Part shown: piece after piece, positions 1 to 64,000 of the stretch
Position numbering within the stretch: the stretch's first letter is position 1
Layout: each line of letters starts with the position of its first letter
Assembly (NCBI GenBank): GCA_041666225.1
Contig: JBAYHJ010000003.1
Span: forward strand, 17,116 to 81,115
Reading direction: 5' to 3'
Length of the DNA stretch: 64,000 bases
From: Minisyncoccota bacterium
GTDB taxonomy: Bacteria > Patescibacteriota > Minisyncoccia > Phycocordibacterales > UBA9973
Position numbers and translations under genes: made by a program
Notes under the pieces: model-generated
Told to the model about the DNA's origin: nothing
Seen by the model: the letters and a program-made list of their open reading frames with translations, nothing else
Databases searched by the model: none

Positions 1-7
1 TTAATTT

Positions 8-334
8 ATGTCTGAATTTAGAAATGAAAAAATAGCAAATAATATAAAAGAACTTGCGGCTATATATATAGAACGTGAATCAGGTCCAACCTCGATGATC
101 ACTGTCACTCGAGTTCTTTTATCTCCTGATGGAAAGAGAGCAACTATCATGGTAAGTGTCCTTCCTCGTGAAAAAGAAAAAGCAGCTTATGGTTTTATAA
201 AAAGAAATTTAGGAGACTTGAGAAAACAAGTCACAAAAAGTCTACGAATTAATCCAATCCCTTTTTTAGATGTTGAAATAGATGAAGGAGAAAAGAATCG
301 TCAAAAGATTGACGATTTGTTAATGAACGGGTAG
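8..334 (+). CDS. rbfA: Ribosome-binding factor A
   Basis: 108-aa ORF of RbfA size and conserved pattern (ITVTRVLLSPDGKRATIMVSV). It sits directly upstream of a tRNA cluster. Confidence 0.8.
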   Translation: MSEFRNEKIANNIKELAAIYIERESGPTSMITVTRVLLSPDGKRATIMVSVLPREKEKAAYGFIKRNLGDLRKQVTKSLRINPIPFLDVEIDEGEKNRQKIDDLLMNG

Positions 335-365
335 GATAAGAAAAGTTTGTTAAATTTTTAATATC

Positions 366-445
366 GGCCTAGTAGCCAAGTGGCACGAACGTAGCGAAAT
401 GAAAAAAGCCAGAGATGATCTCTGCCAGACAAGTAAGATAAGTTT
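366..445 (+). pseudogene. Degenerate tRNA-Cys-like remnant (5' acceptor/D-arm only)
   Basis: GGCCTAGTAGCCAAGTGG matches the first 18 nt of the downstream tRNA-Cys with one mismatch, and an AGAGATGATCTCT anticodon-stem-like hairpin follows. There is no T-arm or 3' acceptor. Confidence 0.3.
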
Positions 446-476
446 AAAAGTTATTTCAAGGTTTAGTTTTTAATAA

Positions 477-548
477 GGCCTGGTAGCCAAGTGGTAAGGC
501 AGAGATCTGCAAAATCTCTATACGGCGGTTCAATTCCGCCCCAGGCCT
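477..548 (+). tRNA. tRNA-Cys (GCA)
   Basis: Cloverleaf read directly from the sequence. Acceptor GGCCTGG/CCAGGCC, D-stem GCCA/GGCA, anticodon stem GAGAT/ATCTC with loop CTGCAAA, T-arm GGCGG-TTCAATT-CCGCC. Confidence 0.85.
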
Positions 549-598
549 CAAAAATAAAAAGTAGCAATTTATATATAATTTTGCTAGTATATTTTTAT

Positions 599-680
599 GC
601 CCAGGTGGCGGAATTGGTATACGCGCTAGTCTTAGGAACTAGTGGAGCAATCCTTGGAGGTTCAAGTCCTCTCCTGGGCA
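599..680 (+). tRNA. tRNA-Leu (TAG), long variable arm
   Basis: Acceptor GCCCAGG/CCTGGGC, anticodon stem CTAGT/ACTAG with loop CTTAGGA, long variable arm, T-loop TTCAAGT. Confidence 0.85.
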
Positions 681-704
681 CAAAGAGAGACACCACATAA
701 AAAA

Positions 705-748
705 CTACAATTTAGAGACGGCCGTCTCTAAATTGTAGTTTTTTTTTT
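705..748 (+). terminator. Rho-independent terminator after the tRNA cluster
   Basis: Perfect 17-bp inverted repeat CTACAATTTAGAGACGG/CCGTCTCTAAATTGTAG followed by a T10 tract. Confidence 0.75.
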
Positions 749-774
749 ATTTATTTCCATGTTAAACTACTTTT

Positions 775-1644
775 ATGTCCCACCAAAAAACTGCCGAAAA
801 AACTGTTTATTTTAGTATCCTTAGCAATACTCTACTTGCTGCCATTAAATGGACTGCTGGTTTCTTTGGAAATTCATATGCTTTAATCGCAGATGCAATA
901 GAGTCAACAACAGACATTGTGTCATCTATTTTAGTTTTATTTGGAATAAAATATTCTTCAAAACCAGCCGACAAAAACCATCCATACGGTCACGGAAGAA
1001 TTGAACCACTTGTCACCTTTTTGGTTGTTGGATTTTTAATTACATCGGCGATAATAATTACTATTCATGCAATTGAAAATATACAAACCCCTCACGGATT
1101 ACCAAAATTTTATACCCTTTTTATTTTAGCAGGGATTATCGCATGGAAAGAAATTTCTTATAGGCTAGTTATTAAAAAAAGTAAGGAGACAAAAAGTAGT
1201 TCACTCAAAGCCGATGCTTGGCATCACCGAAGTGACGCCATAACCTCAGTTGCCGCATTTATAGGAATAACTATCGCTCTCATACTAGGTGAAGGATTTG
1301 AGTCAGCCGATGACTGGGCTGCTATATTTGCAGCTCTATTTATTTTATATAATTGTTATTTAATCTTTAGACCCGCACTTGGCGAAATCATGGATGAACA
1401 TACTCATGATGATATAGTTGGTAAAATCAGAGAAATATCAACAACAGTCAAAGGAGTTATAGCCACCGAAAAATGTTTTGTTCGAAAAACTGGAATGCAA
1501 TTTCATATAGACTTACATATTACTGTAGATTCTCAGATTTCTGTAAAAGAAGGACATGCAATATCTCATAGACTTAAAAAAGTCCTAAAAGAAGAAATGG
1601 CAGAATTATCAAATGTTTTGATTCACGTTGAACCAAATAATTAA
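775..1644 (+). CDS. Cation diffusion facilitator (CDF) family metal efflux transporter
   Basis: 289 aa with six TM segments and a C-terminal cytoplasmic domain. Contains CDF-like motifs (IADAIESTTD, HPYGHGRIE). Confidence 0.8.
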   Translation: MSHQKTAEKTVYFSILSNTLLAAIKWTAGFFGNSYALIADAIESTTDIVSSILVLFGIKYSSKPADKNHPYGHGRIEPLVTFLVVGFLITSAIIITIHAIENIQTPHGLPKFYTLFILAGIIAWKEISYRLVIKKSKETKSSSLKADAWHHRSDAITSVAAFIGITIALILGEGFESADDWAAIFAALFILYNCYLIFRPALGEIMDEHTHDDIVGKIREISTTVKGVIATEKCFVRKTGMQFHIDLHITVDSQISVKEGHAISHRLKKVLKEEMAELSNVLIHVEPNN

Positions 1645-1688
1645 ATATAAAGTTGCTTCTTCTTCTAAAATATAGTATACTCTAAAAC

Positions 1689-1922
1689 ATGACGATTATA
1701 GTTAAAGTATTGCCTTATATACAAATTATACTATCTATTATTTTAGTAGTTGCAATTTTACTTCAGCAATCTAGTGCTGGAGTTGGAGGGGCATTAGGAG
1801 GTGGAGACGGGGGTGGACTATATAGTACACGTCGTGGTTTTGAGAAATTTCTTTTTATTTTAACGATAATTATTGGTATTTTTTTTGTTGTATCATCGTT
1901 TGTGGCTATATTCATCAAATAA
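1689..1922 (+). CDS. secG: Preprotein translocase subunit SecG
   Basis: 77 aa with two TM helices flanking a Gly-rich loop (LLQQSSAGVGGALGGGDGGG..RRG), which is typical of SecG. Confidence 0.7.
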   Translation: MTIIVKVLPYIQIILSIILVVAILLQQSSAGVGGALGGGDGGGLYSTRRGFEKFLFILTIIIGIFFVVSSFVAIFIK

Positions 1923-1947
1923 TCGAAGATTAAAATCTCTAATCTAA

Positions 1948-3768
1948 TTGTTTTTATTGTGTGTTTTTATGCATAAATTTATTCTATTCATTAAAGAATT
2001 TCATTTTTACAAGAAAAAAGAACTACTCGAGGCTGCAGCATCTTTCTCTGATAAACTTTTTCTTATCTTTGTAGCAATTTTATCTATTGCTATTATTTTA
2101 GTGACAATTATTGTGGGAAAAGTGAATTCCATGTTTTTAGTCAATGTGCCTATAACAGGTGGAACAGTAACAGAAGGTATCATCGGTGTTCCAACTTTAG
2201 TTAATCCAGTTATTGCAATATCTGATGCTGATAAAGATTTAACTTCACTTGTTTATTCTGGTTTAATGAGAAAAGATTCAGAAGGAAATTTTATCCAAGA
2301 TTTAGCAGAATCATATAATATTTCTCCTGATGGTATTAATTACACTTTTACGATAAGAAAAGATGCAAAATTTCATGACGGAACAAAGATAACTGCAGAT
2401 GATATTATATTTACGATTGAAAAAATAAAAGACCCAACCATTAAAAGTCCTCGCAGAATGGGCTGGGATGGAGTTAATGTGAGTAAAAAAGATGATTACA
2501 CTGTTGTCTTTACACTTGCACAGTCATATATATCATTTTTAGACAACATGACAATTGGTATACTTCCATCAGCCCTATGGAAAGATATAAAACCAAATGA
2601 ATTTAATTTATCTCCTTTAAACACAAAAGCAATAGGATCAGGTCCTTATAAAATAAAATCGGTAACTAAAGATGATAATGGAATATCACAAGAATATAAA
2701 CTTGAGCGTTTCAGTAACTTCATGCTTGGTAAACCAAATATTAAATATTTTAATATAATTTCTTTTGCTAATGAAAAAGATTTAATAAAAGCACTCTTAA
2801 ATCACTCTATTGATCAAGCGGGTGGAATTAGTTCAGAAAATATGAATGAGGTAAAAAAAGAAAAATATAAAGTATATGAAGCTACACTACCTCGAATATT
2901 TGGAATATTTTTTAATAGTAATAATAATAAAATATTTACCGATCAAGCAGTTATACAATCCATAAATAAAGCATTAGATCGACAAGCTGTGGTAAACCAA
3001 GTTTTGGGTGGTTATGGTTCTAATATTTATGGCCCAATACCAGAAAAAATTATTCAAACTGAAAATAAAATTACTTATGATGAATCGACCTTAAACGAAG
3101 CTCGTCAAATATTGGACAAGGCTGGTTGGGTTATCGGAGAAGATGGTATTCGCAAAAAAGGAGGTTCTGTAAGTAAAACAATTACAAAAAAAGTTGGGAA
3201 GAAAACAGTAACTCAAACAATTAAAAGCACTTCCCCTTCTATTCGTTTAAGCTTTTCTCTAACGACAGGTGATACTCCAGAGCTTAAACAAACAACATTA
3301 TTGATAAAAGAACAATTGGCAAAAATTGGAATAGAAGTGGACACAAGTAAGATATATGAGACAGGTCAATTAAATCAAATTATTAGAGCCCGAAATTATG
3401 AAGCACTTTTCTTTGGGCAAATTGTAAATCATGAATCCGATTTATATTCTTTTTGGCATTCATCTCAAAGAACAGATCCTGGTTTAAATATCGCGATGTT
3501 CAACGATAAGAAGGCTGATGCAATTCTTGAATCAATTCAGAAAACACTAAAATTCGAAGAGCGCACAGATAAATATAAAGCTCTTGAAAATGAATTCGAT
3601 AAAAATATACCTGCTATTTTGATTTACTCTCCCAAATATTTATATGTAACATCCCCTAACCTTAACAACATCTTACTTAAGAATATAACGGTGCCCTCAG
3701 ATCGTTTTACTTCAGCTTACAATTGGTATGCTGATACGGACAAAGTCTGGAAAATTTTTACTAAATAA
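1948..3768 (+). CDS. ABC transporter substrate-binding protein, family 5 (peptide/nickel type), membrane-anchored
   Basis: About 600 aa with an N-terminal signal-anchor. The domain layout resembles OppA/DppA-like solute-binding proteins. The true start is probably a few codons downstream. Confidence 0.7.
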   Translation: MFLLCVFMHKFILFIKEFHFYKKKELLEAAASFSDKLFLIFVAILSIAIILVTIIVGKVNSMFLVNVPITGGTVTEGIIGVPTLVNPVIAISDADKDLTSLVYSGLMRKDSEGNFIQDLAESYNISPDGINYTFTIRKDAKFHDGTKITADDIIFTIEKIKDPTIKSPRRMGWDGVNVSKKDDYTVVFTLAQSYISFLDNMTIGILPSALWKDIKPNEFNLSPLNTKAIGSGPYKIKSVTKDDNGISQEYKLERFSNFMLGKPNIKYFNIISFANEKDLIKALLNHSIDQAGGISSENMNEVKKEKYKVYEATLPRIFGIFFNSNNNKIFTDQAVIQSINKALDRQAVVNQVLGGYGSNIYGPIPEKIIQTENKITYDESTLNEARQILDKAGWVIGEDGIRKKGGSVSKTITKKVGKKTVTQTIKSTSPSIRLSFSLTTGDTPELKQTTLLIKEQLAKIGIEVDTSKIYETGQLNQIIRARNYEALFFGQIVNHESDLYSFWHSSQRTDPGLNIAMFNDKKADAILESIQKTLKFEERTDKYKALENEFDKNIPAILIYSPKYLYVTSPNLNNILLKNITVPSDRFTSAYNWYADTDKVWKIFTK

Positions 3769-3780
3769 AATAAATAAAAT

Positions 3781-5763
3781 ATGAATGAAATACCAAAAAA
3801 AATCGTAAACCCTAAATCTAAAAGTGGTCAAAAGTTTAATTACAAAAAACAAGGGAATATCCGTGTCTTGCATAAACCACAGCAACCTATAACCAAAATA
3901 GTAAGTACAACAAAACAAACTTCCTATAGTAGTGATAGACCAAAAGGAACAAATAAAAAAATAAGTCGCGGAAGTTATCAATATAGTAATAATAAAGGTA
4001 ATCGTAGACCTAAGGCAGAAGTCCAAACTATAAACAATAAACCAACTTTTTCCAAAAATAAACCAACACCTATTCCACCGCCAGAGAAGGGAGTTATTCG
4101 AATAATTCCTCTCGGTGGAGTTGAAGAAATTGGGAAAAATATGACTGCTATTGAAATCGGTGATGATATTATTGTCATCGATGCTGGTATGCAATTTAAA
4201 ACTGAAGATACACCTGGAATCGATTACATTATCCCAAACACTACTTATTTAGAAGAAAGAAAGGATAAAGTAAAAGCGATGTTGGTAACCCATGGGCACT
4301 TAGATCATATAGGAGGTATTCCTCTAGTCATGAGTCGTATTGGTAATCCCCCGCTATATTCTAGAAATCTTTCTGTATTAGTAATGAAAAAACGACAAGA
4401 AGAATTTCCTCACTTGCCACCCCTAAACTGCCAAATTGTTGAAAAAAATTCTGTTATTACAGTTGGTAATTTGCGTATCCGTTTCTTTGGAGTAACACAT
4501 ACAATGCCTGACTCTATGGGTATAGTTATTGAAACACCATATGGATCAATCGTAACTCCAGGAGATTATAAATTAGATCAAATTGACGGAGTAGTTAGCG
4601 ATGAAGAAGAAAAAGAATATGCATTTTTTGATAAAGAAAAAGTTCTCTTACTTTTAACAGATTCCACAAATATTGAGAATGAAGGATTCTCTCTTCCAGA
4701 AGTTAGAGTTCATGAGGGACTAGATAAGGTTATAAGACAAGGAACTGGTAGAATTATTATTTCGGCTTTTGCCTCATCTATTACTCGTCTTATGAAAATT
4801 GTTGAAATTGCAGAATCTTTGGGTAAAAAAGTTGTTCTTGATGGAAGGTCACTTAAAACAAATATGGAAGTTTGTGAATTAGCGGGAATCTTCACTCCAA
4901 AAAAGGGTACAATTATTCCAGTTGAAGATGTAGACAAATACCCTCCCAATAAAGTTCTTATCATGATGACAGGTGCTCAAGGAGAAGAATTTGCGGCCCT
5001 TGGTCGTGCTGCAAATAAAACTCATAAAAAATTTCAAATTCGCCCGGGTGATACAATTATTCTTTCTTCTTCTATTGTTCCTGGAAATGAAATAGCTGTA
5101 CAACACCTAAAAGATAATTTATCTCGTCATGGAGTTCGTATTATAAGTTATCGAACAAGTGAAGAATATATTCATGCGACTGGACATGGGAACCAAGAAG
5201 ATATTAAGTGGTTACATAAAAAAACTCATCCTAAATTTTTTATTCCTATACACGGCTGGCATTCAATGCTTGTAAAACACAAAGAAGTAGCTATGTCTAT
5301 CGGTATGTCAGGAGATAATATTATTGTTCCAGACAATGGCTCAATTATTGAAATAGTTGATAATGGAGAAAAGATGATTCTTCGTAAAGAAAAAGCACCA
5401 TCAGGCCCAATGATGGTGGATGGATTCTCTGTTGGAGATGAACAAGATGTTGTGATCAGAGATAGAGTCATGCTTGCTCAGGATGGAATGTTTGTTCTTA
5501 TTGCCACAATTGATTCTACTTCTGGAAAATTAAGAAAATCTCCAGATATAATATCTCGTGGTTTTATTTACCTAAAAGAAAATCAGGAATTACTCCACCA
5601 AGTCAGGTTGATAATTAAGAAAACCGTTGAGGATGAAACAAATGGAATGAACCCAATCAATTTTGATGTTATTAAAACTGCCCTCGGTGACAACATCTCA
5701 AAATTCCTTTTCCAAAAAACAGCCAAGCGACCTATTGTCATCCCAGTATTATTAAGTATTTAA
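3781..5763 (+). CDS. rnj: Ribonuclease J (metallo-beta-lactamase/beta-CASP) with an N-terminal basic low-complexity extension of about 100 aa
   Basis: HGHLDHIGG motif, beta-CASP region and an RNase J C-terminal domain. The N-terminal 100 residues are K/N/P-rich. Confidence 0.9.
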   Translation: MNEIPKKIVNPKSKSGQKFNYKKQGNIRVLHKPQQPITKIVSTTKQTSYSSDRPKGTNKKISRGSYQYSNNKGNRRPKAEVQTINNKPTFSKNKPTPIPPPEKGVIRIIPLGGVEEIGKNMTAIEIGDDIIVIDAGMQFKTEDTPGIDYIIPNTTYLEERKDKVKAMLVTHGHLDHIGGIPLVMSRIGNPPLYSRNLSVLVMKKRQEEFPHLPPLNCQIVEKNSVITVGNLRIRFFGVTHTMPDSMGIVIETPYGSIVTPGDYKLDQIDGVVSDEEEKEYAFFDKEKVLLLLTDSTNIENEGFSLPEVRVHEGLDKVIRQGTGRIIISAFASSITRLMKIVEIAESLGKKVVLDGRSLKTNMEVCELAGIFTPKKGTIIPVEDVDKYPPNKVLIMMTGAQGEEFAALGRAANKTHKKFQIRPGDTIILSSSIVPGNEIAVQHLKDNLSRHGVRIISYRTSEEYIHATGHGNQEDIKWLHKKTHPKFFIPIHGWHSMLVKHKEVAMSIGMSGDNIIVPDNGSIIEIVDNGEKMILRKEKAPSGPMMVDGFSVGDEQDVVIRDRVMLAQDGMFVLIATIDSTSGKLRKSPDIISRGFIYLKENQELLHQVRLIIKKTVEDETNGMNPINFDVIKTALGDNISKFLFQKTAKRPIVIPVLLSI

Positions 5764-5767
5764 AAAT

Positions 5768-6952
5768 ATGAATAAAATTTCTAAAATAAAAAGAATGTAT
5801 GCTTTATCATTTATTTTTGCTTTGCATATTTCTATATCAGCATATATCAGCTCTGTATTTTTAACTAAAATTATAAAAGAAGACTTCGTGGGTATTTTAT
5901 ATACACTAGCTTCTTTATTGACCCTAATTCTTCTAACGAAAAGTTCCAGTATACTAAAAAATTTTGGGAATAGAAGATTGATCATTATGTTTCTAGTGAT
6001 GAATATGTTTTCATTGGTTGGTCTTATAACCTCAAATAATCCTTATATTATAGGTACTTCATTTATCCTATTCACTACAACTAATACCCTTGTTTATTTT
6101 TGTATTGATATATTTATTGAACATTTTGGAAATCCACAAACAATAGGCAAGACTCGTGGATTATATTTAACGATATTGAATATAGCATGGATCATGTCTC
6201 CTCTTATTTCGGTTTTTTTAATTACAAAAGAGGGTGGATATAAAGCTATATTTATACTCGCCTTTTTAATGGTTTCTTTGATGACAGTAGGATTATTTTT
6301 CTCTGTAAGAACTTTCAAGGATAAAACTTACAACAAAACTCCACTTTTAGAAACATTTAAATATTTAAAAACAAATCACCATATGTTTTCTATTGTAGTT
6401 ATAAATTTTCTATTACAATTCTTTTTTGCTTGGATGATTGTTTATACTCCTATTTATCTTTTTAATCATTTAGGTTTTAACTGGAATCAGATTGGCATCA
6501 TCTTCACAATCATGCTTACTCCTTTTGTCATACTTGGATTACCAATTGGAACACTTATAGATAAATATCATACTAGTAAGAGACTTTTATTATATATTGG
6601 ATTTTTTATAATAATTTTTTCAACATTAATTATTTCATTCATTACAACAAAAAGTATAGCAATCTGGGCTATTATTTTATTGATTACACGAGTTGGAGCA
6701 AGCATAATAGAAACAACATCAGAAACATATTTTTTCACTCATATCAAAGAGGAAGATGCTTATCTACTTGGAACATTTAGAGATATGAATCCTGTCGCAT
6801 ACATAATCGCACCATTGATAGCGACTGGAGTATTCTTATTTTTACCTTTTAAATATCTTTTTATTGTATTAAGTGTAATATTAGCTACAGGTTTGTATTT
6901 TACTTCTAAACTAAAACACAATCATGATAATCTACCCAGTACGAATAAATAA
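5768..6952 (+). CDS. MFS-type membrane transporter (hypothetical)
   Basis: 394 aa with about 12 predicted TM helices. Confidence 0.55.
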   Translation: MNKISKIKRMYALSFIFALHISISAYISSVFLTKIIKEDFVGILYTLASLLTLILLTKSSSILKNFGNRRLIIMFLVMNMFSLVGLITSNNPYIIGTSFILFTTTNTLVYFCIDIFIEHFGNPQTIGKTRGLYLTILNIAWIMSPLISVFLITKEGGYKAIFILAFLMVSLMTVGLFFSVRTFKDKTYNKTPLLETFKYLKTNHHMFSIVVINFLLQFFFAWMIVYTPIYLFNHLGFNWNQIGIIFTIMLTPFVILGLPIGTLIDKYHTSKRLLLYIGFFIIIFSTLIISFITTKSIAIWAIILLITRVGASIIETTSETYFFTHIKEEDAYLLGTFRDMNPVAYIIAPLIATGVFLFLPFKYLFIVLSVILATGLYFTSKLKHNHDNLPSTNK

Positions 6953-7631
6953 ATACCTCGCACTTAAAAATTATTCCACTCGTGTTGGTGGAGATGAACT
7001 TATTAAAAAGGGTCTAGTTTTTATCAATGGCAAAAAAGCAGTCCTGGGTGATAAAGTTTATGAAAATGATGAAGTAAAAGTAAATTCTAAAGGAGCAAAA
7101 AAAGAATATGTTTATTATGCATACAATAAAGACATAAATGTTTCTACAAACCCAGACACAACTAGTAAAGATATCTTACAAGTTACCAGATTCCCTGTCC
7201 GCGTATTTCCTGTTGGACGTCTTGATAAAGATTCACATGGATTAATATTGATGACCAATGATGGCCGTGTGACAGACCGATTACTTTCCCCTCGCTATGT
7301 CCACGAGAAAGAATACACAGTAAAAGTTGATAAGCCATTTTCAGATACCTTTATAGAATTAATGCAAAATGGAGTTCACTTCGATGGATTCATCAGTAAA
7401 AAATGTAAAGTTTGGAGGCAACCTAAATCTAAGGATATCTTTCACATAGTGCTCACAGAGGGCAAGAAACGTCAAATAAGACGCATGTGTGAAGCATTAC
7501 ACCACAATGTCATAAATCTTAAAAGAATACGCATTTTAAATATTGAATTAGGTAAAATTCCTCTCGGTGAATGGAGAGAAATCAAAGGAAAAGAATTAGA
7601 TGAACTTTTAAGACAATTAAATCTAATATAA
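6924..7631 (+). CDS. rRNA pseudouridine synthase, RsuA/RluB family
   Basis: S4 domain followed by the GRLDKDSHGLILMTNDG catalytic motif and the EGKKRQIRRM motif. Confidence 0.85.
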   Translation: MIIYPVRINKYLALKNYSTRVGGDELIKKGLVFINGKKAVLGDKVYENDEVKVNSKGAKKEYVYYAYNKDINVSTNPDTTSKDILQVTRFPVRVFPVGRLDKDSHGLILMTNDGRVTDRLLSPRYVHEKEYTVKVDKPFSDTFIELMQNGVHFDGFISKKCKVWRQPKSKDIFHIVLTEGKKRQIRRMCEALHHNVINLKRIRILNIELGKIPLGEWREIKGKELDELLRQLNLI

Positions 7632-7632
7632 A

Positions 7633-7668
7633 TAAAAAATCACCAATAAAATTGGTGATTTTTTATTT
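7633..7668. terminator. Bidirectional terminator between convergent genes
   Basis: AAAAATCACCAAT-AAA-ATTGGTGATTTTTT hairpin with an A-tract upstream and a T-tract downstream. Confidence 0.65.
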
Positions 7669-7676
7669 ATGAATTT

Positions 7677-8864
7677 TTAATCTTCAAATCCTACCTTATG
7701 ACGACTCTCAATTCCAAAAACACCGTCAGGAGTAAGTCCATTTTCTTTTTGCCATTCAATTAATTTTTGTTTTGTCATTGGCCCAAAAGATCCATCTTCT
7801 AGTATTTCCAATATTGCTTGAAGAAGTTTAACGTCATCTCCTTTTATTCCATGCTTTAGTGTTCTTGAAATTCCATAATTTCTCACACCACAATTAGACC
7901 CTGGTTCTGTACAAATCTTTTTATCATCTTTCTTATCATCATCAACTACTGGACAAATCTCCCCTGTCATTGGGCTAAACTTATACCCAGGTAGACATCC
8001 ATCATTTACTAACTCAGTAGAGCAAGGTAGTCCTGTCATTGGACTAAATTTAAATCCAGGTAAACAACCCTTAATCTCTTTTTCAGTTGAATCTAATACT
8101 TTCACACTTAAACTTGTTTCAGCACTTCCTCCATTCGAAGGACATGGGGTTGTAATACACCTAACAGTATTCTCACTTGTTACTCTAAATACAGGAGTAA
8201 ATGTTCCTACCCGTCCATAACTATGGGTAAATGTTGCTGATTGTTGATAATCCTTAATAGGTGGCATTATTGAAGTAGTGGACGTTGAATAAAGAGGTTC
8301 ATCTCCCCAAACTACATAATAGGAAAGATTCCCTCCCGTTGGAGCTGAAGCTTTTACTTCCCATTCCCCTTTTTGATCTACTTTTAATATTTGAGGACCC
8401 TTAACTCCTGAAATAACTGGATTATTTGAGACAGAAGAAGTGGTAGTAAAATAATTATCACTTTCATCTTTAATTCCTGAAGAGGAGGATAATTCAATTA
8501 CATACCTTGATCCTGAAACAACTGAAACCGAATTCGGTCCAGTACTCGCTCCACTCATCTTCTTACTTGTATCCCATAAATAACTGCCTGTATTTTTAAC
8601 GGTATCTATATAAAATTGAGTTTGACACCCAACCATAGGAGCTGAGCCACAACTTATACCATAATATTTTAGGTTTATAGTGATATCAGAATTACTATCA
8701 AAATTATCTGAATCCCATCTTATATTATATTTCTGACCAACTTGAATTGTTTCCCCACCATTTGGAGAAATGACTGTGATTGAAGGTTGAAAAGATTCAG
8801 CTTGAACCTTAAAACCAACAATAATAAAACTAAAAACAAATAGACCTATTAATAACTTTTTCAT
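7677..8864 (-). CDS. Secreted PKD-like domain protein with a C-terminal peptidoglycan-binding domain
   Basis: Signal peptide; a YYVVWGDE..FTHSYGRVGTF PKD-like motif; a duplicated GCLPG(F/Y)KFSPMTG repeat; C-terminal PG_binding_1-like region (GPMTKQKLIEWQKENGLTPDGVFG). Confidence 0.6.
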   Translation of the reverse strand: MKKLLIGLFVFSFIIVGFKVQAESFQPSITVISPNGGETIQVGQKYNIRWDSDNFDSNSDITINLKYYGISCGSAPMVGCQTQFYIDTVKNTGSYLWDTSKKMSGASTGPNSVSVVSGSRYVIELSSSSGIKDESDNYFTTTSSVSNNPVISGVKGPQILKVDQKGEWEVKASAPTGGNLSYYVVWGDEPLYSTSTTSIMPPIKDYQQSATFTHSYGRVGTFTPVFRVTSENTVRCITTPCPSNGGSAETSLSVKVLDSTEKEIKGCLPGFKFSPMTGLPCSTELVNDGCLPGYKFSPMTGEICPVVDDDKKDDKKICTEPGSNCGVRNYGISRTLKHGIKGDDVKLLQAILEILEDGSFGPMTKQKLIEWQKENGLTPDGVFGIESRHKVGFED

Positions 8865-8936
8865 AAAAATTTTATTTGAAAAATTAAAACTAATAATATA
8901 TCGACATTATACACTAAATTAGTGCATAAATAACAA

Positions 8937-8966
8937 AACCCACTACTTATGACGTAGTGGGGATTG
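8937..8966 (-). terminator. Terminator of the rpsF-ssb-rpsR operon
   Basis: CCCACTAC-GTCATAA-GTAGTGGG hairpin followed by a T-tract on the minus strand, directly after the rpsR stop. Confidence 0.6.
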
Positions 8967-8983
8967 AAATCTTACATGGTTAA

Positions 8984-9184
8984 CTATTTTGCGATATATG
9001 GCAACAGTCCCATAAATCTTGCACGCTTGATCGCTTCAGCCAATTTTCTTTGATTCTTAGCTGTCACGTCTGTACGTCTGCGAGACTGAATTCGAGCAGA
9101 AGGAGATAGAAATCTTTTTAGAACTTCTACATCTTTATAGTCAATATGTTTTATATTGTTTGATGAAAAATAATCTTGTTTCAT
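8984..9184 (-). CDS. rpsR: 30S ribosomal protein S18
   Basis: 66 aa with the characteristic S18 sequence [29 protein letters not shown]. Confidence 0.9.
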
Positions 9185-9224
9185 ATTTCTTAATTCTTAA
9201 TTAGTAATCAGTAATTGGTAATTA

Positions 9225-9683
9225 TTAAAACGGAATATCTTCCGCATTTATTTGTTCCTCTGGATATTCAATCGTATCAAGTCCACCTTCGTCTTCTTTT
9301 TGTGATGGTGATCCTTTGATGGTTTGATCAAAACTTCCACCAGTCTTTTGGCCACCACTTGAACCAAATTGAACTCTATCCGCGATAACTTCGGTACGAT
9401 ACTTTTTAGTATTTGTAGCAGCGTCATCCCAACTTCTTGTTTGCATACGACCCTCTACCATTACCTGACTACCTTTTTTCATATACTGAGCAACTGTCTC
9501 AGCCTGACGACCAAAGACAACTACATTGTGATAATCGGCTGCTTCTTGTTTTGCACCATTTTTATCTTTCCAAACACGATTTGTCGCGACTGAAAAACTG
9601 CATACTTTCATTCCAGAGGGGATAGCTTTCAATTCTGGATCTCGTGTTAAATTTCCTATTATAAATACTTTGTTTAAATACAT
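9225..9683 (-). CDS. ssb: Single-stranded DNA-binding protein
   Basis: OB-fold N-terminus (MYLNKVFIIGNLTRDPEL), Gly-rich linker and acidic C-terminal tip ending DIPF. Sits between rpsF and rpsR. Confidence 0.9.
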   Translation of the reverse strand: MYLNKVFIIGNLTRDPELKAIPSGMKVCSFSVATNRVWKDKNGAKQEAADYHNVVVFGRQAETVAQYMKKGSQVMVEGRMQTRSWDDAATNTKKYRTEVIADRVQFGSSGGQKTGGSFDQTIKGSPSQKEDEGGLDTIEYPEEQINAEDIPF

Positions 9684-9796
9684 ATGTGAATATGTAGTAT
9701 GTAGAGTGTAGAAAGTAGAAAGGAAAAACTAATTTGTTTTTAACCCCTACTACTTACTACCTACTACTTCCTACCTAATATTTATTAATAATCCTA

Positions 9797-10297
9797 TTAT
9801 ACCACGAGAGCATCTATTTCCTTGTCTATAACTTCTTCATTAATAGGACCAGTCTCTTCAGTCTTTATAGCTGGGCGACGTCTATTGTTACCATCTTGCT
9901 TGCCATAAGCACGTTTGACTGACATGGTATTCTCACGAACTGTTTTAATCATAAGATATCGAACAAGCTTTTCGTTCTTGTCCAAGATATCTTTTATAAT
10001 TTTAGCAGCTTCGGTCGTACATTCAAACTTTACCCAACCAAAATATCCATAAGAAAACTTTTGTTTCTTGTTATTAATAGAACGAGTCATTTCATAAGCT
10101 AATTCCATTAGTTTAGGATATTCATCAGAGATGAAAACAGCTCCTTTTTCTATAAACATATCTTTAAATATTGTGACTTCTTCACCTAAATTTTCTTCTG
10201 CGATTGTAGGCAACATCAAGTAACCTACTTCGTAAACGCTAAGACGAATTTCTTTTTCTTCGCCTACATTTTCTTCTACTATTTGCTTTTTTGCCAT
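9797..10297 (-). CDS. rpsF: 30S ribosomal protein S6 with an extended C-terminus
   Basis: YEVGYLMLP core and classic rpsF-ssb-rpsR gene order. Confidence 0.8.
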   Translation of the reverse strand: MAKKQIVEENVGEEKEIRLSVYEVGYLMLPTIAEENLGEEVTIFKDMFIEKGAVFISDEYPKLMELAYEMTRSINNKKQKFSYGYFGWVKFECTTEAAKIIKDILDKNEKLVRYLMIKTVRENTMSVKRAYGKQDGNNRRRPAIKTEETGPINEEVIDKEIDALVV

Positions 10298-10416
10298 AAG
10301 ATAATGCGTAAAAACGCGATAAATTGTTAATTTTAATACTATCTCGCTATGGACCAGTGTGTACCGACTTCAGGGTCGGTACAAACGAGATAAGACATAT
10401 ATTAACAAAAAAATCT

Positions 10417-11337
10417 CTAAATGTCAAAAAGTCGCTTTGCATTAGCAATTATAGCTTTTGCAACCTCCTCTTCATTTAAACCCTTGATTTCAGCTATTTT
10501 TTTGACTATCTCTCTCACATACACGGGCTCATTTCGCTTTCCTCTATGGGGCACTGGAGCCACATATGGGCTATCTGTATCAGTAAGTATCATATCTAAA
10601 GGTGTTTCTTTAATAACCCCAGTATAATCACAAATCTCCGGTTTTGGTTTATAAGTAATAGGCCCAGCAAATGAAATATAAATTCCTATTTCCACAAATC
10701 TTTTCATATCTTCTACACTTCCAGCAAAAAAATGCGACACCCCAATTGTTGGAAGTCCGACTTCCAACAATCTAGTTGAATGCTTTTTAATTAATTCATA
10801 AACATCAAAATAGGCATTGTGAGTTTTATCCGTTCCGTTATTTCGAACATGCAACATCAGGGGTAAACCAAGTTCATTGGCAAGTTCTATCTGAGCGATG
10901 AATGCAGTTTTTTGTTTTTCAATACTATCTTCATCTAAGTGGTAGTAATCAAGACCACATTCCCCTATCCCAACTACTTTGCCGAGCTTCGCAAGTTCTC
11001 TGTATTTCTCTTTATCAAATATTTCACCACGAGAAGTGAACTCTTGTCCTTCTTCTCCTAACTCACTAACATCATGATATGAAGCTCCAGTATGAATCGG
11101 ATGAAGTCCAATTGTTGCATAAACTCCTTCTGGATAATCATCGGTCATCTCAACTGCTTTTTTTGAAGTATCATATTGAGTGCCAATATTTATCACCCAA
11201 GTATTATTTTCCAAGGCACGAGAAATAACCGCATCTCTATCTTCTTCAAATGCTTTAAAATTTGTATGCGCATGTATATCTATGTATTTAAGCATAAAGT
11301 AAATATAGCATTTATAGGTAAAAAGAAAACCACCCAA
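10417..11337 (-). CDS. TatD-family metal-dependent deoxyribonuclease/hydrolase
   Basis: 306-aa TIM-barrel hydrolase with an N-terminal IDIHAHTNF His motif and conserved His/Asp/Glu residues. Confidence 0.8.
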   Translation of the reverse strand: MGGFLFTYKCYIYFMLKYIDIHAHTNFKAFEEDRDAVISRALENNTWVINIGTQYDTSKKAVEMTDDYPEGVYATIGLHPIHTGASYHDVSELGEEGQEFTSRGEIFDKEKYRELAKLGKVVGIGECGLDYYHLDEDSIEKQKTAFIAQIELANELGLPLMLHVRNNGTDKTHNAYFDVYELIKKHSTRLLEVGLPTIGVSHFFAGSVEDMKRFVEIGIYISFAGPITYKPKPEICDYTGVIKETPLDMILTDTDSPYVAPVPHRGKRNEPVYVREIVKKIAEIKGLNEEEVAKAIIANAKRLFDI

Positions 11338-11367
11338 AAAGTGGTTAACTTTTTAAGTGGTCAGATT

Positions 11368-11709
11368 TTAATTATCTTGTGTTTCTTCATCTTCTTCTCC
11401 ATTATCAGGCATAAAATATAAAAGTGAGGCTGTAGTAACACCTGATGCAAGCCCTAATACGCTTTCAGCTCCACTAATAGTTTGTAATTCTGGGGGAAGA
11501 ATGAACAATATTATACTTTTTATACCAATTATAATAGCCACACAAGCTGTTGTAATTAATAAAGAAAGATATACTGCTTTCAGATATTCAAGAATTTTTT
11601 TTGTTTTCATTTGTTTTGGATTTAGAATTGTTAAACATAAGATTTTTAAAAACTCCTTTTTAAAAGAATCTTTAAAAATCCTACGTCTACAAAAAATCCC
11701 AAATATCAA
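11368..11709 (-). CDS. Small membrane protein (hypothetical)
   Basis: ORF with two TM helices and an acidic C-terminus. The likely start is the internal MKTKKILEYLK. Confidence 0.3.
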   Translation of the reverse strand: MIFGIFCRRRIFKDSFKKEFLKILCLTILNPKQMKTKKILEYLKAVYLSLLITTACVAIIIGIKSIILFILPPELQTISGAESVLGLASGVTTASLLYFMPDNGEEDEETQDN

Positions 11710-11760
11710 AGAACTATACTATCTATATAGTATAGCATATTTGGAGTAGTATGTCAATAA

Positions 11761-13284
11761 CTAGTCTTTCCTTAAAAATAAAGGGTTTTCTGGTTTTTTG
11801 TTATCGCGGATTAATTGCTTTAGTTTTATATTTGTCTCTGGCATTATAGGATTTAGCATGCGAGCGATAGTGTAGAGTTTCAAAACTAAATCTTTAATCA
11901 TTTCCTTCCCTTTTTCTTCATCTACTTTCACAACTTTGAATGGTTGAGTTTCTTGAATTATTTTATCGAGTTCACTAATTTTTTCCCAAACATAATCAGC
12001 TGCTTTTTTCAAATCAAACTCTTCATAATTTTTGAAGTATTCTTTAAAATCTTCAAACTCAGGAATTTCTGGACACTTATCTAAATACTTTTCAGACAAA
12101 GTTAAAATGCGAGAAGATAAATTCCCCAATCCATTTGCAAGTCCTGAATTGTAAGCATCTTTAAATCGCTCAATCGTAAAGGGACTATCTTCAAAACTTC
12201 CCACTTCACGAAGAAGGAAATATCGAAGCGCATCTGTTCCATATTCAGCAACTACATCTCTAGGGTCTACGACATTACCAAGAGTTTTAGACATTCGTAT
12301 TCCACCCTCACCTGTTATAAAACCATTCACTATTATTTGGTGAGAATTTGGAACATCAGCAGCCATCAGCATCGCTTGCCACATGGCACTTTGAAAACGA
12401 GTATTGTCTTTACCACAATATTGAGTTGGTGTTCCATTCACCCAATATTTTTCAAAATTGGATTCCTCGCCCCCTGCTAAGGGGGAGATGCCGGAGGCAG
12501 AGGGGGTCTGGTTTGGCCACCCCAATGTTGAAATATAATTTACCAAAGCGTCAAACCATACATACATAACTTGGTTCTCATCCCCAGGTACTGCTATCCC
12601 CCATGGCATTTTCTCTTTCAATCGAGAGATTGAAAAATCTTGCAGGCCACTTTTAACAAAGTTTTTAATTTCATTTAAGCGAAATTCTGGAACAACAAAA
12701 TTTGGGTTTTTTTCATATAGTTCAAGTAGTCTATCTCCAAATGCAGAATATTTAAAGAAATAATTTTCTTCATTTATTATTTTAAGAGGAGTACCTGGGT
12801 GGTCAACGCATTCTCCATTTACAAGTTCACTATCAGTCTTTTCACTTTCACAACCAACACAATATTTAGCTTCATAAGTTTTTTTATAAATATATCCATT
12901 GTCAGATACCCTCTTCCAAAATTCTTGAGCCGCTTTTTCGTGATTTTTGTCAGTCGTACGAATATAATGGATATCATCACAAACACCAAACATTTTTAAT
13001 TGCTCTTTGAAAGTTACAAATCCAGCGTCGACAAATTCTTGGGCTGTTTTACCTTGTTCTTTGGCTTTCTCAAATATCTTTAAACCATGTTCATCGGTTC
13101 CAGTATTAAAATACACATCATAACCAATAAGCTTTTTATAACGAGCGATAGTATCAGCACGGACAAATTCAAGGGCATGACCCATGTGAAGTGGTGCATT
13201 TACATAAGGAAGAGTAGTTGTGAGATAAAACGATTTCTTCATATTATTCAGTCTTGGAGAGAATTTTTTTCTTTTCCAAATCAT
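11761..13284 (-). CDS. metG: Methionyl-tRNA synthetase
   Basis: Class I HIGH-type motif (PLHMGHALEF) and KMSKT motif. The likely start is the internal MKKSFYLTTTLPY. Confidence 0.9.
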   Translation of the reverse strand: MIWKRKKFSPRLNNMKKSFYLTTTLPYVNAPLHMGHALEFVRADTIARYKKLIGYDVYFNTGTDEHGLKIFEKAKEQGKTAQEFVDAGFVTFKEQLKMFGVCDDIHYIRTTDKNHEKAAQEFWKRVSDNGYIYKKTYEAKYCVGCESEKTDSELVNGECVDHPGTPLKIINEENYFFKYSAFGDRLLELYEKNPNFVVPEFRLNEIKNFVKSGLQDFSISRLKEKMPWGIAVPGDENQVMYVWFDALVNYISTLGWPNQTPSASGISPLAGGEESNFEKYWVNGTPTQYCGKDNTRFQSAMWQAMLMAADVPNSHQIIVNGFITGEGGIRMSKTLGNVVDPRDVVAEYGTDALRYFLLREVGSFEDSPFTIERFKDAYNSGLANGLGNLSSRILTLSEKYLDKCPEIPEFEDFKEYFKNYEEFDLKKAADYVWEKISELDKIIQETQPFKVVKVDEEKGKEMIKDLVLKLYTIARMLNPIMPETNIKLKQLIRDNKKPENPLFLRKD

Positions 13285-14311
13285 CTAAAAATTCTAATAA
13301 ACAAACAGCTGCAGGTATCGCAAGTATTACCCCTAAAAATCCAGCCAGTTCTGCACCAATAATAATTGAAAGAATAACAACAAGTGGAGATATGCCGATA
13401 ATTTTTTTAATTATCAAAGGATATATCAAATAATTTTCAAATTGATGCAAAACAAAATACAAACCAAATGACAATAACGCCATAGTAACTCCCCCATCAA
13501 GATATCCGAAGAGTGTCACAGGGACCATCGCCAAGAAAATTCCAAAAGGAACAAGTTCACAAAATGCCGTCAAAATAGCGAGCACGAGTGAGTACTTAAC
13601 TCCTAAAATAGTAAGTCCTAGATAAGCAAGAATTCCAATAATAAGCCCAAGCAACATTTGTCCTTGCACCCAACGACCAATCTTGTGTTCTGTACGTTGC
13701 CAAAGGTCAATAATATACTCTTCGCTCTTACTTGGAGTAATAATACGCAAAAAGTTCTCAATACCCTTCTCGGTAATTGAAAGATAAAAAGAAATAATTA
13801 CAATGAAAAAGAAATTCAACAATCCCCCAAAGGCTCCACCAAAGACATCCATAAAACCACCAGAAAAACCATTGATTAGTGTCTGTGTACTTTTTATAAC
13901 TTCACCGATAGATGCATTTTTGGAAATATTTGAAACTACATCTTTCGCTCCAGAAATCGTATCTGGCTGGAATGAATTTAAGATACTGCTGTTGGGAATA
14001 TACTGACTAAGTGATGCTACCAAAGTAGACATTTCTTCTATAAAAACAGGCATAAAAACAGAGAGTAAACTTATTACCACACTAATAGTCAAAACATAGA
14101 TAAGTAATACAGCAAATGTTCTATTTTTAATATATGGTTTAATTTTCTTAACAGCAGATTCCACAAAAGAAGCAATCACAATCGCCACGAGAATAACCAA
14201 GACCAAATTAAATAATTTAATAACAGCAAAAACTAAAGCTCCCATAAGGAGTATTTTTACTAAAGTGTTGGTTGAAATACTTATGTGCATATTTTTAATT
14301 TTATTATCCAT
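13244..14311 (-). CDS. AI-2E family transporter (PerM/UPF0118)
   Basis: 355 aa, about 8 TM segments, conserved AI-2E region (LWQRTEHKIGRWVQGQ). Confidence 0.75.
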   Translation of the reverse strand: MDNKIKNMHISISTNTLVKILLMGALVFAVIKLFNLVLVILVAIVIASFVESAVKKIKPYIKNRTFAVLLIYVLTISVVISLLSVFMPVFIEEMSTLVASLSQYIPNSSILNSFQPDTISGAKDVVSNISKNASIGEVIKSTQTLINGFSGGFMDVFGGAFGGLLNFFFIVIISFYLSITEKGIENFLRIITPSKSEEYIIDLWQRTEHKIGRWVQGQMLLGLIIGILAYLGLTILGVKYSLVLAILTAFCELVPFGIFLAMVPVTLFGYLDGGVTMALLSFGLYFVLHQFENYLIYPLIIKKIIGISPLVVILSIIIGAELAGFLGVILAIPAAVCLLEFLDDLEKKKILSKTE

Positions 14312-14341
14312 ATATCTAATAATAACACATTTGTAAATTAA

Positions 14342-15613
14342 TTAGAATTTGAGTATTTTTTTAAATTCATCTCCATTTTTAAATGGACCAATTATAGCTA
14401 GATTTAAATTTTTTGTTTTAAAGATAATTTTTGCCATTTTTTGAATATCACTTGAAGTTACGCTTTTTATTTCTTTTATTTTTTCTTCAAGAGTTTTTAT
14501 TTCTTTTTTCATCAATTCTTGACCACCATAGAAGTTTGCAATATCATCAGTTGCTTCAAGCGACATTTTCATATTACCAATTATTAGCGACTTTACTTTA
14601 TCCAATTCCCTATCGCCCACTTTCTCTTTCACTAAAAGATTACACTCTTTAATAATTTCTTTTATAACTTCTTCTGTCCGAATATTGTTTACTCCGGCTG
14701 AAATCTGAAATGAGCCATGGTCAAGCGAGGGTTGGTTTGAAGCTCTCACATAATAAGCTACTCCCATCTCTTCGCGAAGCTTAGAGAAAAGTCTTGAACT
14801 CATACCTGCACCCAAAACTCCAGAGAGAAGTGAGAGTGTGGTATTTCTCTTGTCGAATAAATCAAAACTTCTAACTCCTAAAACAAAGTGCGTTTGATCT
14901 GTCTCTTTATACTTCACTAAAACAGTAGGTTCTTTTTGTGTATCTTTAGTTTTTATTTTTTTATTATTTGCTGAAGTTGATGCCTCTTTAAAATAAATAC
15001 CCGCTTCTTTATAGACCTCATCACTTGTAATATTGCCTGATACAACTACTACAGTGTTGCCTGTCACATAATGACTCTTTTTATAATTTACAAAATTATC
15101 ACGAATCATTTTATTTATATTTTCTTTCGTTCCCAGCGTACTCCTTCCTGCTGGTTGATCACCATACAAAACTTCAGTAAATAAATCCTGCACGTGGGAA
15201 GCTGGCATATCTTCATACATATTTATTTCTTCGATTATAACTCCCTTCTCTTTTTGCATTTCAGTTTCAGGAAAAGTCGAATTTAAATATACATCTGTCA
15301 CTATATCAAACATTTGTTTAAAATTTTTGGCATCTCCTTTGGCGTAGTATCCCGTATATTCGCTCCCAGTAAATGCATTATATTGGCACCCGAGAGCATC
15401 AAGCTCATGTGAAATAATCTGCGAATTAGGTCTTTTAATCGTGCCCTTAAAACACATATGCTCTAGGAAATGTGAAATACCATTTATTTCTTTAGGTTCA
15501 TAATCACTCCCTGTACCCACTAAAACCAAGACCGTCACAGTTGGGTTATCTTTCATTGGTATAGTTACAACACGTAATCCATTTTTAAATATTTTCTTTT
15601 TGGCTTTTATCAT
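14342..15613 (-). CDS. M16-family zinc peptidase (insulinase-like)
   Basis: Inverted zinc-binding motif HFLEHMCFKGT (HxxEH). Confidence 0.8.
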   Translation of the reverse strand: MIKAKKKIFKNGLRVVTIPMKDNPTVTVLVLVGTGSDYEPKEINGISHFLEHMCFKGTIKRPNSQIISHELDALGCQYNAFTGSEYTGYYAKGDAKNFKQMFDIVTDVYLNSTFPETEMQKEKGVIIEEINMYEDMPASHVQDLFTEVLYGDQPAGRSTLGTKENINKMIRDNFVNYKKSHYVTGNTVVVVSGNITSDEVYKEAGIYFKEASTSANNKKIKTKDTQKEPTVLVKYKETDQTHFVLGVRSFDLFDKRNTTLSLLSGVLGAGMSSRLFSKLREEMGVAYYVRASNQPSLDHGSFQISAGVNNIRTEEVIKEIIKECNLLVKEKVGDRELDKVKSLIIGNMKMSLEATDDIANFYGGQELMKKEIKTLEEKIKEIKSVTSSDIQKMAKIIFKTKNLNLAIIGPFKNGDEFKKILKF

Positions 15614-15679
15614 AAGGCTATATTACCATATTTACCCACATTAAAAAACTTCCCATAGGTCAGACCTATGGGAAGTTTT

Positions 15680-17083
15680 TTAATTCATTTTATCTTTTAT
15701 ATAATCTATGATTTCATCTTTTTTGACTCGCTCTTGAGTGCCTGTATCACGATCACGAATTGTCACACAATCATCAGTCAAAGTATCAAAATCTATAACG
15801 ATACACCATGGTGTCCCTATCTCATCCTGTCTTCTGTAGCGCTTACCAATGTTACCATTGTCGTCATAAGCGACCCAACCAAACTCCTTTTTTAATTCTC
15901 CAAAAATTGTTCTTGCGTAAGAAATAAGTTCCGGTTTGTTTTTTAGTAGTGGAGAGACACAAACTTTATATGGAGCGATTGATGGTGGAAACTTCAAATA
16001 AACTCTTGAGTTATCACCTTCACCATCTTCTCTATAAGCAGAGCATAACAATGCAAGAATTGCTCTGTCTACACTAATTGTCGGCTCTAAAACATGCGGA
16101 ATAAATTTTTCTCCAGTTTTATCGTCTAACATTTCCATTGATTCCCCGGAAAATTCTTGATGTCTTTTTAAATCGTAATCTCCCCTATGGGCAAGACCTG
16201 TTAATTCTTTAATTCCAAACGGATAAGCAAATTCTAAATCAACAGTTTTTTTACTATAATGAGCTCGAGCTTGCTCAGGGTGTTCAAGTGGTGAAAGTTT
16301 AGTTGAATCAACTCCAATCTTTGAGAGCCACTCTTTTTGTTCTAATAAAAAATTATCAAAAAATGCTTCCCATGGAGAACTTGGATGAATAAAATATTCA
16401 AATTCCATTATTTCAAATTCGCGTAGACGATATATAAAATCTCTTGGAGTTATTTCATTTCTGAAAGCTTTACCTTTTTGTGCAATTCCAAAAGGAACTT
16501 TTGGAGACAAAGATTGTAAAACATTTTTAAAACTAACAAACATACTCTGAGCTTCTTCTGGACGTAGATACGTCTTTACTGCTGTTTCTTCAACTGCCCC
16601 CATTTTTGTCTCAAGCATTAGGTTGAAACGACGAACATCTGAAAGTTGATTACCGTCTGGACTCTTAATTCCGAGTTCTTTTATTTTCTCACCCATTTCT
16701 TCAATTGTAAGTTTTTCAGCATTTACACCAGCATCTTCAAGTAAATGATCTGCTCTATATCTTTTCTTTGTAACTAAATCATCAACTAACGGGTCGATAA
16801 ATTCACTTGTGTGGCCTGAAGCATCCCAAACTTTTGGATGCATTAATATGGGTGTATCTATAAGATAAATATTTTCTCTACTACGAATAAAATAATCAAC
16901 CCAGGAATCTTCTATATTTTTTTTGAGCAATGATCCAAGCGGACCGTAGTCATACGTCCCTGAAAGACCTCCATAAATTTCTGATCCTGGATAGATAAAT
17001 CCACGCCTTTTACAAAGTGATATAATTTTCTCCATTAAATTGTTTTCTTGTTTTTGCATTTGATTCTGATTTAGTAAAATCAC
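15680..17083 (-). CDS. glyQS: Glycyl-tRNA synthetase (alpha2, archaeal/eukaryotic type)
   Basis: N-terminal LCKRRGFIYPGSEIYGGLSGTYDYGPLG is the GlyRS class II signature. Length 467 aa. Confidence 0.88.
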   Translation of the reverse strand: MILLNQNQMQKQENNLMEKIISLCKRRGFIYPGSEIYGGLSGTYDYGPLGSLLKKNIEDSWVDYFIRSRENIYLIDTPILMHPKVWDASGHTSEFIDPLVDDLVTKKRYRADHLLEDAGVNAEKLTIEEMGEKIKELGIKSPDGNQLSDVRRFNLMLETKMGAVEETAVKTYLRPEEAQSMFVSFKNVLQSLSPKVPFGIAQKGKAFRNEITPRDFIYRLREFEIMEFEYFIHPSSPWEAFFDNFLLEQKEWLSKIGVDSTKLSPLEHPEQARAHYSKKTVDLEFAYPFGIKELTGLAHRGDYDLKRHQEFSGESMEMLDDKTGEKFIPHVLEPTISVDRAILALLCSAYREDGEGDNSRVYLKFPPSIAPYKVCVSPLLKNKPELISYARTIFGELKKEFGWVAYDDNGNIGKRYRRQDEIGTPWCIVIDFDTLTDDCVTIRDRDTGTQERVKKDEIIDYIKDKMN

Positions 17084-17147
17084 CTCATTCAGTAGGATGA
17101 CCTACTTGGTACTTGGTAATTCTTAATTATTAATTATTAATTATTAA

Positions 17148-19046
17148 TTATCTTACTACTCTCCCATTACTCGATGGTGCATTTGGATCATTTGTTAACT
17201 GAGTTGTGATAGGGCCACGAGTACTTTTAATTACAGTATTAGAAAATGTATCTGTTCCTGTTAGATAAACTTCTTTCATCAATTGAGGGAGACTTCCAAC
17301 TTGAGTCAACGACGGTTTTAGAGAAATTATAAAAGATGCCTCTCTATTCAAATTTATTCCCGTATTAGGAGACACTGATCCAATGTCCCAGATTACCTCA
17401 TGAGTTACATCATTATAAGTAACTCCTTGTATATCTCCAGTTGCTAAACCTACCCATTTTACATATATCGGCAAAGCCGCATGAGCCTCAGCCCCTGTTA
17501 TATTATTTGCAGAATTTGAAAGAGTCCAAGTAACCTTATACTTTGTTTCAGTATCTGCCTTTGGAGGAATACTTCCAGAATAGTACGAGGCAGATGTTGC
17601 TATTTGAAAATTAGATAATACTTTTACTATTTTTTCAGAAAAATTATTTATCTCATCATAAGTAGCTCCTAAAAGAGGTTCTCTTCCTTTAATACTTACT
17701 TTTATAGAAACCTGAGGATTTTTAATTGTTGATAGGCCAATAAGAGAAGTAGGTTTAAAACTAAATGAAATATTTCCTTTTTCTCCAGGATTTATTTCAG
17801 CTAAACTAGAAACAGAATTTCTGTCCCAAATAATTTGATCATTTGATGAATCATAAAAACCATTACCTGGATTAACAGTACTTTTATCAAAAACATTACC
17901 AGACAAAGTTACAATAATTTGCCCATCCGTTATGCGTGTAGATAAATTATTTGCCCAATTTATTTCTGCGTTGACTGTTCCTCCACCTACAATAGTATAC
18001 TCAGGCTGATCAAGTCCATTGACTAGAATATTTGCTTCTAAGAATGGTTTTACTATTGAAATTTTTTGCAAAATAGAACTATAGATAACATTGACAACAG
18101 ATTGATTCATACCATTTGTAGTTCCTGCATACGCATGGAACACCTGCTCTTCACCATCTTGGCCTATCAAACGTCCTTTTATTTCAACAACTACTGGATT
18201 TGTGGGAGTTAAGGCTGAAAGATCCCAAACAGAATTACCTAAAATGGGTGCGGGAATAGCACTCTCAAACATAAAATTATTTGGATATGTCACTTGGAGA
18301 ATCGAATTACTCTCTGGTAAAGAAGTATTGAGATTTGCTGTAATTTTAAAAGATATTGTTTGATTAGAAGTAACACTATTGGGAGATTCTAAATTTAAAG
18401 ATAGAGGAGCTAAACTTATTGTTACTGGATAAAATTTATCTTTAGTAAAAATAGCATTTGACCCTTCGGGATGATATTCCAAACTAACTTTAATATTTCT
18501 AATAGATTTTTCTTCTCCATATAGTTTAACTTTTACAGTCCTTATCACAACCTCGCCTGATTTGATAGTCCCAATCGAATCACGAGGAATACGTACAACG
18601 TCAGCAGTATTATCTCCTGCTCCTTTAGGATATTCAACAATGAGATTCACAAATTCAAGACTGGCATTATTTTTATTAGAAACTTCAATCTGAAGAGAAA
18701 GCTCATCTCCCCCTTTTGTAAAAGCATTACCAATAACTTGTATATCTATCTTATCACTAGAAACAGAGGAATCATTGTTATAAAATTTATAAAAAGCAAA
18801 ACCTAAAGCTGCAATAAAAAAAATAACGGAAACGAGAAAAAATTTTTTAAATATAGATACTGGTGGCTTTTTAAATTTATTATTCATACCTTCGTCTTTT
18901 TTTATTTGACTATCTTGCCAATCTAGAGATACATTATGATTCACTTGGTGCAGAATTCCCTCTCTTTGATGTCCTATAGATTTATTGTTTGGATCATAGA
19001 GGTGTATTTTTACATCTTCAATTTTATTTTTATCTTCTTCTTGCAT
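17148..19046 (-). CDS. Large membrane-anchored surface protein (hypothetical)
   Basis: 632 aa with one N-terminal TM segment and a long extracytoplasmic beta-rich region. Confidence 0.5.
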   Translation of the reverse strand: MQEEDKNKIEDVKIHLYDPNNKSIGHQREGILHQVNHNVSLDWQDSQIKKDEGMNNKFKKPPVSIFKKFFLVSVIFFIAALGFAFYKFYNNDSSVSSDKIDIQVIGNAFTKGGDELSLQIEVSNKNNASLEFVNLIVEYPKGAGDNTADVVRIPRDSIGTIKSGEVVIRTVKVKLYGEEKSIRNIKVSLEYHPEGSNAIFTKDKFYPVTISLAPLSLNLESPNSVTSNQTISFKITANLNTSLPESNSILQVTYPNNFMFESAIPAPILGNSVWDLSALTPTNPVVVEIKGRLIGQDGEEQVFHAYAGTTNGMNQSVVNVIYSSILQKISIVKPFLEANILVNGLDQPEYTIVGGGTVNAEINWANNLSTRITDGQIIVTLSGNVFDKSTVNPGNGFYDSSNDQIIWDRNSVSSLAEINPGEKGNISFSFKPTSLIGLSTIKNPQVSIKVSIKGREPLLGATYDEINNFSEKIVKVLSNFQIATSASYYSGSIPPKADTETKYKVTWTLSNSANNITGAEAHAALPIYVKWVGLATGDIQGVTYNDVTHEVIWDIGSVSPNTGINLNREASFIISLKPSLTQVGSLPQLMKEVYLTGTDTFSNTVIKSTRGPITTQLTNDPNAPSSNGRVVR

Positions 19047-19071
19047 ATTAATCTATTATATCATAAATATT

Positions 19072-19656
19072 TTATAATTGACTCTCGTTCAAAGCTTTAT
19101 TTATATGGGCAATTATTGACTGACGCTCCTTAAGAAGAGCTTCCGTTTTACTATGATCGAATGAAGATTCTAAATATTTTGCTAACATATCAGAGTCACC
19201 AATATAACCAAGGCTATTCATAATACGAAGAACTAAATGAAGCTCAAGTGCTTCACGAGATTTAGTTTCAATATCATCAGTATCTAATATATATAGTGCT
19301 TGTATAAAATCGTCAAAAATCTCTTCACTTGGACCTTCCCCATTACAAAGTCGCTCAAGCAAACTACTAACTCGAGTTATAAGTAGAAGTGATTGAGAAG
19401 AACTTCGAGCAAGTGGAAATGAAGTTATATGTTTAGCAGAAGTCACACGCCACAATTCTTTACCACGAACAAGATCTACATTTACATAAGAAAAATCCTG
19501 CAAAGTGAAACGGAGCTTTGATTTGTGTAAACGAACCCCCTGTGCAGCCGCATGAACCAAACCCATCTCGCGGGTATAAATCGTGAGCATTTTATTCGCT
19601 TCACCTCGATTACGAGATGAAAGTATAAATCCATGAGTGTGATAAATATGATGCAT
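19072..19656 (-). CDS. recO: DNA repair protein RecO (short form lacking the C-terminal Zn module)
   Basis: N-terminal OB-fold pattern (HGFILSSRNRGEANKMLTIYTREMGLVHAAAQGVRLHKSKL) and a helical domain. Confidence 0.6.
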   Translation of the reverse strand: MHHIYHTHGFILSSRNRGEANKMLTIYTREMGLVHAAAQGVRLHKSKLRFTLQDFSYVNVDLVRGKELWRVTSAKHITSFPLARSSSQSLLLITRVSSLLERLCNGEGPSEEIFDDFIQALYILDTDDIETKSREALELHLVLRIMNSLGYIGDSDMLAKYLESSFDHSKTEALLKERQSIIAHINKALNESQL

Positions 19657-19678
19657 TGCTATAATTACTAATTAACAA

Positions 19679-20272
19679 TTACTGATTACTAATTATAATT
19701 TCTTTTAATATTTTCAAAAGTTCAGGAAACTCATACATGACTGGTTCAGCTAAAATATAGAAATGCCCTCCTTTTTCTGTTGTTATAAATTCACAATCAA
19801 GGGCTTTAGATATTTCTTCAGCTTGCCAAAACGGAACAGCTGGATCATCTTTACTATGTAAGACTACAAACTTTTCAGCTTTATTCTTTACTTTATCTAA
19901 ATCAATCTTAGGAGCCACGAAAGAATCAATTGCTCTATAAACACTTTGTTCATTTTCTGGTTCCAATGAACTTATTAAACCAGACACTAAAACAACATAG
20001 GGAATTTTCTTATTTTCATGAATAGATTCTAGATACTTTAATATTGCCGTTGCCCCTAAAGAGTGCCCCACCAAAAATATCTCCTCTTCCGGCGCATTAT
20101 CAACTGCGTGAGAAATTTCTTCTACCCATTTTGAAACAACTGGTTTTTTTGAATCAGGCATAGGCAAGACACAAGCATAAGTTTTATCTTTTGCTAATTC
20201 TTTCATTATCCAAGGTAACCACCCAGCATTAGGTATACCACCAAATCCATGTACGATAAATACTTTTTTCAT
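19679..20272 (-). CDS. Alpha/beta-hydrolase fold esterase (YdeN/RBBP9-like)
   Basis: 197 aa with GHSLGA nucleophile elbow and HGFGG N-terminal motif. Confidence 0.7.
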   Translation of the reverse strand: MKKVFIVHGFGGIPNAGWLPWIMKELAKDKTYACVLPMPDSKKPVVSKWVEEISHAVDNAPEEEIFLVGHSLGATAILKYLESIHENKKIPYVVLVSGLISSLEPENEQSVYRAIDSFVAPKIDLDKVKNKAEKFVVLHSKDDPAVPFWQAEEISKALDCEFITTEKGGHFYILAEPVMYEFPELLKILKEIIISNQ

Positions 20273-20276
20273 TCTT

Positions 20277-23200
20277 CTATTTTACCAAATTTACGATAAA
20301 TACCAAGCTATCAATTTTTATTTCTTGACCATTGTTTTCTTTAATTTTTATTTCTCTCACGTTAACTGTTTTTAAAAATTCATCCTTAAATTGATTTATC
20401 AATTCCTGACCTTCAACACTTGTTTCAATAACCAATGTGATAATATCATTTGGATTTAATCCATTCTTTTTTCTTATATCTTGTATGGCACGAACAAGCT
20501 CACGATAATTCCCTTCTTGTTTGAGTTCTTCGGTTAAATTTAGATCGAGTTCTACTTTCTTTTCATCACCCTTATCATACTTCAAATTTTTAACATTAAG
20601 TTCGTCTTTAATTATTTCTTCGTATTCAGTTGGTAATTCGTAATTCGTAATTATTAATTCTCTTAGTGGTTGCCTAACTGGAATTCCAGATTTTTGACGA
20701 GCTTGCAAGCCAAGAGAAACAATCTCTCTTGCTTTTTTCATTTCATCAATAACTTTTGTATTAATATTATCTATTGTAATATCTAAAAAGAAATCAGTCA
20801 GATGAACACTTATTGGATCAGATGAAAATCTAATTTTCTTCCAAATTTCTTCCGCAATAAAAGGCATAAAAGGTGCAAAAAGTTGAACCGTTACTTTTAA
20901 AACAAAATATAAAGTATGCTTTGCGTCTTCATTGCCATCTTTTAATCGATCACGGGAACGGCGTAAATACCAGGTTGAAAGGTCTTCAATAAATACCTCA
21001 AAAGGTTTCGTTGCTTGTGCCAAATCATATGCCTCCATACCATTTTTGACCTCAAGAACAAACTGTGATGTCCGAGCAATTATCCATTGATCGAGAACAT
21101 TTTTTGAAACTTCATATGATTGATCTTCAGTGTTTTGATTTCTATATAATTCATAGAAAGAGACAACATTATCAAACCTATTAATTATTTTACTAGATAC
21201 TTCTTGGACGAGTTTTTCAGAGAAATTTACATCTTCCCCCTTCATCAAAGTACTAGCCATCAGATAGAACCTGAGAGCGTCAACTCCGTACTTATCAAAT
21301 AAAAGCCAAGGATCTGGGAAATTATTTTTAGACTTGGACATCTTGCTTCCATCTTCTGCAAGGACTGTCCCTGTAGTTACAACATTTTCAAATGGAGCCT
21401 TCCCAAACAATATAGTAGAAATAGTGTGAGTATAGTAGAACCAAGTTCTCGTCTGGGCAATATATTCTGCTACAAATCCTGCTGGAAAATTATCTTTCTG
21501 CCAATCTGGATTCTCAAATGGATAGTGATCCTGTGCAAAAGGCATTGATCCTGACTCAAACCAACAATCTATAACTTCTGGAATTCTTTTGTATTCTTCA
21601 CCCTTTTCATCAATAAGTACTATTGAGTCAATATATGGGCGGTGCAAATCAAGCTCATAATCTTTATTATGAGGAAGAACTACAAAGTTTAATTCTCTTA
21701 TCTCGGCATTCTTCAAGTATGGAGGAAAATTTTCATCAGTAGGAAGTGTCTCGTAAGAGAAGCCTTGTACTACATGGCAAAGTGCACTAGTCTCCCCTGC
21801 ATGACCTATAAGGAGAATATTCTTACCGGAATATTGGCTATCTATTTCATAAATCATTTTCCCTACTCGATTAATAACTTGCGAATAACTCTCTCCGTTT
21901 GGCATCGCTTCAAATGGATGCTCCTTGTACTGATTACAATAAAATTCTTCGAAAGCTTCTCGCGACTTTCCTTCGTAATCCGAACTTACATCCCATTCTT
22001 TCTCAAGGTCGTTATAGATAATTTTATCCAGTGGATAGCCAATCTGCTCACAAAGAATTTTCGTAGTTTCTTTGGTTCTCTCTAAAGGAGATGCTATAAC
22101 TACGTCAACTTTCTCTTTGAAATTTTTTGCACTTTCTGTCACTTGCTCTACCCCAACTTTCGTAAGTTTACAATTATTGGATTCTTCATCTTCCATCACA
22201 ATCTCACTAACGTTGCATTCTGCTTGCCCATGACGCATGACCCAATACTTATTCCCTGACTTTTTAACTTTTGACTTTAAATCTTCAAGAGAATTCACTA
22301 CCATTATCTTACCACTTTCTGATTTCCAAATAGGAAGCGGGCTCGCCCAATAACGATTGCGGGAGATAGTCCAATCAGGAGCACTCTCCATAGTATTCTT
22401 GAAACGTCCCTCTTTTAAATGTTCAGGAATCCAATTCATATCTTCACCTTTTTTCAGTAGACTATCTTTAACTTTTTGTATATTTATAAACCAAGATGGT
22501 AGTGCATAATACAGAAGAGGTGTCTCACAACGATAACAGTGCGGATATGAGTGAATGATTTTCTCTTTTGCAAAGAGAGCTCCAGTGTGTGCCAGATATT
22601 TAATAATTAGAACATCTGTAGACTGCGGATCTTCCTTTGGTTTCACTTTTACATTTGGAAAGTCAGTTACCTCTTTTGAAAAATCTCCGTTGGGCTCCAC
22701 ATGACGAATAAATGGGATATCGTGCTCTTTTGCCAAGCCCATATCATCTTCACCAAAAGCTGGCGCTTCATGAGCAATCCCTGTCCCCTTATCTACTGTC
22801 ACAAAATCTGCATGCCAAACTTTCCAAATATTAGGATTTTTAGCTACTTCTTCATTTTTATAATATGGGAATACTGGCTCATAAGAAAGACCTACTAAAT
22901 CTTCCCCTTTTACTTCTTTTATTATTTCTCCATTATCAAATTTACTCTGTAAATTTTCATACAAATCTTTCGCTACTACATATACCTCTTCGCCTTTTTC
23001 TGTAATATTTTTTACTAAAATATAAAGCAATTCTTTATTTATAGCTATTGCAGTATCCCCTGGTAATGTCCAAGGAGTTGTAGTCCAAGCAAGTAAATAT
23101 GTATCTTTATATTTTTCATCTAAAATTTTAAATTTAACATATACAGAAATATCAGTAATATCCTTATAACTATTATCCATAGCAATTTCAGAATTTGCTA

Positions 23201-23762
23201 TTGGGGTCTCACAGCGTGGACAATAAGCAAGAACTCTTACTCCTTCGTAAAGTAATTCTTTTTTATTCATCTCACCCAATGCCCACCAGACACTTTCTAT
23301 GAAAGTGTTGTCCATAGTTTTATAAGAATTATCAAAATCCACCCAGCGACCCATACGATCTACTGTTTTCTTCCATTCATTTACATATGTTAGAACTTTA
23401 CTACGAGCATGCTCGGTAAATTTATCAATACCTAGAGCCTCAATAGCCTTCTTTCCAGAAATACCCAAATCTTTCTCTACAATATTCTCAATTGGCAATC
23501 CATGGCAATCCCAACCCCAACGACGAGGAACATTGTACCCACTCATAGTTTTGTATCTACCTATCACATCCTTTACTGTACTTCCAAGTATATGCCCATA
23601 ATGAGGAAGTCCTGATGCAAAAGGTGGCCCATCATAAAATACATACTTTCCCTTCGGTGCATCTTTCTCCAAACTCTTCTCGAAAATTTTATTTTCTTTC
23701 CAGAATTTTAAAACTTCTTCTTCTCGAAGCGCACTATTTGTTTTTTGATTTTTGTCCTCCAT
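20277..23762 (-). CDS. ileS: Isoleucyl-tRNA synthetase (type 2) carrying an inserted histidine-phosphatase (PGM-family) domain
   Basis: PPFASGLPHYGHIL motif, GWDCHGLP, WTISRNRYWASPLPIW and KMSKS. The W-to-KMSKS distance is about 330 aa against about 130 typical. The inserted residues (about 504-700) carry RHG, SPLERTKETT and GHAGE motifs. Confidence 0.9.
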   Translation of the reverse strand: MEDKNQKTNSALREEEVLKFWKENKIFEKSLEKDAPKGKYVFYDGPPFASGLPHYGHILGSTVKDVIGRYKTMSGYNVPRRWGWDCHGLPIENIVEKDLGISGKKAIEALGIDKFTEHARSKVLTYVNEWKKTVDRMGRWVDFDNSYKTMDNTFIESVWWALGEMNKKELLYEGVRVLAYCPRCETPIANSEIAMDNSYKDITDISVYVKFKILDEKYKDTYLLAWTTTPWTLPGDTAIAINKELLYILVKNITEKGEEVYVVAKDLYENLQSKFDNGEIIKEVKGEDLVGLSYEPVFPYYKNEEVAKNPNIWKVWHADFVTVDKGTGIAHEAPAFGEDDMGLAKEHDIPFIRHVEPNGDFSKEVTDFPNVKVKPKEDPQSTDVLIIKYLAHTGALFAKEKIIHSYPHCYRCETPLLYYALPSWFINIQKVKDSLLKKGEDMNWIPEHLKEGRFKNTMESAPDWTISRNRYWASPLPIWKSESGKIMVVNSLEDLKSKVKKSGNKYWVMRHGQAECNVSEIVMEDEESNNCKLTKVGVEQVTESAKNFKEKVDVVIASPLERTKETTKILCEQIGYPLDKIIYNDLEKEWDVSSDYEGKSREAFEEFYCNQYKEHPFEAMPNGESYSQVINRVGKMIYEIDSQYSGKNILLIGHAGETSALCHVVQGFSYETLPTDENFPPYLKNAEIRELNFVVLPHNKDYELDLHRPYIDSIVLIDEKGEEYKRIPEVIDCWFESGSMPFAQDHYPFENPDWQKDNFPAGFVAEYIAQTRTWFYYTHTISTILFGKAPFENVVTTGTVLAEDGSKMSKSKNNFPDPWLLFDKYGVDALRFYLMASTLMKGEDVNFSEKLVQEVSSKIINRFDNVVSFYELYRNQNTEDQSYEVSKNVLDQWIIARTSQFVLEVKNGMEAYDLAQATKPFEVFIEDLSTWYLRRSRDRLKDGNEDAKHTLYFVLKVTVQLFAPFMPFIAEEIWKKIRFSSDPISVHLTDFFLDITIDNINTKVIDEMKKAREIVSLGLQARQKSGIPVRQPLRELIITNYELPTEYEEIIKDELNVKNLKYDKGDEKKVELDLNLTEELKQEGNYRELVRAIQDIRKKNGLNPNDIITLVIETSVEGQELINQFKDEFLKTVNVREIKIKENNGQEIKIDSLVFIVNLVK

Positions 23763-23771
23763 AATTTTACT

Positions 23772-23862
23772 AAACGAAACAAATTATTTTATGAAAAAAT
23801 GTCTGGCTCCTTGTCCTCCCTCATCCGAGGACTTTTTTCAGAATATAATTTGTGTAGCTTTT
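23772..23862 (-). repeat. Hairpin leader/MITE-like element, copy A (immediately 5' of ileS)
   Basis: About 90 nt with nested inverted repeats (ACAAATTAT / ATAATTTGT; AAAAAATGTC / GACTTTTTT; GTCCTC / GAGGAC). It is highly similar to 44203-44315. Confidence 0.6.
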
Positions 23863-23885
23863 TTGTTTAATTTATAAATAAAAAA

Positions 23886-23937
23886 CTCGTCCCCGTACAA
23901 CAATTATAATAATTGCTATACAAGGACGAGTTTCTCT
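23886..23937 (-). terminator. Long-loop hairpin terminator downstream of the Cys-rich gene (minus strand)
   Basis: CTCGTCC...GGACGAG 7-bp stem flanked by an A6 tract and a T-tract. Confidence 0.4.
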
Positions 23938-24093
23938 CGTGGTACCACCTTGATTACTTCTCATTTAATAGGGTTCTACTCATTTATATGGTCCCGCCAA
24001 TAGCGTGATAAACTTTCTTCCCAATGCTCTAGGGTGATAACCCTTTCACTGCATATATATTAAGAATACTATAAAATCACAAAATTGCAAGAT

Positions 24094-25647
24094 TCAACAC
24101 ACTTCCTGCTGATAACATTTTTCACAATATATAATTTCTGATCGGTCTGGGGCATAACTCGTCTCAAATTCGTTAGTACAACCTTCTTTCATACAGGATC
24201 TGTACCAGAGCTTCATAGGATTAAGTTTTTTTGTTCTTGATATATGCCTACAATGAAAACATCTTCTAGGAATTGGAATATTCATCTTCTTATAAAAAGT
24301 TAGTTCACTAGCTACAATCTTATAATTTCTTCCACATTCTATGCAACCAAGTATTTCATCTAATATACTATCACCAATTTCATTTATAGAATCTGGAATA
24401 TTTTTATAAAATAGAGTTTCTTTATCTGATGTTTTCTGAATATTATCCTGCCACCCATATCCTTTTTCTATTGCTTCTTCTTTATTTAAAGGATAATTAT
24501 TTATCGCAATTGTTTCATTGTATCCAAAAGGTGAAATTTCTGAAGGAAAAAATTCACCATATTTATATATAACTCCATTTTTATCAACATATGGCATATC
24601 ATTCATGTGTTCTATAATTTTTGGTAATAATTCTTCATATTCTTTTTTTGTATATTGTTTATTTAAAATAGAATAACTATCATTACGGAGAGCATCACAC
24701 CCAAAAATATGTTTACAATTATGACAATGTTGAGTATATCTTATATCCTGACTCTTCACAGAAAATAAACCAAAAAAGTTTAATTGGGAATGATCTACAA
24801 CTTCCCCTTCATAACACTCAGAAAGTTCTCCTGACATCGTTAAATCATAAGAATCTTTCTGGATACCACCAAAATCAGAATATTTACAATTTTCACATTT
24901 CTTTAATACAAAAGATTTTTTAGTGTTTTTAGAATAAGAAATAATATCCCCTGAGCAATCTAATGTCTGTTTAAACCAAGCAAAACGACGAGGGTAATTT
25001 AAAATAAATTCACTATACTCATTTTTAGTTTTCTCTACACTAGAAAATGTATCTAGTTTATACTTTCCTAAAATCTTTTCATATTCTTCTTTTGTATACT
25101 GTTCATTTTTAAAACAATATTTTTTGTTTCGTAGACCACAACACATAAAACAATTGGAGCAATCCTTACAATCATATAAGAATTGTGAATCTATACACGC
25201 TCTACTAAATTCTGAATATTTAAGTCTATATCCATGAGTACAGTTGATGCATTCATATACAAACTCAGTTTCTGCAAAATTTAATAAACAATCTACAATT
25301 TCTTTTCCAGCATTAATAAAATAACCATACATGACATTCTCAATATGCCACCCAGAAAAAACCATATAGCAATTTTTTGAAAACCAAACATCATGAGTAT
25401 ATTCGCAATTCATGCTAGCAATACCATCATCATTTACGAGAGCCATGTGTGGAATTCTTTTCATTAAATCTTGGAATTGAATAAAGAACGGTTTACTAAA
25501 ATCATAATCAACCCCATATTTTTGGATCCCATTTATCACTCCACCAGCACTTATTACAATAAATAGTAATACCAGATTCAAATGAATATAAAGAAATAAC
25601 AGATTTATCACACAAATCGCACTTTCTTGTATAAAGAGACATAACAT
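24094..25647 (-). CDS. Cysteine-rich repeat protein with a C-terminal CxxC zinc ribbon (probably continuous with 25508-25792 after a frameshift)
   Basis: Many CxxC pairs; an internal repeat C.NC..F.C..LRN..Y..N.QYTK.EYE..L.K occurs twice; C-terminal CIECGRNYKIVASELTFYKKMNIPIPRRCFHCRH. The in-frame N-terminal 60 aa look non-genuine, so the start is probably at M62 (near 25464) or the ORF is fused to the upstream one. Confidence 0.5.
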   Translation of the reverse strand: MLCLFIQESAICVINLLFLYIHLNLVLLFIVISAGGVINGIQKYGVDYDFSKPFFIQFQDLMKRIPHMALVNDDGIASMNCEYTHDVWFSKNCYMVFSGWHIENVMYGYFINAGKEIVDCLLNFAETEFVYECINCTHGYRLKYSEFSRACIDSQFLYDCKDCSNCFMCCGLRNKKYCFKNEQYTKEEYEKILGKYKLDTFSSVEKTKNEYSEFILNYPRRFAWFKQTLDCSGDIISYSKNTKKSFVLKKCENCKYSDFGGIQKDSYDLTMSGELSECYEGEVVDHSQLNFFGLFSVKSQDIRYTQHCHNCKHIFGCDALRNDSYSILNKQYTKKEYEELLPKIIEHMNDMPYVDKNGVIYKYGEFFPSEISPFGYNETIAINNYPLNKEEAIEKGYGWQDNIQKTSDKETLFYKNIPDSINEIGDSILDEILGCIECGRNYKIVASELTFYKKMNIPIPRRCFHCRHISRTKKLNPMKLWYRSCMKEGCTNEFETSYAPDRSEIIYCEKCYQQEVC

Positions 25648-25792
25648 TTCTCCATGTATGTCTTCTTTGACGTCTACATTCCGGACAAAAAGTAGGAGGT
25701 GGAACTTTCATTTTTTCATAAAAACCAAAATCATCAGATTCAATTATGAAGTCTTTTTTACAGTTCTGACAATTTTTTGTTTGTGATTTCAT
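25508..25792 (-). CDS. Zinc-ribbon protein (likely the N-terminal part of the frameshifted Cys-rich protein)
   Basis: CQNC-x24-CPEC ribbon with the FYEKMKVPPPTF motif mirrored at the C-terminus of the downstream ORF. It overlaps the downstream ORF in another frame at an A5/G4 homopolymer. Confidence 0.5.
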   Translation of the reverse strand: MKSQTKNCQNCKKDFIIESDDFGFYEKMKVPPPTFCPECRRQRRHTWRNVMSLYTRKCDLCDKSVISLYSFESGITIYCNKCWWSDKWDPKIWG

Positions 25793-25797
25793 AAAAA

Positions 25798-26316
25798 TTA
25801 AAACATTCTACTTATTTTTTCTGCAATGTCTTCTGAACTTTCTAAGTCTGTTCTAAAAGCTATAGCCTTAAGATTTTTTTCTTTATTAAAAATTTCATAA
25901 AGTTCCTTGAATCTATCAACTGATAAATTTGATATTTTTCTATCTTCCTTTGGCACTTTTAAAGCACTCTCTACTCTTTCATTAAATCTTTTTAATAAAA
26001 CTTCAAAATCTGCCTCTAAATTAATTTCAACAACCTCATAGTTCTCTTGCTTGGCTAAATCAATTAACTTTTGTCTAAATTCTCTCGTAAGAGATGAATC
26101 TGAAATAATATTATATTTCATACTAAAAGTTTCTTTAGCCACAGCCAGTACAATTTTCTGCACATCTTTATAATACTTATCTGATTTATATTTAGAAAAA
26201 GACCATTTTAAATAATCATAGGATAAATGGAATAAATTCTCATTATTTTTCATTAATATTTTAATAACAGAACTTTTTCCTGAGCAAGAACTCCCATTTA
26301 AAATTATTATTTTCAT
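25798..26316 (-). CDS. P-loop kinase (AAA_33 / chloramphenicol-phosphotransferase-like family)
   Basis: Walker A motif GSSCSGKSS at the N-terminus; 172 aa. Confidence 0.55.
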   Translation of the reverse strand: MKIIILNGSSCSGKSSVIKILMKNNENLFHLSYDYLKWSFSKYKSDKYYKDVQKIVLAVAKETFSMKYNIISDSSLTREFRQKLIDLAKQENYEVVEINLEADFEVLLKRFNERVESALKVPKEDRKISNLSVDRFKELYEIFNKEKNLKAIAFRTDLESSEDIAEKISRMF

Positions 26317-26325
26317 ATTATTTTT

Positions 26326-26577
26326 TTATTTATTTTTAATCCAATATCTTTTCACAACAGGAATTGATTGTGTAGAAATAATAAACCCAAGTACTGGTAT
26401 TAAAGCACTTAAATATGATTTTGAAAATCCCATACTAAATAAAACAAAAAAGGCAATAATATAAGTAATAATACTTATAGATAAAATTCGAACAAAACTC
26501 GTCTCCCAAGCTTTATCGAGCTCTACTCTTTTATTCCTTTCTTCTATCTTATTTAATCTTTCTTCTATTGTTTCCAT
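26326..26577 (-). CDS. Small membrane protein (hypothetical)
   Basis: 83 aa with two TM helices, co-oriented within the argS-downstream gene string. Confidence 0.35.
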   Translation of the reverse strand: METIEERLNKIEERNKRVELDKAWETSFVRILSISIITYIIAFFVLFSMGFSKSYLSALIPVLGFIISTQSIPVVKRYWIKNK

Positions 26578-26615
26578 AATTCTTAATTCGTAATTATTAA
26601 TTCTTAATTACTTTC

Positions 26616-28355
26616 CTACATCCTATCTGGTACCTCTATACCCAATAGCCAGAGACCGTTCTTCATAGTTTGTACAAATGCTTTTATAAGATTCAAATGA
26701 TAAGCCATATATTTGTTTTCATCCACAAGTATCTGAGTATTGCCATAGAAAGTATTAAAGCTACTTGCAAGTTCAGTGAGATAAGTTGCAATATGATGAG
26801 GCTCAAGCAAACTGTATGAACGCTCAACTACTTCAGGAAATTGATAAAGTAATTTTTCTAAATCTATAATATTTTCTGGAATCTCCCCATTGTCCAAGCC
26901 TTGCCTGGACATCTGAGATTTTGCAAGAATAGAATTTGCTCGAACAGCAGTGTATTGTAGATAAGGACCAGAGTCACCATCAAAAGAAATTGATTTCTCG
27001 AAATCATAAACAATATCACTACCAAGTGATGAGCGAAGAATAGAATATTTAAGTGCTGCTACTCCAACAATTTGAGATATTCTCTTTTTCTCTTCATTTG
27101 AAAGTTCTCGGTCTTTTACTTTCTCAAAAACAATATCCATTGAGTCTCGCAAAAGTGACTCACCCGTTATAACATTACCTTTTCGAGAAGACATTTTACC
27201 TGTGGACAGTCTCATCATCCCATGGGTAATATGCTTCATTCTACTTTCTAGATCTGGATGCATTAGGGAAATCGCTTTCTGAACAACTTTCATATATTCA
27301 GCTTGCTCTATTGCTGTCGTGACAATAGAAATATCAGGATTTTCTTTTTCAAACTTGGTAGTTGTTAGACCTATTTCTTTCGTTTCATAAGTAGGCAAGC
27401 CCTGAGAATTTATAAAAACACGAGTGTGAAGTTTCTTATCATAGTTCTCACCATGGAAAATAATTGCTCTATCTGATTCTTCAAATATTTTCCCAACATT
27501 CTCTCTTACAATTTTCTCTCCAATTGGAGCCATGACACTTTCGAAGAAGTAATAATCAAATTTTGTTCCTAAAAGTTTATATATTTCTTCAAATGCTTCA
27601 AGTGTAGCTTTTCTTCCCCAATCATAATATTCTTTTATTTTTTCATCACATTCACCACTTTTATTTATATAATTATAAATTTGTTTATTAATACTTTCTA
27701 TCTCTTTTTTTGCCTCATCATTTATCTCATATTCATTATTACCTTGTGCATAACTATCACCAATAGCTAATGAAAGAGCCAAATAAGATAATCCATTATC
27801 AGTAGTAGGATATCCTAATTTAATCAAATGATATATAGCCTTTGCAACATGAGGACCTACATCCCCTTGATAATTTGCTCGAATAGTTTTTGCCCCAGAG
27901 AATTCTACAATTCTAGAAACTGACTCACCTATGGCGTTAGCCATTAAGTGACCGATATGGAAAGGCTTGAAAGGATTCGGATCCGTGTACTCCACCATAA
28001 CTTTTTTCCCTTCAAGTATTTTATTCTTTCCCCACTTGTCTCCTTTATCTAAAATTTCACTTACACTCTCTGTGAAAAATTCTCGTGACAAATAAAAATT
28101 AATAAATCCAGCTCCTGCAGTCTCTATCTTTTCAATATCACCGAAGCCTTGCTTCGGTAAACCTTTTAATTCTAAGGCCATTTTTTCTGCTAATTCACGA
28201 GGGTTTGTTTTTTGTTGTTTTGCACAAACCATTGCCACATTTGTAGAATAATCTCCATTTTTAAAATCTTCAGGATGTTCAACGGAAAAAGAAACATCTT
28301 CTATTCCAAGATTTTTTAAAGCTTCATTTATTAATTTTTCTATTTGTTCTTTCAT
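26616..28355 (-). CDS. argS: Arginyl-tRNA synthetase
   Basis: N-terminal ArgRS add-on domain, HIGHLMANAIGESVSRI motif and a DALR-type anticodon-binding C-terminus. Confidence 0.9.
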   Translation of the reverse strand: MKEQIEKLINEALKNLGIEDVSFSVEHPEDFKNGDYSTNVAMVCAKQQKTNPRELAEKMALELKGLPKQGFGDIEKIETAGAGFINFYLSREFFTESVSEILDKGDKWGKNKILEGKKVMVEYTDPNPFKPFHIGHLMANAIGESVSRIVEFSGAKTIRANYQGDVGPHVAKAIYHLIKLGYPTTDNGLSYLALSLAIGDSYAQGNNEYEINDEAKKEIESINKQIYNYINKSGECDEKIKEYYDWGRKATLEAFEEIYKLLGTKFDYYFFESVMAPIGEKIVRENVGKIFEESDRAIIFHGENYDKKLHTRVFINSQGLPTYETKEIGLTTTKFEKENPDISIVTTAIEQAEYMKVVQKAISLMHPDLESRMKHITHGMMRLSTGKMSSRKGNVITGESLLRDSMDIVFEKVKDRELSNEEKKRISQIVGVAALKYSILRSSLGSDIVYDFEKSISFDGDSGPYLQYTAVRANSILAKSQMSRQGLDNGEIPENIIDLEKLLYQFPEVVERSYSLLEPHHIATYLTELASSFNTFYGNTQILVDENKYMAYHLNLIKAFVQTMKNGLWLLGIEVPDRM

Positions 28356-28777
28356 TATTTTCTTCCAGTCGAGCCAAAACCTCCCATTCCACGAGATGAA
28401 TCACTAAGAGTATCAGTTTCCTCAATTTCTGCAATCACAACTGGAACTATCACTAATTGAGAAACTTTATCACCCTCTTCTACAGTATATGGTTCACTTC
28501 CCAAATTTACAAGGTGGGTATTGTATTCCCCTCTGTACCCTGCATCAAATACTCCACCCATATGAATAAGTCCTGCTTTTGAAATACTTGATTTGTCCAT
28601 TATAATTCCTGCATTCCCTTCTGGAAATTCCATAGCAAAACCATGGAAAAATCTATAATGTTCCATTGGTTTTATAGTTACAGTTTCCATAGCATACATA
28701 TCCATACCAACATCTCCAGGGTGAGCGTAGTTTGGTAATTTTGCATTCTCCTTTAATTTTTTAATCTTTATTTTCAT
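28355..28777 (-). CDS. dut: dUTP diphosphatase
   Basis: dUTPase motifs: GDVGMDM, IHMGGVFDAGYRGE, RGMGGFGSTG. Confidence 0.85.
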   Translation of the reverse strand: MKIKIKKLKENAKLPNYAHPGDVGMDMYAMETVTIKPMEHYRFFHGFAMEFPEGNAGIIMDKSSISKAGLIHMGGVFDAGYRGEYNTHLVNLGSEPYTVEEGDKVSQLVIVPVVIAEIEETDTLSDSSRGMGGFGSTGRK

Positions 28778-29252
28778 TGTATTTAAATAATTTTATAAGT
28801 TCTTTAAAATTTTTAAAAAATATTTCTGGTTTTTCTTCAAGTAATTCTTCTAATTCATTTTTTGAAAACCATTTTATATCTTCAACTTCTTCATCTTGTT
28901 TTACAAAGTTATAATCATGATCAACAACAGCAGTGTATAATTTAGCAAAACAACTATAGACACGGGCCTTATTAACAGCATTAAAATTTATATTAACTAA
29001 TCCTATTTCTTCCTCAGCTTCTTTTATGATATTTGATTCATAAGTCTCTCCTTCTTCTACCGTTCCTCCAACCGCCGGACCCCACAATCCTGGGTCATGT
29101 TTTTTACTAAAAGCTCTTTGGGCTAAAAGAATATTACCATCCTTGTCTGTTACCCAGAGCCCTGTTGCACGAACTATATCTTGAGAATCCCTATTTCCCC
29201 TATCTTTGTATCCTATTATTTCATCTTTGTCATTTACAATTGGAATTCTCAT
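28761..29252 (-). CDS. NUDIX hydrolase
   Basis: Nudix box GGTVEEGETYESNIIKEAEEEIGL. Confidence 0.8.
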   Translation of the reverse strand: MRIPIVNDKDEIIGYKDRGNRDSQDIVRATGLWVTDKDGNILLAQRAFSKKHDPGLWGPAVGGTVEEGETYESNIIKEAEEEIGLVNINFNAVNKARVYSCFAKLYTAVVDHDYNFVKQDEEVEDIKWFSKNELEELLEEKPEIFFKNFKELIKLFKYNENKD

Positions 29253-29950
29253 TTTAATATTTTTTTAACCTCTTTATAAACCATATCATGCACATCTTCG
29301 CGTGATAAAATTTTTCCTTTTTGAGAACATTCAATTTTAATAAAATTAGGATTTTCTTTTACCAAATTAAGAGCACTTTTTCTTGAATTAACTAAAAATT
29401 CCATATCATTTTCATAAACATCTTTTTTCTTTTTCAAATACTCTCTTTTCATCTTACTACTATCCCTTTCTTTTAAAAGATCTAGGACAATTTTAATTGG
29501 TAAACTCAAATACAAAGTAATGTCTGGTTTTGGAATACCAAAAACTTCATATTCCATTTGGTTTAACCATTTCATAAAATCTGCTCTTTTCTTGGCACTT
29601 TTAATTTTTCCACCTTGGTGAATTTGATTTGCCGATACATAACGATTTGCAATAACCACGTATCCCTTTGAAAGCCATTCTTTCATCTCAACACTAGACT
29701 CCCATCTATCTGCAGCAAAAAGTACTGAAGTAATTTTTGGGTGAACACCTAGAAAATTATAATATTGCTCAGAAAGACAGTGCCCAATAAATTTTCCAAA
29801 GAAATTTTTATAATACTCAGGAAAATCAACAACTTTTACTTTGTGACCATCTTTTTTCAAATGCTCAGTTAAGTAAGCCACTTGAGTCGCCTTCCCACTT
29901 CCATCTGTCCCATCTATAACAATCAACTTCCCTTTATATTTTTGTTTCAT
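29249..29950 (-). CDS. tmk: Thymidylate (dTMP) kinase
   Basis: P-loop IVIDGTDGSGKATQ and the DRW/LID region. 233 aa, with a C-terminal extension. Confidence 0.85.
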   Translation of the reverse strand: MKQKYKGKLIVIDGTDGSGKATQVAYLTEHLKKDGHKVKVVDFPEYYKNFFGKFIGHCLSEQYYNFLGVHPKITSVLFAADRWESSVEMKEWLSKGYVVIANRYVSANQIHQGGKIKSAKKRADFMKWLNQMEYEVFGIPKPDITLYLSLPIKIVLDLLKERDSSKMKREYLKKKKDVYENDMEFLVNSRKSALNLVKENPNFIKIECSQKGKILSREDVHDMVYKEVKKILK

Positions 29951-29984
29951 ATTATCTTAAATTATATCATCAAATTATAAAACG

Positions 29985-30032
29985 ATGAAATCTATACAAA
30001 CTCTGCCATGGCAGAGTTTGTATAGATTTCAT
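29985..30032. promoter_or_regulatory. 48-bp perfect palindrome in the divergent tmk / wHTH-gene promoter region (core TCTGCCATGGCAGA)
   Basis: 24+24 bp perfect inverted repeat, ATGAAATCTATACAAACTCTGCCA|TGGCAGAGTTTGTATAGATTTCAT. Confidence 0.6.
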
Positions 30033-30054
30033 TTTTAATATATAATATATTCAT

Positions 30055-30531
30055 ATGTCTATAGTAAGTGAAATATTAGAAGAATTATGGAATAAAGAAC
30101 TTAATTATAAGGGAGTTAGAGTAAATATATTCGGTATTCCTCGTTTAAAAAGATATAAAAAGGAAAGTATTTATATAACCATTAGTAGATTAAAGAAAAA
30201 GGGCATTGTAGAAAAAGAATTATCTGGTATAGTACTTTCCAAATACGGGAAGGAGTATGTTAAGAAAAAGATTGATTCATTAAAACAATTTGATAGGCCT
30301 GAGAATTTATCTAAAGAAAAAAATCTTCTATTGATGTTTGATATACCAACACATAGAAAACCAGAGCGAGAATGGCTCAGGTGGCACCTAAAAAAATTCG
30401 GTTATATTATGATTCAAAAAAGTGCTTGGGTTGGCCCATCTCCTCTCCCCAAAGAATTCAAGGATTATATAAAAGAAATTAAATTGGAAAAATGTATTAA
30501 AACTTTTAAGCTCGAAAAATCTTACAAATAA
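30055..30531 (+). CDS. Putative winged-helix DNA-binding protein with a C-terminal Cas2-like/PaaX-like segment (hypothetical regulator)
   Basis: N-terminus has a wHTH-like ISRLKKKGIV segment. C-terminus has LLLMFDIPTHRKPEREWLRWHLKKFGYIMIQKSAWVG, resembling the Cas2 beta-alpha-beta pattern. The family assignment is uncertain. Confidence 0.35.
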   Translation: MSIVSEILEELWNKELNYKGVRVNIFGIPRLKRYKKESIYITISRLKKKGIVEKELSGIVLSKYGKEYVKKKIDSLKQFDRPENLSKEKNLLLMFDIPTHRKPEREWLRWHLKKFGYIMIQKSAWVGPSPLPKEFKDYIKEIKLEKCIKTFKLEKSYK

Positions 30532-30552
30532 CTAAAATGCTACCATTTCTGC

Positions 30553-30594
30553 CATGGCAGAAATGGTAGCATTTTAGTTTTATTATTAACTTTA
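30553..30594. terminator. 42-bp perfect palindrome between convergent genes (bidirectional terminator sharing the TCTGCCATGGCAGA core)
   Basis: AAAATGCTACCATTTCTGCCA|TGGCAGAAATGGTAGCATTTT. Confidence 0.6.
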
Positions 30595-30595
30595 T

Positions 30596-31024
30596 TTATT
30601 TTTTGTCAGAATAATTTTTGAAAATGTTTTTTAATATATCTAAAACTTCTTCTTTGTTTGAATAATGAGAAACTTTACAATTTGAATTACCGGCAATCAT
30701 AGCAGAAACTTTCTTGTCTTCTTTCTTATTATATAAACAAAAAATATTTTTATTTAATTTTTCTGCATAAGCAATTTCATAACCAACTCCAAGAGAAGGA
30801 ACTGAGACATCTGCAATAATAATATCAGATTCCATTATATAGGAAATATCTCGATTATATATTTCCTTATCTGTCATATTAGGACTTCCATAACTAGTAA
30901 GTGATTTATCGGCTACAAATTCACTAATCACTTCTCCGTATTTAACTAACTCCTTCACAATAAAATCATACCATTCAGCATGTTCTCTTCCTCCTCTTAT
31001 TGATCCAGAAAAATATATTTTCAT
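30596..31024 (-). CDS. 2'-deoxynucleoside 5'-phosphate N-hydrolase (DNPH1/Rcl family)
   Basis: YFSGSIRGGREH, YGEVISEFVAD, SDIIIADVSVPSLGVGYEIA and KVSAMIAG align closely with the DNPH1 motifs YFCGSIRGGRED / PSLGVGYELG / VLSAMIRG. Confidence 0.8.
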   Translation of the reverse strand: MKIYFSGSIRGGREHAEWYDFIVKELVKYGEVISEFVADKSLTSYGSPNMTDKEIYNRDISYIMESDIIIADVSVPSLGVGYEIAYAEKLNKNIFCLYNKKEDKKVSAMIAGNSNCKVSHYSNKEEVLDILKNIFKNYSDKK

Positions 31025-31590
31025 AAATTATTTTTTAAATTATAAGCTAATATATCATAACCATGCTCGGTATGATCCTCTCTTGCTACACCCCATAACT
31101 CCAATATATCACTTAATTCATTTTGAATTTTTTCTGTTTCATCTGCAGTGCCAAATTTTTCTAGTTCTATGTATGAACCAAGTCCAACAACATTATCAAG
31201 GCAAATTTCAATTTCACCCAATTTGTAAGTTTCCCTATCTTTTTCTGTTATACAAAATTCATAAAATCCCAAAGTTAAAATAATTGATTCTAAATTAGTA
31301 ATATCTTCTTCTTTTATTTCAATTTCGTACTCTTTGCAATCTGATTCACATTTCACTGGTTGTTTAAGAGTAAAAATAACTTTTTTATTTTTTTCTGATT
31401 CCTGTTTTCTAATTCTCAAATAGTTAATACCAAGTAAATTTATCCCCTCTTCTATTTTTCTAATATGATTCGGCCAAAAAACAATATCTCTTTGGTGTTT
31501 TTCACCTAAAAATTCTGCCCTAGAATTTTTAATATATTCTAAAACTTTTTCTCTATCTCTCAATTTTGCTTTTACTTCTATTTCATTCAT
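31021..31590 (-). CDS. CYTH-domain protein (triphosphate tunnel metalloenzyme / class IV adenylyl cyclase-like)
   Basis: N-terminal MNEIEVKAKL (the EIEVK signature) and about 189 aa. Confidence 0.65.
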   Translation of the reverse strand: MNEIEVKAKLRDREKVLEYIKNSRAEFLGEKHQRDIVFWPNHIRKIEEGINLLGINYLRIRKQESEKNKKVIFTLKQPVKCESDCKEYEIEIKEEDITNLESIILTLGFYEFCITEKDRETYKLGEIEICLDNVVGLGSYIELEKFGTADETEKIQNELSDILELWGVAREDHTEHGYDILAYNLKNNL

Positions 31591-31593
31591 ATT

Positions 31594-32790
31594 TTATTTA
31601 CCTCTTAAAATTCTATCCATCTTAGTGGCAATTTTTATCATATCATTCTCTTTTCTTCCTCTTGTTGTTTCAGCACAAGTACCTAGTCGAACTCCTGATG
31701 GATCCATAACACTTCGTGTGTCCCCTGGAATAGTATTCATATTCACAATAATTCCTGATTTTTCTAATTTGATACTTGCCTCTTTACCACTGATACCCTT
31801 CCCGTCCATCCACGTGTCCATCAATATTAAATGTGAATCCGTTCCACCTGAGATAATATGCCAGCCGAGTTTTTGTAATTCTTTAGCTAGGACTTTAGCA
31901 TTTTTAATAACTTGTTTTGCATATTTTTTAAACTCAGGCTTTGCTGCCTCAGCAAGTGCTACAGCGACGCCTGCAATATTGTTTTCGTGTGGTCCACCAA
32001 AAAGTCCTGGAGTCACCATCTTGTCTAATTTTTTATCAAAACCTCTTTCGTCTTTTTTAACAAATAGAATTGCCTGGCGTGGACCACGAAGAGACTTATG
32101 AGTTGTTGTCATCACAGAGTCAGCATATGGAAATGGTGATGGATAAGCACCACCTGCAATAAGTCCCGCAAAGTGTGAAATATCTACATGTAGAATCGCT
32201 CCCCGCCTACCATCGGGGTAAACCACTGCATCTGCAATTTCTCTGAACTTTTTAAAATCAACAACTCTAGGATAAGCAGTAAAACCACAAACAATAATAT
32301 CGGGCTTTTCAGCTATTGCTAATTTTTTCAAAGCATCATAATCTATAACTTCGGTTTTAGAATCAAGCTCAAATTGTAATGGCTTCCAAAGTTTCCCCGT
32401 CATTGAAAGTGGATGACCATGAGTTAAATGCCCTCCTGAAGTTAATTTCATTCCCATTATTTTTCCACCAATAGGAACTAGCGCAGAGTATAAAGCAAAG
32501 TTGGCAGGACTTCCTGATAGAAGTTGAACATTTACATGCCAATCTTCTTTTTTTAATTTAAAAAGTTTGAGAGCACGTTCCATGCAAAGAACTTCAACTT
32601 TGTCTATAATTTCATTACCACCATAATATCTACGTCCTGGGTAACCTTCAGCGTATTTATTTGTCAGTTTTGAACCAACTGCCCTAAGAACATCGTCAGA
32701 TACATAGTTCTCTGAAGCAATTAAGTTTATAACACTTTTTTGTCTTTTTTCTTCTGCCTTTATAAGTTTTTCTATTTGTTTATCTTTCAT
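31594..32790 (-). CDS. glyA: Serine hydroxymethyltransferase
   Basis: LIASENYVS and the PLP-lysine region TTTHKSLRGPR. Confidence 0.9.
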   Translation of the reverse strand: MKDKQIEKLIKAEEKRQKSVINLIASENYVSDDVLRAVGSKLTNKYAEGYPGRRYYGGNEIIDKVEVLCMERALKLFKLKKEDWHVNVQLLSGSPANFALYSALVPIGGKIMGMKLTSGGHLTHGHPLSMTGKLWKPLQFELDSKTEVIDYDALKKLAIAEKPDIIVCGFTAYPRVVDFKKFREIADAVVYPDGRRGAILHVDISHFAGLIAGGAYPSPFPYADSVMTTTHKSLRGPRQAILFVKKDERGFDKKLDKMVTPGLFGGPHENNIAGVAVALAEAAKPEFKKYAKQVIKNAKVLAKELQKLGWHIISGGTDSHLILMDTWMDGKGISGKEASIKLEKSGIIVNMNTIPGDTRSVMDPSGVRLGTCAETTRGRKENDMIKIATKMDRILRGK

Positions 32791-32891
32791 ATTATTGGTG
32801 GTTTAGATTGGTAATAAATTGATTTTATCACAAATTAAGGAAACTAAAAAATCCGGCTTGAACCGGATTTTTAAAGAGATTAATTTGACTA

Positions 32892-33293
32892 TTATAGTAG
32901 TTTTTTTATTTTTTCGACAAGTAAGTCAATATATTCTTCTATTTGATTTAAATCGTTAACTTGAACAATTTCAGTTTTCATACCATTACAAATTAATGGA
33001 ACTAAATGATTTTCATTTGTTAAAATAATTATTTGTTTTTTTATTCCATATGCGTATCCCAATTCAGCCCCCCAATTAGGAGATTCATTTAGGGCAATGG
33101 CCAATATTAATGATGATTCTTCAATCCCTCTTATATCTTGGCTAAATAATATTTCATCTTTTTCTTCTTGATTGGTATCGCGATGTGGAAGATAGCAAGT
33201 TATTCCACTTTTTTCAAGAGCTTCACCTATTTTAGGATTAAATTCAACATTCCACTGATTAGTGAAAGTTGAAGTTAGATATATATTTTTCAT
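32892..33293 (-). CDS. Nucleoside 2-deoxyribosyltransferase-like protein
   Basis: 133 aa with NDT-family pattern (SSLILAIALNESPNWGAELGYAYGIKKQIIIL). Confidence 0.55.
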   Translation of the reverse strand: MKNIYLTSTFTNQWNVEFNPKIGEALEKSGITCYLPHRDTNQEEKDEILFSQDIRGIEESSLILAIALNESPNWGAELGYAYGIKKQIIILTNENHLVPLICNGMKTEIVQVNDLNQIEEYIDLLVEKIKKLL

Positions 33294-33311
33294 ATAATTT
33301 AAAATTGCTTT

Positions 33312-33851
33312 TTATTTATCAAACTGATGACCTAAAATATTTTTAGGGTTTCTTGGATTAAACAATATTTCACTATCATCAACAAGATAAACTTTTTTTA
33401 TTCCGATTCCCAACATCTTATCCCAACAGGGCTTACAACACCACCAGTGTCCCCATAGATATAATTCTGGATTATTAATATCTTTAATATTTCTTTTTTG
33501 AATATCTAAAACTGCTCTAGATTCTGCATGACTTTCATTTGTTGCACACCCAGGACAAGCCCAATATTTTTCACCAGTAGGAATATGAAGTAAATGTCTT
33601 ATACAATATTTTTTATGTAATTTTATCATCCAAGAAGATGATAAAGGATTTTTATTAGACTTTTCAGATATTATTTTACCATCACAAACAATAACTGCAC
33701 CAGTTGGTTGCTGTTGGTCATTTGATTTTTTTGCCTCTTCTTTTGCTTTACTCATTAAGTTATTACTTAGAGGTACAGATTCAATAAAACAACCCTCTGG
33801 TAAATAGGGATATTTTACACTTTCTTTTACATTATTTTGTGATGTTTCCAT
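33312..33851 (-). CDS. Deoxycytidylate (dCMP) deaminase-family zinc deaminase
   Basis: HAE zinc-ligand motif and PGCATNESHAESRAV...CCKPC (the H(A/C)E...PCxxC signature). Confidence 0.7.
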   Translation of the reverse strand: METSQNNVKESVKYPYLPEGCFIESVPLSNNLMSKAKEEAKKSNDQQQPTGAVIVCDGKIISEKSNKNPLSSSWMIKLHKKYCIRHLLHIPTGEKYWACPGCATNESHAESRAVLDIQKRNIKDINNPELYLWGHWWCCKPCWDKMLGIGIKKVYLVDDSEILFNPRNPKNILGHQFDK

Positions 33852-33880
33852 AATTTAAATTATACTATATAATTATTAGC

Positions 33881-34729
33881 ATGACTACTTTTGATACAAT
33901 CTATAAAAATTTAATAAAAAAAATAATAGAAGAAGGTATTGAAGAATTAAATGAACGCACAGGTCATAAGATAAAAATAATACCTGGACTTACTTTCCAA
34001 ATTGATATAGAGAAAGAAGGGTTTCCAATATTAACTCTTCGTAAGAATCCGATTAAATCACCCATTGCTGAGCAGGTATGGTTTATAACTGGAGATAAAG
34101 ATACAGAATTTTTAAGAAAATATACAAAAATGTGGGATGAATTTATTGAAGAAGATGGGACTATAACTTCTGCTTATGGATATAGATGGAGACATCATTT
34201 TGGCAGAGACCAATTAGACCAACTAATTAAACACCTAACAGAAGAGCCTCATTCAAGACAAGGAGTAGTTATAACATGGGACCCTTCTGATGATGGTCTA
34301 TATGGTAAAGGATTAAAAGCAACATACAAAAAGAATGCGCCATGCCCTTTCGCTTTTACGGTAAACATAGTGGGTGGGAGACTTCATCTTCATAATATAA
34401 TTCGATCAAACGATATGATGCTTGGTTGTACATTTGATACATTTGGATTTAGCCTACTTATGTGTGCTCTCGCTCAAAAATTGGGAGTAAGGCCAGGAAT
34501 TTATACTCATACTATTTCCAACGCACATATATATGACAATCATTACGAAGGAGCACTTGAATTGATTAAAAGAGAAAATAATCATCCAAATATTTTTCCA
34601 GTATTTCCAGAAAATATTTACGACAGAGCCTTTAATAAAGATGAAACACTGGTTGGTGAAATTTATGAATCTTTTGCCCCATATTACCATCCAGATGAAC
34701 CAATAAAAGGTTTAGACATAATAAAATAA
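33881..34729 (+). CDS. Thymidylate synthase (ThyA) family enzyme with atypical specificity residues (PCP instead of PCH; Asp at the E. coli Asn177 position)
   Basis: Gap-free alignment to E. coli ThyA across the catalytic Cys region: NAPCPFAFTVNIVGGRLHLHNIIRSNDMMLGCTFDTFGFSLL vs [41 protein letters not shown]. The N177 equivalent is D, and H147 is P. Confidence 0.75.
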   Translation: MTTFDTIYKNLIKKIIEEGIEELNERTGHKIKIIPGLTFQIDIEKEGFPILTLRKNPIKSPIAEQVWFITGDKDTEFLRKYTKMWDEFIEEDGTITSAYGYRWRHHFGRDQLDQLIKHLTEEPHSRQGVVITWDPSDDGLYGKGLKATYKKNAPCPFAFTVNIVGGRLHLHNIIRSNDMMLGCTFDTFGFSLLMCALAQKLGVRPGIYTHTISNAHIYDNHYEGALELIKRENNHPNIFPVFPENIYDRAFNKDETLVGEIYESFAPYYHPDEPIKGLDIIK

Positions 34730-34730
34730 T

Positions 34731-35231
34731 ATGATTTTATCTATAATTTCAGCCATAGGAAAAAACAATGAAATCGGTAAAAGTAATGCTTTGTTATGGG
34801 ATTTGCCCGCTGATATGAAGCATTTTAGAGAAACAACAAGTGGCCATGCTGTCATTATGGGTCAGAAAACTTTTGAATCCATAGGACGTCCCCTTCCAAA
34901 CCGTCGTAATATAATACTTACTAAAGATGAAAATTTTAAACAAGAAGGGATAGAAATTGTTTACTCAATTCCAGAACTTATGGAATTACTAGACAAAAAA
35001 ACAAGCAAAGACGAAGAAGGATTTATAATCGGAGGAGGTCAGATATATCGATTGTTTATGGATGTTGCGGACCGACTATATATCACTCACGTCGAGGAAT
35101 CATTCCCTGATGCAGATACATTCTTCCCAGAGATTGATACAACTAAATGGGAAAAAACAAAAAATGAATTTTATCCCGCTAATGAATTAAATAAATATAA
35201 TCTTGAGTTTGCAACATATACTAAAAAATAA
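34731..35231 (+). CDS. folA: Dihydrofolate reductase
   Basis: MILSIISAIGKNNEIGKSNALLWDLPADMKHF...VIMGQKTFESIGRPLPNRRNIILT is the canonical DHFR pattern. Confidence 0.85.
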   Translation: MILSIISAIGKNNEIGKSNALLWDLPADMKHFRETTSGHAVIMGQKTFESIGRPLPNRRNIILTKDENFKQEGIEIVYSIPELMELLDKKTSKDEEGFIIGGGQIYRLFMDVADRLYITHVEESFPDADTFFPEIDTTKWEKTKNEFYPANELNKYNLEFATYTKK

Positions 35232-35232
35232 A

Positions 35233-35262
35233 ACCCTCATATGAGGGTTTTATTTTTTATGG
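35233..35262. terminator. Terminator after folA
   Basis: AACCCTCATATGAGGGTT hairpin followed by TTTATTTTTT. Confidence 0.7.
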
Positions 35263-35586
35263 ATCTACTTCTGTTCTTTCTCTAATAAAAATATTTTTAC
35301 CATCTGGTGACTTTGTTTTTATATATTTACGATGTTTATTAATTTCTATTTTACGGACTAACTCATTCTCTAAGTCATAACCAAGAATCTCACACATACC
35401 TAAAAGGAAAATAGCGACATCTGCAAATTCTTCAGCAACACCATTTTGATTTTTATTAAATTTAGAAAAAGCTTCAGATAACTCTTCATGCGCCCGACAA
35501 AATTCAATAGCAACATCAGTAGTATTGAAGCCTTTTCCCAACTTATTACGCATCACTTCTTTTTGTAATTCTTTCAAATCTACCAT
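35257..35586 (-). CDS. MazG-like all-alpha NTP pyrophosphohydrolase (DCTPP1-like)
   Basis: 109 aa with EELSEA...EEFADVAIFLLGMCEILGYDLE (MazG EExxE/D motifs). Confidence 0.65.
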   Translation of the reverse strand: MVDLKELQKEVMRNKLGKGFNTTDVAIEFCRAHEELSEAFSKFNKNQNGVAEEFADVAIFLLGMCEILGYDLENELVRKIEINKHRKYIKTKSPDGKNIFIRERTEVDP

Positions 35587-35626
35587 AGTTTTATAATAAT
35601 ACTTTTAATTAAAATTAACAAATATT

Positions 35627-36286
35627 TTATCTAAGTACAAAAAAGCCTAAAATCATCCCCACAAAGTTTAAAATTGTGTGAGATGCAGATATTAAAAATA
35701 AATTTTGATATTTATAATACATCCAAGCAAAACCAATACCTGCAACAAAAGTTACGGGGAGGACAAAAGCTGAATTAAGATAGATGACATGCATTAAAGC
35801 AAAGAGACTTGCATTCAAGCCAATAATAAATATTGGGTTCTTAAAAACTCGACGGAGCATATTCATTAAAACTCCACGAAAAATAACTTCCTGAAGAACA
35901 CTAAGAGGTATAAATAAAAGCAAAAACTTTTCATTTTTCCACCAATTTAAAAATGGTTTACCAATTTCAAATTCTTCAACTATAAAAAGAAAAATAACTC
36001 CACAAATAGTAAAAATTAGATAAGGTAAAAAATCTTTCGTCCATTTTTTTTTGATTCCAAAATCTTCATGATTCCATTTCTCATAGCGAGCAATACCGTA
36101 AATCAAAACTGCTACAGTTAGTAGCATTAAGATACGAAAATCATTTCCTATAACTTTATAATAAAGAAGTAATATGGGAATCAAAAACAAATATAATATC
36201 TGCAACCAAACAAGCTCTCTTTCTTTTTTTATATCACTTATACTTTCCATTTTGCTATTATAACAATAAGTGAGAAGCATGAGCAA
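35627..36286 (-). CDS. CPBP-family intramembrane metalloprotease (CAAX protease/Abi)
   Basis: LQEVIFRGVLMN (EExxxR motif) and the HV motif within a polytopic membrane protein. Confidence 0.65.
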   Translation of the reverse strand: MLMLLTYCYNSKMESISDIKKERELVWLQILYLFLIPILLLYYKVIGNDFRILMLLTVAVLIYGIARYEKWNHEDFGIKKKWTKDFLPYLIFTICGVIFLFIVEEFEIGKPFLNWWKNEKFLLLFIPLSVLQEVIFRGVLMNMLRRVFKNPIFIIGLNASLFALMHVIYLNSAFVLPVTFVAGIGFAWMYYKYQNLFLISASHTILNFVGMILGFFVLR

Positions 36287-36314
36287 ATAAATCGCGATAT
36301 ACTATAAAAATATA

Positions 36315-37541
36315 TTATTCATACCTGAGTGCTTCTATTGGATTTAGATTCGCAGCACGGTGAGCAGGATAGTATCCAAATATAATTCCAATTAAAGCCG
36401 AAACTCCAAAAGCAAGTAGTACAGATGAAATAGACACTTGCGCTTGAAGAATACCAAAATAAGAAACTCCAAAAGAGATAGCCCAACCAAGAGCAACTCC
36501 AACAATTCCACCTATTAAGGTAAGCATCGTAGCCTCAATAAGAAACTGAATATTAATATCTTTTTTCTTGGCCCCAATTGCTTTACGAAGACCAATCTCA
36601 CGCGTACGCTCGGTAACAGTTGTAAGCATCATATTCATAATACCTATCCCCCCTACAAGCAAGGATATCCCCGCCACTGCAGCTAAAAGTGAAGTAAAAG
36701 TACCTGTCACACTCGAAGCAGTTTCTATGATATCAGCTTGGTTTAAAGTATTGAAATCAATTTTTGTCTCGTCAGTAATTCCATGGAGTTCCGTTAATAA
36801 TGCCGTTACATCTGTTTGAACTTGTGTTGAGGCTTCTGAACTAACTGCCGAAATATCAATCTGACTTAGATATTTATTACCTGATAAATAACGTTGTGCA
36901 GTTGTATAAGGAATATAGATAGTATCATCACTATTAGAAAAACCCGACCCGCCTTTTGATTTAGCCACACCAATAATTTTATATTCTGACCCAGAGATAC
37001 GAATTTTCTCTCCTGTCACATCAGTCGTTCCTTCTCCAAATAAATCATCGCGAGTAGTTGAGCCTAGTACTGCAACCTTAGAACTACTAGAAACATTCTG
37101 ATCTGAAATAAAATCACCTTCATCCATTGAAACATTTCTAACTGTAGAATATGATGGCTCTGTCCCCATAATACTTGTATTTATATTTGCTCCTGTTGCC
37201 ACTACTTGTTTACGAGTAGAAACCTCCCGAACCACAGCTTCTACATTTTCAACTTCTTTAGATATTGCTTCAGCGTCTTCTAGAGTCAAGCTTTGAGCTC
37301 CACCACGAGAAGCAGTCGGACCTCCTCCAAAAGAACGCTGAGCTCCAGGCATCACCATTATAAGATTAGCTCCTATTGATTCAATCGAAGAAGACACAGA
37401 ATTTTGAGCTCCTTGACCAATTGCGGTCATAGCAATAACTGAAGCAATGCCGATAATAATACCAAGCATAGTAAGACCCGTACGGGCTTTATTTGCCCTA
37501 AGTGCCGAAGATGTTTCTTGTAATATATCTCTTGTTTTCAT
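36315..37541 (-). CDS. ABC transporter permease, FtsX/MacB-like
   Basis: N-terminal TM segment, large periplasmic domain, then three C-terminal TM segments. Confidence 0.8.
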   Translation of the reverse strand: MKTRDILQETSSALRANKARTGLTMLGIIIGIASVIAMTAIGQGAQNSVSSSIESIGANLIMVMPGAQRSFGGGPTASRGGAQSLTLEDAEAISKEVENVEAVVREVSTRKQVVATGANINTSIMGTEPSYSTVRNVSMDEGDFISDQNVSSSSKVAVLGSTTRDDLFGEGTTDVTGEKIRISGSEYKIIGVAKSKGGSGFSNSDDTIYIPYTTAQRYLSGNKYLSQIDISAVSSEASTQVQTDVTALLTELHGITDETKIDFNTLNQADIIETASSVTGTFTSLLAAVAGISLLVGGIGIMNMMLTTVTERTREIGLRKAIGAKKKDINIQFLIEATMLTLIGGIVGVALGWAISFGVSYFGILQAQVSISSVLLAFGVSALIGIIFGYYPAHRAANLNPIEALRYE

Positions 37542-37543
37542 AA

Positions 37544-38248
37544 TTAATTTTTAATTACTTTTTTAGTATGTAAATTGTTATCACTGACTATTAATCCATC
37601 ACGAATAGTTATTATCCTATCTGCATGTTGAGCCACATCTGGTTCGTGAGTAATTAAAATGATAGTTCTACCTTGTTCTTTATTTAGTCTCTGAAATGTA
37701 CCAAGAACAATTTCTCCTGTTTTGGTATCCAAATTCCCGGTTGGTTCATCGGCTAAAATAATAGTTGGATTGTTCACAAGAGCACGAGCGATAGCGACAC
37801 GTTGAATTTGTCCACCAGAAAGTTGATTGGATAAATGTAAAAAATGTGATTCATCTAATCCTGCCTGAAGAAGGGCTTCCTTTGCCCTATGCTCTCTTTC
37901 AATAATTGGTATACCATCATATACAAGCGGCAACATAACATTTCTTAATACTGTAGTTCTAGGTAACAAATTAAATGACTGAAAAACAAAACCTATTTTA
38001 TCCCGACGAATATCAGCAAGCTCATCATCAGACAAAGTAGATACATCTTTTCCATCTAAAAAATATTTTCCATCAGATGGGTTATCTAATGCTCCGAGTA
38101 TATGCATAAGCGTTGATTTACCTGACCCAGATGGTCCCATAATTGCTACGAACTCACCATCTTTTATGGTAAAGCTAACACCCTTAAGAGCTTGAAATGG
38201 TTCTGCTCCGCCATCATATATTTTTGTTATATCATGTATTTCTATCAT
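37544..38248 (-). CDS. ABC transporter ATP-binding protein (MacB/LolD-like)
   Basis: Walker A GPSGSGKST, signature LSGGQIQR, Walker B ILADEPT. Confidence 0.85.
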   Translation of the reverse strand: MIEIHDITKIYDGGAEPFQALKGVSFTIKDGEFVAIMGPSGSGKSTLMHILGALDNPSDGKYFLDGKDVSTLSDDELADIRRDKIGFVFQSFNLLPRTTVLRNVMLPLVYDGIPIIEREHRAKEALLQAGLDESHFLHLSNQLSGGQIQRVAIARALVNNPTIILADEPTGNLDTKTGEIVLGTFQRLNKEQGRTIILITHEPDVAQHADRIITIRDGLIVSDNNLHTKKVIKN

Positions 38249-38249
38249 A

Positions 38250-39875
38250 TTAATTTCTGGGCGGAGTTCCTCCTCCGGCTCCCATACCCCTAGTTGCCCC
38301 CACAGAATTTAGTATACTTGGAGTACTAGTGGTGGAAGAAGTTTTTGAACTAGTTGTCGTTTTTAATACAATTTGATCACCTTCGTTAAGCCCTGAAATT
38401 ATTTCTGTTTTTAAATCATCTGATAAACCAATAGTAACTTCTTTTCTTACTGGGGGGACAGCAGATGTTATTCCATTTATATTGCCCATACTAGGAAGTG
38501 GAACTTCAAACACCTCTACATATACTTTTTTGTTTTTAGTTTTAATAGCACTACTTGTGACAGTAAGAATATCTTTTTTTTCTTGCGTAATTATTTCAGT
38601 ATTGGCACTCATGCCTGGTTTTATTCTGTCATCATCAGAATCGAAGGCGATTTTAACATTATAGGTCACAACTCCCGATGAAACAGTTCCAACTGGGTCT
38701 ATTTCTGCAACTACACCTGAGACCGATAAACCTTCAATTGCATCAAAAGTAATTGTTACCTTTTGTTCTAATTTAATTGAAGTGACATCGACTTCATTAA
38801 ATGGAATTGTGACAATTTTTTGTTTTGTAATCAATGTTCCCACACTTGAACCAGAAGACTCGCCAACCTTGGCTGTCAGTGTAGCGATTACTCCATCAAA
38901 CGATGCATAGATAAAACAATCATTATACGCGTACTGCTTAGATTGTAATGATAATTCTGCTGAACGAATATCTAATTCATCAGAACCTGCAACTGTATCT
39001 TTTAAAGACTGCTCGCCTTCTTTAATACCATTTATTGATGATAGTAAATTATTTACATAATTATTTGCACTACTTATCCAAGAAGTTATATTTGTCCTAT
39101 TTGAAGCTGTATCCGAATTATTTTCATACTCCAAGTCTTCAACAACATAATTAAAAGCTGTCTCTGTATTTTTTACCGCGTTAGCAATAATTTTTGATGA
39201 TTCGTAAGATTTTTTTATTAATTCATTGATTTCATCTTGAGAACTTGATCTAGTTAAAGATTTATACAATTTTGAAATATCATCAATACTTTTTTTAGCA
39301 TCATAATAACTACTCTCAGCCAAATTTACTTTTGTTTTTCCACTCGAACTTAGACTCGAGATATTTTTATAACCAAGATAACCATCACTACTATAAAGAC
39401 CTTTTAAATCACTAATAATCAAAGTCATATCTGTGACAAAAGAAGAAACACTATTCCATCCATTGTCATATGATTCATCTAAGCTATTTTCTTTTTGCAA
39501 TAAAGTGAGAGCATCAGGATCTTTTGTTAATTTCGCTAAACTAATTTGAGCATTTTCAAGCGCTATTTTTGCATCACGAGAATCAACACTAGCTATAAGC
39601 TTTCCTTTTTTTACTATATCACCGACTTTTACTCCCACGTAAGTTATGTCGCCTGTTGTTTTTGGTTTTATATCTATCGTATTTGAAGCCTCAACTTGAC
39701 CAGTCCCAGACACAGTAGTTATAATATCTCCCTTTTTTACATTTTCAGTAATGTATCTTGTTTCTCCACTAGCGCTATTTTTAAAGATAAAATAAGCACT
39801 AACAGCAATAATGACGATGGCAACGATAGTTATGATCTTGTGAGACAAGATGTATGTTTTTATTTTATTTATCAT
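38250..39875 (-). CDS. HlyD/MacA-family periplasmic adaptor (membrane fusion protein)
   Basis: N-terminal TM anchor, coiled-coil/lipoyl-like architecture, C-terminal Ser/Thr-rich tail. Upstream of the ABC ATPase and permease in the same operon. Confidence 0.7.
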   Translation of the reverse strand: MINKIKTYILSHKIITIVAIVIIAVSAYFIFKNSASGETRYITENVKKGDIITTVSGTGQVEASNTIDIKPKTTGDITYVGVKVGDIVKKGKLIASVDSRDAKIALENAQISLAKLTKDPDALTLLQKENSLDESYDNGWNSVSSFVTDMTLIISDLKGLYSSDGYLGYKNISSLSSSGKTKVNLAESSYYDAKKSIDDISKLYKSLTRSSSQDEINELIKKSYESSKIIANAVKNTETAFNYVVEDLEYENNSDTASNRTNITSWISSANNYVNNLLSSINGIKEGEQSLKDTVAGSDELDIRSAELSLQSKQYAYNDCFIYASFDGVIATLTAKVGESSGSSVGTLITKQKIVTIPFNEVDVTSIKLEQKVTITFDAIEGLSVSGVVAEIDPVGTVSSGVVTYNVKIAFDSDDDRIKPGMSANTEIITQEKKDILTVTSSAIKTKNKKVYVEVFEVPLPSMGNINGITSAVPPVRKEVTIGLSDDLKTEIISGLNEGDQIVLKTTTSSKTSSTTSTPSILNSVGATRGMGAGGGTPPRN

Positions 39876-39878
39876 AAA

Positions 39879-40394
39879 TTAATTAGTTTTATTATTGAGA
39901 AAATCTTCGGGTGGAGCAGGAATAAATCTGATTAATTTGGCTTCGATCTGACCAGAAGAATTCGGGCTCCCAATCACAATTATATATTCATCGATTTTTA
40001 AATCCTCTTTAGTAACAATGTCTCGCATTTTACGAATTTCTGTCTTGTCATCTATTACGATTACTTTCTCAGTCTGATCCTTCCCGTCAAAAACGACAAT
40101 GGTAGGTAGTTCTACTTTAATAATCTTTCCTACGGCTCCGTGTGCATTTGGCATATTCCCAAAATCTCCAAATTCTTGCTCCATCATACGAAAAGATTTA
40201 TGAGGTGAGCCGAAATTTTTTTCATAATTATTTCCCCAGTCACGGCCAAATGATACTTTTCTGAAACCAGCAATCATGCCCGCTTGAAATATAAAAAATG
40301 CAATAACTAAAAACCCAAGAGTATATGTAATAATCTTGAAAGTTTTAGAATTTAAAAAGTTTTTTATTTTATTTTTTATTTCATTTGTATTCAT
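39879..40394 (-). CDS. Membrane-anchored hypothetical protein
   Basis: 171 aa with one N-terminal TM segment, in the operon between the anti-sigma candidate and the adaptor. Confidence 0.4.
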   Translation of the reverse strand: MNTNEIKNKIKNFLNSKTFKIITYTLGFLVIAFFIFQAGMIAGFRKVSFGRDWGNNYEKNFGSPHKSFRMMEQEFGDFGNMPNAHGAVGKIIKVELPTIVVFDGKDQTEKVIVIDDKTEIRKMRDIVTKEDLKIDEYIIVIGSPNSSGQIEAKLIRFIPAPPEDFLNNKTN

Positions 40395-40399
40395 ATTTT

Positions 40400-40852
40400 T
40401 TAAGCTATTGATAATTTATTTTTAAATTGATAAGAGGCTCGTCTTATTGAAATAAATAAAACGAATAATAAGAAAAAAGAAAGAGCTAGACTTGCCACTG
40501 GTAGTGAATCTGCAAGTGAAAGTGTATACTCTTTCCAATATGTCGCGATAACACCACTATCTGAAAATGCCAGAGAGAAATAATCAAAAAATCCTAATCT
40601 TATTAATTCTCCAATCAGACTCTTGATAGAAAAAACACTCCCAGATAGTGACAATACGCTTAAGCTCAAATAACCAAATTTTTTCCGTTTGGTTATTTGA
40701 GCTTTCTTTACTTCAATAGCAGTCCAAACATCACCCGAAAGTCGACTCTCTGGATGATATGCTGCTTGTTTGAATAATTTTTGTAAATTCTGTTCCACAT
40801 TTATATATACGAACAACTTCCCCTTTTGGTGCAAAAAATAAGGTTCGAACAT
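40400..40852 (-). CDS. Putative anti-sigma factor (membrane protein downstream of an ECF sigma)
   Basis: 150-aa TM protein immediately after the ECF sigma gene. Assigned by position only. Confidence 0.3.
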   Translation of the reverse strand: MFEPYFLHQKGKLFVYINVEQNLQKLFKQAAYHPESRLSGDVWTAIEVKKAQITKRKKFGYLSLSVLSLSGSVFSIKSLIGELIRLGFFDYFSLAFSDSGVIATYWKEYTLSLADSLPVASLALSFFLLFVLFISIRRASYQFKNKLSIA

Positions 40853-40869
40853 TATAAAAAAGTGAGATA

Positions 40870-41418
40870 TTATTTGAGCATTTCTCTTAATATAGTTAAT
40901 GCTCTGTGGTGGTGACTTTTTACTGTATTTAAGGGTTTACCAAGAAGTTCCCCTATTTCTTTAAAAGTCATATCTTCTTGATAATAAAGAACAAGGACTT
41001 CTTTATAATTGGTAGGAATTTCGTCTAAAAGTTTATTTAAAAATTCTTTGTCTTCTAATTTAATTAGAGCTTCATCAGGTAGGACTACATCATCCTCTAT
41101 ATTATCGGCAAAACTTTCTTCTTCTTTATCTAAGGCTGAAAAGTTTATCATTTTTTTCTTTCTCAAATAATCAGTGACGGTATTGCGAGCTATTGTAAAA
41201 ATCCAAGTTTTAAAACTCGCTTTGTTGTAATCGAATTTTTTAATATTTTTCCAGACTTTTATAAAAACATCTTGGACAATATCATTGGCATAATCAACAC
41301 CAACAAAACGTGCAGAAAAATTAAAAATTGATGGTGTATATTTATATACCAACTCTTTAAAAACCTCTTCATTACCAAGTAGGTATTCCTTTATTTTTAA
41401 TTCATCACTATTCTCCAT
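40870..41418 (-). CDS. ECF-type RNA polymerase sigma factor
   Basis: Region 2 (DIVQDVFIKVWKNIKKFD...FKTWIFTIARNTVTDYLRKK) and region 4 HTH. Confidence 0.8.
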   Translation of the reverse strand: MENSDELKIKEYLLGNEEVFKELVYKYTPSIFNFSARFVGVDYANDIVQDVFIKVWKNIKKFDYNKASFKTWIFTIARNTVTDYLRKKKMINFSALDKEEESFADNIEDDVVLPDEALIKLEDKEFLNKLLDEIPTNYKEVLVLYYQEDMTFKEIGELLGKPLNTVKSHHHRALTILREMLK

Positions 41419-41504
41419 TAATACAATATACTCCTAAATCACTAATCGCGAAATTAATTATTTTACATATTTTGTGTGCTATCGCTTACAGATTATGTAA
41501 AAGT

Positions 41505-42125
41505 TTAGGTTTTTTTGTTGTAATCTGGGTGACTTTCTGGAATAGAAAAAATATAATTTGCATATCGAGACATTGCAAATAATACACTAGAAAGTCTATT
41601 CATATAAGAAATTGTATGGGGATTAATATTTCTAACTCCTTCTTCAGAAACTGCAATAATTCGACGCTCCCCTTTGCGGGCAAGAGTACGGGCAAAATCT
41701 AAACCTGAACTTATTAAACTTCCTCCTGAGATAGTAAAAGAAGTAATCGGTGGTAAAACTTTTCCTATTTCATTTATTATTTTTTCAATTTTAAGTAATT
41801 CTTTTTTTGGAACAAACATTTTTGATCCACCAAGTTCTGCTTGAATAACAAAAAGATTTTGCTGAATTTCCTCTATAAGACTGCTATATGAAAATTTCCT
41901 TGAGCCAACTTTTAAAATTACTTTATCAATATCGGCGTATACTTTTATAATTCCTAAATATGCATTTAATTCATCAATAGAACCCAGTGCTTCAATAAGG
42001 GCAGCGCTTTTAGAAATTCTAGTTTGCTTACAATCAAAAAGAGTAGTTGTACCATTGTCTCCAAAACCTGTATATAAGATATTTTTATCTTTTTTAAGAT
42101 GATTTTGTATCTTCTTCATAAACAA
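41505..42125 (-). CDS. ATP:cob(I)alamin adenosyltransferase, PduO/MMAB type
   Basis: YTGFGDNGTTTL...ALGSIDELNAYLG N-terminal signature. Confidence 0.75.
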   Translation of the reverse strand: MFMKKIQNHLKKDKNILYTGFGDNGTTTLFDCKQTRISKSAALIEALGSIDELNAYLGIIKVYADIDKVILKVGSRKFSYSSLIEEIQQNLFVIQAELGGSKMFVPKKELLKIEKIINEIGKVLPPITSFTISGGSLISSGLDFARTLARKGERRIIAVSEEGVRNINPHTISYMNRLSSVLFAMSRYANYIFSIPESHPDYNKKT

Positions 42126-42163
42126 AGTATATCATGGTTTAAATCGAAACAAAAAGTGAAGCA

Positions 42164-42192
42164 TTGACGAAATTTATTAAAGTAGTATTATA
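42164..42192 (+). promoter_or_regulatory. Putative sigma-70 promoter for the 42240 ORF
   Basis: TTGACG, 17-nt spacer, ATTATA. Confidence 0.3.
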
Positions 42193-42239
42193 TTCATTAA
42201 TCTAATTCATTTAATTTTTGAACCTTTAAAACCAGTTCT

Positions 42240-42602
42240 ATGTCTACAAAATCTGCGTTTTTGTTTATTTCAAACCAACAATTTCAGAACAGAAATGATT
42301 GGGAAGCCCACAAAAAAAATGTAACCGGTAAGTTTAAAGACAGGGCGGTACATGCTCACCACCACAAGATGGATTCAGCAAAAAATTTCGCTGAAATCTC
42401 ACAGTATGAAGAGATAATAGTTGTATTTGATGAATGCCCTCATGCCACAATAAAAACCAGAAAAACCAAAATCGAAAGAAGTGCACCTGGAAAAACGATT
42501 TTATTTTATTCAAAAAATTCCGACAGCAATCATGCCGTGAAAGGAGTAACCCAAATAAATGGGATTCACGAACTACTCCCTGTGCCTGGACAAATGCAAT
42601 AG
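42240..42602 (+). CDS. Hypothetical protein
   Basis: 120-aa ORF with a plausible upstream promoter. The overlapping minus-strand ORF looks less convincing. Confidence 0.4.
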   Translation: MSTKSAFLFISNQQFQNRNDWEAHKKNVTGKFKDRAVHAHHHKMDSAKNFAEISQYEEIIVVFDECPHATIKTRKTKIERSAPGKTILFYSKNSDSNHAVKGVTQINGIHELLPVPGQMQ

Positions 42603-42624
42603 AACAGTAGAACAAAATTACAAA

Positions 42625-42660
42625 AAGGAGCTGTGTTAAAACAGCTCCTTTTCTATTTAT
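42625..42660. terminator. Bidirectional terminator
   Basis: AAAAAGGAGCTGTGTTAAAACAGCTCCTTTTCT. Confidence 0.65.
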
Positions 42661-43792
42661 AATAACTCCCCACGGCTTCGTTTACATTTTTATACCCATC
42701 TTTTTTTAAAAGTTCTGCAAGCTCTTTATTTATCTTCCCTATCACACTTGGACCTTCATATATCATCCCTGTAATCAGCTGTATAAGAGTGGCACCCCTT
42801 TTTATTTTTTCATAAGCATCATCTCCATTAAAAACTCCTCCGCAACCAATGACGATAAATCTATGCCCATATTTTTTATAAACTTCACTGATCAAATTAT
42901 TTGTAATTTTCTCTGTTGGCTTACCACTAAAGTTTCCTCGTCCTGCATTTTCGATTTCTTCTTTATTGAATGCTGGATTCTTTCTATCTTTAACTAAATT
43001 TGAAAAAATAAAACCTGAAACGTATTCATATTTTGTCGCAACCTCACAAAGAGCTAAAGTATCATCGACACTTTTTTCTAAATACATTTTTATAAACAAA
43101 GGTCTGTTTATCTGAAGTTTTTCTAATTTAGAAAGTAGAAAGTTTAAACCATTTGGAGTATCAAATTTTTCAGGTAAATTTTCAGTATTAATTAAATTTG
43201 GGCAACTTATATTTAATTCAAAATAAGTGAAATAATCTTCCTTCAAAACTCTTTGAAATGAAACAATAATATCCCCTGCCATCTCTTCAATGTCTTTGTA
43301 ATTCTTATTTGTTGAACCAATACTAATTCCAAGTGGAATTTTATTCCCGCCTTTTCGGCGGATCGCCGATGAGGCAACTTTTTTAACTTTTTCTAAAACT
43401 TTATTTATTCCTTCACTCTTAAAACCCTTGTTCACAAGTAGTGATTTTGATTTCGGAAGTCTACCAAGCATCGGTCTTTGATTACCTACATAGGGTAAAT
43501 TTGTAACTGTCCCGATCGTGTGAAAACCGAAACCAACCGAAGGCAATATATCAATCAAATCCGCATCATAATCAAAACCAGCAGCGAGACCTATTGGATT
43601 TTCAAAATAAATTTCTGAAAAATTTTGTGATAGTGATTTATTTTTATAAGAAAATATTTTTGAGGTTAAAATTTTTGTAAATGAAAATCTACCAAGAAAA
43701 TTTCCTGTTTTAAGAAAAAAAGTATGAACATCGTCCGCGGGAAAAAGAAAAAGCGTTGGCTTGATAATTTTTCTATATATTAATCCGATCAT
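42653..43792 (-). CDS. pyrD: Dihydroorotate dehydrogenase (class 2-like)
   Basis: GLAAGFDYDADLIDILPSVGFGFHTIGTVT and VNKGFKSEGINKV motifs. Confidence 0.75.
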   Translation of the reverse strand: MIGLIYRKIIKPTLFLFPADDVHTFFLKTGNFLGRFSFTKILTSKIFSYKNKSLSQNFSEIYFENPIGLAAGFDYDADLIDILPSVGFGFHTIGTVTNLPYVGNQRPMLGRLPKSKSLLVNKGFKSEGINKVLEKVKKVASSAIRRKGGNKIPLGISIGSTNKNYKDIEEMAGDIIVSFQRVLKEDYFTYFELNISCPNLINTENLPEKFDTPNGLNFLLSKLEKLQINRPLFIKMYLEKSVDDTLALCEVATKYEYVSGFIFSNLVKDRKNPAFNKEEIENAGRGNFSGKPTEKITNNLISEVYKKYGHRFIVIGCGGVFNGDDAYEKIKRGATLIQLITGMIYEGPSVIGKINKELAELLKKDGYKNVNEAVGSYYK

Positions 43793-43796
43793 TTTA

Positions 43797-44192
43797 TTAT
43801 TCTGTTGTTACTCCATCGAAATCTTCGCCGTTACTCTCGGCTTCATTTTTTGTAGAACGGACAATACCATCTTTGTGATGAGCAGGAGAATAAATTGTAT
43901 AAAGTTTGAGACCTTCAAAACCAGCAATAACATTGTGCCTTGAACCTGACGGAACAATAACAGCATCACCATCTTTTACATTGTATTCTGTTTCGTTGAT
44001 TATGACCTTACCAGTTCCTTTTTCGAAACGAAAAAATTGATCATTTTCTTCGTGAGTTTCCATGCCAATTTCTTCATTTGGGTCTAGACTCATAAGTACA
44101 AGCTGGCAATGAGAACTTGTATACAAAACCTTGCGAAAATTTTCATTTTCGGTTGTTAATTTTTCTATATTATCTTTGTAACCTTTTTTCAT
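43797..44192 (-). CDS. Cupin-domain protein
   Basis: 131 aa with cupin motifs (ETHEENDQFFRFEKGTGKV...DGDAVIVPSGSRHN). Confidence 0.7.
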   Translation of the reverse strand: MKKGYKDNIEKLTTENENFRKVLYTSSHCQLVLMSLDPNEEIGMETHEENDQFFRFEKGTGKVIINETEYNVKDGDAVIVPSGSRHNVIAGFEGLKLYTIYSPAHHKDGIVRSTKNEAESNGEDFDGVTTE

Positions 44193-44202
44193 ATATTTTT
44201 AA

Positions 44203-44315
44203 GGCGAAACAAATTATTTTACGAAAAAATGTCTGATTTAGAAGAATCACCTACTGGGTGGCTCCTCGTCCTCTTCCACTCAGACTTTTTTGTTATTATA
44301 ATTTGTGTAGCTTTC
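44203..44315 (-). repeat. Hairpin leader/MITE-like element, copy B (immediately 5' of the cupin gene)
   Basis: Shares CGAAACAAATTATTTTA.GAAAAAATGTCTG...GCTCCT.GTCCTC...GACTTTTTT...ATAATTTGTGTAGCTTT with 23772-23862, plus about 20 extra nt in the loop. Confidence 0.6.
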
Positions 44316-44337
44316 ATTAATTAATAATATTTCATTA

Positions 44338-45657
44338 TTATAACACTTTTAAATAAGAATCAATTATTTTATTAAATTCTTTCTCTGTGACATACCCCCC
44401 ATCAATAATCGTATCTTTTAATGTTTTTTTATTTTTAAGAGAATTATCCACAAGACTAGAAACTATATCATAACCTAAAATAGGAACAAATAGTGTCGCA
44501 TATGCTGTTGAATTTTCAAGATGATTTAAGCATTTTTCTTTATTTGCAGATAAACCGGATATGCATAATTTATCAAATAAATACAATGATTCAGTAATAA
44601 TCTTTGCTGATTCCAATAATTTATCTGCAATCACAGGGAACATCACTCCTAGCTCCATCTGAGCACCTTCTGAAGCTTTTTCAATAACTAAATTATTCCC
44701 AGACACCAAATAATACAATTGATTGATCGCCTCAGGGATAACTGGATTTATTTTGCCAGGCATTATAGATGAGCCCTTTTGCAATTCTGGTAAAACTATT
44801 TCCCCAATGCCCCCACTCGGACCCGAAGACATAAAACGGAGATCATTTGCAATTTTTGATAGCTCAACACAGAGAGAAACAAATAATTGAGAAATCATTA
44901 AAAAATCCGTTTGACTACTAGTGCTTGCCATTAGATTGTTGGTTTTTACAAAATGCTCTCCTGTAATTTTGTTGAGTTCAAGATAAACCTGCTTGATATA
45001 AGTAGGGCTTGCATTCATTGAATTCCCTATCGCTGTTCCTCCTAAATTTAAATTTAAACATAATTTTGAAATTCTTTTTATTTCATTTTGATATTTTTTT
45101 AAGTTATCAGTATATGCTTCAAATTCTCTACCTAGTGTAGTAGGGATTGCATCTTGTAGATGCGTCCTCCCGAGTTTTAAAATTTTTTTGAATTCTTTTG
45201 ATTTTAATCCTGTTGATTTAATTAACACATTGAGAGTTAGATCTAATTCTTTTATAAATACCAATGTTGAAATTTTTAATGCGGAAGGATTCACATCATT
45301 TGTTGATTGACTGCAATTCACATCGTCATTGGCATGAACTATGATTTTATTTTTTAAAATCTCTGTTGCTCGACTTGCTATTACTTCATTGATATTCATA
45401 TTAATAGCAGTTCCTGCTCCTCCTTGAAAAAAGGAAACTGTAAATTGATCTTTATGTTTATGACTTAGTATTTCATCACAGACAAAAATTATTGCGTCCT
45501 TTTTTGTTTTGTTTAAATTACCAGACTTAAAATTAGCTATTGCTGCTGCTTTTTTAATCTTAATAATTGAAAAAATTAGTTCCTCTTTTACGGGATGTGT
45601 CGAAAAAGGGAAATTTTTCAAGGCTTTTTTGGTCTCATTGCCATAGTATGTTTTCAT
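44338..45657 (-). CDS. Aspartate ammonia-lyase / class II fumarate hydratase family enzyme
   Basis: GSSIMPGKINPV signature loop; 439 aa. Confidence 0.8.
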   Translation of the reverse strand: MKTYYGNETKKALKNFPFSTHPVKEELIFSIIKIKKAAAIANFKSGNLNKTKKDAIIFVCDEILSHKHKDQFTVSFFQGGAGTAINMNINEVIASRATEILKNKIIVHANDDVNCSQSTNDVNPSALKISTLVFIKELDLTLNVLIKSTGLKSKEFKKILKLGRTHLQDAIPTTLGREFEAYTDNLKKYQNEIKRISKLCLNLNLGGTAIGNSMNASPTYIKQVYLELNKITGEHFVKTNNLMASTSSQTDFLMISQLFVSLCVELSKIANDLRFMSSGPSGGIGEIVLPELQKGSSIMPGKINPVIPEAINQLYYLVSGNNLVIEKASEGAQMELGVMFPVIADKLLESAKIITESLYLFDKLCISGLSANKEKCLNHLENSTAYATLFVPILGYDIVSSLVDNSLKNKKTLKDTIIDGGYVTEKEFNKIIDSYLKVL

Positions 45658-45718
45658 AAAATATTTATATGGATTAAGTATATAAACCTAATTTTATCAC
45701 AAAATAACCTAAAAATCT

Positions 45719-46321
45719 CTATTGAAGTTTGTTTAAAATAGTTTTTCGACTAAAAGATACAATTAGTAGTATTAAAATCAAACCACCAATTAAAGCGATC
45801 TTGCCTATTGTGGTGTTTATCGATTCCCAACTATCTGCAAAAAAATAACCAATAAGAGAATAAAAGGAAACCTGAGAAATACTTCCGAGAACTTCATGTT
45901 TAAGATATTTTCTATAAGGTGTTTTGCTTATCCCAGATAAAAGATTTACTGACAACGTCGAAAGAACCTCAAAACGGCTAGCAAAAATCAAAAAACCAGG
46001 ATGTTTATTAAATCTCTCTTCGATATTTTTGAAACCTTTTGAATTTAGTATGCGACGAAAGCCAAAACGATAAAGAACTTCCCTGCCATAAATTCTAGCA
46101 ACCCAATACCCCAAATTATCTCCTAAAATATTTGCAATAATAGAAATTATTATTATCCAAAAAAGATTTAAATACCCAACACTTGCAAAACCAGAAGCAA
46201 TCATTAAAATATTCCCTGATGGAATTGGAATAATAAAAGCTGCAACAAAAGATATAATAAAAATCGTTAGATATTTATAGAGAACTAAATACGGTATTAT
46301 GTTTTGGACGATAAAATCCAT
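45719..46321 (-). CDS. DedA/VTT-domain membrane protein
   Basis: About 200 aa, polytopic, DedA-like (GDNLGYWVARIYGREVLYRFG). Confidence 0.7.
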   Translation of the reverse strand: MDFIVQNIIPYLVLYKYLTIFIISFVAAFIIPIPSGNILMIASGFASVGYLNLFWIIIISIIANILGDNLGYWVARIYGREVLYRFGFRRILNSKGFKNIEERFNKHPGFLIFASRFEVLSTLSVNLLSGISKTPYRKYLKHEVLGSISQVSFYSLIGYFFADSWESINTTIGKIALIGGLILILLIVSFSRKTILNKLQ

Positions 46322-46436
46322 ACTTAAAATATACCATAATAATCTTTAAAAATCGTACTACTTGTAAAAACCTATAAAAAGGTTAATATACAGACTAATT
46401 CACATTAGTTCCATAAAAATCAGAAAGGAGAAAAAA

Positions 46437-46955
46437 ATGAATAAAATAGTAGCATTATTACTGAATTCATTCCTTATTCTTTTTGGAATCAATACAGCAG
46501 TACATATTTTTGAATATTTTCTTGTATTCAAAGATAGTAATCAAATGGAGAGTACTTTTTATTTTTTTTATATTAACATTATATTTAGATATTTATTAAT
46601 CTATTGGTATGACCACAGTAAAATTGATAAATTCAAAATAGAATGGTTAAAGAAAAATTTGAGTCAAATTTTTCTTGAGCAAAATAGTTTTATAAGTAAA
46701 GTTCACAAGTTAAACAAAATCAGGAACTTTATTAATAAAGTAAAATGGTTAAAATGGCTAGGAGATTTAATCTTTTTTATTGGTCTTTGTATAATTGAAC
46801 CATTGTTCGCAATACTTTTTCTACGAAAAGGAAGCTATGAATATAATGACATTCCAGACCTCCAAACATTATCATTATTTTTATTAGCTAACTTGTTTTC
46901 GGGATATACGGTTTTTTACACGTATAAAGCAATATTTATTTTGAATATTTTCTAA
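46437..46955 (+). CDS. Hypothetical membrane protein
   Basis: 172-aa ORF, Phe/Ile-rich with about 4 TM segments, followed by a terminator-like hairpin at about 46957-46995. Confidence 0.4.
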   Translation: MNKIVALLLNSFLILFGINTAVHIFEYFLVFKDSNQMESTFYFFYINIIFRYLLIYWYDHSKIDKFKIEWLKKNLSQIFLEQNSFISKVHKLNKIRNFINKVKWLKWLGDLIFFIGLCIIEPLFAILFLRKGSYEYNDIPDLQTLSLFLLANLFSGYTVFYTYKAIFILNIF

Positions 46956-47002
46956 AAAGCCGGTCACACTCATAATGTGAACCGGTTTTTATTTTTATAA
47001 TA

Positions 47003-47398
47003 TTATTTATTTGTATGATGCATCCCCATTCCTCTTCCATGTCCCTCTCCATTTTGTGGTCTTTGTCCATCGCTAGTCCTTAGATTTAATTCTTTTCGAA
47101 TTGCATTTGCTTCTTTGATTTTCCCTTCATGTGCGAGTTTCCAAGCTTTCACAAATTTGGGAAAATTATCTTTATTAATAACTTCAGCAACTCTTCGATT
47201 GCCAACTTTCTCTTCAATAAGATCTTTCCACCCCTCATAATCACTATTGGTCATAACTTCAGTGATTTGGGCCTCAAAATCTGGAGTATAATTTGGTCCA
47301 TTTTTTGAAAAATCACCTTGGTAAGCAAGGGCTGTACCCGAAACACCTAATCCTAAAACTAGTGCCATCAAACCACTCATCATTAATTTATTTCTCAT
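47003..47398 (-). CDS. Secreted hypothetical protein
   Basis: Signal peptide and a His/Gly-rich C-terminus. Last gene of a sigma/anti-sigma operon. Confidence 0.4.
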   Translation of the reverse strand: MRNKLMMSGLMALVLGLGVSGTALAYQGDFSKNGPNYTPDFEAQITEVMTNSDYEGWKDLIEEKVGNRRVAEVINKDNFPKFVKAWKLAHEGKIKEANAIRKELNLRTSDGQRPQNGEGHGRGMGMHHTNK

Positions 47399-47509
47399 AT
47401 TTTTTATTTATCAGATTATACTCATAATATAACATGATATTTTGATTAAATTTTATAATTATAGATAACCGTCGTCACCTACATCATTAATACGCAAGGA
47501 GTTTGAGAT

Positions 47510-48217
47510 TTATCTCATTATATTATTTTTATTTCCTATCCATGGACGAACTTGTTCTACAGTAAAAATATTATTTTCATCTATATCTCCAATAATTTTA
47601 ATTGTTTCTCCAATTTTTATTTGAGCTCTGCCTCCAACAAAAGCACTATCAATATCTATAATCCAAATAATACCATTTGAATCAATAATTTGGATTAAAT
47701 TTTCCTTGATTCCGATAATTTTTCCAGAAAGTAAACCATTCTCTGGATGAGACCAGAACTCATCTTTATCAAATATAAACCCCCTATACATAGGAACATG
47801 GTCCCTTAATGATTCTTCAATTATTTTTCCAGTACCGATTATGTTAAGTGTTGATCCTGCGACGATAGTTATTACTATATATACACATACGATTGTAATA
47901 GTCCGGTGTCTATATCCTAAAAATGTTTTCCTGTAATAATAATCTCCCAAAATAGTGAAGACCGCTAAAAAGACAAACCAAAAATATGGTATGGTTTTAA
48001 CAATAAAATTTAGACCAAATTTTTGATATAGATACCAGTCATTATTAAATAAAAGTGAAATTATCACAGAAAAAGAAACAGCTCCTACAACAATAGAAAA
48101 TCCAACGAGAGACCAAAAAATAACCCTCTTTAAACTAAAGATGTTTTTAGAAATTGGCTTTATGCCACTTTCTTTAATTCTTTGTAATGCTATTTGGCTT
48201 ATATCTTTATTTTCCAT
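47510..48217 (-). CDS. Putative anti-sigma factor (membrane)
   Basis: Overlaps the ECF sigma stop by 11 nt. About 4 TM segments. Confidence 0.4.
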   Translation of the reverse strand: MENKDISQIALQRIKESGIKPISKNIFSLKRVIFWSLVGFSIVVGAVSFSVIISLLFNNDWYLYQKFGLNFIVKTIPYFWFVFLAVFTILGDYYYRKTFLGYRHRTITIVCVYIVITIVAGSTLNIIGTGKIIEESLRDHVPMYRGFIFDKDEFWSHPENGLLSGKIIGIKENLIQIIDSNGIIWIIDIDSAFVGGRAQIKIGETIKIIGDIDENNIFTVEQVRPWIGNKNNIMR

Positions 48218-48779
48218 TTAATTTCTCATACTCTTCCTTAAAGAGTTTCTTACCTCTTAATATTAAATTTCCCACAGTACTTATTGGTTTTTTTAAAATA
48301 TCTGAAATTTCTACATAATCTTTTTCATCCAAAAAACGTAAAACTAAAACCTCACGATATTTCTTATCTAATTTTGAAAGAGCTTCATCTATCTTTTCTT
48401 TATCAAAAGAATTATCAATTTCTTTCTCTATATTAAAAGCATCTTCAAATCTATCGATATCTTCTTTTTCAAAAGGAATTGTAGGCCGAACTACTTTTTT
48501 TCGTATTTCACTTACGGTCTGATTGTGTGTAATACGATATATCCAAGAAGAAAATTTTAAATCCTTGTCAAACTCATTTAAATTATAATAGACCTTAACA
48601 AAAACATCTTGCAAAATATCCCCAGCATCTTCCCGACTAAGTTTAGAAATTCTCATGATGTAATACAGCAACTTACTTTCATATCTTCTAATCAAACACA
48701 AAAAATGATCTGGATTGTCGAGTGACAATTCGACCAGTTCATTATCTGTTTTGTTGATGCAATATTCATGGTTTACCAT
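48207..48779 (-). CDS. ECF-type RNA polymerase sigma factor
   Basis: Sigma-70 region 2 (ILQDVFVKVYYNLNEFD..FSSWIYRITHNQT) and region 4. Confidence 0.8.
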   Translation of the reverse strand: MVNHEYCINKTDNELVELSLDNPDHFLCLIRRYESKLLYYIMRISKLSREDAGDILQDVFVKVYYNLNEFDKDLKFSSWIYRITHNQTVSEIRKKVVRPTIPFEKEDIDRFEDAFNIEKEIDNSFDKEKIDEALSKLDKKYREVLVLRFLDEKDYVEISDILKKPISTVGNLILRGKKLFKEEYEKLNGK

Positions 48780-48872
48780 TATCTATATATTATACGCACA
48801 ATTAAGTATTTTTGTCGCATTAAAACAAAATAGGCTGATAAATGCTTATTTATCAGCCTATTTCAAGATGTA

Positions 48873-49610
48873 TTATTTTACTTCTTCTTTTACAATTGTC
48901 TCTATGGAAGTTTCTTTTGGTAAATCTTTCACAACTTCAAATGGAGCAGGGCTTGCTGGTATTTGTGATTTAAATTTTACAAATTCACGATACATCATAA
49001 TCATAATCATAAACCCGACTGGATAAGTAATTATTGATCCTACAAAAAATGCAATAATTCCCAACAACATAAATAGCCCTATTAAAAAACTCTTCCAAAA
49101 TAATTTCCAACCAAAACCTTTCGTCATTCCCCAAGCTTCTTTTATACTTGCTCTCCCCCCTTGATTTTTTTCAACAGAAATATATGATGAAAAAACTAGA
49201 CGTCCTAAAACATAAAACCCTGGAATTACAAATAAAATAAATCCAGCCAAAACGCACAAAGCAAGGAGAATACTAGTTTTTATAAAATTCCAAAATTGAA
49301 CTAAAGTTGGAAGTGCTTCTTTTGAAAAAAGATTGTGTTCTTTTTTATCTAAAATACTAAAAATCAAACGTATCCATACATAGGAAAGAAAAAAAGAAAC
49401 CACAAGGACCAAAAATCCTAAGACTGGATTATCTTTCTGCCCCACAAATTGAATTGCAAAAGTTGCCAAAGTTATTATTAATAAAGTACTAAAATGCTCT
49501 TTATATAAAACCCATGCTTCTTTTATTTTTTCTCCGATTTTAAATGTAAATTCCATAAAAATTTTAATTAATATTAAAGTCTCTATATTATAGCATGTTG
49601 TATCAATCAA
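48873..49610 (-). CDS. Polytopic membrane protein (hypothetical)
   Basis: 245 aa with about 6 TM segments. Confidence 0.45.
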   Translation of the reverse strand: MIDTTCYNIETLILIKIFMEFTFKIGEKIKEAWVLYKEHFSTLLIITLATFAIQFVGQKDNPVLGFLVLVVSFFLSYVWIRLIFSILDKKEHNLFSKEALPTLVQFWNFIKTSILLALCVLAGFILFVIPGFYVLGRLVFSSYISVEKNQGGRASIKEAWGMTKGFGWKLFWKSFLIGLFMLLGIIAFFVGSIITYPVGFMIMIMMYREFVKFKSQIPASPAPFEVVKDLPKETSIETIVKEEVK

Positions 49611-49920
49611 AACACCAAGACTTGCTAGACTTATAATTTAGTAGTATAATATAATAGAACCTTAAAATATATATATTATGGACAGAATAAAAAAAATATT
49701 ATTCCATTCTATAATAATTACAATTATTATTTGTTATAGTTGTAATGAATTCGGCTTTGTTTTTCTTCCTATATGGGCAATAGCCCTAATTACATTTTAT
49801 GTAAGCCTTATCGTTTTTATTTTTATCGCAAGCTTACAAAAAGAAGAATCCGGTTTATAAAAATTTGTTTTTAATAATCTAAAAAAGCCGCGTGATAAAC
49901 GTGGCTTTTCAATTGATAGT

Positions 49921-50277
49921 TTATTTTGTATCATAGTAAAACTTCTCACTTACAATTTTACCATTCTCCCATCTCTGAACTGCAACTTGTGATCGTGCTG
50001 AGCGTCCCCAGTCTTTGTGAGTAATATCCATAAATGATTCAACTGTTGAATAATTATCTCCTGTCGCTATTCCTAATGTCTTTCCACTATGGAATTCTAC
50101 GATTCCTTCAACAAAGGCTTTTTCATATTCTCTATTTGCATCTTTACCGACACGAATCTCACCTTCGTTTTCTTGCATGGTAACATTGTCAGCATAATAC
50201 TTTTCAAATGCTTCTAATATTTTCCCTTCGTTTACCATCTTCACTAAATCTTCTATTTTATCTTTTATATTGTTCAT
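49921..50277 (-). CDS. SnoaL-like / NTF2-fold protein (hypothetical)
   Basis: 118 aa with a pattern consistent with the SnoaL_2 fold. Confidence 0.4.
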   Translation of the reverse strand: MNNIKDKIEDLVKMVNEGKILEAFEKYYADNVTMQENEGEIRVGKDANREYEKAFVEGIVEFHSGKTLGIATGDNYSTVESFMDITHKDWGRSARSQVAVQRWENGKIVSEKFYYDTK

Positions 50278-50280
50278 AAT

Positions 50281-50556
50281 TTATTTTTCGTTTAATTTAA
50301 TAATTTTTCCTTCAATTAATGCGACTGTTACTTTTTTATAAGCCAATACCAAAATTCTCTGAAAAGTACTTTGAGAAATACCCATTTCTTTTGCTGCACC
50401 TCTCTGGCATAAATTCTCAATATTCTTCAACCTGAGAGCTTCCGCTTCTTCAGCATCAATATAAATAATTTTTTCAGTTCTACAACAGCCTTCTGGTTTA
50501 AACTCACTATACTTAGGTTGAAAACTAATTTTTTTATCACATTTTGGTCTGACCAT
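50281..50556 (-). CDS. DUF134/UPF0251 family predicted DNA-binding protein
   Basis: MVRPKCDKKISFQPKYSEFKPEG...ALRLKNIENLCQRGAAKEMGISQSTFQRIL, a sigma region-4-like HTH. Confidence 0.7.
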   Translation of the reverse strand: MVRPKCDKKISFQPKYSEFKPEGCCRTEKIIYIDAEEAEALRLKNIENLCQRGAAKEMGISQSTFQRILVLAYKKVTVALIEGKIIKLNEK

Positions 50557-50567
50557 ATAATTTATTT

Positions 50568-50627
50568 GAATTCGTAATTCGTAATTCGTAATTCGTAATT
50601 CGTAATTCGTAATTCGTAATTCGTAAT
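50568..50627. repeat. Tandem heptanucleotide repeat (AATTCGT)x8 in the DUF134 gene promoter/5' region
   Basis: Eight perfect head-to-tail copies read directly, 12 nt upstream of the DUF134 start. Confidence 0.9.
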
Positions 50628-50709
50628 TCGTAATTTTCTTTTTTCCTTGCTTTTAAACTCGACCTAGTATATTATGAATATATACCCATAACTAATAAAA
50701 GTCAAATTT

Positions 50710-51348
50710 ATGAATGAACAAATAATAAAGGCCTTAAATTGGCGCTATGCCACAAAAATATTCGACCCAACTAAGATAATATCTGAGGATAATTTACATA
50801 CAATTTTAGAATCGGCTCGCTTATCCCCTTCATCTAATGGTATTGAGATGTGGAAATTTATTGTTGTGACAAATAAAGAGATTCGTGAAAAATTACGTGC
50901 CGTAAGTTTTGATCAACCCAAAGTGACCGATGCTTCTCATATTATTATCATTACATATAGAACTGATTCAGAAGAAAATTTAGCTAAAGAAAGAATAGAA
51001 CGTACAGCTAAGATTCAAAATGATGGCTCAAGTAAATTGACCAGCTTAAAAACGATGCTTGAAAATACTGTCGCTCAAAAAATAAAAGATGGAACACTAG
51101 AAACTTGGATTCAAGCTCAATCATATATTCCACTTGGAATCATGATTGAAACCGCAGCCCTCTTAGGAATTGACGGCGGACCAATGGAAGGATTCGAACC
51201 AGACAAAGTTGATGAAATATTGGGACTTGCAGAAAAAAAACTAAAATCAATCACTATGTTCGCTATCGGATACAGAGGTGACGACCCTGCTAGTCTCCGT
51301 CTAAAAGTCCGCCGAAATTTTGATGACGTTGTGGAAATAATAAAATAA
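50710..51348 (+). CDS. Nitroreductase-family NAD(P)H flavin oxidoreductase
   Basis: ALNWRYATKIFDP...LESARLSPSSNGIEMWKFIVV. Confidence 0.8.
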   Translation: MNEQIIKALNWRYATKIFDPTKIISEDNLHTILESARLSPSSNGIEMWKFIVVTNKEIREKLRAVSFDQPKVTDASHIIIITYRTDSEENLAKERIERTAKIQNDGSSKLTSLKTMLENTVAQKIKDGTLETWIQAQSYIPLGIMIETAALLGIDGGPMEGFEPDKVDEILGLAEKKLKSITMFAIGYRGDDPASLRLKVRRNFDDVVEIIK

Positions 51349-51413
51349 AACCTTTTTTATTTAATTACATATTTAAGCGATAGCGTAAATATGTAGTGAG
51401 CTGAAAAATATTT

Positions 51414-52886
51414 TTATTTATCTAAATCAAGAATTTCATCAATACGAATTTGTTCGACAAATTCGGGGGTGTGAGAGACGAGAATCATGGCTCCTTGGTA
51501 TTCAGACAGGGCTTTGGCAATTATAGGTAAATGACGGAAATTTATATGGTTTGTAGGTTCATCGAGAATCAGTAACCCTGGGCGAGTAAGGACAAGCTGA
51601 GCAAAGGCTACAAGCCCCTTCTGGCCCTCAGATAAGCTTCCAATCTTTGTATGGACCATATCACCAGTTATAAGGAAACCTGCAACTGTCGAGCGTATAG
51701 CCTCTTCGTTGACCCTTCCAGAGACTTTTCTCGTAGTTTCAGCTAAAGATTCATAGACAGTGTCATTAAAATTAAGAGTTGAGAAATCTTGACGATAATA
51801 TCCAATTCTAACATCAGGATGAATTGTTATTCCTTCAGCATCACGCTTGGCAATTAACTCTAACAGTGTACTCTTCCCTATGCCATTTGGACCAGATAAA
51901 AGTAAGTGTTTATTTTTGCGAAGTTTAATTCCGGCTTTTATTTTTTTGATTTTCTGATTTTTAAATATTGAAACTGAAGAGAAATTTACAATGTCACCAA
52001 TAATATTTTCTTGAACAGGAATAGTAAATGGCCGAATAGTTTTATCTTCTTTACGAACATCAACTTTTTCTTCTTCAAGTTCTTCTGCCAAATCGCGCAT
52101 GCGTTTAGCCACGGCACGAAGATTTCCCCCTTTCATAGCAAAAGCATTAGCTTGCTCTTTCTTTGCTAAAATTTCTTTTGATAAAAGTGCATTCTTACGA
52201 TTCTCTCTCTCCATTCGAGCTGTGATTTGGTCGCGTACATCAGTATAGTTACCAACATATTGTTCAATCTTTAAAGTATACACATCAAGGTAAAGCACGG
52301 CATCGGTAAATTTATTTAAAAATTCTGCATCATGGGAAATAACGATGACTGTCTTTTTATACTTAACTAGAAAATCAGTCAAATGAGCAATTCCGGCTTT
52401 GTCTAAATTATTTGTTGGTTCATCCAAAAGTAAAATATCTGGCTCTTGAATCAAAGCTGAAGCAAGAAGAAGTCGTGCTTGTTGCCCGCCAGAGAATGAT
52501 GAAATAATTCTTTCGTGAACTTTTTCATGCCCTTTTAGATTTACGATCTCAAGCACATCATCAATCCGTGGATCAATATCATAAATTTTTTGTGAAAAAC
52601 ATTTTTCAAAAAATTCTCGCACAGTTAAGGAAAGTTCATCTCGAGGAATAACTTGGCGAGATAGTGCAATTGTTGTTCTCTGCGCTTTATTAATAATTCC
52701 ATCTTCTGGCTCTCTTTCTCCTGTAATTAAGGAAAAGATAGTACTCTTACCAGCACCATTTTGACCCATAATAGTAACCTTCATTCCACGACGAATAGAA
52801 AAATCTACCCCATCTAGTATCGGTTTATTGTGACCATATTCAAAGGAAACCTTTTCAAAACGTATTACTACTTCTCCGTGAGCCAT
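51414..52886 (-). CDS. ABC-F family ATPase (tandem ABC domains, no TMD)
   Basis: Two Walker A motifs (GQNGAGKST; GPNGIGKST), two signature motifs (SGGQQAR; SEGQKGL) and a linker. Confidence 0.85.
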   Translation of the reverse strand: MAHGEVVIRFEKVSFEYGHNKPILDGVDFSIRRGMKVTIMGQNGAGKSTIFSLITGEREPEDGIINKAQRTTIALSRQVIPRDELSLTVREFFEKCFSQKIYDIDPRIDDVLEIVNLKGHEKVHERIISSFSGGQQARLLLASALIQEPDILLLDEPTNNLDKAGIAHLTDFLVKYKKTVIVISHDAEFLNKFTDAVLYLDVYTLKIEQYVGNYTDVRDQITARMERENRKNALLSKEILAKKEQANAFAMKGGNLRAVAKRMRDLAEELEEEKVDVRKEDKTIRPFTIPVQENIIGDIVNFSSVSIFKNQKIKKIKAGIKLRKNKHLLLSGPNGIGKSTLLELIAKRDAEGITIHPDVRIGYYRQDFSTLNFNDTVYESLAETTRKVSGRVNEEAIRSTVAGFLITGDMVHTKIGSLSEGQKGLVAFAQLVLTRPGLLILDEPTNHINFRHLPIIAKALSEYQGAMILVSHTPEFVEQIRIDEILDLDK

Positions 52887-52988
52887 ATAGGTTATTACTT
52901 TACATCATTTTTGCTTAAATTGAAAGGCTTTTTGTATTTCTAGTTATTTATGCATATGCGTAAATAAATAGAAAATTAGAAACATAAT

Positions 52989-53408
52989 TTAATTAAGAGT
53001 AAATTTATTATTTTTAAGTTCCTTTCTAATCTCTTTAAAATCAGGGATAGTCTTTGCAACTAGGTTCCAAAAGTCACTAGAGTGATTAAATTCTTTTAAA
53101 TGACAAAGTTCGTGAACAATAATATAGTCGGCTGTTTTGGATGGAAGTAAAGCTATTTTGTAATTAAAATTTAAATTTCCCGCTTTAGAACAACTCCCCC
53201 ATCTTGTCTTTTGATTTTTAATAAAAATTCTATTCCATTTATAATTATAAAATTTATTAAAATATTCAATTCTATTTACCACAATTTCTAAAGCTTTTCC
53301 TTTGTTTTTTAAATAGTTTTGAGAATTTTTTTTCTTTCTTTTTGGGACACGAGTTCTAAAACGAATAAAATATTTAATTTTTTTATTTAGCTTTATAAAT
53401 TGTTGCAT
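52989..53408 (-). CDS. YgjP-like (DUF45/M48-related) zinc-dependent hydrolase
   Basis: IIVHELCHLKEFNHSSDFWNLV (HExxH...NHS..FW). Confidence 0.6.
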   Translation of the reverse strand: MQQFIKLNKKIKYFIRFRTRVPKRKKKNSQNYLKNKGKALEIVVNRIEYFNKFYNYKWNRIFIKNQKTRWGSCSKAGNLNFNYKIALLPSKTADYIIVHELCHLKEFNHSSDFWNLVAKTIPDFKEIRKELKNNKFTLN

Positions 53409-53688
53409 TATTTTTTATTAAATTAAGTTTATCTGTTCTGTTAAGTTTTTTTATTTCATTTTCTCGAGCTCTAGCTTCTTTGTAAGTCTCAATTTCTTCG
53501 TGATATCTCAAAGTCACGGGTCGACGGATTTTTGTATAATGAGCACCACTCTTTAGATTATTATGTTTATATAATCTTTTTTCTAAATCATTTGTCGAAC
53601 CAGTATATAGGCTTTTATCTGCACATTCTAAAATATAGACGAAATACATAATGAAAGTATAGCATTTCTTAACATACACAGAAAACAA
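53383..53688 (-). CDS. GIY-YIG nuclease-domain protein (UPF0213-like)
   Basis: YFVYILECADKSLYTGSTNDLEKRLYKHN...ENEIKK. The likely start is an internal Met. Confidence 0.7.
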   Translation of the reverse strand: MFSVYVKKCYTFIMYFVYILECADKSLYTGSTNDLEKRLYKHNNLKSGAHYTKIRRPVTLRYHEEIETYKEARARENEIKKLNRTDKLNLIKNNATIYKAK

Positions 53689-53690
53689 AA

Positions 53691-53720
53691 GCCCTCAGTT
53701 GAGGGCTTTTGTTAAAAATT
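53691..53720 (-). terminator. Terminator after the Zn-ribbon/KAPV-tail gene
   Basis: AAAGCCCTCA-GT-TGAGGGCTTTTGTT. Confidence 0.65.
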
Positions 53721-53723
53721 AAA

Positions 53724-54275
53724 TTATTTCTTCTTTTTTGCTACTACTTTTTTTACAGGAGCTTTCACTGTTACAGCTTTTTTTGCAACAGCTTTTACAA
53801 CTGGAGCTTTTTTGATTTCAACTTTCTTTACTTCGGCAACCTTAACTACAGGTTTTGATTCTGTTTTAGGTGTAATTAATTTTTCTATTGCACTTGTAAG
53901 ACGATCAAGTTTTGTACTTATTTCACTTAATTGTTTTGAAACACCGTCATTTGATGGCATTGTTGCAGGTTTAGTAAATGATGGAGCTTGCCTATCACTA
54001 AAATCTCTTTTATGTCCATTATCTCTAAATTCACGTCGTGGGGCACGATCGCCGTCATCACGCTTATTACTAAAACAATCTGAACAGTAAACAGGTTTAT
54101 CACCTGATGGACGGAAAGGAACTTCACAACTCTTGTGACATTCATCACAAGTTGCTTTGTGCATTGAAACTTCTCTTCTGTCTCCTCCACGATTGCCACC
54201 AAAACTTGGTCTGCCACCACCATTACCACCCCTAAAACCACCTCCTCTATTACCTCCTCCTTGAAAATTTCCCAT
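53724..54275 (-). CDS. RGG-box / CxxC-x17-CxxC zinc-ribbon protein with a histone-H1-like Lys/Ala/Val/Pro-rich tail
   Basis: N-terminal GNRGGGFRGGNGGGR; CDECHKSCEVPFRPSGDKPVYCSDCF; C-terminal KAPVVKAVAKKAVTVKAPVKKVVAKKKK. Confidence 0.55.
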   Translation of the reverse strand: MGNFQGGGNRGGGFRGGNGGGRPSFGGNRGGDRREVSMHKATCDECHKSCEVPFRPSGDKPVYCSDCFSNKRDDGDRAPRREFRDNGHKRDFSDRQAPSFTKPATMPSNDGVSKQLSEISTKLDRLTSAIEKLITPKTESKPVVKVAEVKKVEIKKAPVVKAVAKKAVTVKAPVKKVVAKKKK

Positions 54276-54416
54276 AAATTATATTATTGTTACCTCTCTA
54301 ATCCTAGACAAGTTGTTATTATTATATTTGAATACTAGCCTTTTTATCCTTAAAAAGCAAGAAAAAATAAAATCTCCTCAGATTTCTCTGGGGAGATTTT
54401 ATTTTAAGAGCTTACG

Positions 54417-54533
54417 CAGCAACTTCTTCAGATACTTCTTCTTCTGTTGGAGTTTCAACAGGAGCTTCAACTACTGTTTCTTCAACTGGAGTTTCTACAG
54501 TTTCTTCAACTGTTTTTATTTCTTCATCCATAT
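54417..54533 (-). CDS. Possible small acidic repeat peptide (38 aa: MDEEIKTVEETVETPVEETVVEAPVETPTEEEVSEEVAA)
   Basis: ATG..TAA ORF translated by hand. A TAGTATAAT -10-like box lies about 15 nt upstream, with no clear Shine-Dalgarno. The plus-strand 97-aa ORF covering this region is Phe-rich antisense junk. Confidence 0.2.
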
Positions 54534-54626
54534 TTTTAAAAAATTAGATTATACTAAAACGACCCTCGGAGTATACTACACATATTCTATTTATACTAAC
54601 TTTTAAAAATAAAGATTGCTAATCAA

Positions 54627-55631
54627 TTAATCATCTTCATCTTCGTGTTCAAATCTTGATTTTACTTCTTTGAAGATATCATCTTCTTTCATGGAACTTT
54701 CAGAGTTAAGTAGCTCAATATATGCTCCAGCTGAATCACCTTCTAATTCCTTTTTTTCTGCTTCATCTAAAAAGTTTTTTGCTTCATTAAATATTTGATC
54801 CACGTCATCATTATTTATATCTTCTATCTCAGAAATACTAATTGAAGTTGTCGTATTTTTATTGGCTTTTGAATTAATCTTGGCCTTAACAATATCTTTC
54901 TTTTTATTATATTTATCAGAAATATCATCTTCTTCATCATCATCTTCTTCTTCATTTTTTATACTGATTTTTACTTTATCTGCATTTGATCTAGCTGTTT
55001 TAGAAATCTGATTGTCTATGGTATCAAAATCTAATTCATTGTCTTCGGCCATTATAATATTTAAAACACGAGCATGAGCATTCATTTCTGCTTTAAAATT
55101 AATAGCAATTTCATCGGCCTCAGTTGATAAATTTTCTTTAGTCACTTTTTCAAGTTCTTTATTTAAAGAAATACTGTGTTTTTCTAAAAGATTATTTAAT
55201 TTTTTTTCTTTTGAATCATCTAATTTTCCAGAAGAGGCCAACATTTCAGCTTCAACTAAACGCTCTGTAGCTAGGTTGCTTTGATATTTGGCTTTAGATT
55301 TTGACGAAAAAGTGAAAGCTCCACGAATAGGTTCTACGACACTAACTTTGATGGGATAGAGGACGTCTTCCGGTAAGCTTTTTTCTGAAGCGAGAACGAC
55401 TCCACTACTTGTAAGAATAATAACTAAAGGAACAACGACATAATAAACCAACTGACTTTTGTGTATTTTCAACATAAAAGAATAACCAAACCAAGGGCTT
55501 TGAACTCTTTGTTGTGGGATATTAGAATTTAAAATACGATCAAAAATCTGCTTTTTTTCATCAGTAGTCATCATTATCTTTTTAATTTCTTTTATTCCAT
55601 TGTTTAAATTTTTATGTTCCATATTATTCAT
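54627..55631 (-). CDS. Putative anti-sigma factor (single TM, acidic coiled-coil-rich extracytoplasmic domain)
   Basis: Overlaps the upstream ECF sigma by 8 nt. One TM segment near residues 60-80. Assigned by position. Confidence 0.4.
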   Translation of the reverse strand: MNNMEHKNLNNGIKEIKKIMMTTDEKKQIFDRILNSNIPQQRVQSPWFGYSFMLKIHKSQLVYYVVVPLVIILTSSGVVLASEKSLPEDVLYPIKVSVVEPIRGAFTFSSKSKAKYQSNLATERLVEAEMLASSGKLDDSKEKKLNNLLEKHSISLNKELEKVTKENLSTEADEIAINFKAEMNAHARVLNIIMAEDNELDFDTIDNQISKTARSNADKVKISIKNEEEDDDEEDDISDKYNKKKDIVKAKINSKANKNTTTSISISEIEDINNDDVDQIFNEAKNFLDEAEKKELEGDSAGAYIELLNSESSMKEDDIFKEVKSRFEHEDEDD

Positions 55632-56169
55632 TTTGATTTATATCATCATTATATCCTGCTTTTTTCTTTAACTCCAATAACCCTCTATTTATCCTAACTG
55701 ATGCAGCATTGGCTGATATTCCTAAGATCTCACCTATTTCTACCGGGGATAAATCTTCTACATAACGAAGATAAACTGGTTGTCTGTAACTTGGAGTTAA
55801 TTCACTAATTTTCTCTAAAAGATATCTCCCCTCTGCTTTAGTTTCAAGTAAAGAGGTGGACATTTCATCTGAAGGATCATACCCCATCTCTCCTTCGTTA
55901 AAAATAGCATCATTCATCTTAAAAAAAGGGATACTCTTCTTTTTTCGATACCAATCAATAATCAGATTACGAGTTATTGTAAAGAGAAAAGCTCTCGTAT
56001 TAAGAATTTCTTTTCCACTTAATAGATTTTGCCATAATCGCAAAAATGTCTCTTCGGTAATATCCATAGCCTGCTCACGATCGGATACTCGAATAAGGCA
56101 AAACCGAAAGATTGCATCTGCTTCATTTTCATATATCTTTTCAAATGTATTTTTAATATCTGCCTTCAT
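55624..56169 (-). CDS. ECF-type RNA polymerase sigma factor
   Basis: Region 2 (AIFRFCLIRVSDREQAMDITEETFLRLW...FLFTITRNLIIDWYRKKK) and region 4 (LSPVEIGEILGISANAASVRINRG). Confidence 0.8.
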   Translation of the reverse strand: MKADIKNTFEKIYENEADAIFRFCLIRVSDREQAMDITEETFLRLWQNLLSGKEILNTRAFLFTITRNLIIDWYRKKKSIPFFKMNDAIFNEGEMGYDPSDEMSTSLLETKAEGRYLLEKISELTPSYRQPVYLRYVEDLSPVEIGEILGISANAASVRINRGLLELKKKAGYNDDINQNE

Positions 56170-56238
56170 ATAGTACGACGTATAAACTACCTATTTCTTA
56201 CATCTCTTATTTATTTACAATACAATAATAAATCAACA

Positions 56239-56302
56239 ATGTCCACGTAAGAAAAGGATAACTTGGTACGTCTACTCTAATGTTTGGTCGTGTGTTTAAT
56301 AT
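56239..56302 (+). promoter_or_regulatory. Conserved ECF-like promoter/leader element (ATGTCCACGTAAGAAA-N14-CGTCTA...TCGTGTGTTTAAT), copy 1
   Basis: Matches 59765-59825 with identical spacing. CGTC-type -10 motifs are typical of ECF sigma promoters. Confidence 0.45.
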
Positions 56303-56351
56303 TTCCTAATAATAAACACATATTATTAACATAATAAAAAAAATTATTAAA

Positions 56352-57812
56352 ATGAAAAAATATAAATCATTAGTCGTTAGTTCACTTATTGCCGCTGTCA
56401 TAATATCTATTCCCTTTGCAAGTTTTGCAGAAAGTAAAGATAATGACAAAAGCAATGAAAACAAAGTCCGTGTCGAAAGCAAGGTACATTTAGAAGACAA
56501 TAATAATTTCAAATTTAATAAAGAAAATTCTAATTCAATTTGGAATAGGTTTAGACAATTCTTTAATCAAGATATCGATGCTAATATTATTGCTAATATT
56601 GCACCTATAATAAATGGAATAACCGCTCCAACAGTTCTAAAATCTGGCGAAATGGGAACTTGGGTAGTCAAAGCATCAGATGAAAAAAATGGAACTTTAA
56701 GTTATGCAGTTAATTGGGGAGATGAGAGTAATATATTCTCAAAATCCATGGCCAAATTATCACAACCAATATTTGTTCAAGATTCAACATTCACACACAC
56801 TTACACAAAAACTGGTAAATATACTATTGTTTTTACAGTAAATAATAGTGAAGGATTAGAAACAACTTCAACTGTAACTGTTTATGTAACAGGAGAACAA
56901 ACATTAAATGCTCCAGTTATGAGTAACCTTGAAGTAAAATCAATCAAACAACATAAAGCTACAATAAATTGGACTACAGATGTTAAAGCTAATAGTGTAG
57001 TTTATTTTAGTAAAATATCTCCTGTAGATACATCTGTAAATTCAAATGTGTCACGTAAGGCTCTAGTTCTAAATCATAAGATTGAGTTAAAAAAGCTAGA
57101 AGCGAATACTAAGTATTATGTAGTTGTTAAATCAACAAATAAAGCAGGTACAACTACATCTAGTGAAACATCCTTTACAACACCACCAATAACAACTGAC
57201 ACATCTGCCCCTGTTATCACAGGATTAACAGGATCTAACTCAATTAAGGTTGGAGAAACTGAAACAGTAACTGTAAATGCTTATGATCCTAAAAATGGAA
57301 CTTTAAGTTATTCTGCAGATTGGGGTGACACAAATCTAATCACAAAAAATGCAATTTCAGTATCAGAAAAACCAATATTTGTTCAGAGTGCAACATTTAG
57401 TCACGTATATAGTTCACCAGGAACATACACAGCAACCTTTACTGTAGAAAATAGTGATGGTAAAAAAGATTCTTCATCAATGAAAATCTTAGTTACACTT
57501 TTATCTGTCGATATTACTAATCCATTGATAAGTGAAGTAAGAACATTAACAGGATCTACAACAAGTACAATCTCATGGACTACAAATGAACCCTCAACAT
57601 CAGAAGTTTTCTATTCTACAAATACACCTGTTGATGTAAATTCAAGTTTAACCCCATCGATTATTAGTAAATTATTAGTTACCAAGCATTCACTTAATAT
57701 GTCTGGATTATCACCAAGCACAATCTATCACTTTGTAATAAAGTCTGCTGATGAATCATCCAACACAACAATATCTAGTGAGTCTTCGTTTATAACTAAT
57801 TTCGGACTGTAA
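56352..57812 (+). CDS. Secreted PKD-like / FN3-like repeat protein
   Basis: Signal peptide; two copies of a LSY(A/S)xxWGD...F(T/S)H(T/V)Y...G.YT..FTV.N..G PKD-like module, each followed by an FN3-like module. Confidence 0.6.
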   Translation: MKKYKSLVVSSLIAAVIISIPFASFAESKDNDKSNENKVRVESKVHLEDNNNFKFNKENSNSIWNRFRQFFNQDIDANIIANIAPIINGITAPTVLKSGEMGTWVVKASDEKNGTLSYAVNWGDESNIFSKSMAKLSQPIFVQDSTFTHTYTKTGKYTIVFTVNNSEGLETTSTVTVYVTGEQTLNAPVMSNLEVKSIKQHKATINWTTDVKANSVVYFSKISPVDTSVNSNVSRKALVLNHKIELKKLEANTKYYVVVKSTNKAGTTTSSETSFTTPPITTDTSAPVITGLTGSNSIKVGETETVTVNAYDPKNGTLSYSADWGDTNLITKNAISVSEKPIFVQSATFSHVYSSPGTYTATFTVENSDGKKDSSSMKILVTLLSVDITNPLISEVRTLTGSTTSTISWTTNEPSTSEVFYSTNTPVDVNSSLTPSIISKLLVTKHSLNMSGLSPSTIYHFVIKSADESSNTTISSESSFITNFGL

Positions 57813-57865
57813 AAATTATCAACAAAAACTAAACTAAATAACAGGCCAAATAAAACCACCTCGAG

Positions 57866-57900
57866 CTCATACAAGCTCTAGGTGGTTTTATTTTATAATA
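57866..57900 (+). terminator. Terminator after the PKD gene
   Basis: AAAACCACCTCGAGCTCATACAAGCTCTAGGTGGTTTTATTTT. Confidence 0.65.
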
Positions 57901-57925
57901 TTTATGTTATTATTTTAATAGCATT

Positions 57926-59038
57926 ATGAAAATCGCTTACTTTTTAGGCACATTGAAAAATGAAGATGGTGTAACTAGAGTACTTTCAGAATTGATTAAA
58001 GAAGGACAGAAAAATGAAATTGAATCCATAATAATTACTGGTTGGGCTGAAAATGAATCTTCTTTTCCAATCCCAATAATACAAATACCATCGTTTATTT
58101 TTCCTCTTTATAAAGAATATCGTATTCCATTACCTGGAATGCATGGTTTTGAAAAACAATTAGATAAATTTCATCCAGACATTATCCATATTCATAGCCC
58201 AGACACAAGTGCTTGGGCAGCATTAAAATATGAAAAAAAGAATAAAATTCCAATAGTCGCTACTTTTCATACTGATTTTTGTAGTTATCTTCCATATTAT
58301 CATTTGTCTTTTTTACGTCCATTAGTTTGGTTCATACTTAAAAAAATATATACACAGATGAGTTTCGTTACTACACCATCAGAAGTTGTGAGTAATATGC
58401 TTATTCAGCATAAGATAAAAAATGTCTATACTGTTCCTTGGGGAGTAGAATTAGAAAAATTTAATACTTCTTTTTATTCTTTAGAATGGCGAAATAAAAT
58501 TCTTAAAAGAGAAAAACAAAATATTATTCTATATGTGGGTAGATTAACTTGGGAAAAAGACTTAAGGACACTAGTCAATGTATTTAAATTACTCAAGAAC
58601 AATAAAGACAACTTCAAAATGGTTATCGTTGGTGATGGTCCAGCTCGTCGCAAATTAGAAACTCTTATGCCAGAAGCATTGTTTGTAGGACATCTTGAGG
58701 GGCTAGAACTCTCAAAAGTTTATGCATCTTGTGACATTTTTCTCTTTCCTTCATATACTGAAACATTTGGAAATGTAACAATAGAAGCAATGGCTTCAGG
58801 GCTTGTAATTGTTGCTGCTAATGCAGGAGGGTCAAAATCTATAATTTTAGATAATGAAAATGGATTTCTTGCTGAACCTAAGAATACTGATGATTTTTAT
58901 AATAAAATTTGTTTACTTTTAGAAAATAAACAATTGCAAGAGAAAATTAAAAACAATAATCTAGACTTTGTAAAAACCCACACATGGGAAAAAGTTTTTG
59001 ATAATCTTTTGCAAAAATATTTAAAAATACTTTCTTAA
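57926..59038 (+). CDS. Glycosyltransferase family 4 (GT-B, group 1)
   Basis: C-terminal EGLELSKVYASCDIFLFPSYTETFGNVTIEAMASGLVIVA (the E-x7-E region). Confidence 0.8.
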   Translation: MKIAYFLGTLKNEDGVTRVLSELIKEGQKNEIESIIITGWAENESSFPIPIIQIPSFIFPLYKEYRIPLPGMHGFEKQLDKFHPDIIHIHSPDTSAWAALKYEKKNKIPIVATFHTDFCSYLPYYHLSFLRPLVWFILKKIYTQMSFVTTPSEVVSNMLIQHKIKNVYTVPWGVELEKFNTSFYSLEWRNKILKREKQNIILYVGRLTWEKDLRTLVNVFKLLKNNKDNFKMVIVGDGPARRKLETLMPEALFVGHLEGLELSKVYASCDIFLFPSYTETFGNVTIEAMASGLVIVAANAGGSKSIILDNENGFLAEPKNTDDFYNKICLLLENKQLQEKIKNNNLDFVKTHTWEKVFDNLLQKYLKILS

Positions 59039-59048
59039 AAAGAAGGTA

Positions 59049-59654
59049 TTAATCGATAGGATTATTTTTTACAAAATTAAAAGCTATTTTTTGATAGGTA
59101 AAATAAACAACAAAAATTAATAAAATTATTCCTCCTAAAATATATGAGCCATTTTGAATGGTAGTCGTTAAATACATATATGTTTTTATAGAGTAGAAAC
59201 CTAAGAGTGAGAAAAAAATTGCCTTTGGAACAGTGATTAAAAGAGACATTCCTATAAATTTTCGTAATGGAACATGAGCCACTCCCATTGCAATAAGTCC
59301 TGGAATGGGAAGAATTGGGGAGAGTTTTACTACTATCATGGTTTTTCTAAAATGCCTATGCACCATCTTTTCAATTTTTTCAATTCTTTCTTTTGTAACA
59401 CCAATATAATGCCCATAACGTTCTATTATTAAAATCCTACTTCTATACCCTATCAAATAATAAACAATGTCAGCAGTTAAATCTCCAATAATTGCAATTA
59501 ATATAATTATGAAGATATTATAATAGCCCAATCCGGCAGCCACTCCTGCTGCAACAGTAACAAGTGTTCCTTCAATTACCGCTGTAACAAAGAAAAGAAA
59601 GTAGCCATGAGCAATAATCCACGGAACAAGAGAAGCTAAATTTAAATCTGGCAT
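59049..59654 (-). CDS. DedA/VTT-family membrane protein
   Basis: 201 aa, polytopic, DedA-like. Confidence 0.55.
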   Translation of the reverse strand: MPDLNLASLVPWIIAHGYFLFFVTAVIEGTLVTVAAGVAAGLGYYNIFIIILIAIIGDLTADIVYYLIGYRSRILIIERYGHYIGVTKERIEKIEKMVHRHFRKTMIVVKLSPILPIPGLIAMGVAHVPLRKFIGMSLLITVPKAIFFSLLGFYSIKTYMYLTTTIQNGSYILGGIILLIFVVYFTYQKIAFNFVKNNPID

Positions 59655-59764
59655 ATTTTATTTTAACACATTCTAATAAAAGTTATACGGGAAAAATTAA
59701 ATAATAAAGCTTTTTATAAAATGTAACAAAAATTTCTTAAACAAAAGACAATATAAATAAAGAA

Positions 59765-59825
59765 ATGTCTACGTAAGAAAGTGTATACATGATACGTCTA
59801 ATTAAATGTAAGTCGTGTATTTAAT
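59765..59825 (+). promoter_or_regulatory. Conserved ECF-like promoter/leader element, copy 2 (ATGTCTACGTAAGAAA-N14-CGTCTA...TCGTGTATTTAAT)
   Basis: Same motif and spacing as 56239-56302, about 58 nt upstream of the 59883 ATG. Confidence 0.45.
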
Positions 59826-59882
59826 TTATATATCAATACACGACATATATTATATTATTAGTTAATAAATTATTAAAAATAC

Positions 59883-60698
59883 ATGAAAAAAATATTAATA
59901 TCGATGGGTTTAATGTCTCTTATGTTTACAATAGCTATTGTGGGGTTTGGAAGTAATGCCACACAAGCTGCATATACAGCATCTGATGTGTCAGCACACA
60001 ATACACAATCAGATTGTTGGATGATTATTAATGGCAACGTCTACAATTTAACTACTTTTGTAAATACACATTCAGGTGGTAGTGCTGTCATAATCGGACA
60101 ATGTGGAAAGGATGGAACAGCTACCTTTAACAGTGGACCACATAGGTCAAGTACACTCAATGCAATTAGTTCTCTAAAGCTTGGACCTCTAACCACGACA
60201 CCTACTCCCACACCAACCCCAGATACACCATTGATACTCACTAGTGTAGTTATAACACCGACTTCACCCGTAGTAAAAATAAATGGAACACTACAAATTG
60301 TAGTAACTCCAAAAGATCAGAATGGGGCACCTGTCAATGGAGTAGTCACAACTTATGCTTCCAGTAACCATAATGCTGCAATCATAAATAATGCGACTGG
60401 TCTAGTAAAAGGAGTTGCTCTTGGTACAACAACAATAACTACAACCTCAATCAAGGACGGTAAAACTATTACAAGTAGTATTATTGTAACCATATCTGAT
60501 ACAATAGTGCCTACTCCAATTCCTACCCCAACACCTACGCCAACACCCAAATATGATGATAGTAATGATGACGATGAGAGTGAGTATGAAGATTATGAAG
60601 ACGATGATGAAGATGAGGATTTTTATGAACAATCCTATAAGAATCATGAAAATGAAAATAGAGACTATAATAAAAACTACGAAGATGATGATGAATAA
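59883..60698 (+). CDS. Secreted protein: cytochrome b5-like heme-binding domain + TP linker + Big_2 Ig-like domain + polyacidic C-terminal tail
   Basis: Signal peptide. AHNTQSDCWMIINGNVYNLTTFVNTHSGGSAVI...GKDGTATFNSGPH matches the cyt-b5 pattern (HPGG/GHS analogues present). TPTPTP linkers, a Big_2-like beta domain and a D/E/Y-rich tail. Confidence 0.55.
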   Translation: MKKILISMGLMSLMFTIAIVGFGSNATQAAYTASDVSAHNTQSDCWMIINGNVYNLTTFVNTHSGGSAVIIGQCGKDGTATFNSGPHRSSTLNAISSLKLGPLTTTPTPTPTPDTPLILTSVVITPTSPVVKINGTLQIVVTPKDQNGAPVNGVVTTYASSNHNAAIINNATGLVKGVALGTTTITTTSIKDGKTITSSIIVTISDTIVPTPIPTPTPTPTPKYDDSNDDDESEYEDYEDDDEDEDFYEQSYKNHENENRDYNKNYEDDDE

Positions 60699-60712
60699 AA
60701 TATAAACATCAA

Positions 60713-60757
60713 ATAAAAAACCCGCCACAACCTTACAGGTTGTGGCGGGTTTTTTAT
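60713..60757 (+). terminator. Strong rho-independent terminator
   Basis: AAAAAACCCGCCACAACC-TTACA-GGTTGTGGCGGGTTTTTT, a 13-bp GC-rich stem plus T-tract. Confidence 0.85.
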
Positions 60758-60812
60758 ATTTTAATCTTTAATTCTTTTTCTTCACTACCACTTAGATAAC
60801 ATGCATCTCTGA

Positions 60813-60837
60813 AGTAGCAAGGACGGTCCTTGCTACT
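60813..60837. repeat. 25-bp palindrome AGTAGCAAGGAC-G-GTCCTTGCTACT (copy 1 of 3)
   Basis: Perfect 12-bp arms with a 1-nt centre. Related copies lie at 61392-61415 and 62762-62786. Confidence 0.8.
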
Positions 60838-60922
60838 ACTTGCTACTAAGTAATGCATACATACTAAAAATATTGAACCCATAGAAAATTATTTGAAAAA
60901 TAAGGTATAATAAGAAAATTAT

Positions 60923-61312
60923 ATGATGACAGTAAAGACAAAAATAGATAAAAGCAGTATCCATGGAATTGGTTTATTTGCTGATGAATTTATTCCAAAA
61001 GGAACAAAAATTTGGGAATTTACACCTGGATTTGATTTAAAATTTACACCCGAACAAATAAAAGAATTACCAAAAGCAGTGCAAGAATATTTAGGAATAT
61101 ATGCTTGGCTTAGTAAGAAAAGTGGTATGTATTGTTTTTCTTCAGATAACGGAAAATATTTTAATCATTCAAAGAATAACAATGTTCAATCCTATTATCT
61201 TGAAGGACATCATGAAGTCATAACTTATGCCTTACGTGATATTAAGAAGGGAAAGGAATTACTGGATGATTACAATTCTTTTGAAGAAGGTTTTAAGGAA
61301 TATAAATTATAA
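60923..61312 (+). CDS. SET-domain protein (putative protein-lysine methyltransferase)
   Basis: HGIGLFADEFIPKGTKIWEF (GxG), YFNHSKNNNV (NHSxxN motif), KELLDDY (ELxxDY). Confidence 0.55.
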   Translation: MMTVKTKIDKSSIHGIGLFADEFIPKGTKIWEFTPGFDLKFTPEQIKELPKAVQEYLGIYAWLSKKSGMYCFSSDNGKYFNHSKNNNVQSYYLEGHHEVITYALRDIKKGKELLDDYNSFEEGFKEYKL

Positions 61313-61391
61313 TATATTTTAATGAGTACCGAAAAATATTTAATAAAACAAAAAATGTTTATCAAGAAACTAGATATTGAACTAAGTTTTA

Positions 61392-61415
61392 AGTAGCAAG
61401 ACGGTCATTGCTACT
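61392..61415. repeat. Degenerate copy of the AGTAGCAAGGAC palindrome (copy 2)
   Basis: AGTAGCAAGACGGTCATTGCTACT; the 8-bp outer arms are retained. Confidence 0.6.
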
Positions 61416-61427
61416 ACTTTTATTTTA

Positions 61428-61772
61428 TTAAAAATTAAACTTATTAATTAATACTCCAATTTGCTCAGCTAGATCACGAGTCAAATCATCTTGAGAAGCT
61501 GCCGTATAGATATCTTCTAATGATTCAATGGCATACTCTTTATATTTTTCTGTTTTTGAATAAAGTAAAGCTATTTTAATTTCAGTTAAGAGGTTTATCC
61601 TATTTGATAATTCAGGATTGTCTCTCGCTTCTTTATCAGCATCATCATGACAATGATCAACATATTCTAATAAGAGCGCCTTTGTTTCTGGATCCTCAAT
61701 TCCTTTGGTATTTAGAGCATCTATAACTTGTTGTTCTGTAACTCCTTCTGGTGACTTAAATGATTCAATCAT
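61428..61772 (-). CDS. Hypothetical acidic protein
   Basis: 114-aa ORF with no recognisable motifs. Confidence 0.35.
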   Translation of the reverse strand: MIESFKSPEGVTEQQVIDALNTKGIEDPETKALLLEYVDHCHDDADKEARDNPELSNRINLLTEIKIALLYSKTEKYKEYAIESLEDIYTAASQDDLTRDLAEQIGVLINKFNF

Positions 61773-61849
61773 GGTCTTAATTATATCAGTTTTTAGAATA
61801 AAAATAAAAAAATGTTTTAAATTGATAAGATTTTAGTTAAAAGTAAATT

Positions 61850-62617
61850 TTATATTCTATCATCGTCAAAAAATTCATAATAAGACAAAACACCTATTGC
61901 TCCCATGATAAACCAAAAGAAAAATTCTTCAAAAGGGAAAGTATACCCGAAAAGATTTACCCAACCCAAAAAGTTAGTACCAGGGAACGTCCATTGATTA
62001 AGTTGTAATCCTGTAATTTCGAATAGAGTGGCAAGCAAGAAAAAGTAAGAAGCAACTTTGATGTATTTAGATAAAAGTCTTGGAAAGAAAGACAAAAAAG
62101 TAACTGTTGGTAAAACAAAGAAAATAGTTCCGAGCCAGAAATAAGCATAAGGAATGATTAGTAGATTGGGTTTAGTAAGTAAAACAGTAAAGAAAATCAG
62201 TAATAAAACAACTAGCGGCCAGATTAGATATTTCATTTTCTTGTCTATTAATTCATGTTTTCCTTTATCAAGAAAATGTTCATAAAAAATAACAATACTA
62301 TAAATAAGAAAGAATCCCCAGATTAAGTCCTCGACAGGTACAAGCCCAAATAAACGAAATGGAAAAACGGTTAAAGGAACAAACCAAGAATGATCTAATA
62401 TGGCAATATAATCTGCAAAAAACCCAAGTGGAATTGCAAGAATCAAAGAAAAGATAAGAGTTTTCTTTATTTGTGATGGTGTTCTAATAGATAACCATAA
62501 TGATGGTAATCCAAAAAATAATAAAATAGAAGTTAAAAAATTTACTTTAAAAATTAAAGATAATACAACAGATAATAACGGAAATAGTATAAGTAAGAAA
62601 ATATCCAATTTTTTCAT
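61850..62617 (-). CDS. Polytopic membrane protein (hypothetical; lycopene-cyclase-domain-like topology possible)
   Basis: 255 aa with about 7 TM segments. Confidence 0.45.
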   Translation of the reverse strand: MKKLDIFLLILFPLLSVVLSLIFKVNFLTSILLFFGLPSLWLSIRTPSQIKKTLIFSLILAIPLGFFADYIAILDHSWFVPLTVFPFRLFGLVPVEDLIWGFFLIYSIVIFYEHFLDKGKHELIDKKMKYLIWPLVVLLLIFFTVLLTKPNLLIIPYAYFWLGTIFFVLPTVTFLSFFPRLLSKYIKVASYFFLLATLFEITGLQLNQWTFPGTNFLGWVNLFGYTFPFEEFFFWFIMGAIGVLSYYEFFDDDRI

Positions 62618-62761
62618 TTTATAACGAAAATTTATTATTTATAACATGCTTTTATATAGTAATTTATTTATAACACTGTTAATTATATCACTTAAGTTAA
62701 TTTAGGCTAATACAACTCAAGTGTTTTATATTTATAAATTTTGGTAGTAGAAAGGACAGGT

Positions 62762-62786
62762 AGTAGCAAGGACAGTCCTTGCTACT
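62762..62786. repeat. 25-bp palindrome AGTAGCAAGGAC-A-GTCCTTGCTACT (copy 3), with an adjacent partial copy
   Basis: Perfect 12-bp arms. A GGTAGTAGAAAGGACAG partial repeat lies directly upstream (62744-62760). Confidence 0.8.
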
Positions 62787-62922
62787 ATTGAAATTGAAAA
62801 TTTATATTCTTCAAGTTGTTTATTATATTCTTGTTTTATTGATTCCTCAATTCTACTTTTTATCCAAAGAGATAAAAGCCATTGAATAAGACCTAGACCA
62901 AGAATTATAAAAATTGTATTCA

Positions 62923-63453
62923 TTATTTAATTATACCATTTTTAAGATTTCTATACCCAATTACTGCAAATGGTAAAGATATTATCTGTAATATAGATAT
63001 ATAATAAGTTCCTAAAATATATCCATAATATATAAGGACTAGATGACCTAAAATATACAGAATCCAACCTATTGGTTTTCTGAGAACTAAAAATACAGCA
63101 CCAATGGAAAATAATATAACCATTAAATTTTCTAAAATCCAATTTGGAGACCTTAGATTTAAAAAGAATACAATAATTATTCCTATCAAAGTAAGAAAGC
63201 TCATTAAAATAGTTATTTTGTTTTGAAGTTTATTATTTTTCTTCCATGCAAACATTCCAAAAATAAAAATTATTCCACTTGTTATCTCAAGAATAGAATA
63301 CGAAAATGATCCTTTGTGTAAGGTAACAATAGTAAAAGCAATTGATCCCAGAAAACCCAATATCCAACCAACTCTTTTATTTAGACTTAAAAATATCTTC
63401 TGTGAGAAGTATAAGATTGAACCTATAATTTCTATTACAACAAAAATATTCAT
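62923..63453 (-). CDS. Polytopic membrane protein (hypothetical)
   Basis: 176 aa with about 6 TM segments. Confidence 0.45.
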   Translation of the reverse strand: MNIFVVIEIIGSILYFSQKIFLSLNKRVGWILGFLGSIAFTIVTLHKGSFSYSILEITSGIIFIFGMFAWKKNNKLQNKITILMSFLTLIGIIIVFFLNLRSPNWILENLMVILFSIGAVFLVLRKPIGWILYILGHLVLIYYGYILGTYYISILQIISLPFAVIGYRNLKNGIIK

Positions 63454-63499
63454 AATTTAATTGCATGTAGATAGGGTCTTAACCCTTATCTGTGTAATT

Positions 63500-63570
63500 A
63501 TATATCTTATTTTCAAAGCTACGGGACTAGGACTCGAACCTAGATACACAGTTCCAGAAACTGTGGTCCT
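63500..63570 (-). tRNA. tRNA-Gln (CTG)
   Basis: Minus-strand cloverleaf. Acceptor TACGGGA/TCCCGTA, D-arm GTCT-AATGGTA-GGAC, anticodon stem ACAGT/ACTGT with loop TTCTGGA, T-arm CTAGG-TTCGAGT-CCTAG. Confidence 0.8.
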
Positions 63571-63678
63571 ACCATTAGACGATCCCGTAATATCAACCTC
63601 AACTTCAATATATTACCATAAAATGCTAAAAAATACAGATTTGAAAACAATGGATTTTTAAGGTACAATAACCCTTAT

Positions 63679-64000
63679 ATGAATGAAGATAAAAATCAAG
63701 GAGTAGATATTGAGGAGGTAAAATTACAAATGATTCGGGATGAATTTCATGATGGTATTGATAGTGTTGATAAAATTAACCCATCAGTTACATTCTATGG
63801 TTCAACTCGCATAGAAGAGAATAATCCTAATTATGAAAAAGTTAGGAAGTTATCTTTCAGAATAGCCAAAGAGCTAGGTTACGCTGTTTTATCTGGTGGA
63901 GGTCCAGGAATCATGGAAGCTGCTAATAGAGGTGCTTTTGAGGCTGGTGGGAGGTCTATAGGGCTGACTATCAAGCTTCCAAATGAACAGATAAACAACC
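63679..64000 (+). CDS. LOG-family protein (cytokinin riboside 5'-monophosphate phosphoribohydrolase / Rossmann-fold nucleotide-binding protein), 5' partial that runs off the window
   Basis: TFYGSTRIEENNPNYEKVRKLSFRIAKELGYAVLSGGGPGIMEAANRGAFEAGGRSIGL (GGGxGxM motif). Confidence 0.65.
   Translation, partial: MNEDKNQGVDIEEVKLQMIRDEFHDGIDSVDKINPSVTFYGSTRIEENNPNYEKVRKLSFRIAKELGYAVLSGGGPGIMEAANRGAFEAGGRSIGLTIKLPNEQINN

Follow-up and report, generated by a model that had tools for sequence, protein, structure and literature searches.

Which pyrimidine nucleotide is methylated by the ThyA-fold enzyme encoded near the middle of this 64,000-nucleotide stretch of a Minisyncoccota genome (the window)? 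Thymidylate synthesis is taught as the work of either ThyA or ThyX, both of which methylate dUMP. The residues and homologues described below suggest, with a probability of about 0.7, that the enzyme considered here is instead a folate-dependent reductive dCMP C5-methyltransferase of the type found in phage Xp12, not a dUMP-specific thymidylate synthase, and that it would open a pathway in which the nucleotide is methylated and then deaminated. This reading rests on active-site residues and on homologues with no more than 37-40% identity. The substrates of the methylase, of the neighbouring deaminase and of a MazG-like enzyme, as well as the direction of flux, we infer. The features of the locus are collected in the table.

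Table. Features of the locus, in window coordinates
Feature	Position	Strand	Evidence or remark
dUTPase	28355-28777	-	113 bits against an equivalog cut-off of 103
NUDIX hydrolase	28761-29252	-	overlaps neighbouring genes
dTMP kinase	29249-29950	-	overlaps NUDIX gene
DNPH1/Rcl-like 2'-deoxynucleoside 5'-phosphate N-hydrolase	30596-31024	-	E 7e-25 to 2khz
Serine hydroxymethyltransferase (SHMT)	31594-32790	-	PF00464 at 1.1e-145
Nucleoside 2-deoxyribosyltransferase (NDT)-like gene	32892-33293	-	
dCMP-deaminase-family gene, predicted 5-methyl-dC-nucleotide deaminase	33312-33851	-	PF00383 at 43.7 bits
ThyA-fold enzyme, predicted dCMP C5-methyltransferase of Xp12 type	33881-34729	+	282 aa; Asp177/Pro147 signature
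Codons Asn152-Ala-Pro-Cys155-Pro156 (N-A-P-C-P)	34334-34348	+	catalytic Cys; Pro at His147; Asn at Cys-3
Codons R-S-N-D-M-M-L-G-C-T-F-D, Arg175-Ser176-Asn-Asp178 to Asp186	34403-34438	+	RSxD motif; Asp at Asn177 position
Dihydrofolate reductase (DHFR, folA)	34731-35231	+	PF00186 at 1.6e-58; 1 nt after methylase stop
MazG-like all-alpha NTP pyrophosphohydrolase	35257-35586	-	PF12643 at 24.9 bits

The fold of the enzyme is that of ThyA. The ORF matches PF00303 at E 7.5e-55, and the top Foldseek matches of its AF2 model (pLDDT 84, dropping below 50 in the loop directly before the catalytic Cys) are full-length thymidylate synthases, many of them solved structures, with TM scores of 0.7-0.83. The cut-offs of seven of the eight NCBIfam ThyA equivalog models are not reached (for example, 147.6 against 327 bits), and one, TIGR03284, is narrowly passed (117.1 against 108.35 bits). 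Three phmmer alignments, made independently against the solved ThyA structures 3ix6, 6auj and 4h0r, fix the register of the active site; in them, RSNDMMLGCTFDTFGF of the query lies gap-free on RSADIFLGVPFNIASY, and APCPFAF over PPCHCLF. The register is the same when the ORF is aligned to E. coli ThyA with MAFFT. The distance from the catalytic Cys to Arg166 (E. coli numbering, also used for positions below unless stated) is 20 residues in both proteins, and thus the alignment is gap-free. Cys146, His147 and Asn177 of E. coli ThyA correspond to Cys155, Pro156 and Asp186 of the ORF. An earlier note, made from the sequence alone, had claimed Asp at Asn177 and Pro at His147 on the basis of such a gap-free alignment from the Cys through the RSxD motif, with folA immediately downstream and a divergent dCMP-deaminase-family gene alongside. 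All of this is borne out. In the alignments to the solved ThyA structures, Asp, not Asn, stands at the uracil-reading position.

Many features of canonical ThyA (EC 2.1.1.45) are retained, namely the fold, Cys146, Glu58, Tyr94, Arg21, Arg126, Arg166, Ser167, Asp169, His207, Tyr209, the coupling to DHFR and the C-terminal tail, which aligns with that of E. coli ThyA. Ser176 of the ORF (Ser167 of E. coli, within RSxD) and the Arg at position 126 are residues of the deoxyribose type. The departures concern the base. In canonical ThyA, His147 and Gln165 make up the remainder of the water network at O4 of uracil; the uracil-reading trio Asn177/His147/Gln165 is here replaced by Asp/Pro/Ile. Further substitutions are Gln for Arg127, Phe for Trp83 and Asn for Asp205, and the enzyme falls into a separate clade. 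The residue at Cys-3 is Asn152, neither Asp/Glu nor Leu; together with Pro154 and Cys155 it is invariant across three alignments. According to work cited in PMC8670742, Asn177 reads uracil and the N177D substitution shifts the preference to dCMP. The same residue is changed in the engineered synthases L. casei N229D and E. coli N177D (PDB 1njc, N229D with dCMP). A single exchange of Asn for Asp moves the engineered enzymes towards dCMP methylation, whereas the natural lineage has additional co-varying substitutions.

The substitutions are characteristic of a whole lineage. Asp occupies position 177 in all 78 full-length orthologues, which come from distinct species of Patescibacteria and are 57-91% identical, and Pro occupies position 147 in 76 of these 78. 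Chance or a sequencing error was considered as the source of the Asp/Pro signature and ruled out, as the signature is fixed across 78 species. It is a lineage signature, not noise. In a search of 1.84 billion proteins, Asp-type sequences made up 123 of the approximately 143 nearest protein-cluster representatives; the first canonical Asn/His/Gln/Trp/Arg sequences appeared near E 1e-33, and all 17 canonical relatives from the same search have Asn at position 177. A neighbour-joining tree separates the Asn-type and Asp-type sequences cleanly, with the ORF nested within the Asp-type clade. A genome scan with an 11-sequence alignment found relatives of the enzyme in at least 325 GTDB species genomes. 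The best 80 of these all belong to Patescibacteria, and the locus counts given below refer to these best 80.

A comparison with 50,697 phage records gave a match in 4,328, of which Xanthomonas phage Xp12 and its relatives rank first, with 37-40% identity and E about 1e-47. The ORF is 37% identical to the Xp12 protein, 29% to E. coli ThyA and 24% to T4 gp42. The Xp12 homologue (QNN97214 in MT664984) has the ThyA fold, Asp177, Pro147, Phe83 and a hydrophobic residue at 165, as here; both proteins contain PCP, Asn at Cys-3, the pattern SAYGYRWR.HFGRDQL, an insertion after WDP and the C-terminal tail. They differ at position 127, which is Arg in Xp12 and Gln or His in the enzyme of Patescibacteria. 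In both systems the gene is clustered with a deaminase and a DHFR. However, the order in Xp12 is ThyA, deaminase, DHFR, with the deaminase downstream on the same strand, whereas in Patescibacteria the deaminase gene is upstream and divergent, and its product is of another subfamily, very divergent from that of Xp12. The gene is phage-borne in Xp12 and chromosomal in a cellular organism here, and the 5-methylated product replaces C in Xp12 DNA, whereas the likely end product here would be dTMP.

The Xp12 homologue and five of seven metagenomic Asp-type homologues made 5mdC in E. coli (bioRxiv 10.1101/2024.12.05.627091), and phage contigs with modified cytosine are best told apart by positions 177 and 147 (PMC8670742). 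The phage modules described by MetaGPA, in which ThyA with Asp177 accompanies a 5mC-selective deaminase (mSCD) and PRA-PH/MazG, follow the same three-component logic (PMC8670742; bioRxiv 10.1101/2024.12.05.627091). The chemistry proposed for them, from dCMP through a 5mdC nucleotide to a dT nucleotide, bypassing the dUMP-dependent synthase, is the same as the one proposed here. On the other hand, the published MetaGPA modules all come from viral contigs in which 5mC takes the place of every C, whereas the host here is cellular, and DHFR and SHMT are integrated with the module here, unlike in the phage modules.

Indeed, DHFR lies directly downstream of the Asp-type gene in 72 of the best 80 loci, and SHMT is found within 6 kb in 31 of the best 80. 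The MazG-like gene is present in 57 of the best 80, with 59-88% identity (at least 72% in all but two). The protein matches the phrog_3301 pyrophosphatase at 5e-12; its profile matches 4qgp at 3.6e-5 and, weakly, DCTPP1/RS21-C6 (0.007-0.07). It is tentatively predicted to be a dCTP or 5-methyl-dCTP pyrophosphatase.

The most conserved neighbour is the divergent deaminase gene, which adjoins the methylase gene in 76 of the best 80 loci; in the window the two start codons are separated by 29 bp. Genes of the same deaminase subtype occur beside the Asp-type genes of sister lineages as well. The zinc-binding and catalytic motifs H(A/G/S)E and CxxC are present, with His108, Glu110, Cys139 and Cys142 invariant, and the best profile matches are the dCMP deaminases 4p9c (1.3e-7), 2hvv, 2w4l and 1vq2. 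A homologous deaminase domain is fused to an Asp-type ThyA in protein P0137; the N-terminal 190 aa of another fused homologue, P0124, have no similarity to the deaminase profile. BLASTP of the deaminase against that of Xp12 gave nothing significant, and the two are linked by family and synteny only. The deaminases beside phage Asp-type ThyA genes are 5mC-selective and were proposed to supply dT nucleotides (bioRxiv 10.1101/2024.12.05.627091). Because the deaminase described here adjoins the Asp-type enzyme and is co-inherited with it, a preference for 5-methyl-dC nucleotides is predicted, and it most likely acts after the methylase, converting a 5-methyl-dC nucleotide to a dT nucleotide. Of the phage 5mC-selective deaminases, the one that has been characterised uses the triphosphate as its substrate rather than the monophosphate (bioRxiv 10.1101/2024.12.05.627091), and thus the pathway might operate here at either level.

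The proposed pathway would proceed as follows. By analogy with the thymidylate synthase family, Cys155 would attack C6 of dCMP, while Asp186 would read the 4-amino group of cytosine and protonate its N3. Methylenetetrahydrofolate (CH2-THF) would donate the carbon and then the hydride, yielding 5-methyl-dCMP and dihydrofolate, and would be regenerated by the DHFR encoded downstream together with the SHMT encoded nearby. The divergent deaminase would then convert the 5-methyl-dC nucleotide, at the mono- or triphosphate level, to the dT nucleotide. Thymidylate would thus be made by methylation followed by deamination, not by deamination followed by methylation. The MazG-like pyrophosphatase might supply dCMP from dCTP or, alternatively, clear 5-methyl-dCTP from the pool. 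A route known from phages would in this way have been domesticated as housekeeping metabolism.

All databases label the ORF a thymidylate synthase, and it is conceivable, if unlikely, that it is an ordinary dUMP-specific enzyme tolerating Asp177, with the deaminase and the dUTPase feeding dUMP into the classical pathway. Every gene of that pathway is present in the cluster, with those for the deaminase, ThyA, DHFR, SHMT and Tmk joined by one for a bona fide dUTPase, and TIGR03284 is passed. Moreover, a scan of the window and of 860 kb of related loci, in which ThyX was sought with an approximate query, showed no further thyA or thyX, and something must make dTMP. However, the Asp is of the kind described as switching the preference to dCMP, it is coupled with the loss of His147 and Gln165 in a combination fixed in 78 of 78 species, the other seven equivalog cut-offs are far off, and the protein clusters with the Xp12-type enzymes, for which production of 5mdC in vivo has been observed. 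An enzyme methylating both dCMP and dUMP, such that dUMP from the dUTPase would be used directly and 5-methyl-dCMP would be deaminated to dTMP, is distinctly unlikely. It would agree with the residual dUMP activity that substitutions at Asn229/177 of thymidylate synthase often leave. It would also account for the dUTPase, which adjoins the module here and lies near it in 17 of the best 80 loci, implying that dUMP is made; an enzyme that rejected dUMP would leave it with no evident use. The joint loss of His147 and Gln165 points instead to specialisation away from uracil.

The same Asp at the base-specificity position, along with the Cys/Glu/Tyr catalytic core, occurs in hydroxymethylases of two kinds, T4 gp42 and MilA/BcmA. 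Formation of 5-hydroxymethyl-dCMP by a gp42-type enzyme is highly improbable. The Ser two positions before the catalytic-base Tyr (S-A-Y here, S-N-Y in gp42; PMC6400193) and the DNPH1-like N-hydrolase of hmdUMP type 3 kb away would be in line with it, but S-A-Y and Asn also occur in the Xp12 enzyme, which nevertheless yields 5mdC. The water-activating Asp or Glu at Cys-3 is a signature of hydroxymethylases, the D145N mutant of the T4 enzyme being inactive (PMC6400193), whereas this position is an invariant Asn here. The tail sealing the site for hydride transfer, which gp42 lacks (PMC6400193), is present, the identity to gp42 is 24% against 37% to Xp12, and the gene is coupled to one for DHFR, for which a hydroxymethylase has no use, in 72 of the best 80 loci. 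A CMP hydroxymethylase of MilA/BcmA type, making a 5-hydroxymethylcytosine-derived metabolite with an NDT-family neighbour as a MilB/BcmB-like N-glycosidase, is extremely improbable, even though two NDT-family genes, the NDT-like and the DNPH1-like one, stand in the same minus-strand row. The ribose preference of MilA/BcmA is due to Ala at Ser167 and Lys at Arg126 (PMC5175136), whereas the ORF has the deoxy-type Ser and Arg; its C-terminus matches the tail of thymidylate synthases, not the five-helix domain. The NDT-like gene has no counterpart in any of the best 80 loci, the other NDT-family gene is DNPH1-like rather than MilB-like, and the coupling to DHFR again speaks against a hydroxymethylase. 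Both hydroxymethylase assignments were rejected on these grounds.

The earlier note had proposed a cytosine-nucleotide C5-modifying enzyme, probably reductive, and left three options for it. The lineage-wide Asp/Pro, the published discriminator positions and the Xp12-type proteins as the nearest phage matches argue for this general assignment. Of the options, the T4 and MilA/BcmA types fall away, and a reductive dCMP methylase is favoured because of Ser167 and Arg126, Asn at Cys-3, the retained tail and folA 1 nt downstream. Beyond the note go the likely action of the deaminase after the methylase, the membership of the MazG-like gene in the conserved module, and the occurrence of this module in the chromosomes of hundreds of species of Patescibacteria.

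The setting of the module is cellular. The window carries genes for IleRS, ArgRS, MetRS, RNase J, SSB and S6, as well as tRNAs, around the cluster, and thus represents a cellular chromosome; in a relative, ribosomal-protein operons flank the module on both sides. A phage or prophage origin of the window was rejected for these reasons. The literature searched contained no paper that connects an Asp-type ThyA or 5mdCMP with Patescibacteria, CPR or Parcubacteria, and no report of a route from dCMP through 5-methyl-dCMP to dTMP in cells. If the dCMP methylase reading holds, such a route would be the third cellular one to dTMP, present in a large bacterial radiation, and a phage DNA-modification module would have become housekeeping metabolism. 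Annotations as thymidylate synthase would need correcting in hundreds of cases, and so would the metabolic reconstructions of CPR bacteria that build on them. With the deaminases, a new family of enzymes that may act on 5-methyl-dC nucleotides would be at hand, which is relevant to methylation sequencing. Finally, 5-methyl-dCMP would be a standing metabolite, and its exclusion from DNA or entry into DNA as 5mC would become a testable question.

In an extension of the same scheme, which we consider very unlikely, most or all C of the chromosome would be 5mC: the MazG-like enzyme would deplete dCTP, and 5-methyl-dCTP would serve as the polymerase substrate, as in Xp12-type phages. This possibility would agree with the components of the module, which are the same as in the phage systems, and with phage contigs carrying 58-63% identical copies. 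If true, this would be the first cellular organism with wholesale substitution of a non-canonical base.

A replacement of C by 5mC would escape short-read metagenomics.

The dUTPase, NUDIX hydrolase and dTMP kinase genes form a run from 28355 to 29950 at the flank of this pyrimidine-deoxynucleotide island, and Tmk is found near the module in 14 of the best 80 loci. The NUDIX protein was considered as a NudG-like dCTPase or 5-methyl-dCTPase, but this was rejected, as there were only sub-threshold matches. The DNPH1-like protein also resembles human DNPH1 (E about 1e-23), which bears the name 5-hydroxymethyl-dUMP N-hydrolase; the gene for the DNPH1-like protein occurs within 6 kb in 20 of the best 80 loci, and thus its tie to the module is loose.

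ThyA-D, as we call the ThyA homologue with aspartate at E. coli position 177, is named 'thymidylate synthase' in all sources. Seven of the eight curated NCBIfam thymidylate-synthase cut-offs are missed by far (e.g. 147.6 versus 327 bits), TIGR03284 alone being passed, by a narrow margin. Gap-free and concordant registers were obtained with phmmer against three solved ThyA structures and with MAFFT against E. coli ThyA. In these registers Cys146, His147 and Asn177 of the E. coli enzyme correspond to Cys155, Pro156 and Asp186, and Arg166-Ser167-x-Asp169 corresponds to Arg175-Ser176-Asn-Asp178. Both replacements proposed in the earlier note, Asp for Asn177 and Pro for His147, are thus borne out, also by direct reading of the codons. 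Further replacements are Gln165 to Ile, Arg127 to Gln, Trp83 to Phe and Asp205 to Asn, while Arg21, Glu58, Trp80, Tyr94, Arg126, His207 and Tyr209 are kept, and the C-terminal tail can be aligned with that of E. coli ThyA. The AF2 model (pLDDT 84, pTM 0.87) best matches full-length thymidylate synthases (TM 0.7-0.83). Its pLDDT is below 50 in the loop K-N-A-P directly before the catalytic Cys, and confidence is also low over a lineage-specific insertion after 'WDP' (residues about 135-150).

Features of the island and of other parts of the window
Feature	Positions	Strand	Remarks
IleRS, 1161 aa	20277-23762	-	His_Phos_1 domain inserted at residues 507-674
dUTPase, NUDIX, dTMP kinase	28355-29950	-	tight overlapping operon just upstream of island
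DNPH1/Rcl homologue	30596-31024	-	E 7e-25 to 2khz; same gene row as SHMT and deaminase
CYTH-domain protein, in nucleotide island	31021-31590	-	NCBIfam class IV adenylate cyclase (CyaB), 83.9 bits (cut-off 57.95)
SHMT	31594-32790	-	
Second nucleoside 2-deoxyribosyltransferase (NDT)-family protein, 133 aa	32892-33293	-	between deaminase and SHMT
dCMP-deaminase-family gene	33312-33851	-	
ThyA-D ORF, 282 aa	33881-34729	+	Pfam Thymidylat_synt, E 7.5e-55
K-N-A-P loop, residues 151-154	34331-34342	+	
NAPCP codons	34334-34348	+	direct codon read-back
RSNDMMLGCTFD codons	34403-34438	+	direct codon read-back
folA (DHFR)	34731-35231	+	
MazG-like	35257-35586	-	
ECF-type sigma-70 family genes	40870-41418, 48207-48779, 55624-56169	-	three genes within 16 kb
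Cobalamin adenosyltransferase	41505-42125	-	

The host is a Patescibacteria (Paceibacteria/Nomurabacteria-like) bacterium, and an identical protein is recorded from a Candidatus Paceibacterota MAG. With each GTDB species represented by one genome, relatives were found in 325 genomes, the best 80 of which are all Patescibacteria. Asp177 and Phe83 are present in 78/78 near-full-length orthologues (57-91% identical), as is Gln or His at position 127, and Pro147 in 76/78. When 1.84 billion cluster representatives were searched exhaustively, about 143 full-length top matches were obtained; 123 of them are Asp-type, and 98 of the 123 also carry Pro147. Not until about E 1e-33 do sequences with the canonical Trp/Arg/His/Gln/Asn set turn up. 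In a neighbour-joining tree the 17 Asn-type sequences group in a clade of their own, free of Asp-type members, and the bacterial orthologues group together in one clade that lies within the Asp-type sequences. Judged by these comparisons, the signature is not due to chance.

Among 50,697 phage genomes, 4,328 matching records were found, the top ones being Xanthomonas phage Xp12 and its relatives (Mallos, Elanor, DoCa10, the Achromobacter JWX group, Pseudomonas phiH2, PA_LZ02, Stenotrophomonas A1432), with 37-40% identity and E about 1e-47; ordinary phage td genes are not among the best matches. Xp12 DNA has 5mC in place of all C. Common to the Xp12 ThyA homologue and ThyA-D are the 'PCP', Asp177, the Asn three residues before the Cys, the 'SAYGYRWR.HFGRDQL' motif and the C-terminal tail, and the Xp12 gene order is ThyA-like, dCMP deaminase, DHFR. 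A 2021 study (PMC8670742) identified 177 and 147 as the two positions that best distinguish ThyA homologues encoded on cytosine-modified phage contigs from other ThyA homologues. The Xp12 homologue and 5/7 metagenomic Asp-type homologues made 5mdC in vivo, deaminases encoded beside Asp-type homologues prefer 5mC substrates, and MazG/PRA-PH-type genes co-localise with such homologues (2024 preprint, bioRxiv 10.1101/2024.12.05.627091).

Bona fide phage contigs in IMG/VR carry copies 58-63% identical to bacterial ThyA-D, and encode RNA ligase, polynucleotide kinase, a RecE-like exonuclease and a terminase-like protein. A deaminase lies immediately upstream on the same strand in at least one of them (L093), none of them has DHFR, and other near relatives on phage contigs again adjoin a deaminase. 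The bacterial module looks like a domesticated phage module, or the source of one. A different viral ThyA-like group (IMG/VR loci L126-L171), to which 44/80 viral matches were assigned by spacing, shares 'AYGYRWR', has 'CN' after the catalytic Cys, and has 'RSNDxWWGAYGAN' in place of 'RSxDxxLGxPF[ND]'. P0124 (L004 8001-9401) is an Asp-type ThyA preceded by about 190 unrelated N-terminal residues, on a contig that also has a MurD-like gene.

Three cytosine chemistries were considered. Ser167 and Arg126 of thymidylate synthase and of T4 dCMP hydroxymethylase are Ala and Lys in MilA and BcmA (PMC5175136). ThyA-D has Ser and Arg and is therefore of the deoxy type, which speaks against the ribose substrate of MilA and BcmA. 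The T4 enzyme depends for water activation on an Asp/Glu three positions ahead of the Cys (the D145N mutant is dead); it has no C-terminal tail of the kind that closes the synthase site for hydride transfer, and it has no need of DHFR (PMC6400193). In contrast, ThyA-D has an invariant Asn at this position and keeps the tail, and DHFR follows it here and in 72/80 best-matching Patescibacteria species; T4-type hydroxymethylation was rejected on these grounds. Taken together, the deoxy-type residues, Asn, tail and DHFR point to a reductive dCMP C5-methyltransferase as the most specific reading. The broader claim of the earlier note, a cytosine-nucleotide enzyme, is likewise supported by the signature, the Xp12-clade matches and the residue discriminators.

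The window is cellular chromosome, with IleRS, ArgRS, MetRS, a class II aaRS, RNase J, SSB, S6, RecO, sigma factors and three tRNAs. A pyrimidine-deoxynucleotide island occupies 28.3-35.6 kb in the order dUTPase, NUDIX, dTMP kinase, PaaX-like, DNPH1/Rcl-like dNMP N-hydrolase, CYTH, SHMT, NDT-like, deaminase, ThyA-D, DHFR, MazG-like. As noticed earlier, folA directly follows ThyA-D (it starts 1 nt past the stop) and the deaminase is divergent, 29 bp upstream. Near ThyA-D in the 80 species, the divergent deaminase is found in 76, a MazG-like protein in 57 (59-88% identical, with only two below 72%), SHMT in 31, a DNPH1-like protein within 6 kb in 20, dUTPase in 17 and Tmk in 14. The CYTH gene is not conserved with the island, and no counterpart of the second NDT-family protein was detectable in the 80 related loci. 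A 77%-identical relative has the same four-gene core between ribosomal-protein operons; the conserved unit is a module, not a neighbourhood. The active-site signature and clade membership are accompanied by a four-gene module conserved in a cellular chromosome. The NUDIX protein has only sub-threshold matches to the NudG-type pyrimidine dNTP diphosphatase and YfcD. Human DNPH1 is a 5-hydroxymethyl-dUMP N-hydrolase.

The deaminase scores 43.7 bits in Pfam, and its profile best matches dCMP deaminases of cyanophage S-TIM5, S. mutans, human and T4 (best 1.3e-7). It has invariant H-x-E and C-x-x-C motifs and, in addition, a His/Cys3 cluster. In the two sister lineages of ThyA-D closest to this one, a deaminase of this subtype is likewise encoded upstream in divergent orientation (hhalign probability 99%). 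P0137 (L087 8001-9302, 433 aa) is a natural fusion of a homologous dCMP-deaminase domain with an Asp-type ThyA, on a phage-like contig adjoining a DCD/dUTPase-family gene and ribonucleotide reductase; P0143 (432 aa) and P0198 (424 aa) are close to it in length.

In the proposed pathway dCMP would be produced from dCTP by the MazG-like enzyme, or come from another source. ThyA-D would convert dCMP and CH2-THF to 5-methyl-dCMP and DHF, DHFR and SHMT would return DHF through THF to CH2-THF, and the 5-methyl-dC nucleotide would be deaminated to the dT nucleotide, leading to dTDP via Tmk. The main counter-evidence is the classical dUMP route. The gene set here is exactly the classical one, and the dUTPase is genuine (113 bits, cut-off 103), leaving its dUMP without a methylase if ThyA-D rejects it; neither the window nor 860 kb of related loci showed a canonical thyA or thyX. 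ThyA-D may therefore have kept some activity on dUMP; alternatively, dUMP may go to waste. The DNPH1/Rcl homologue could serve to remove either dUMP or side products that carry a hydroxymethyl group. Genome-wide incorporation of 5-methyl-dCTP by these bacteria is a more far-reaching but improbable reading. The enzyme type and the methylase-deaminase logic predicted for ThyA-D are already known from phages; our literature search found no report of a conserved chromosomal system of this kind in cellular organisms.

A cobalamin adenosyltransferase gene is present in the window, and loci L005 and L006 have the same gene near the module. It hints that another part of the genome encodes a class II (B12-dependent) ribonucleotide reductase; such an enzyme, if present, would supply deoxynucleotides as di- or triphosphates. 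The density of ECF-type sigma-70 genes is unusual for a reduced genome, and the insertion in IleRS interrupts the central part of the class I catalytic domain.
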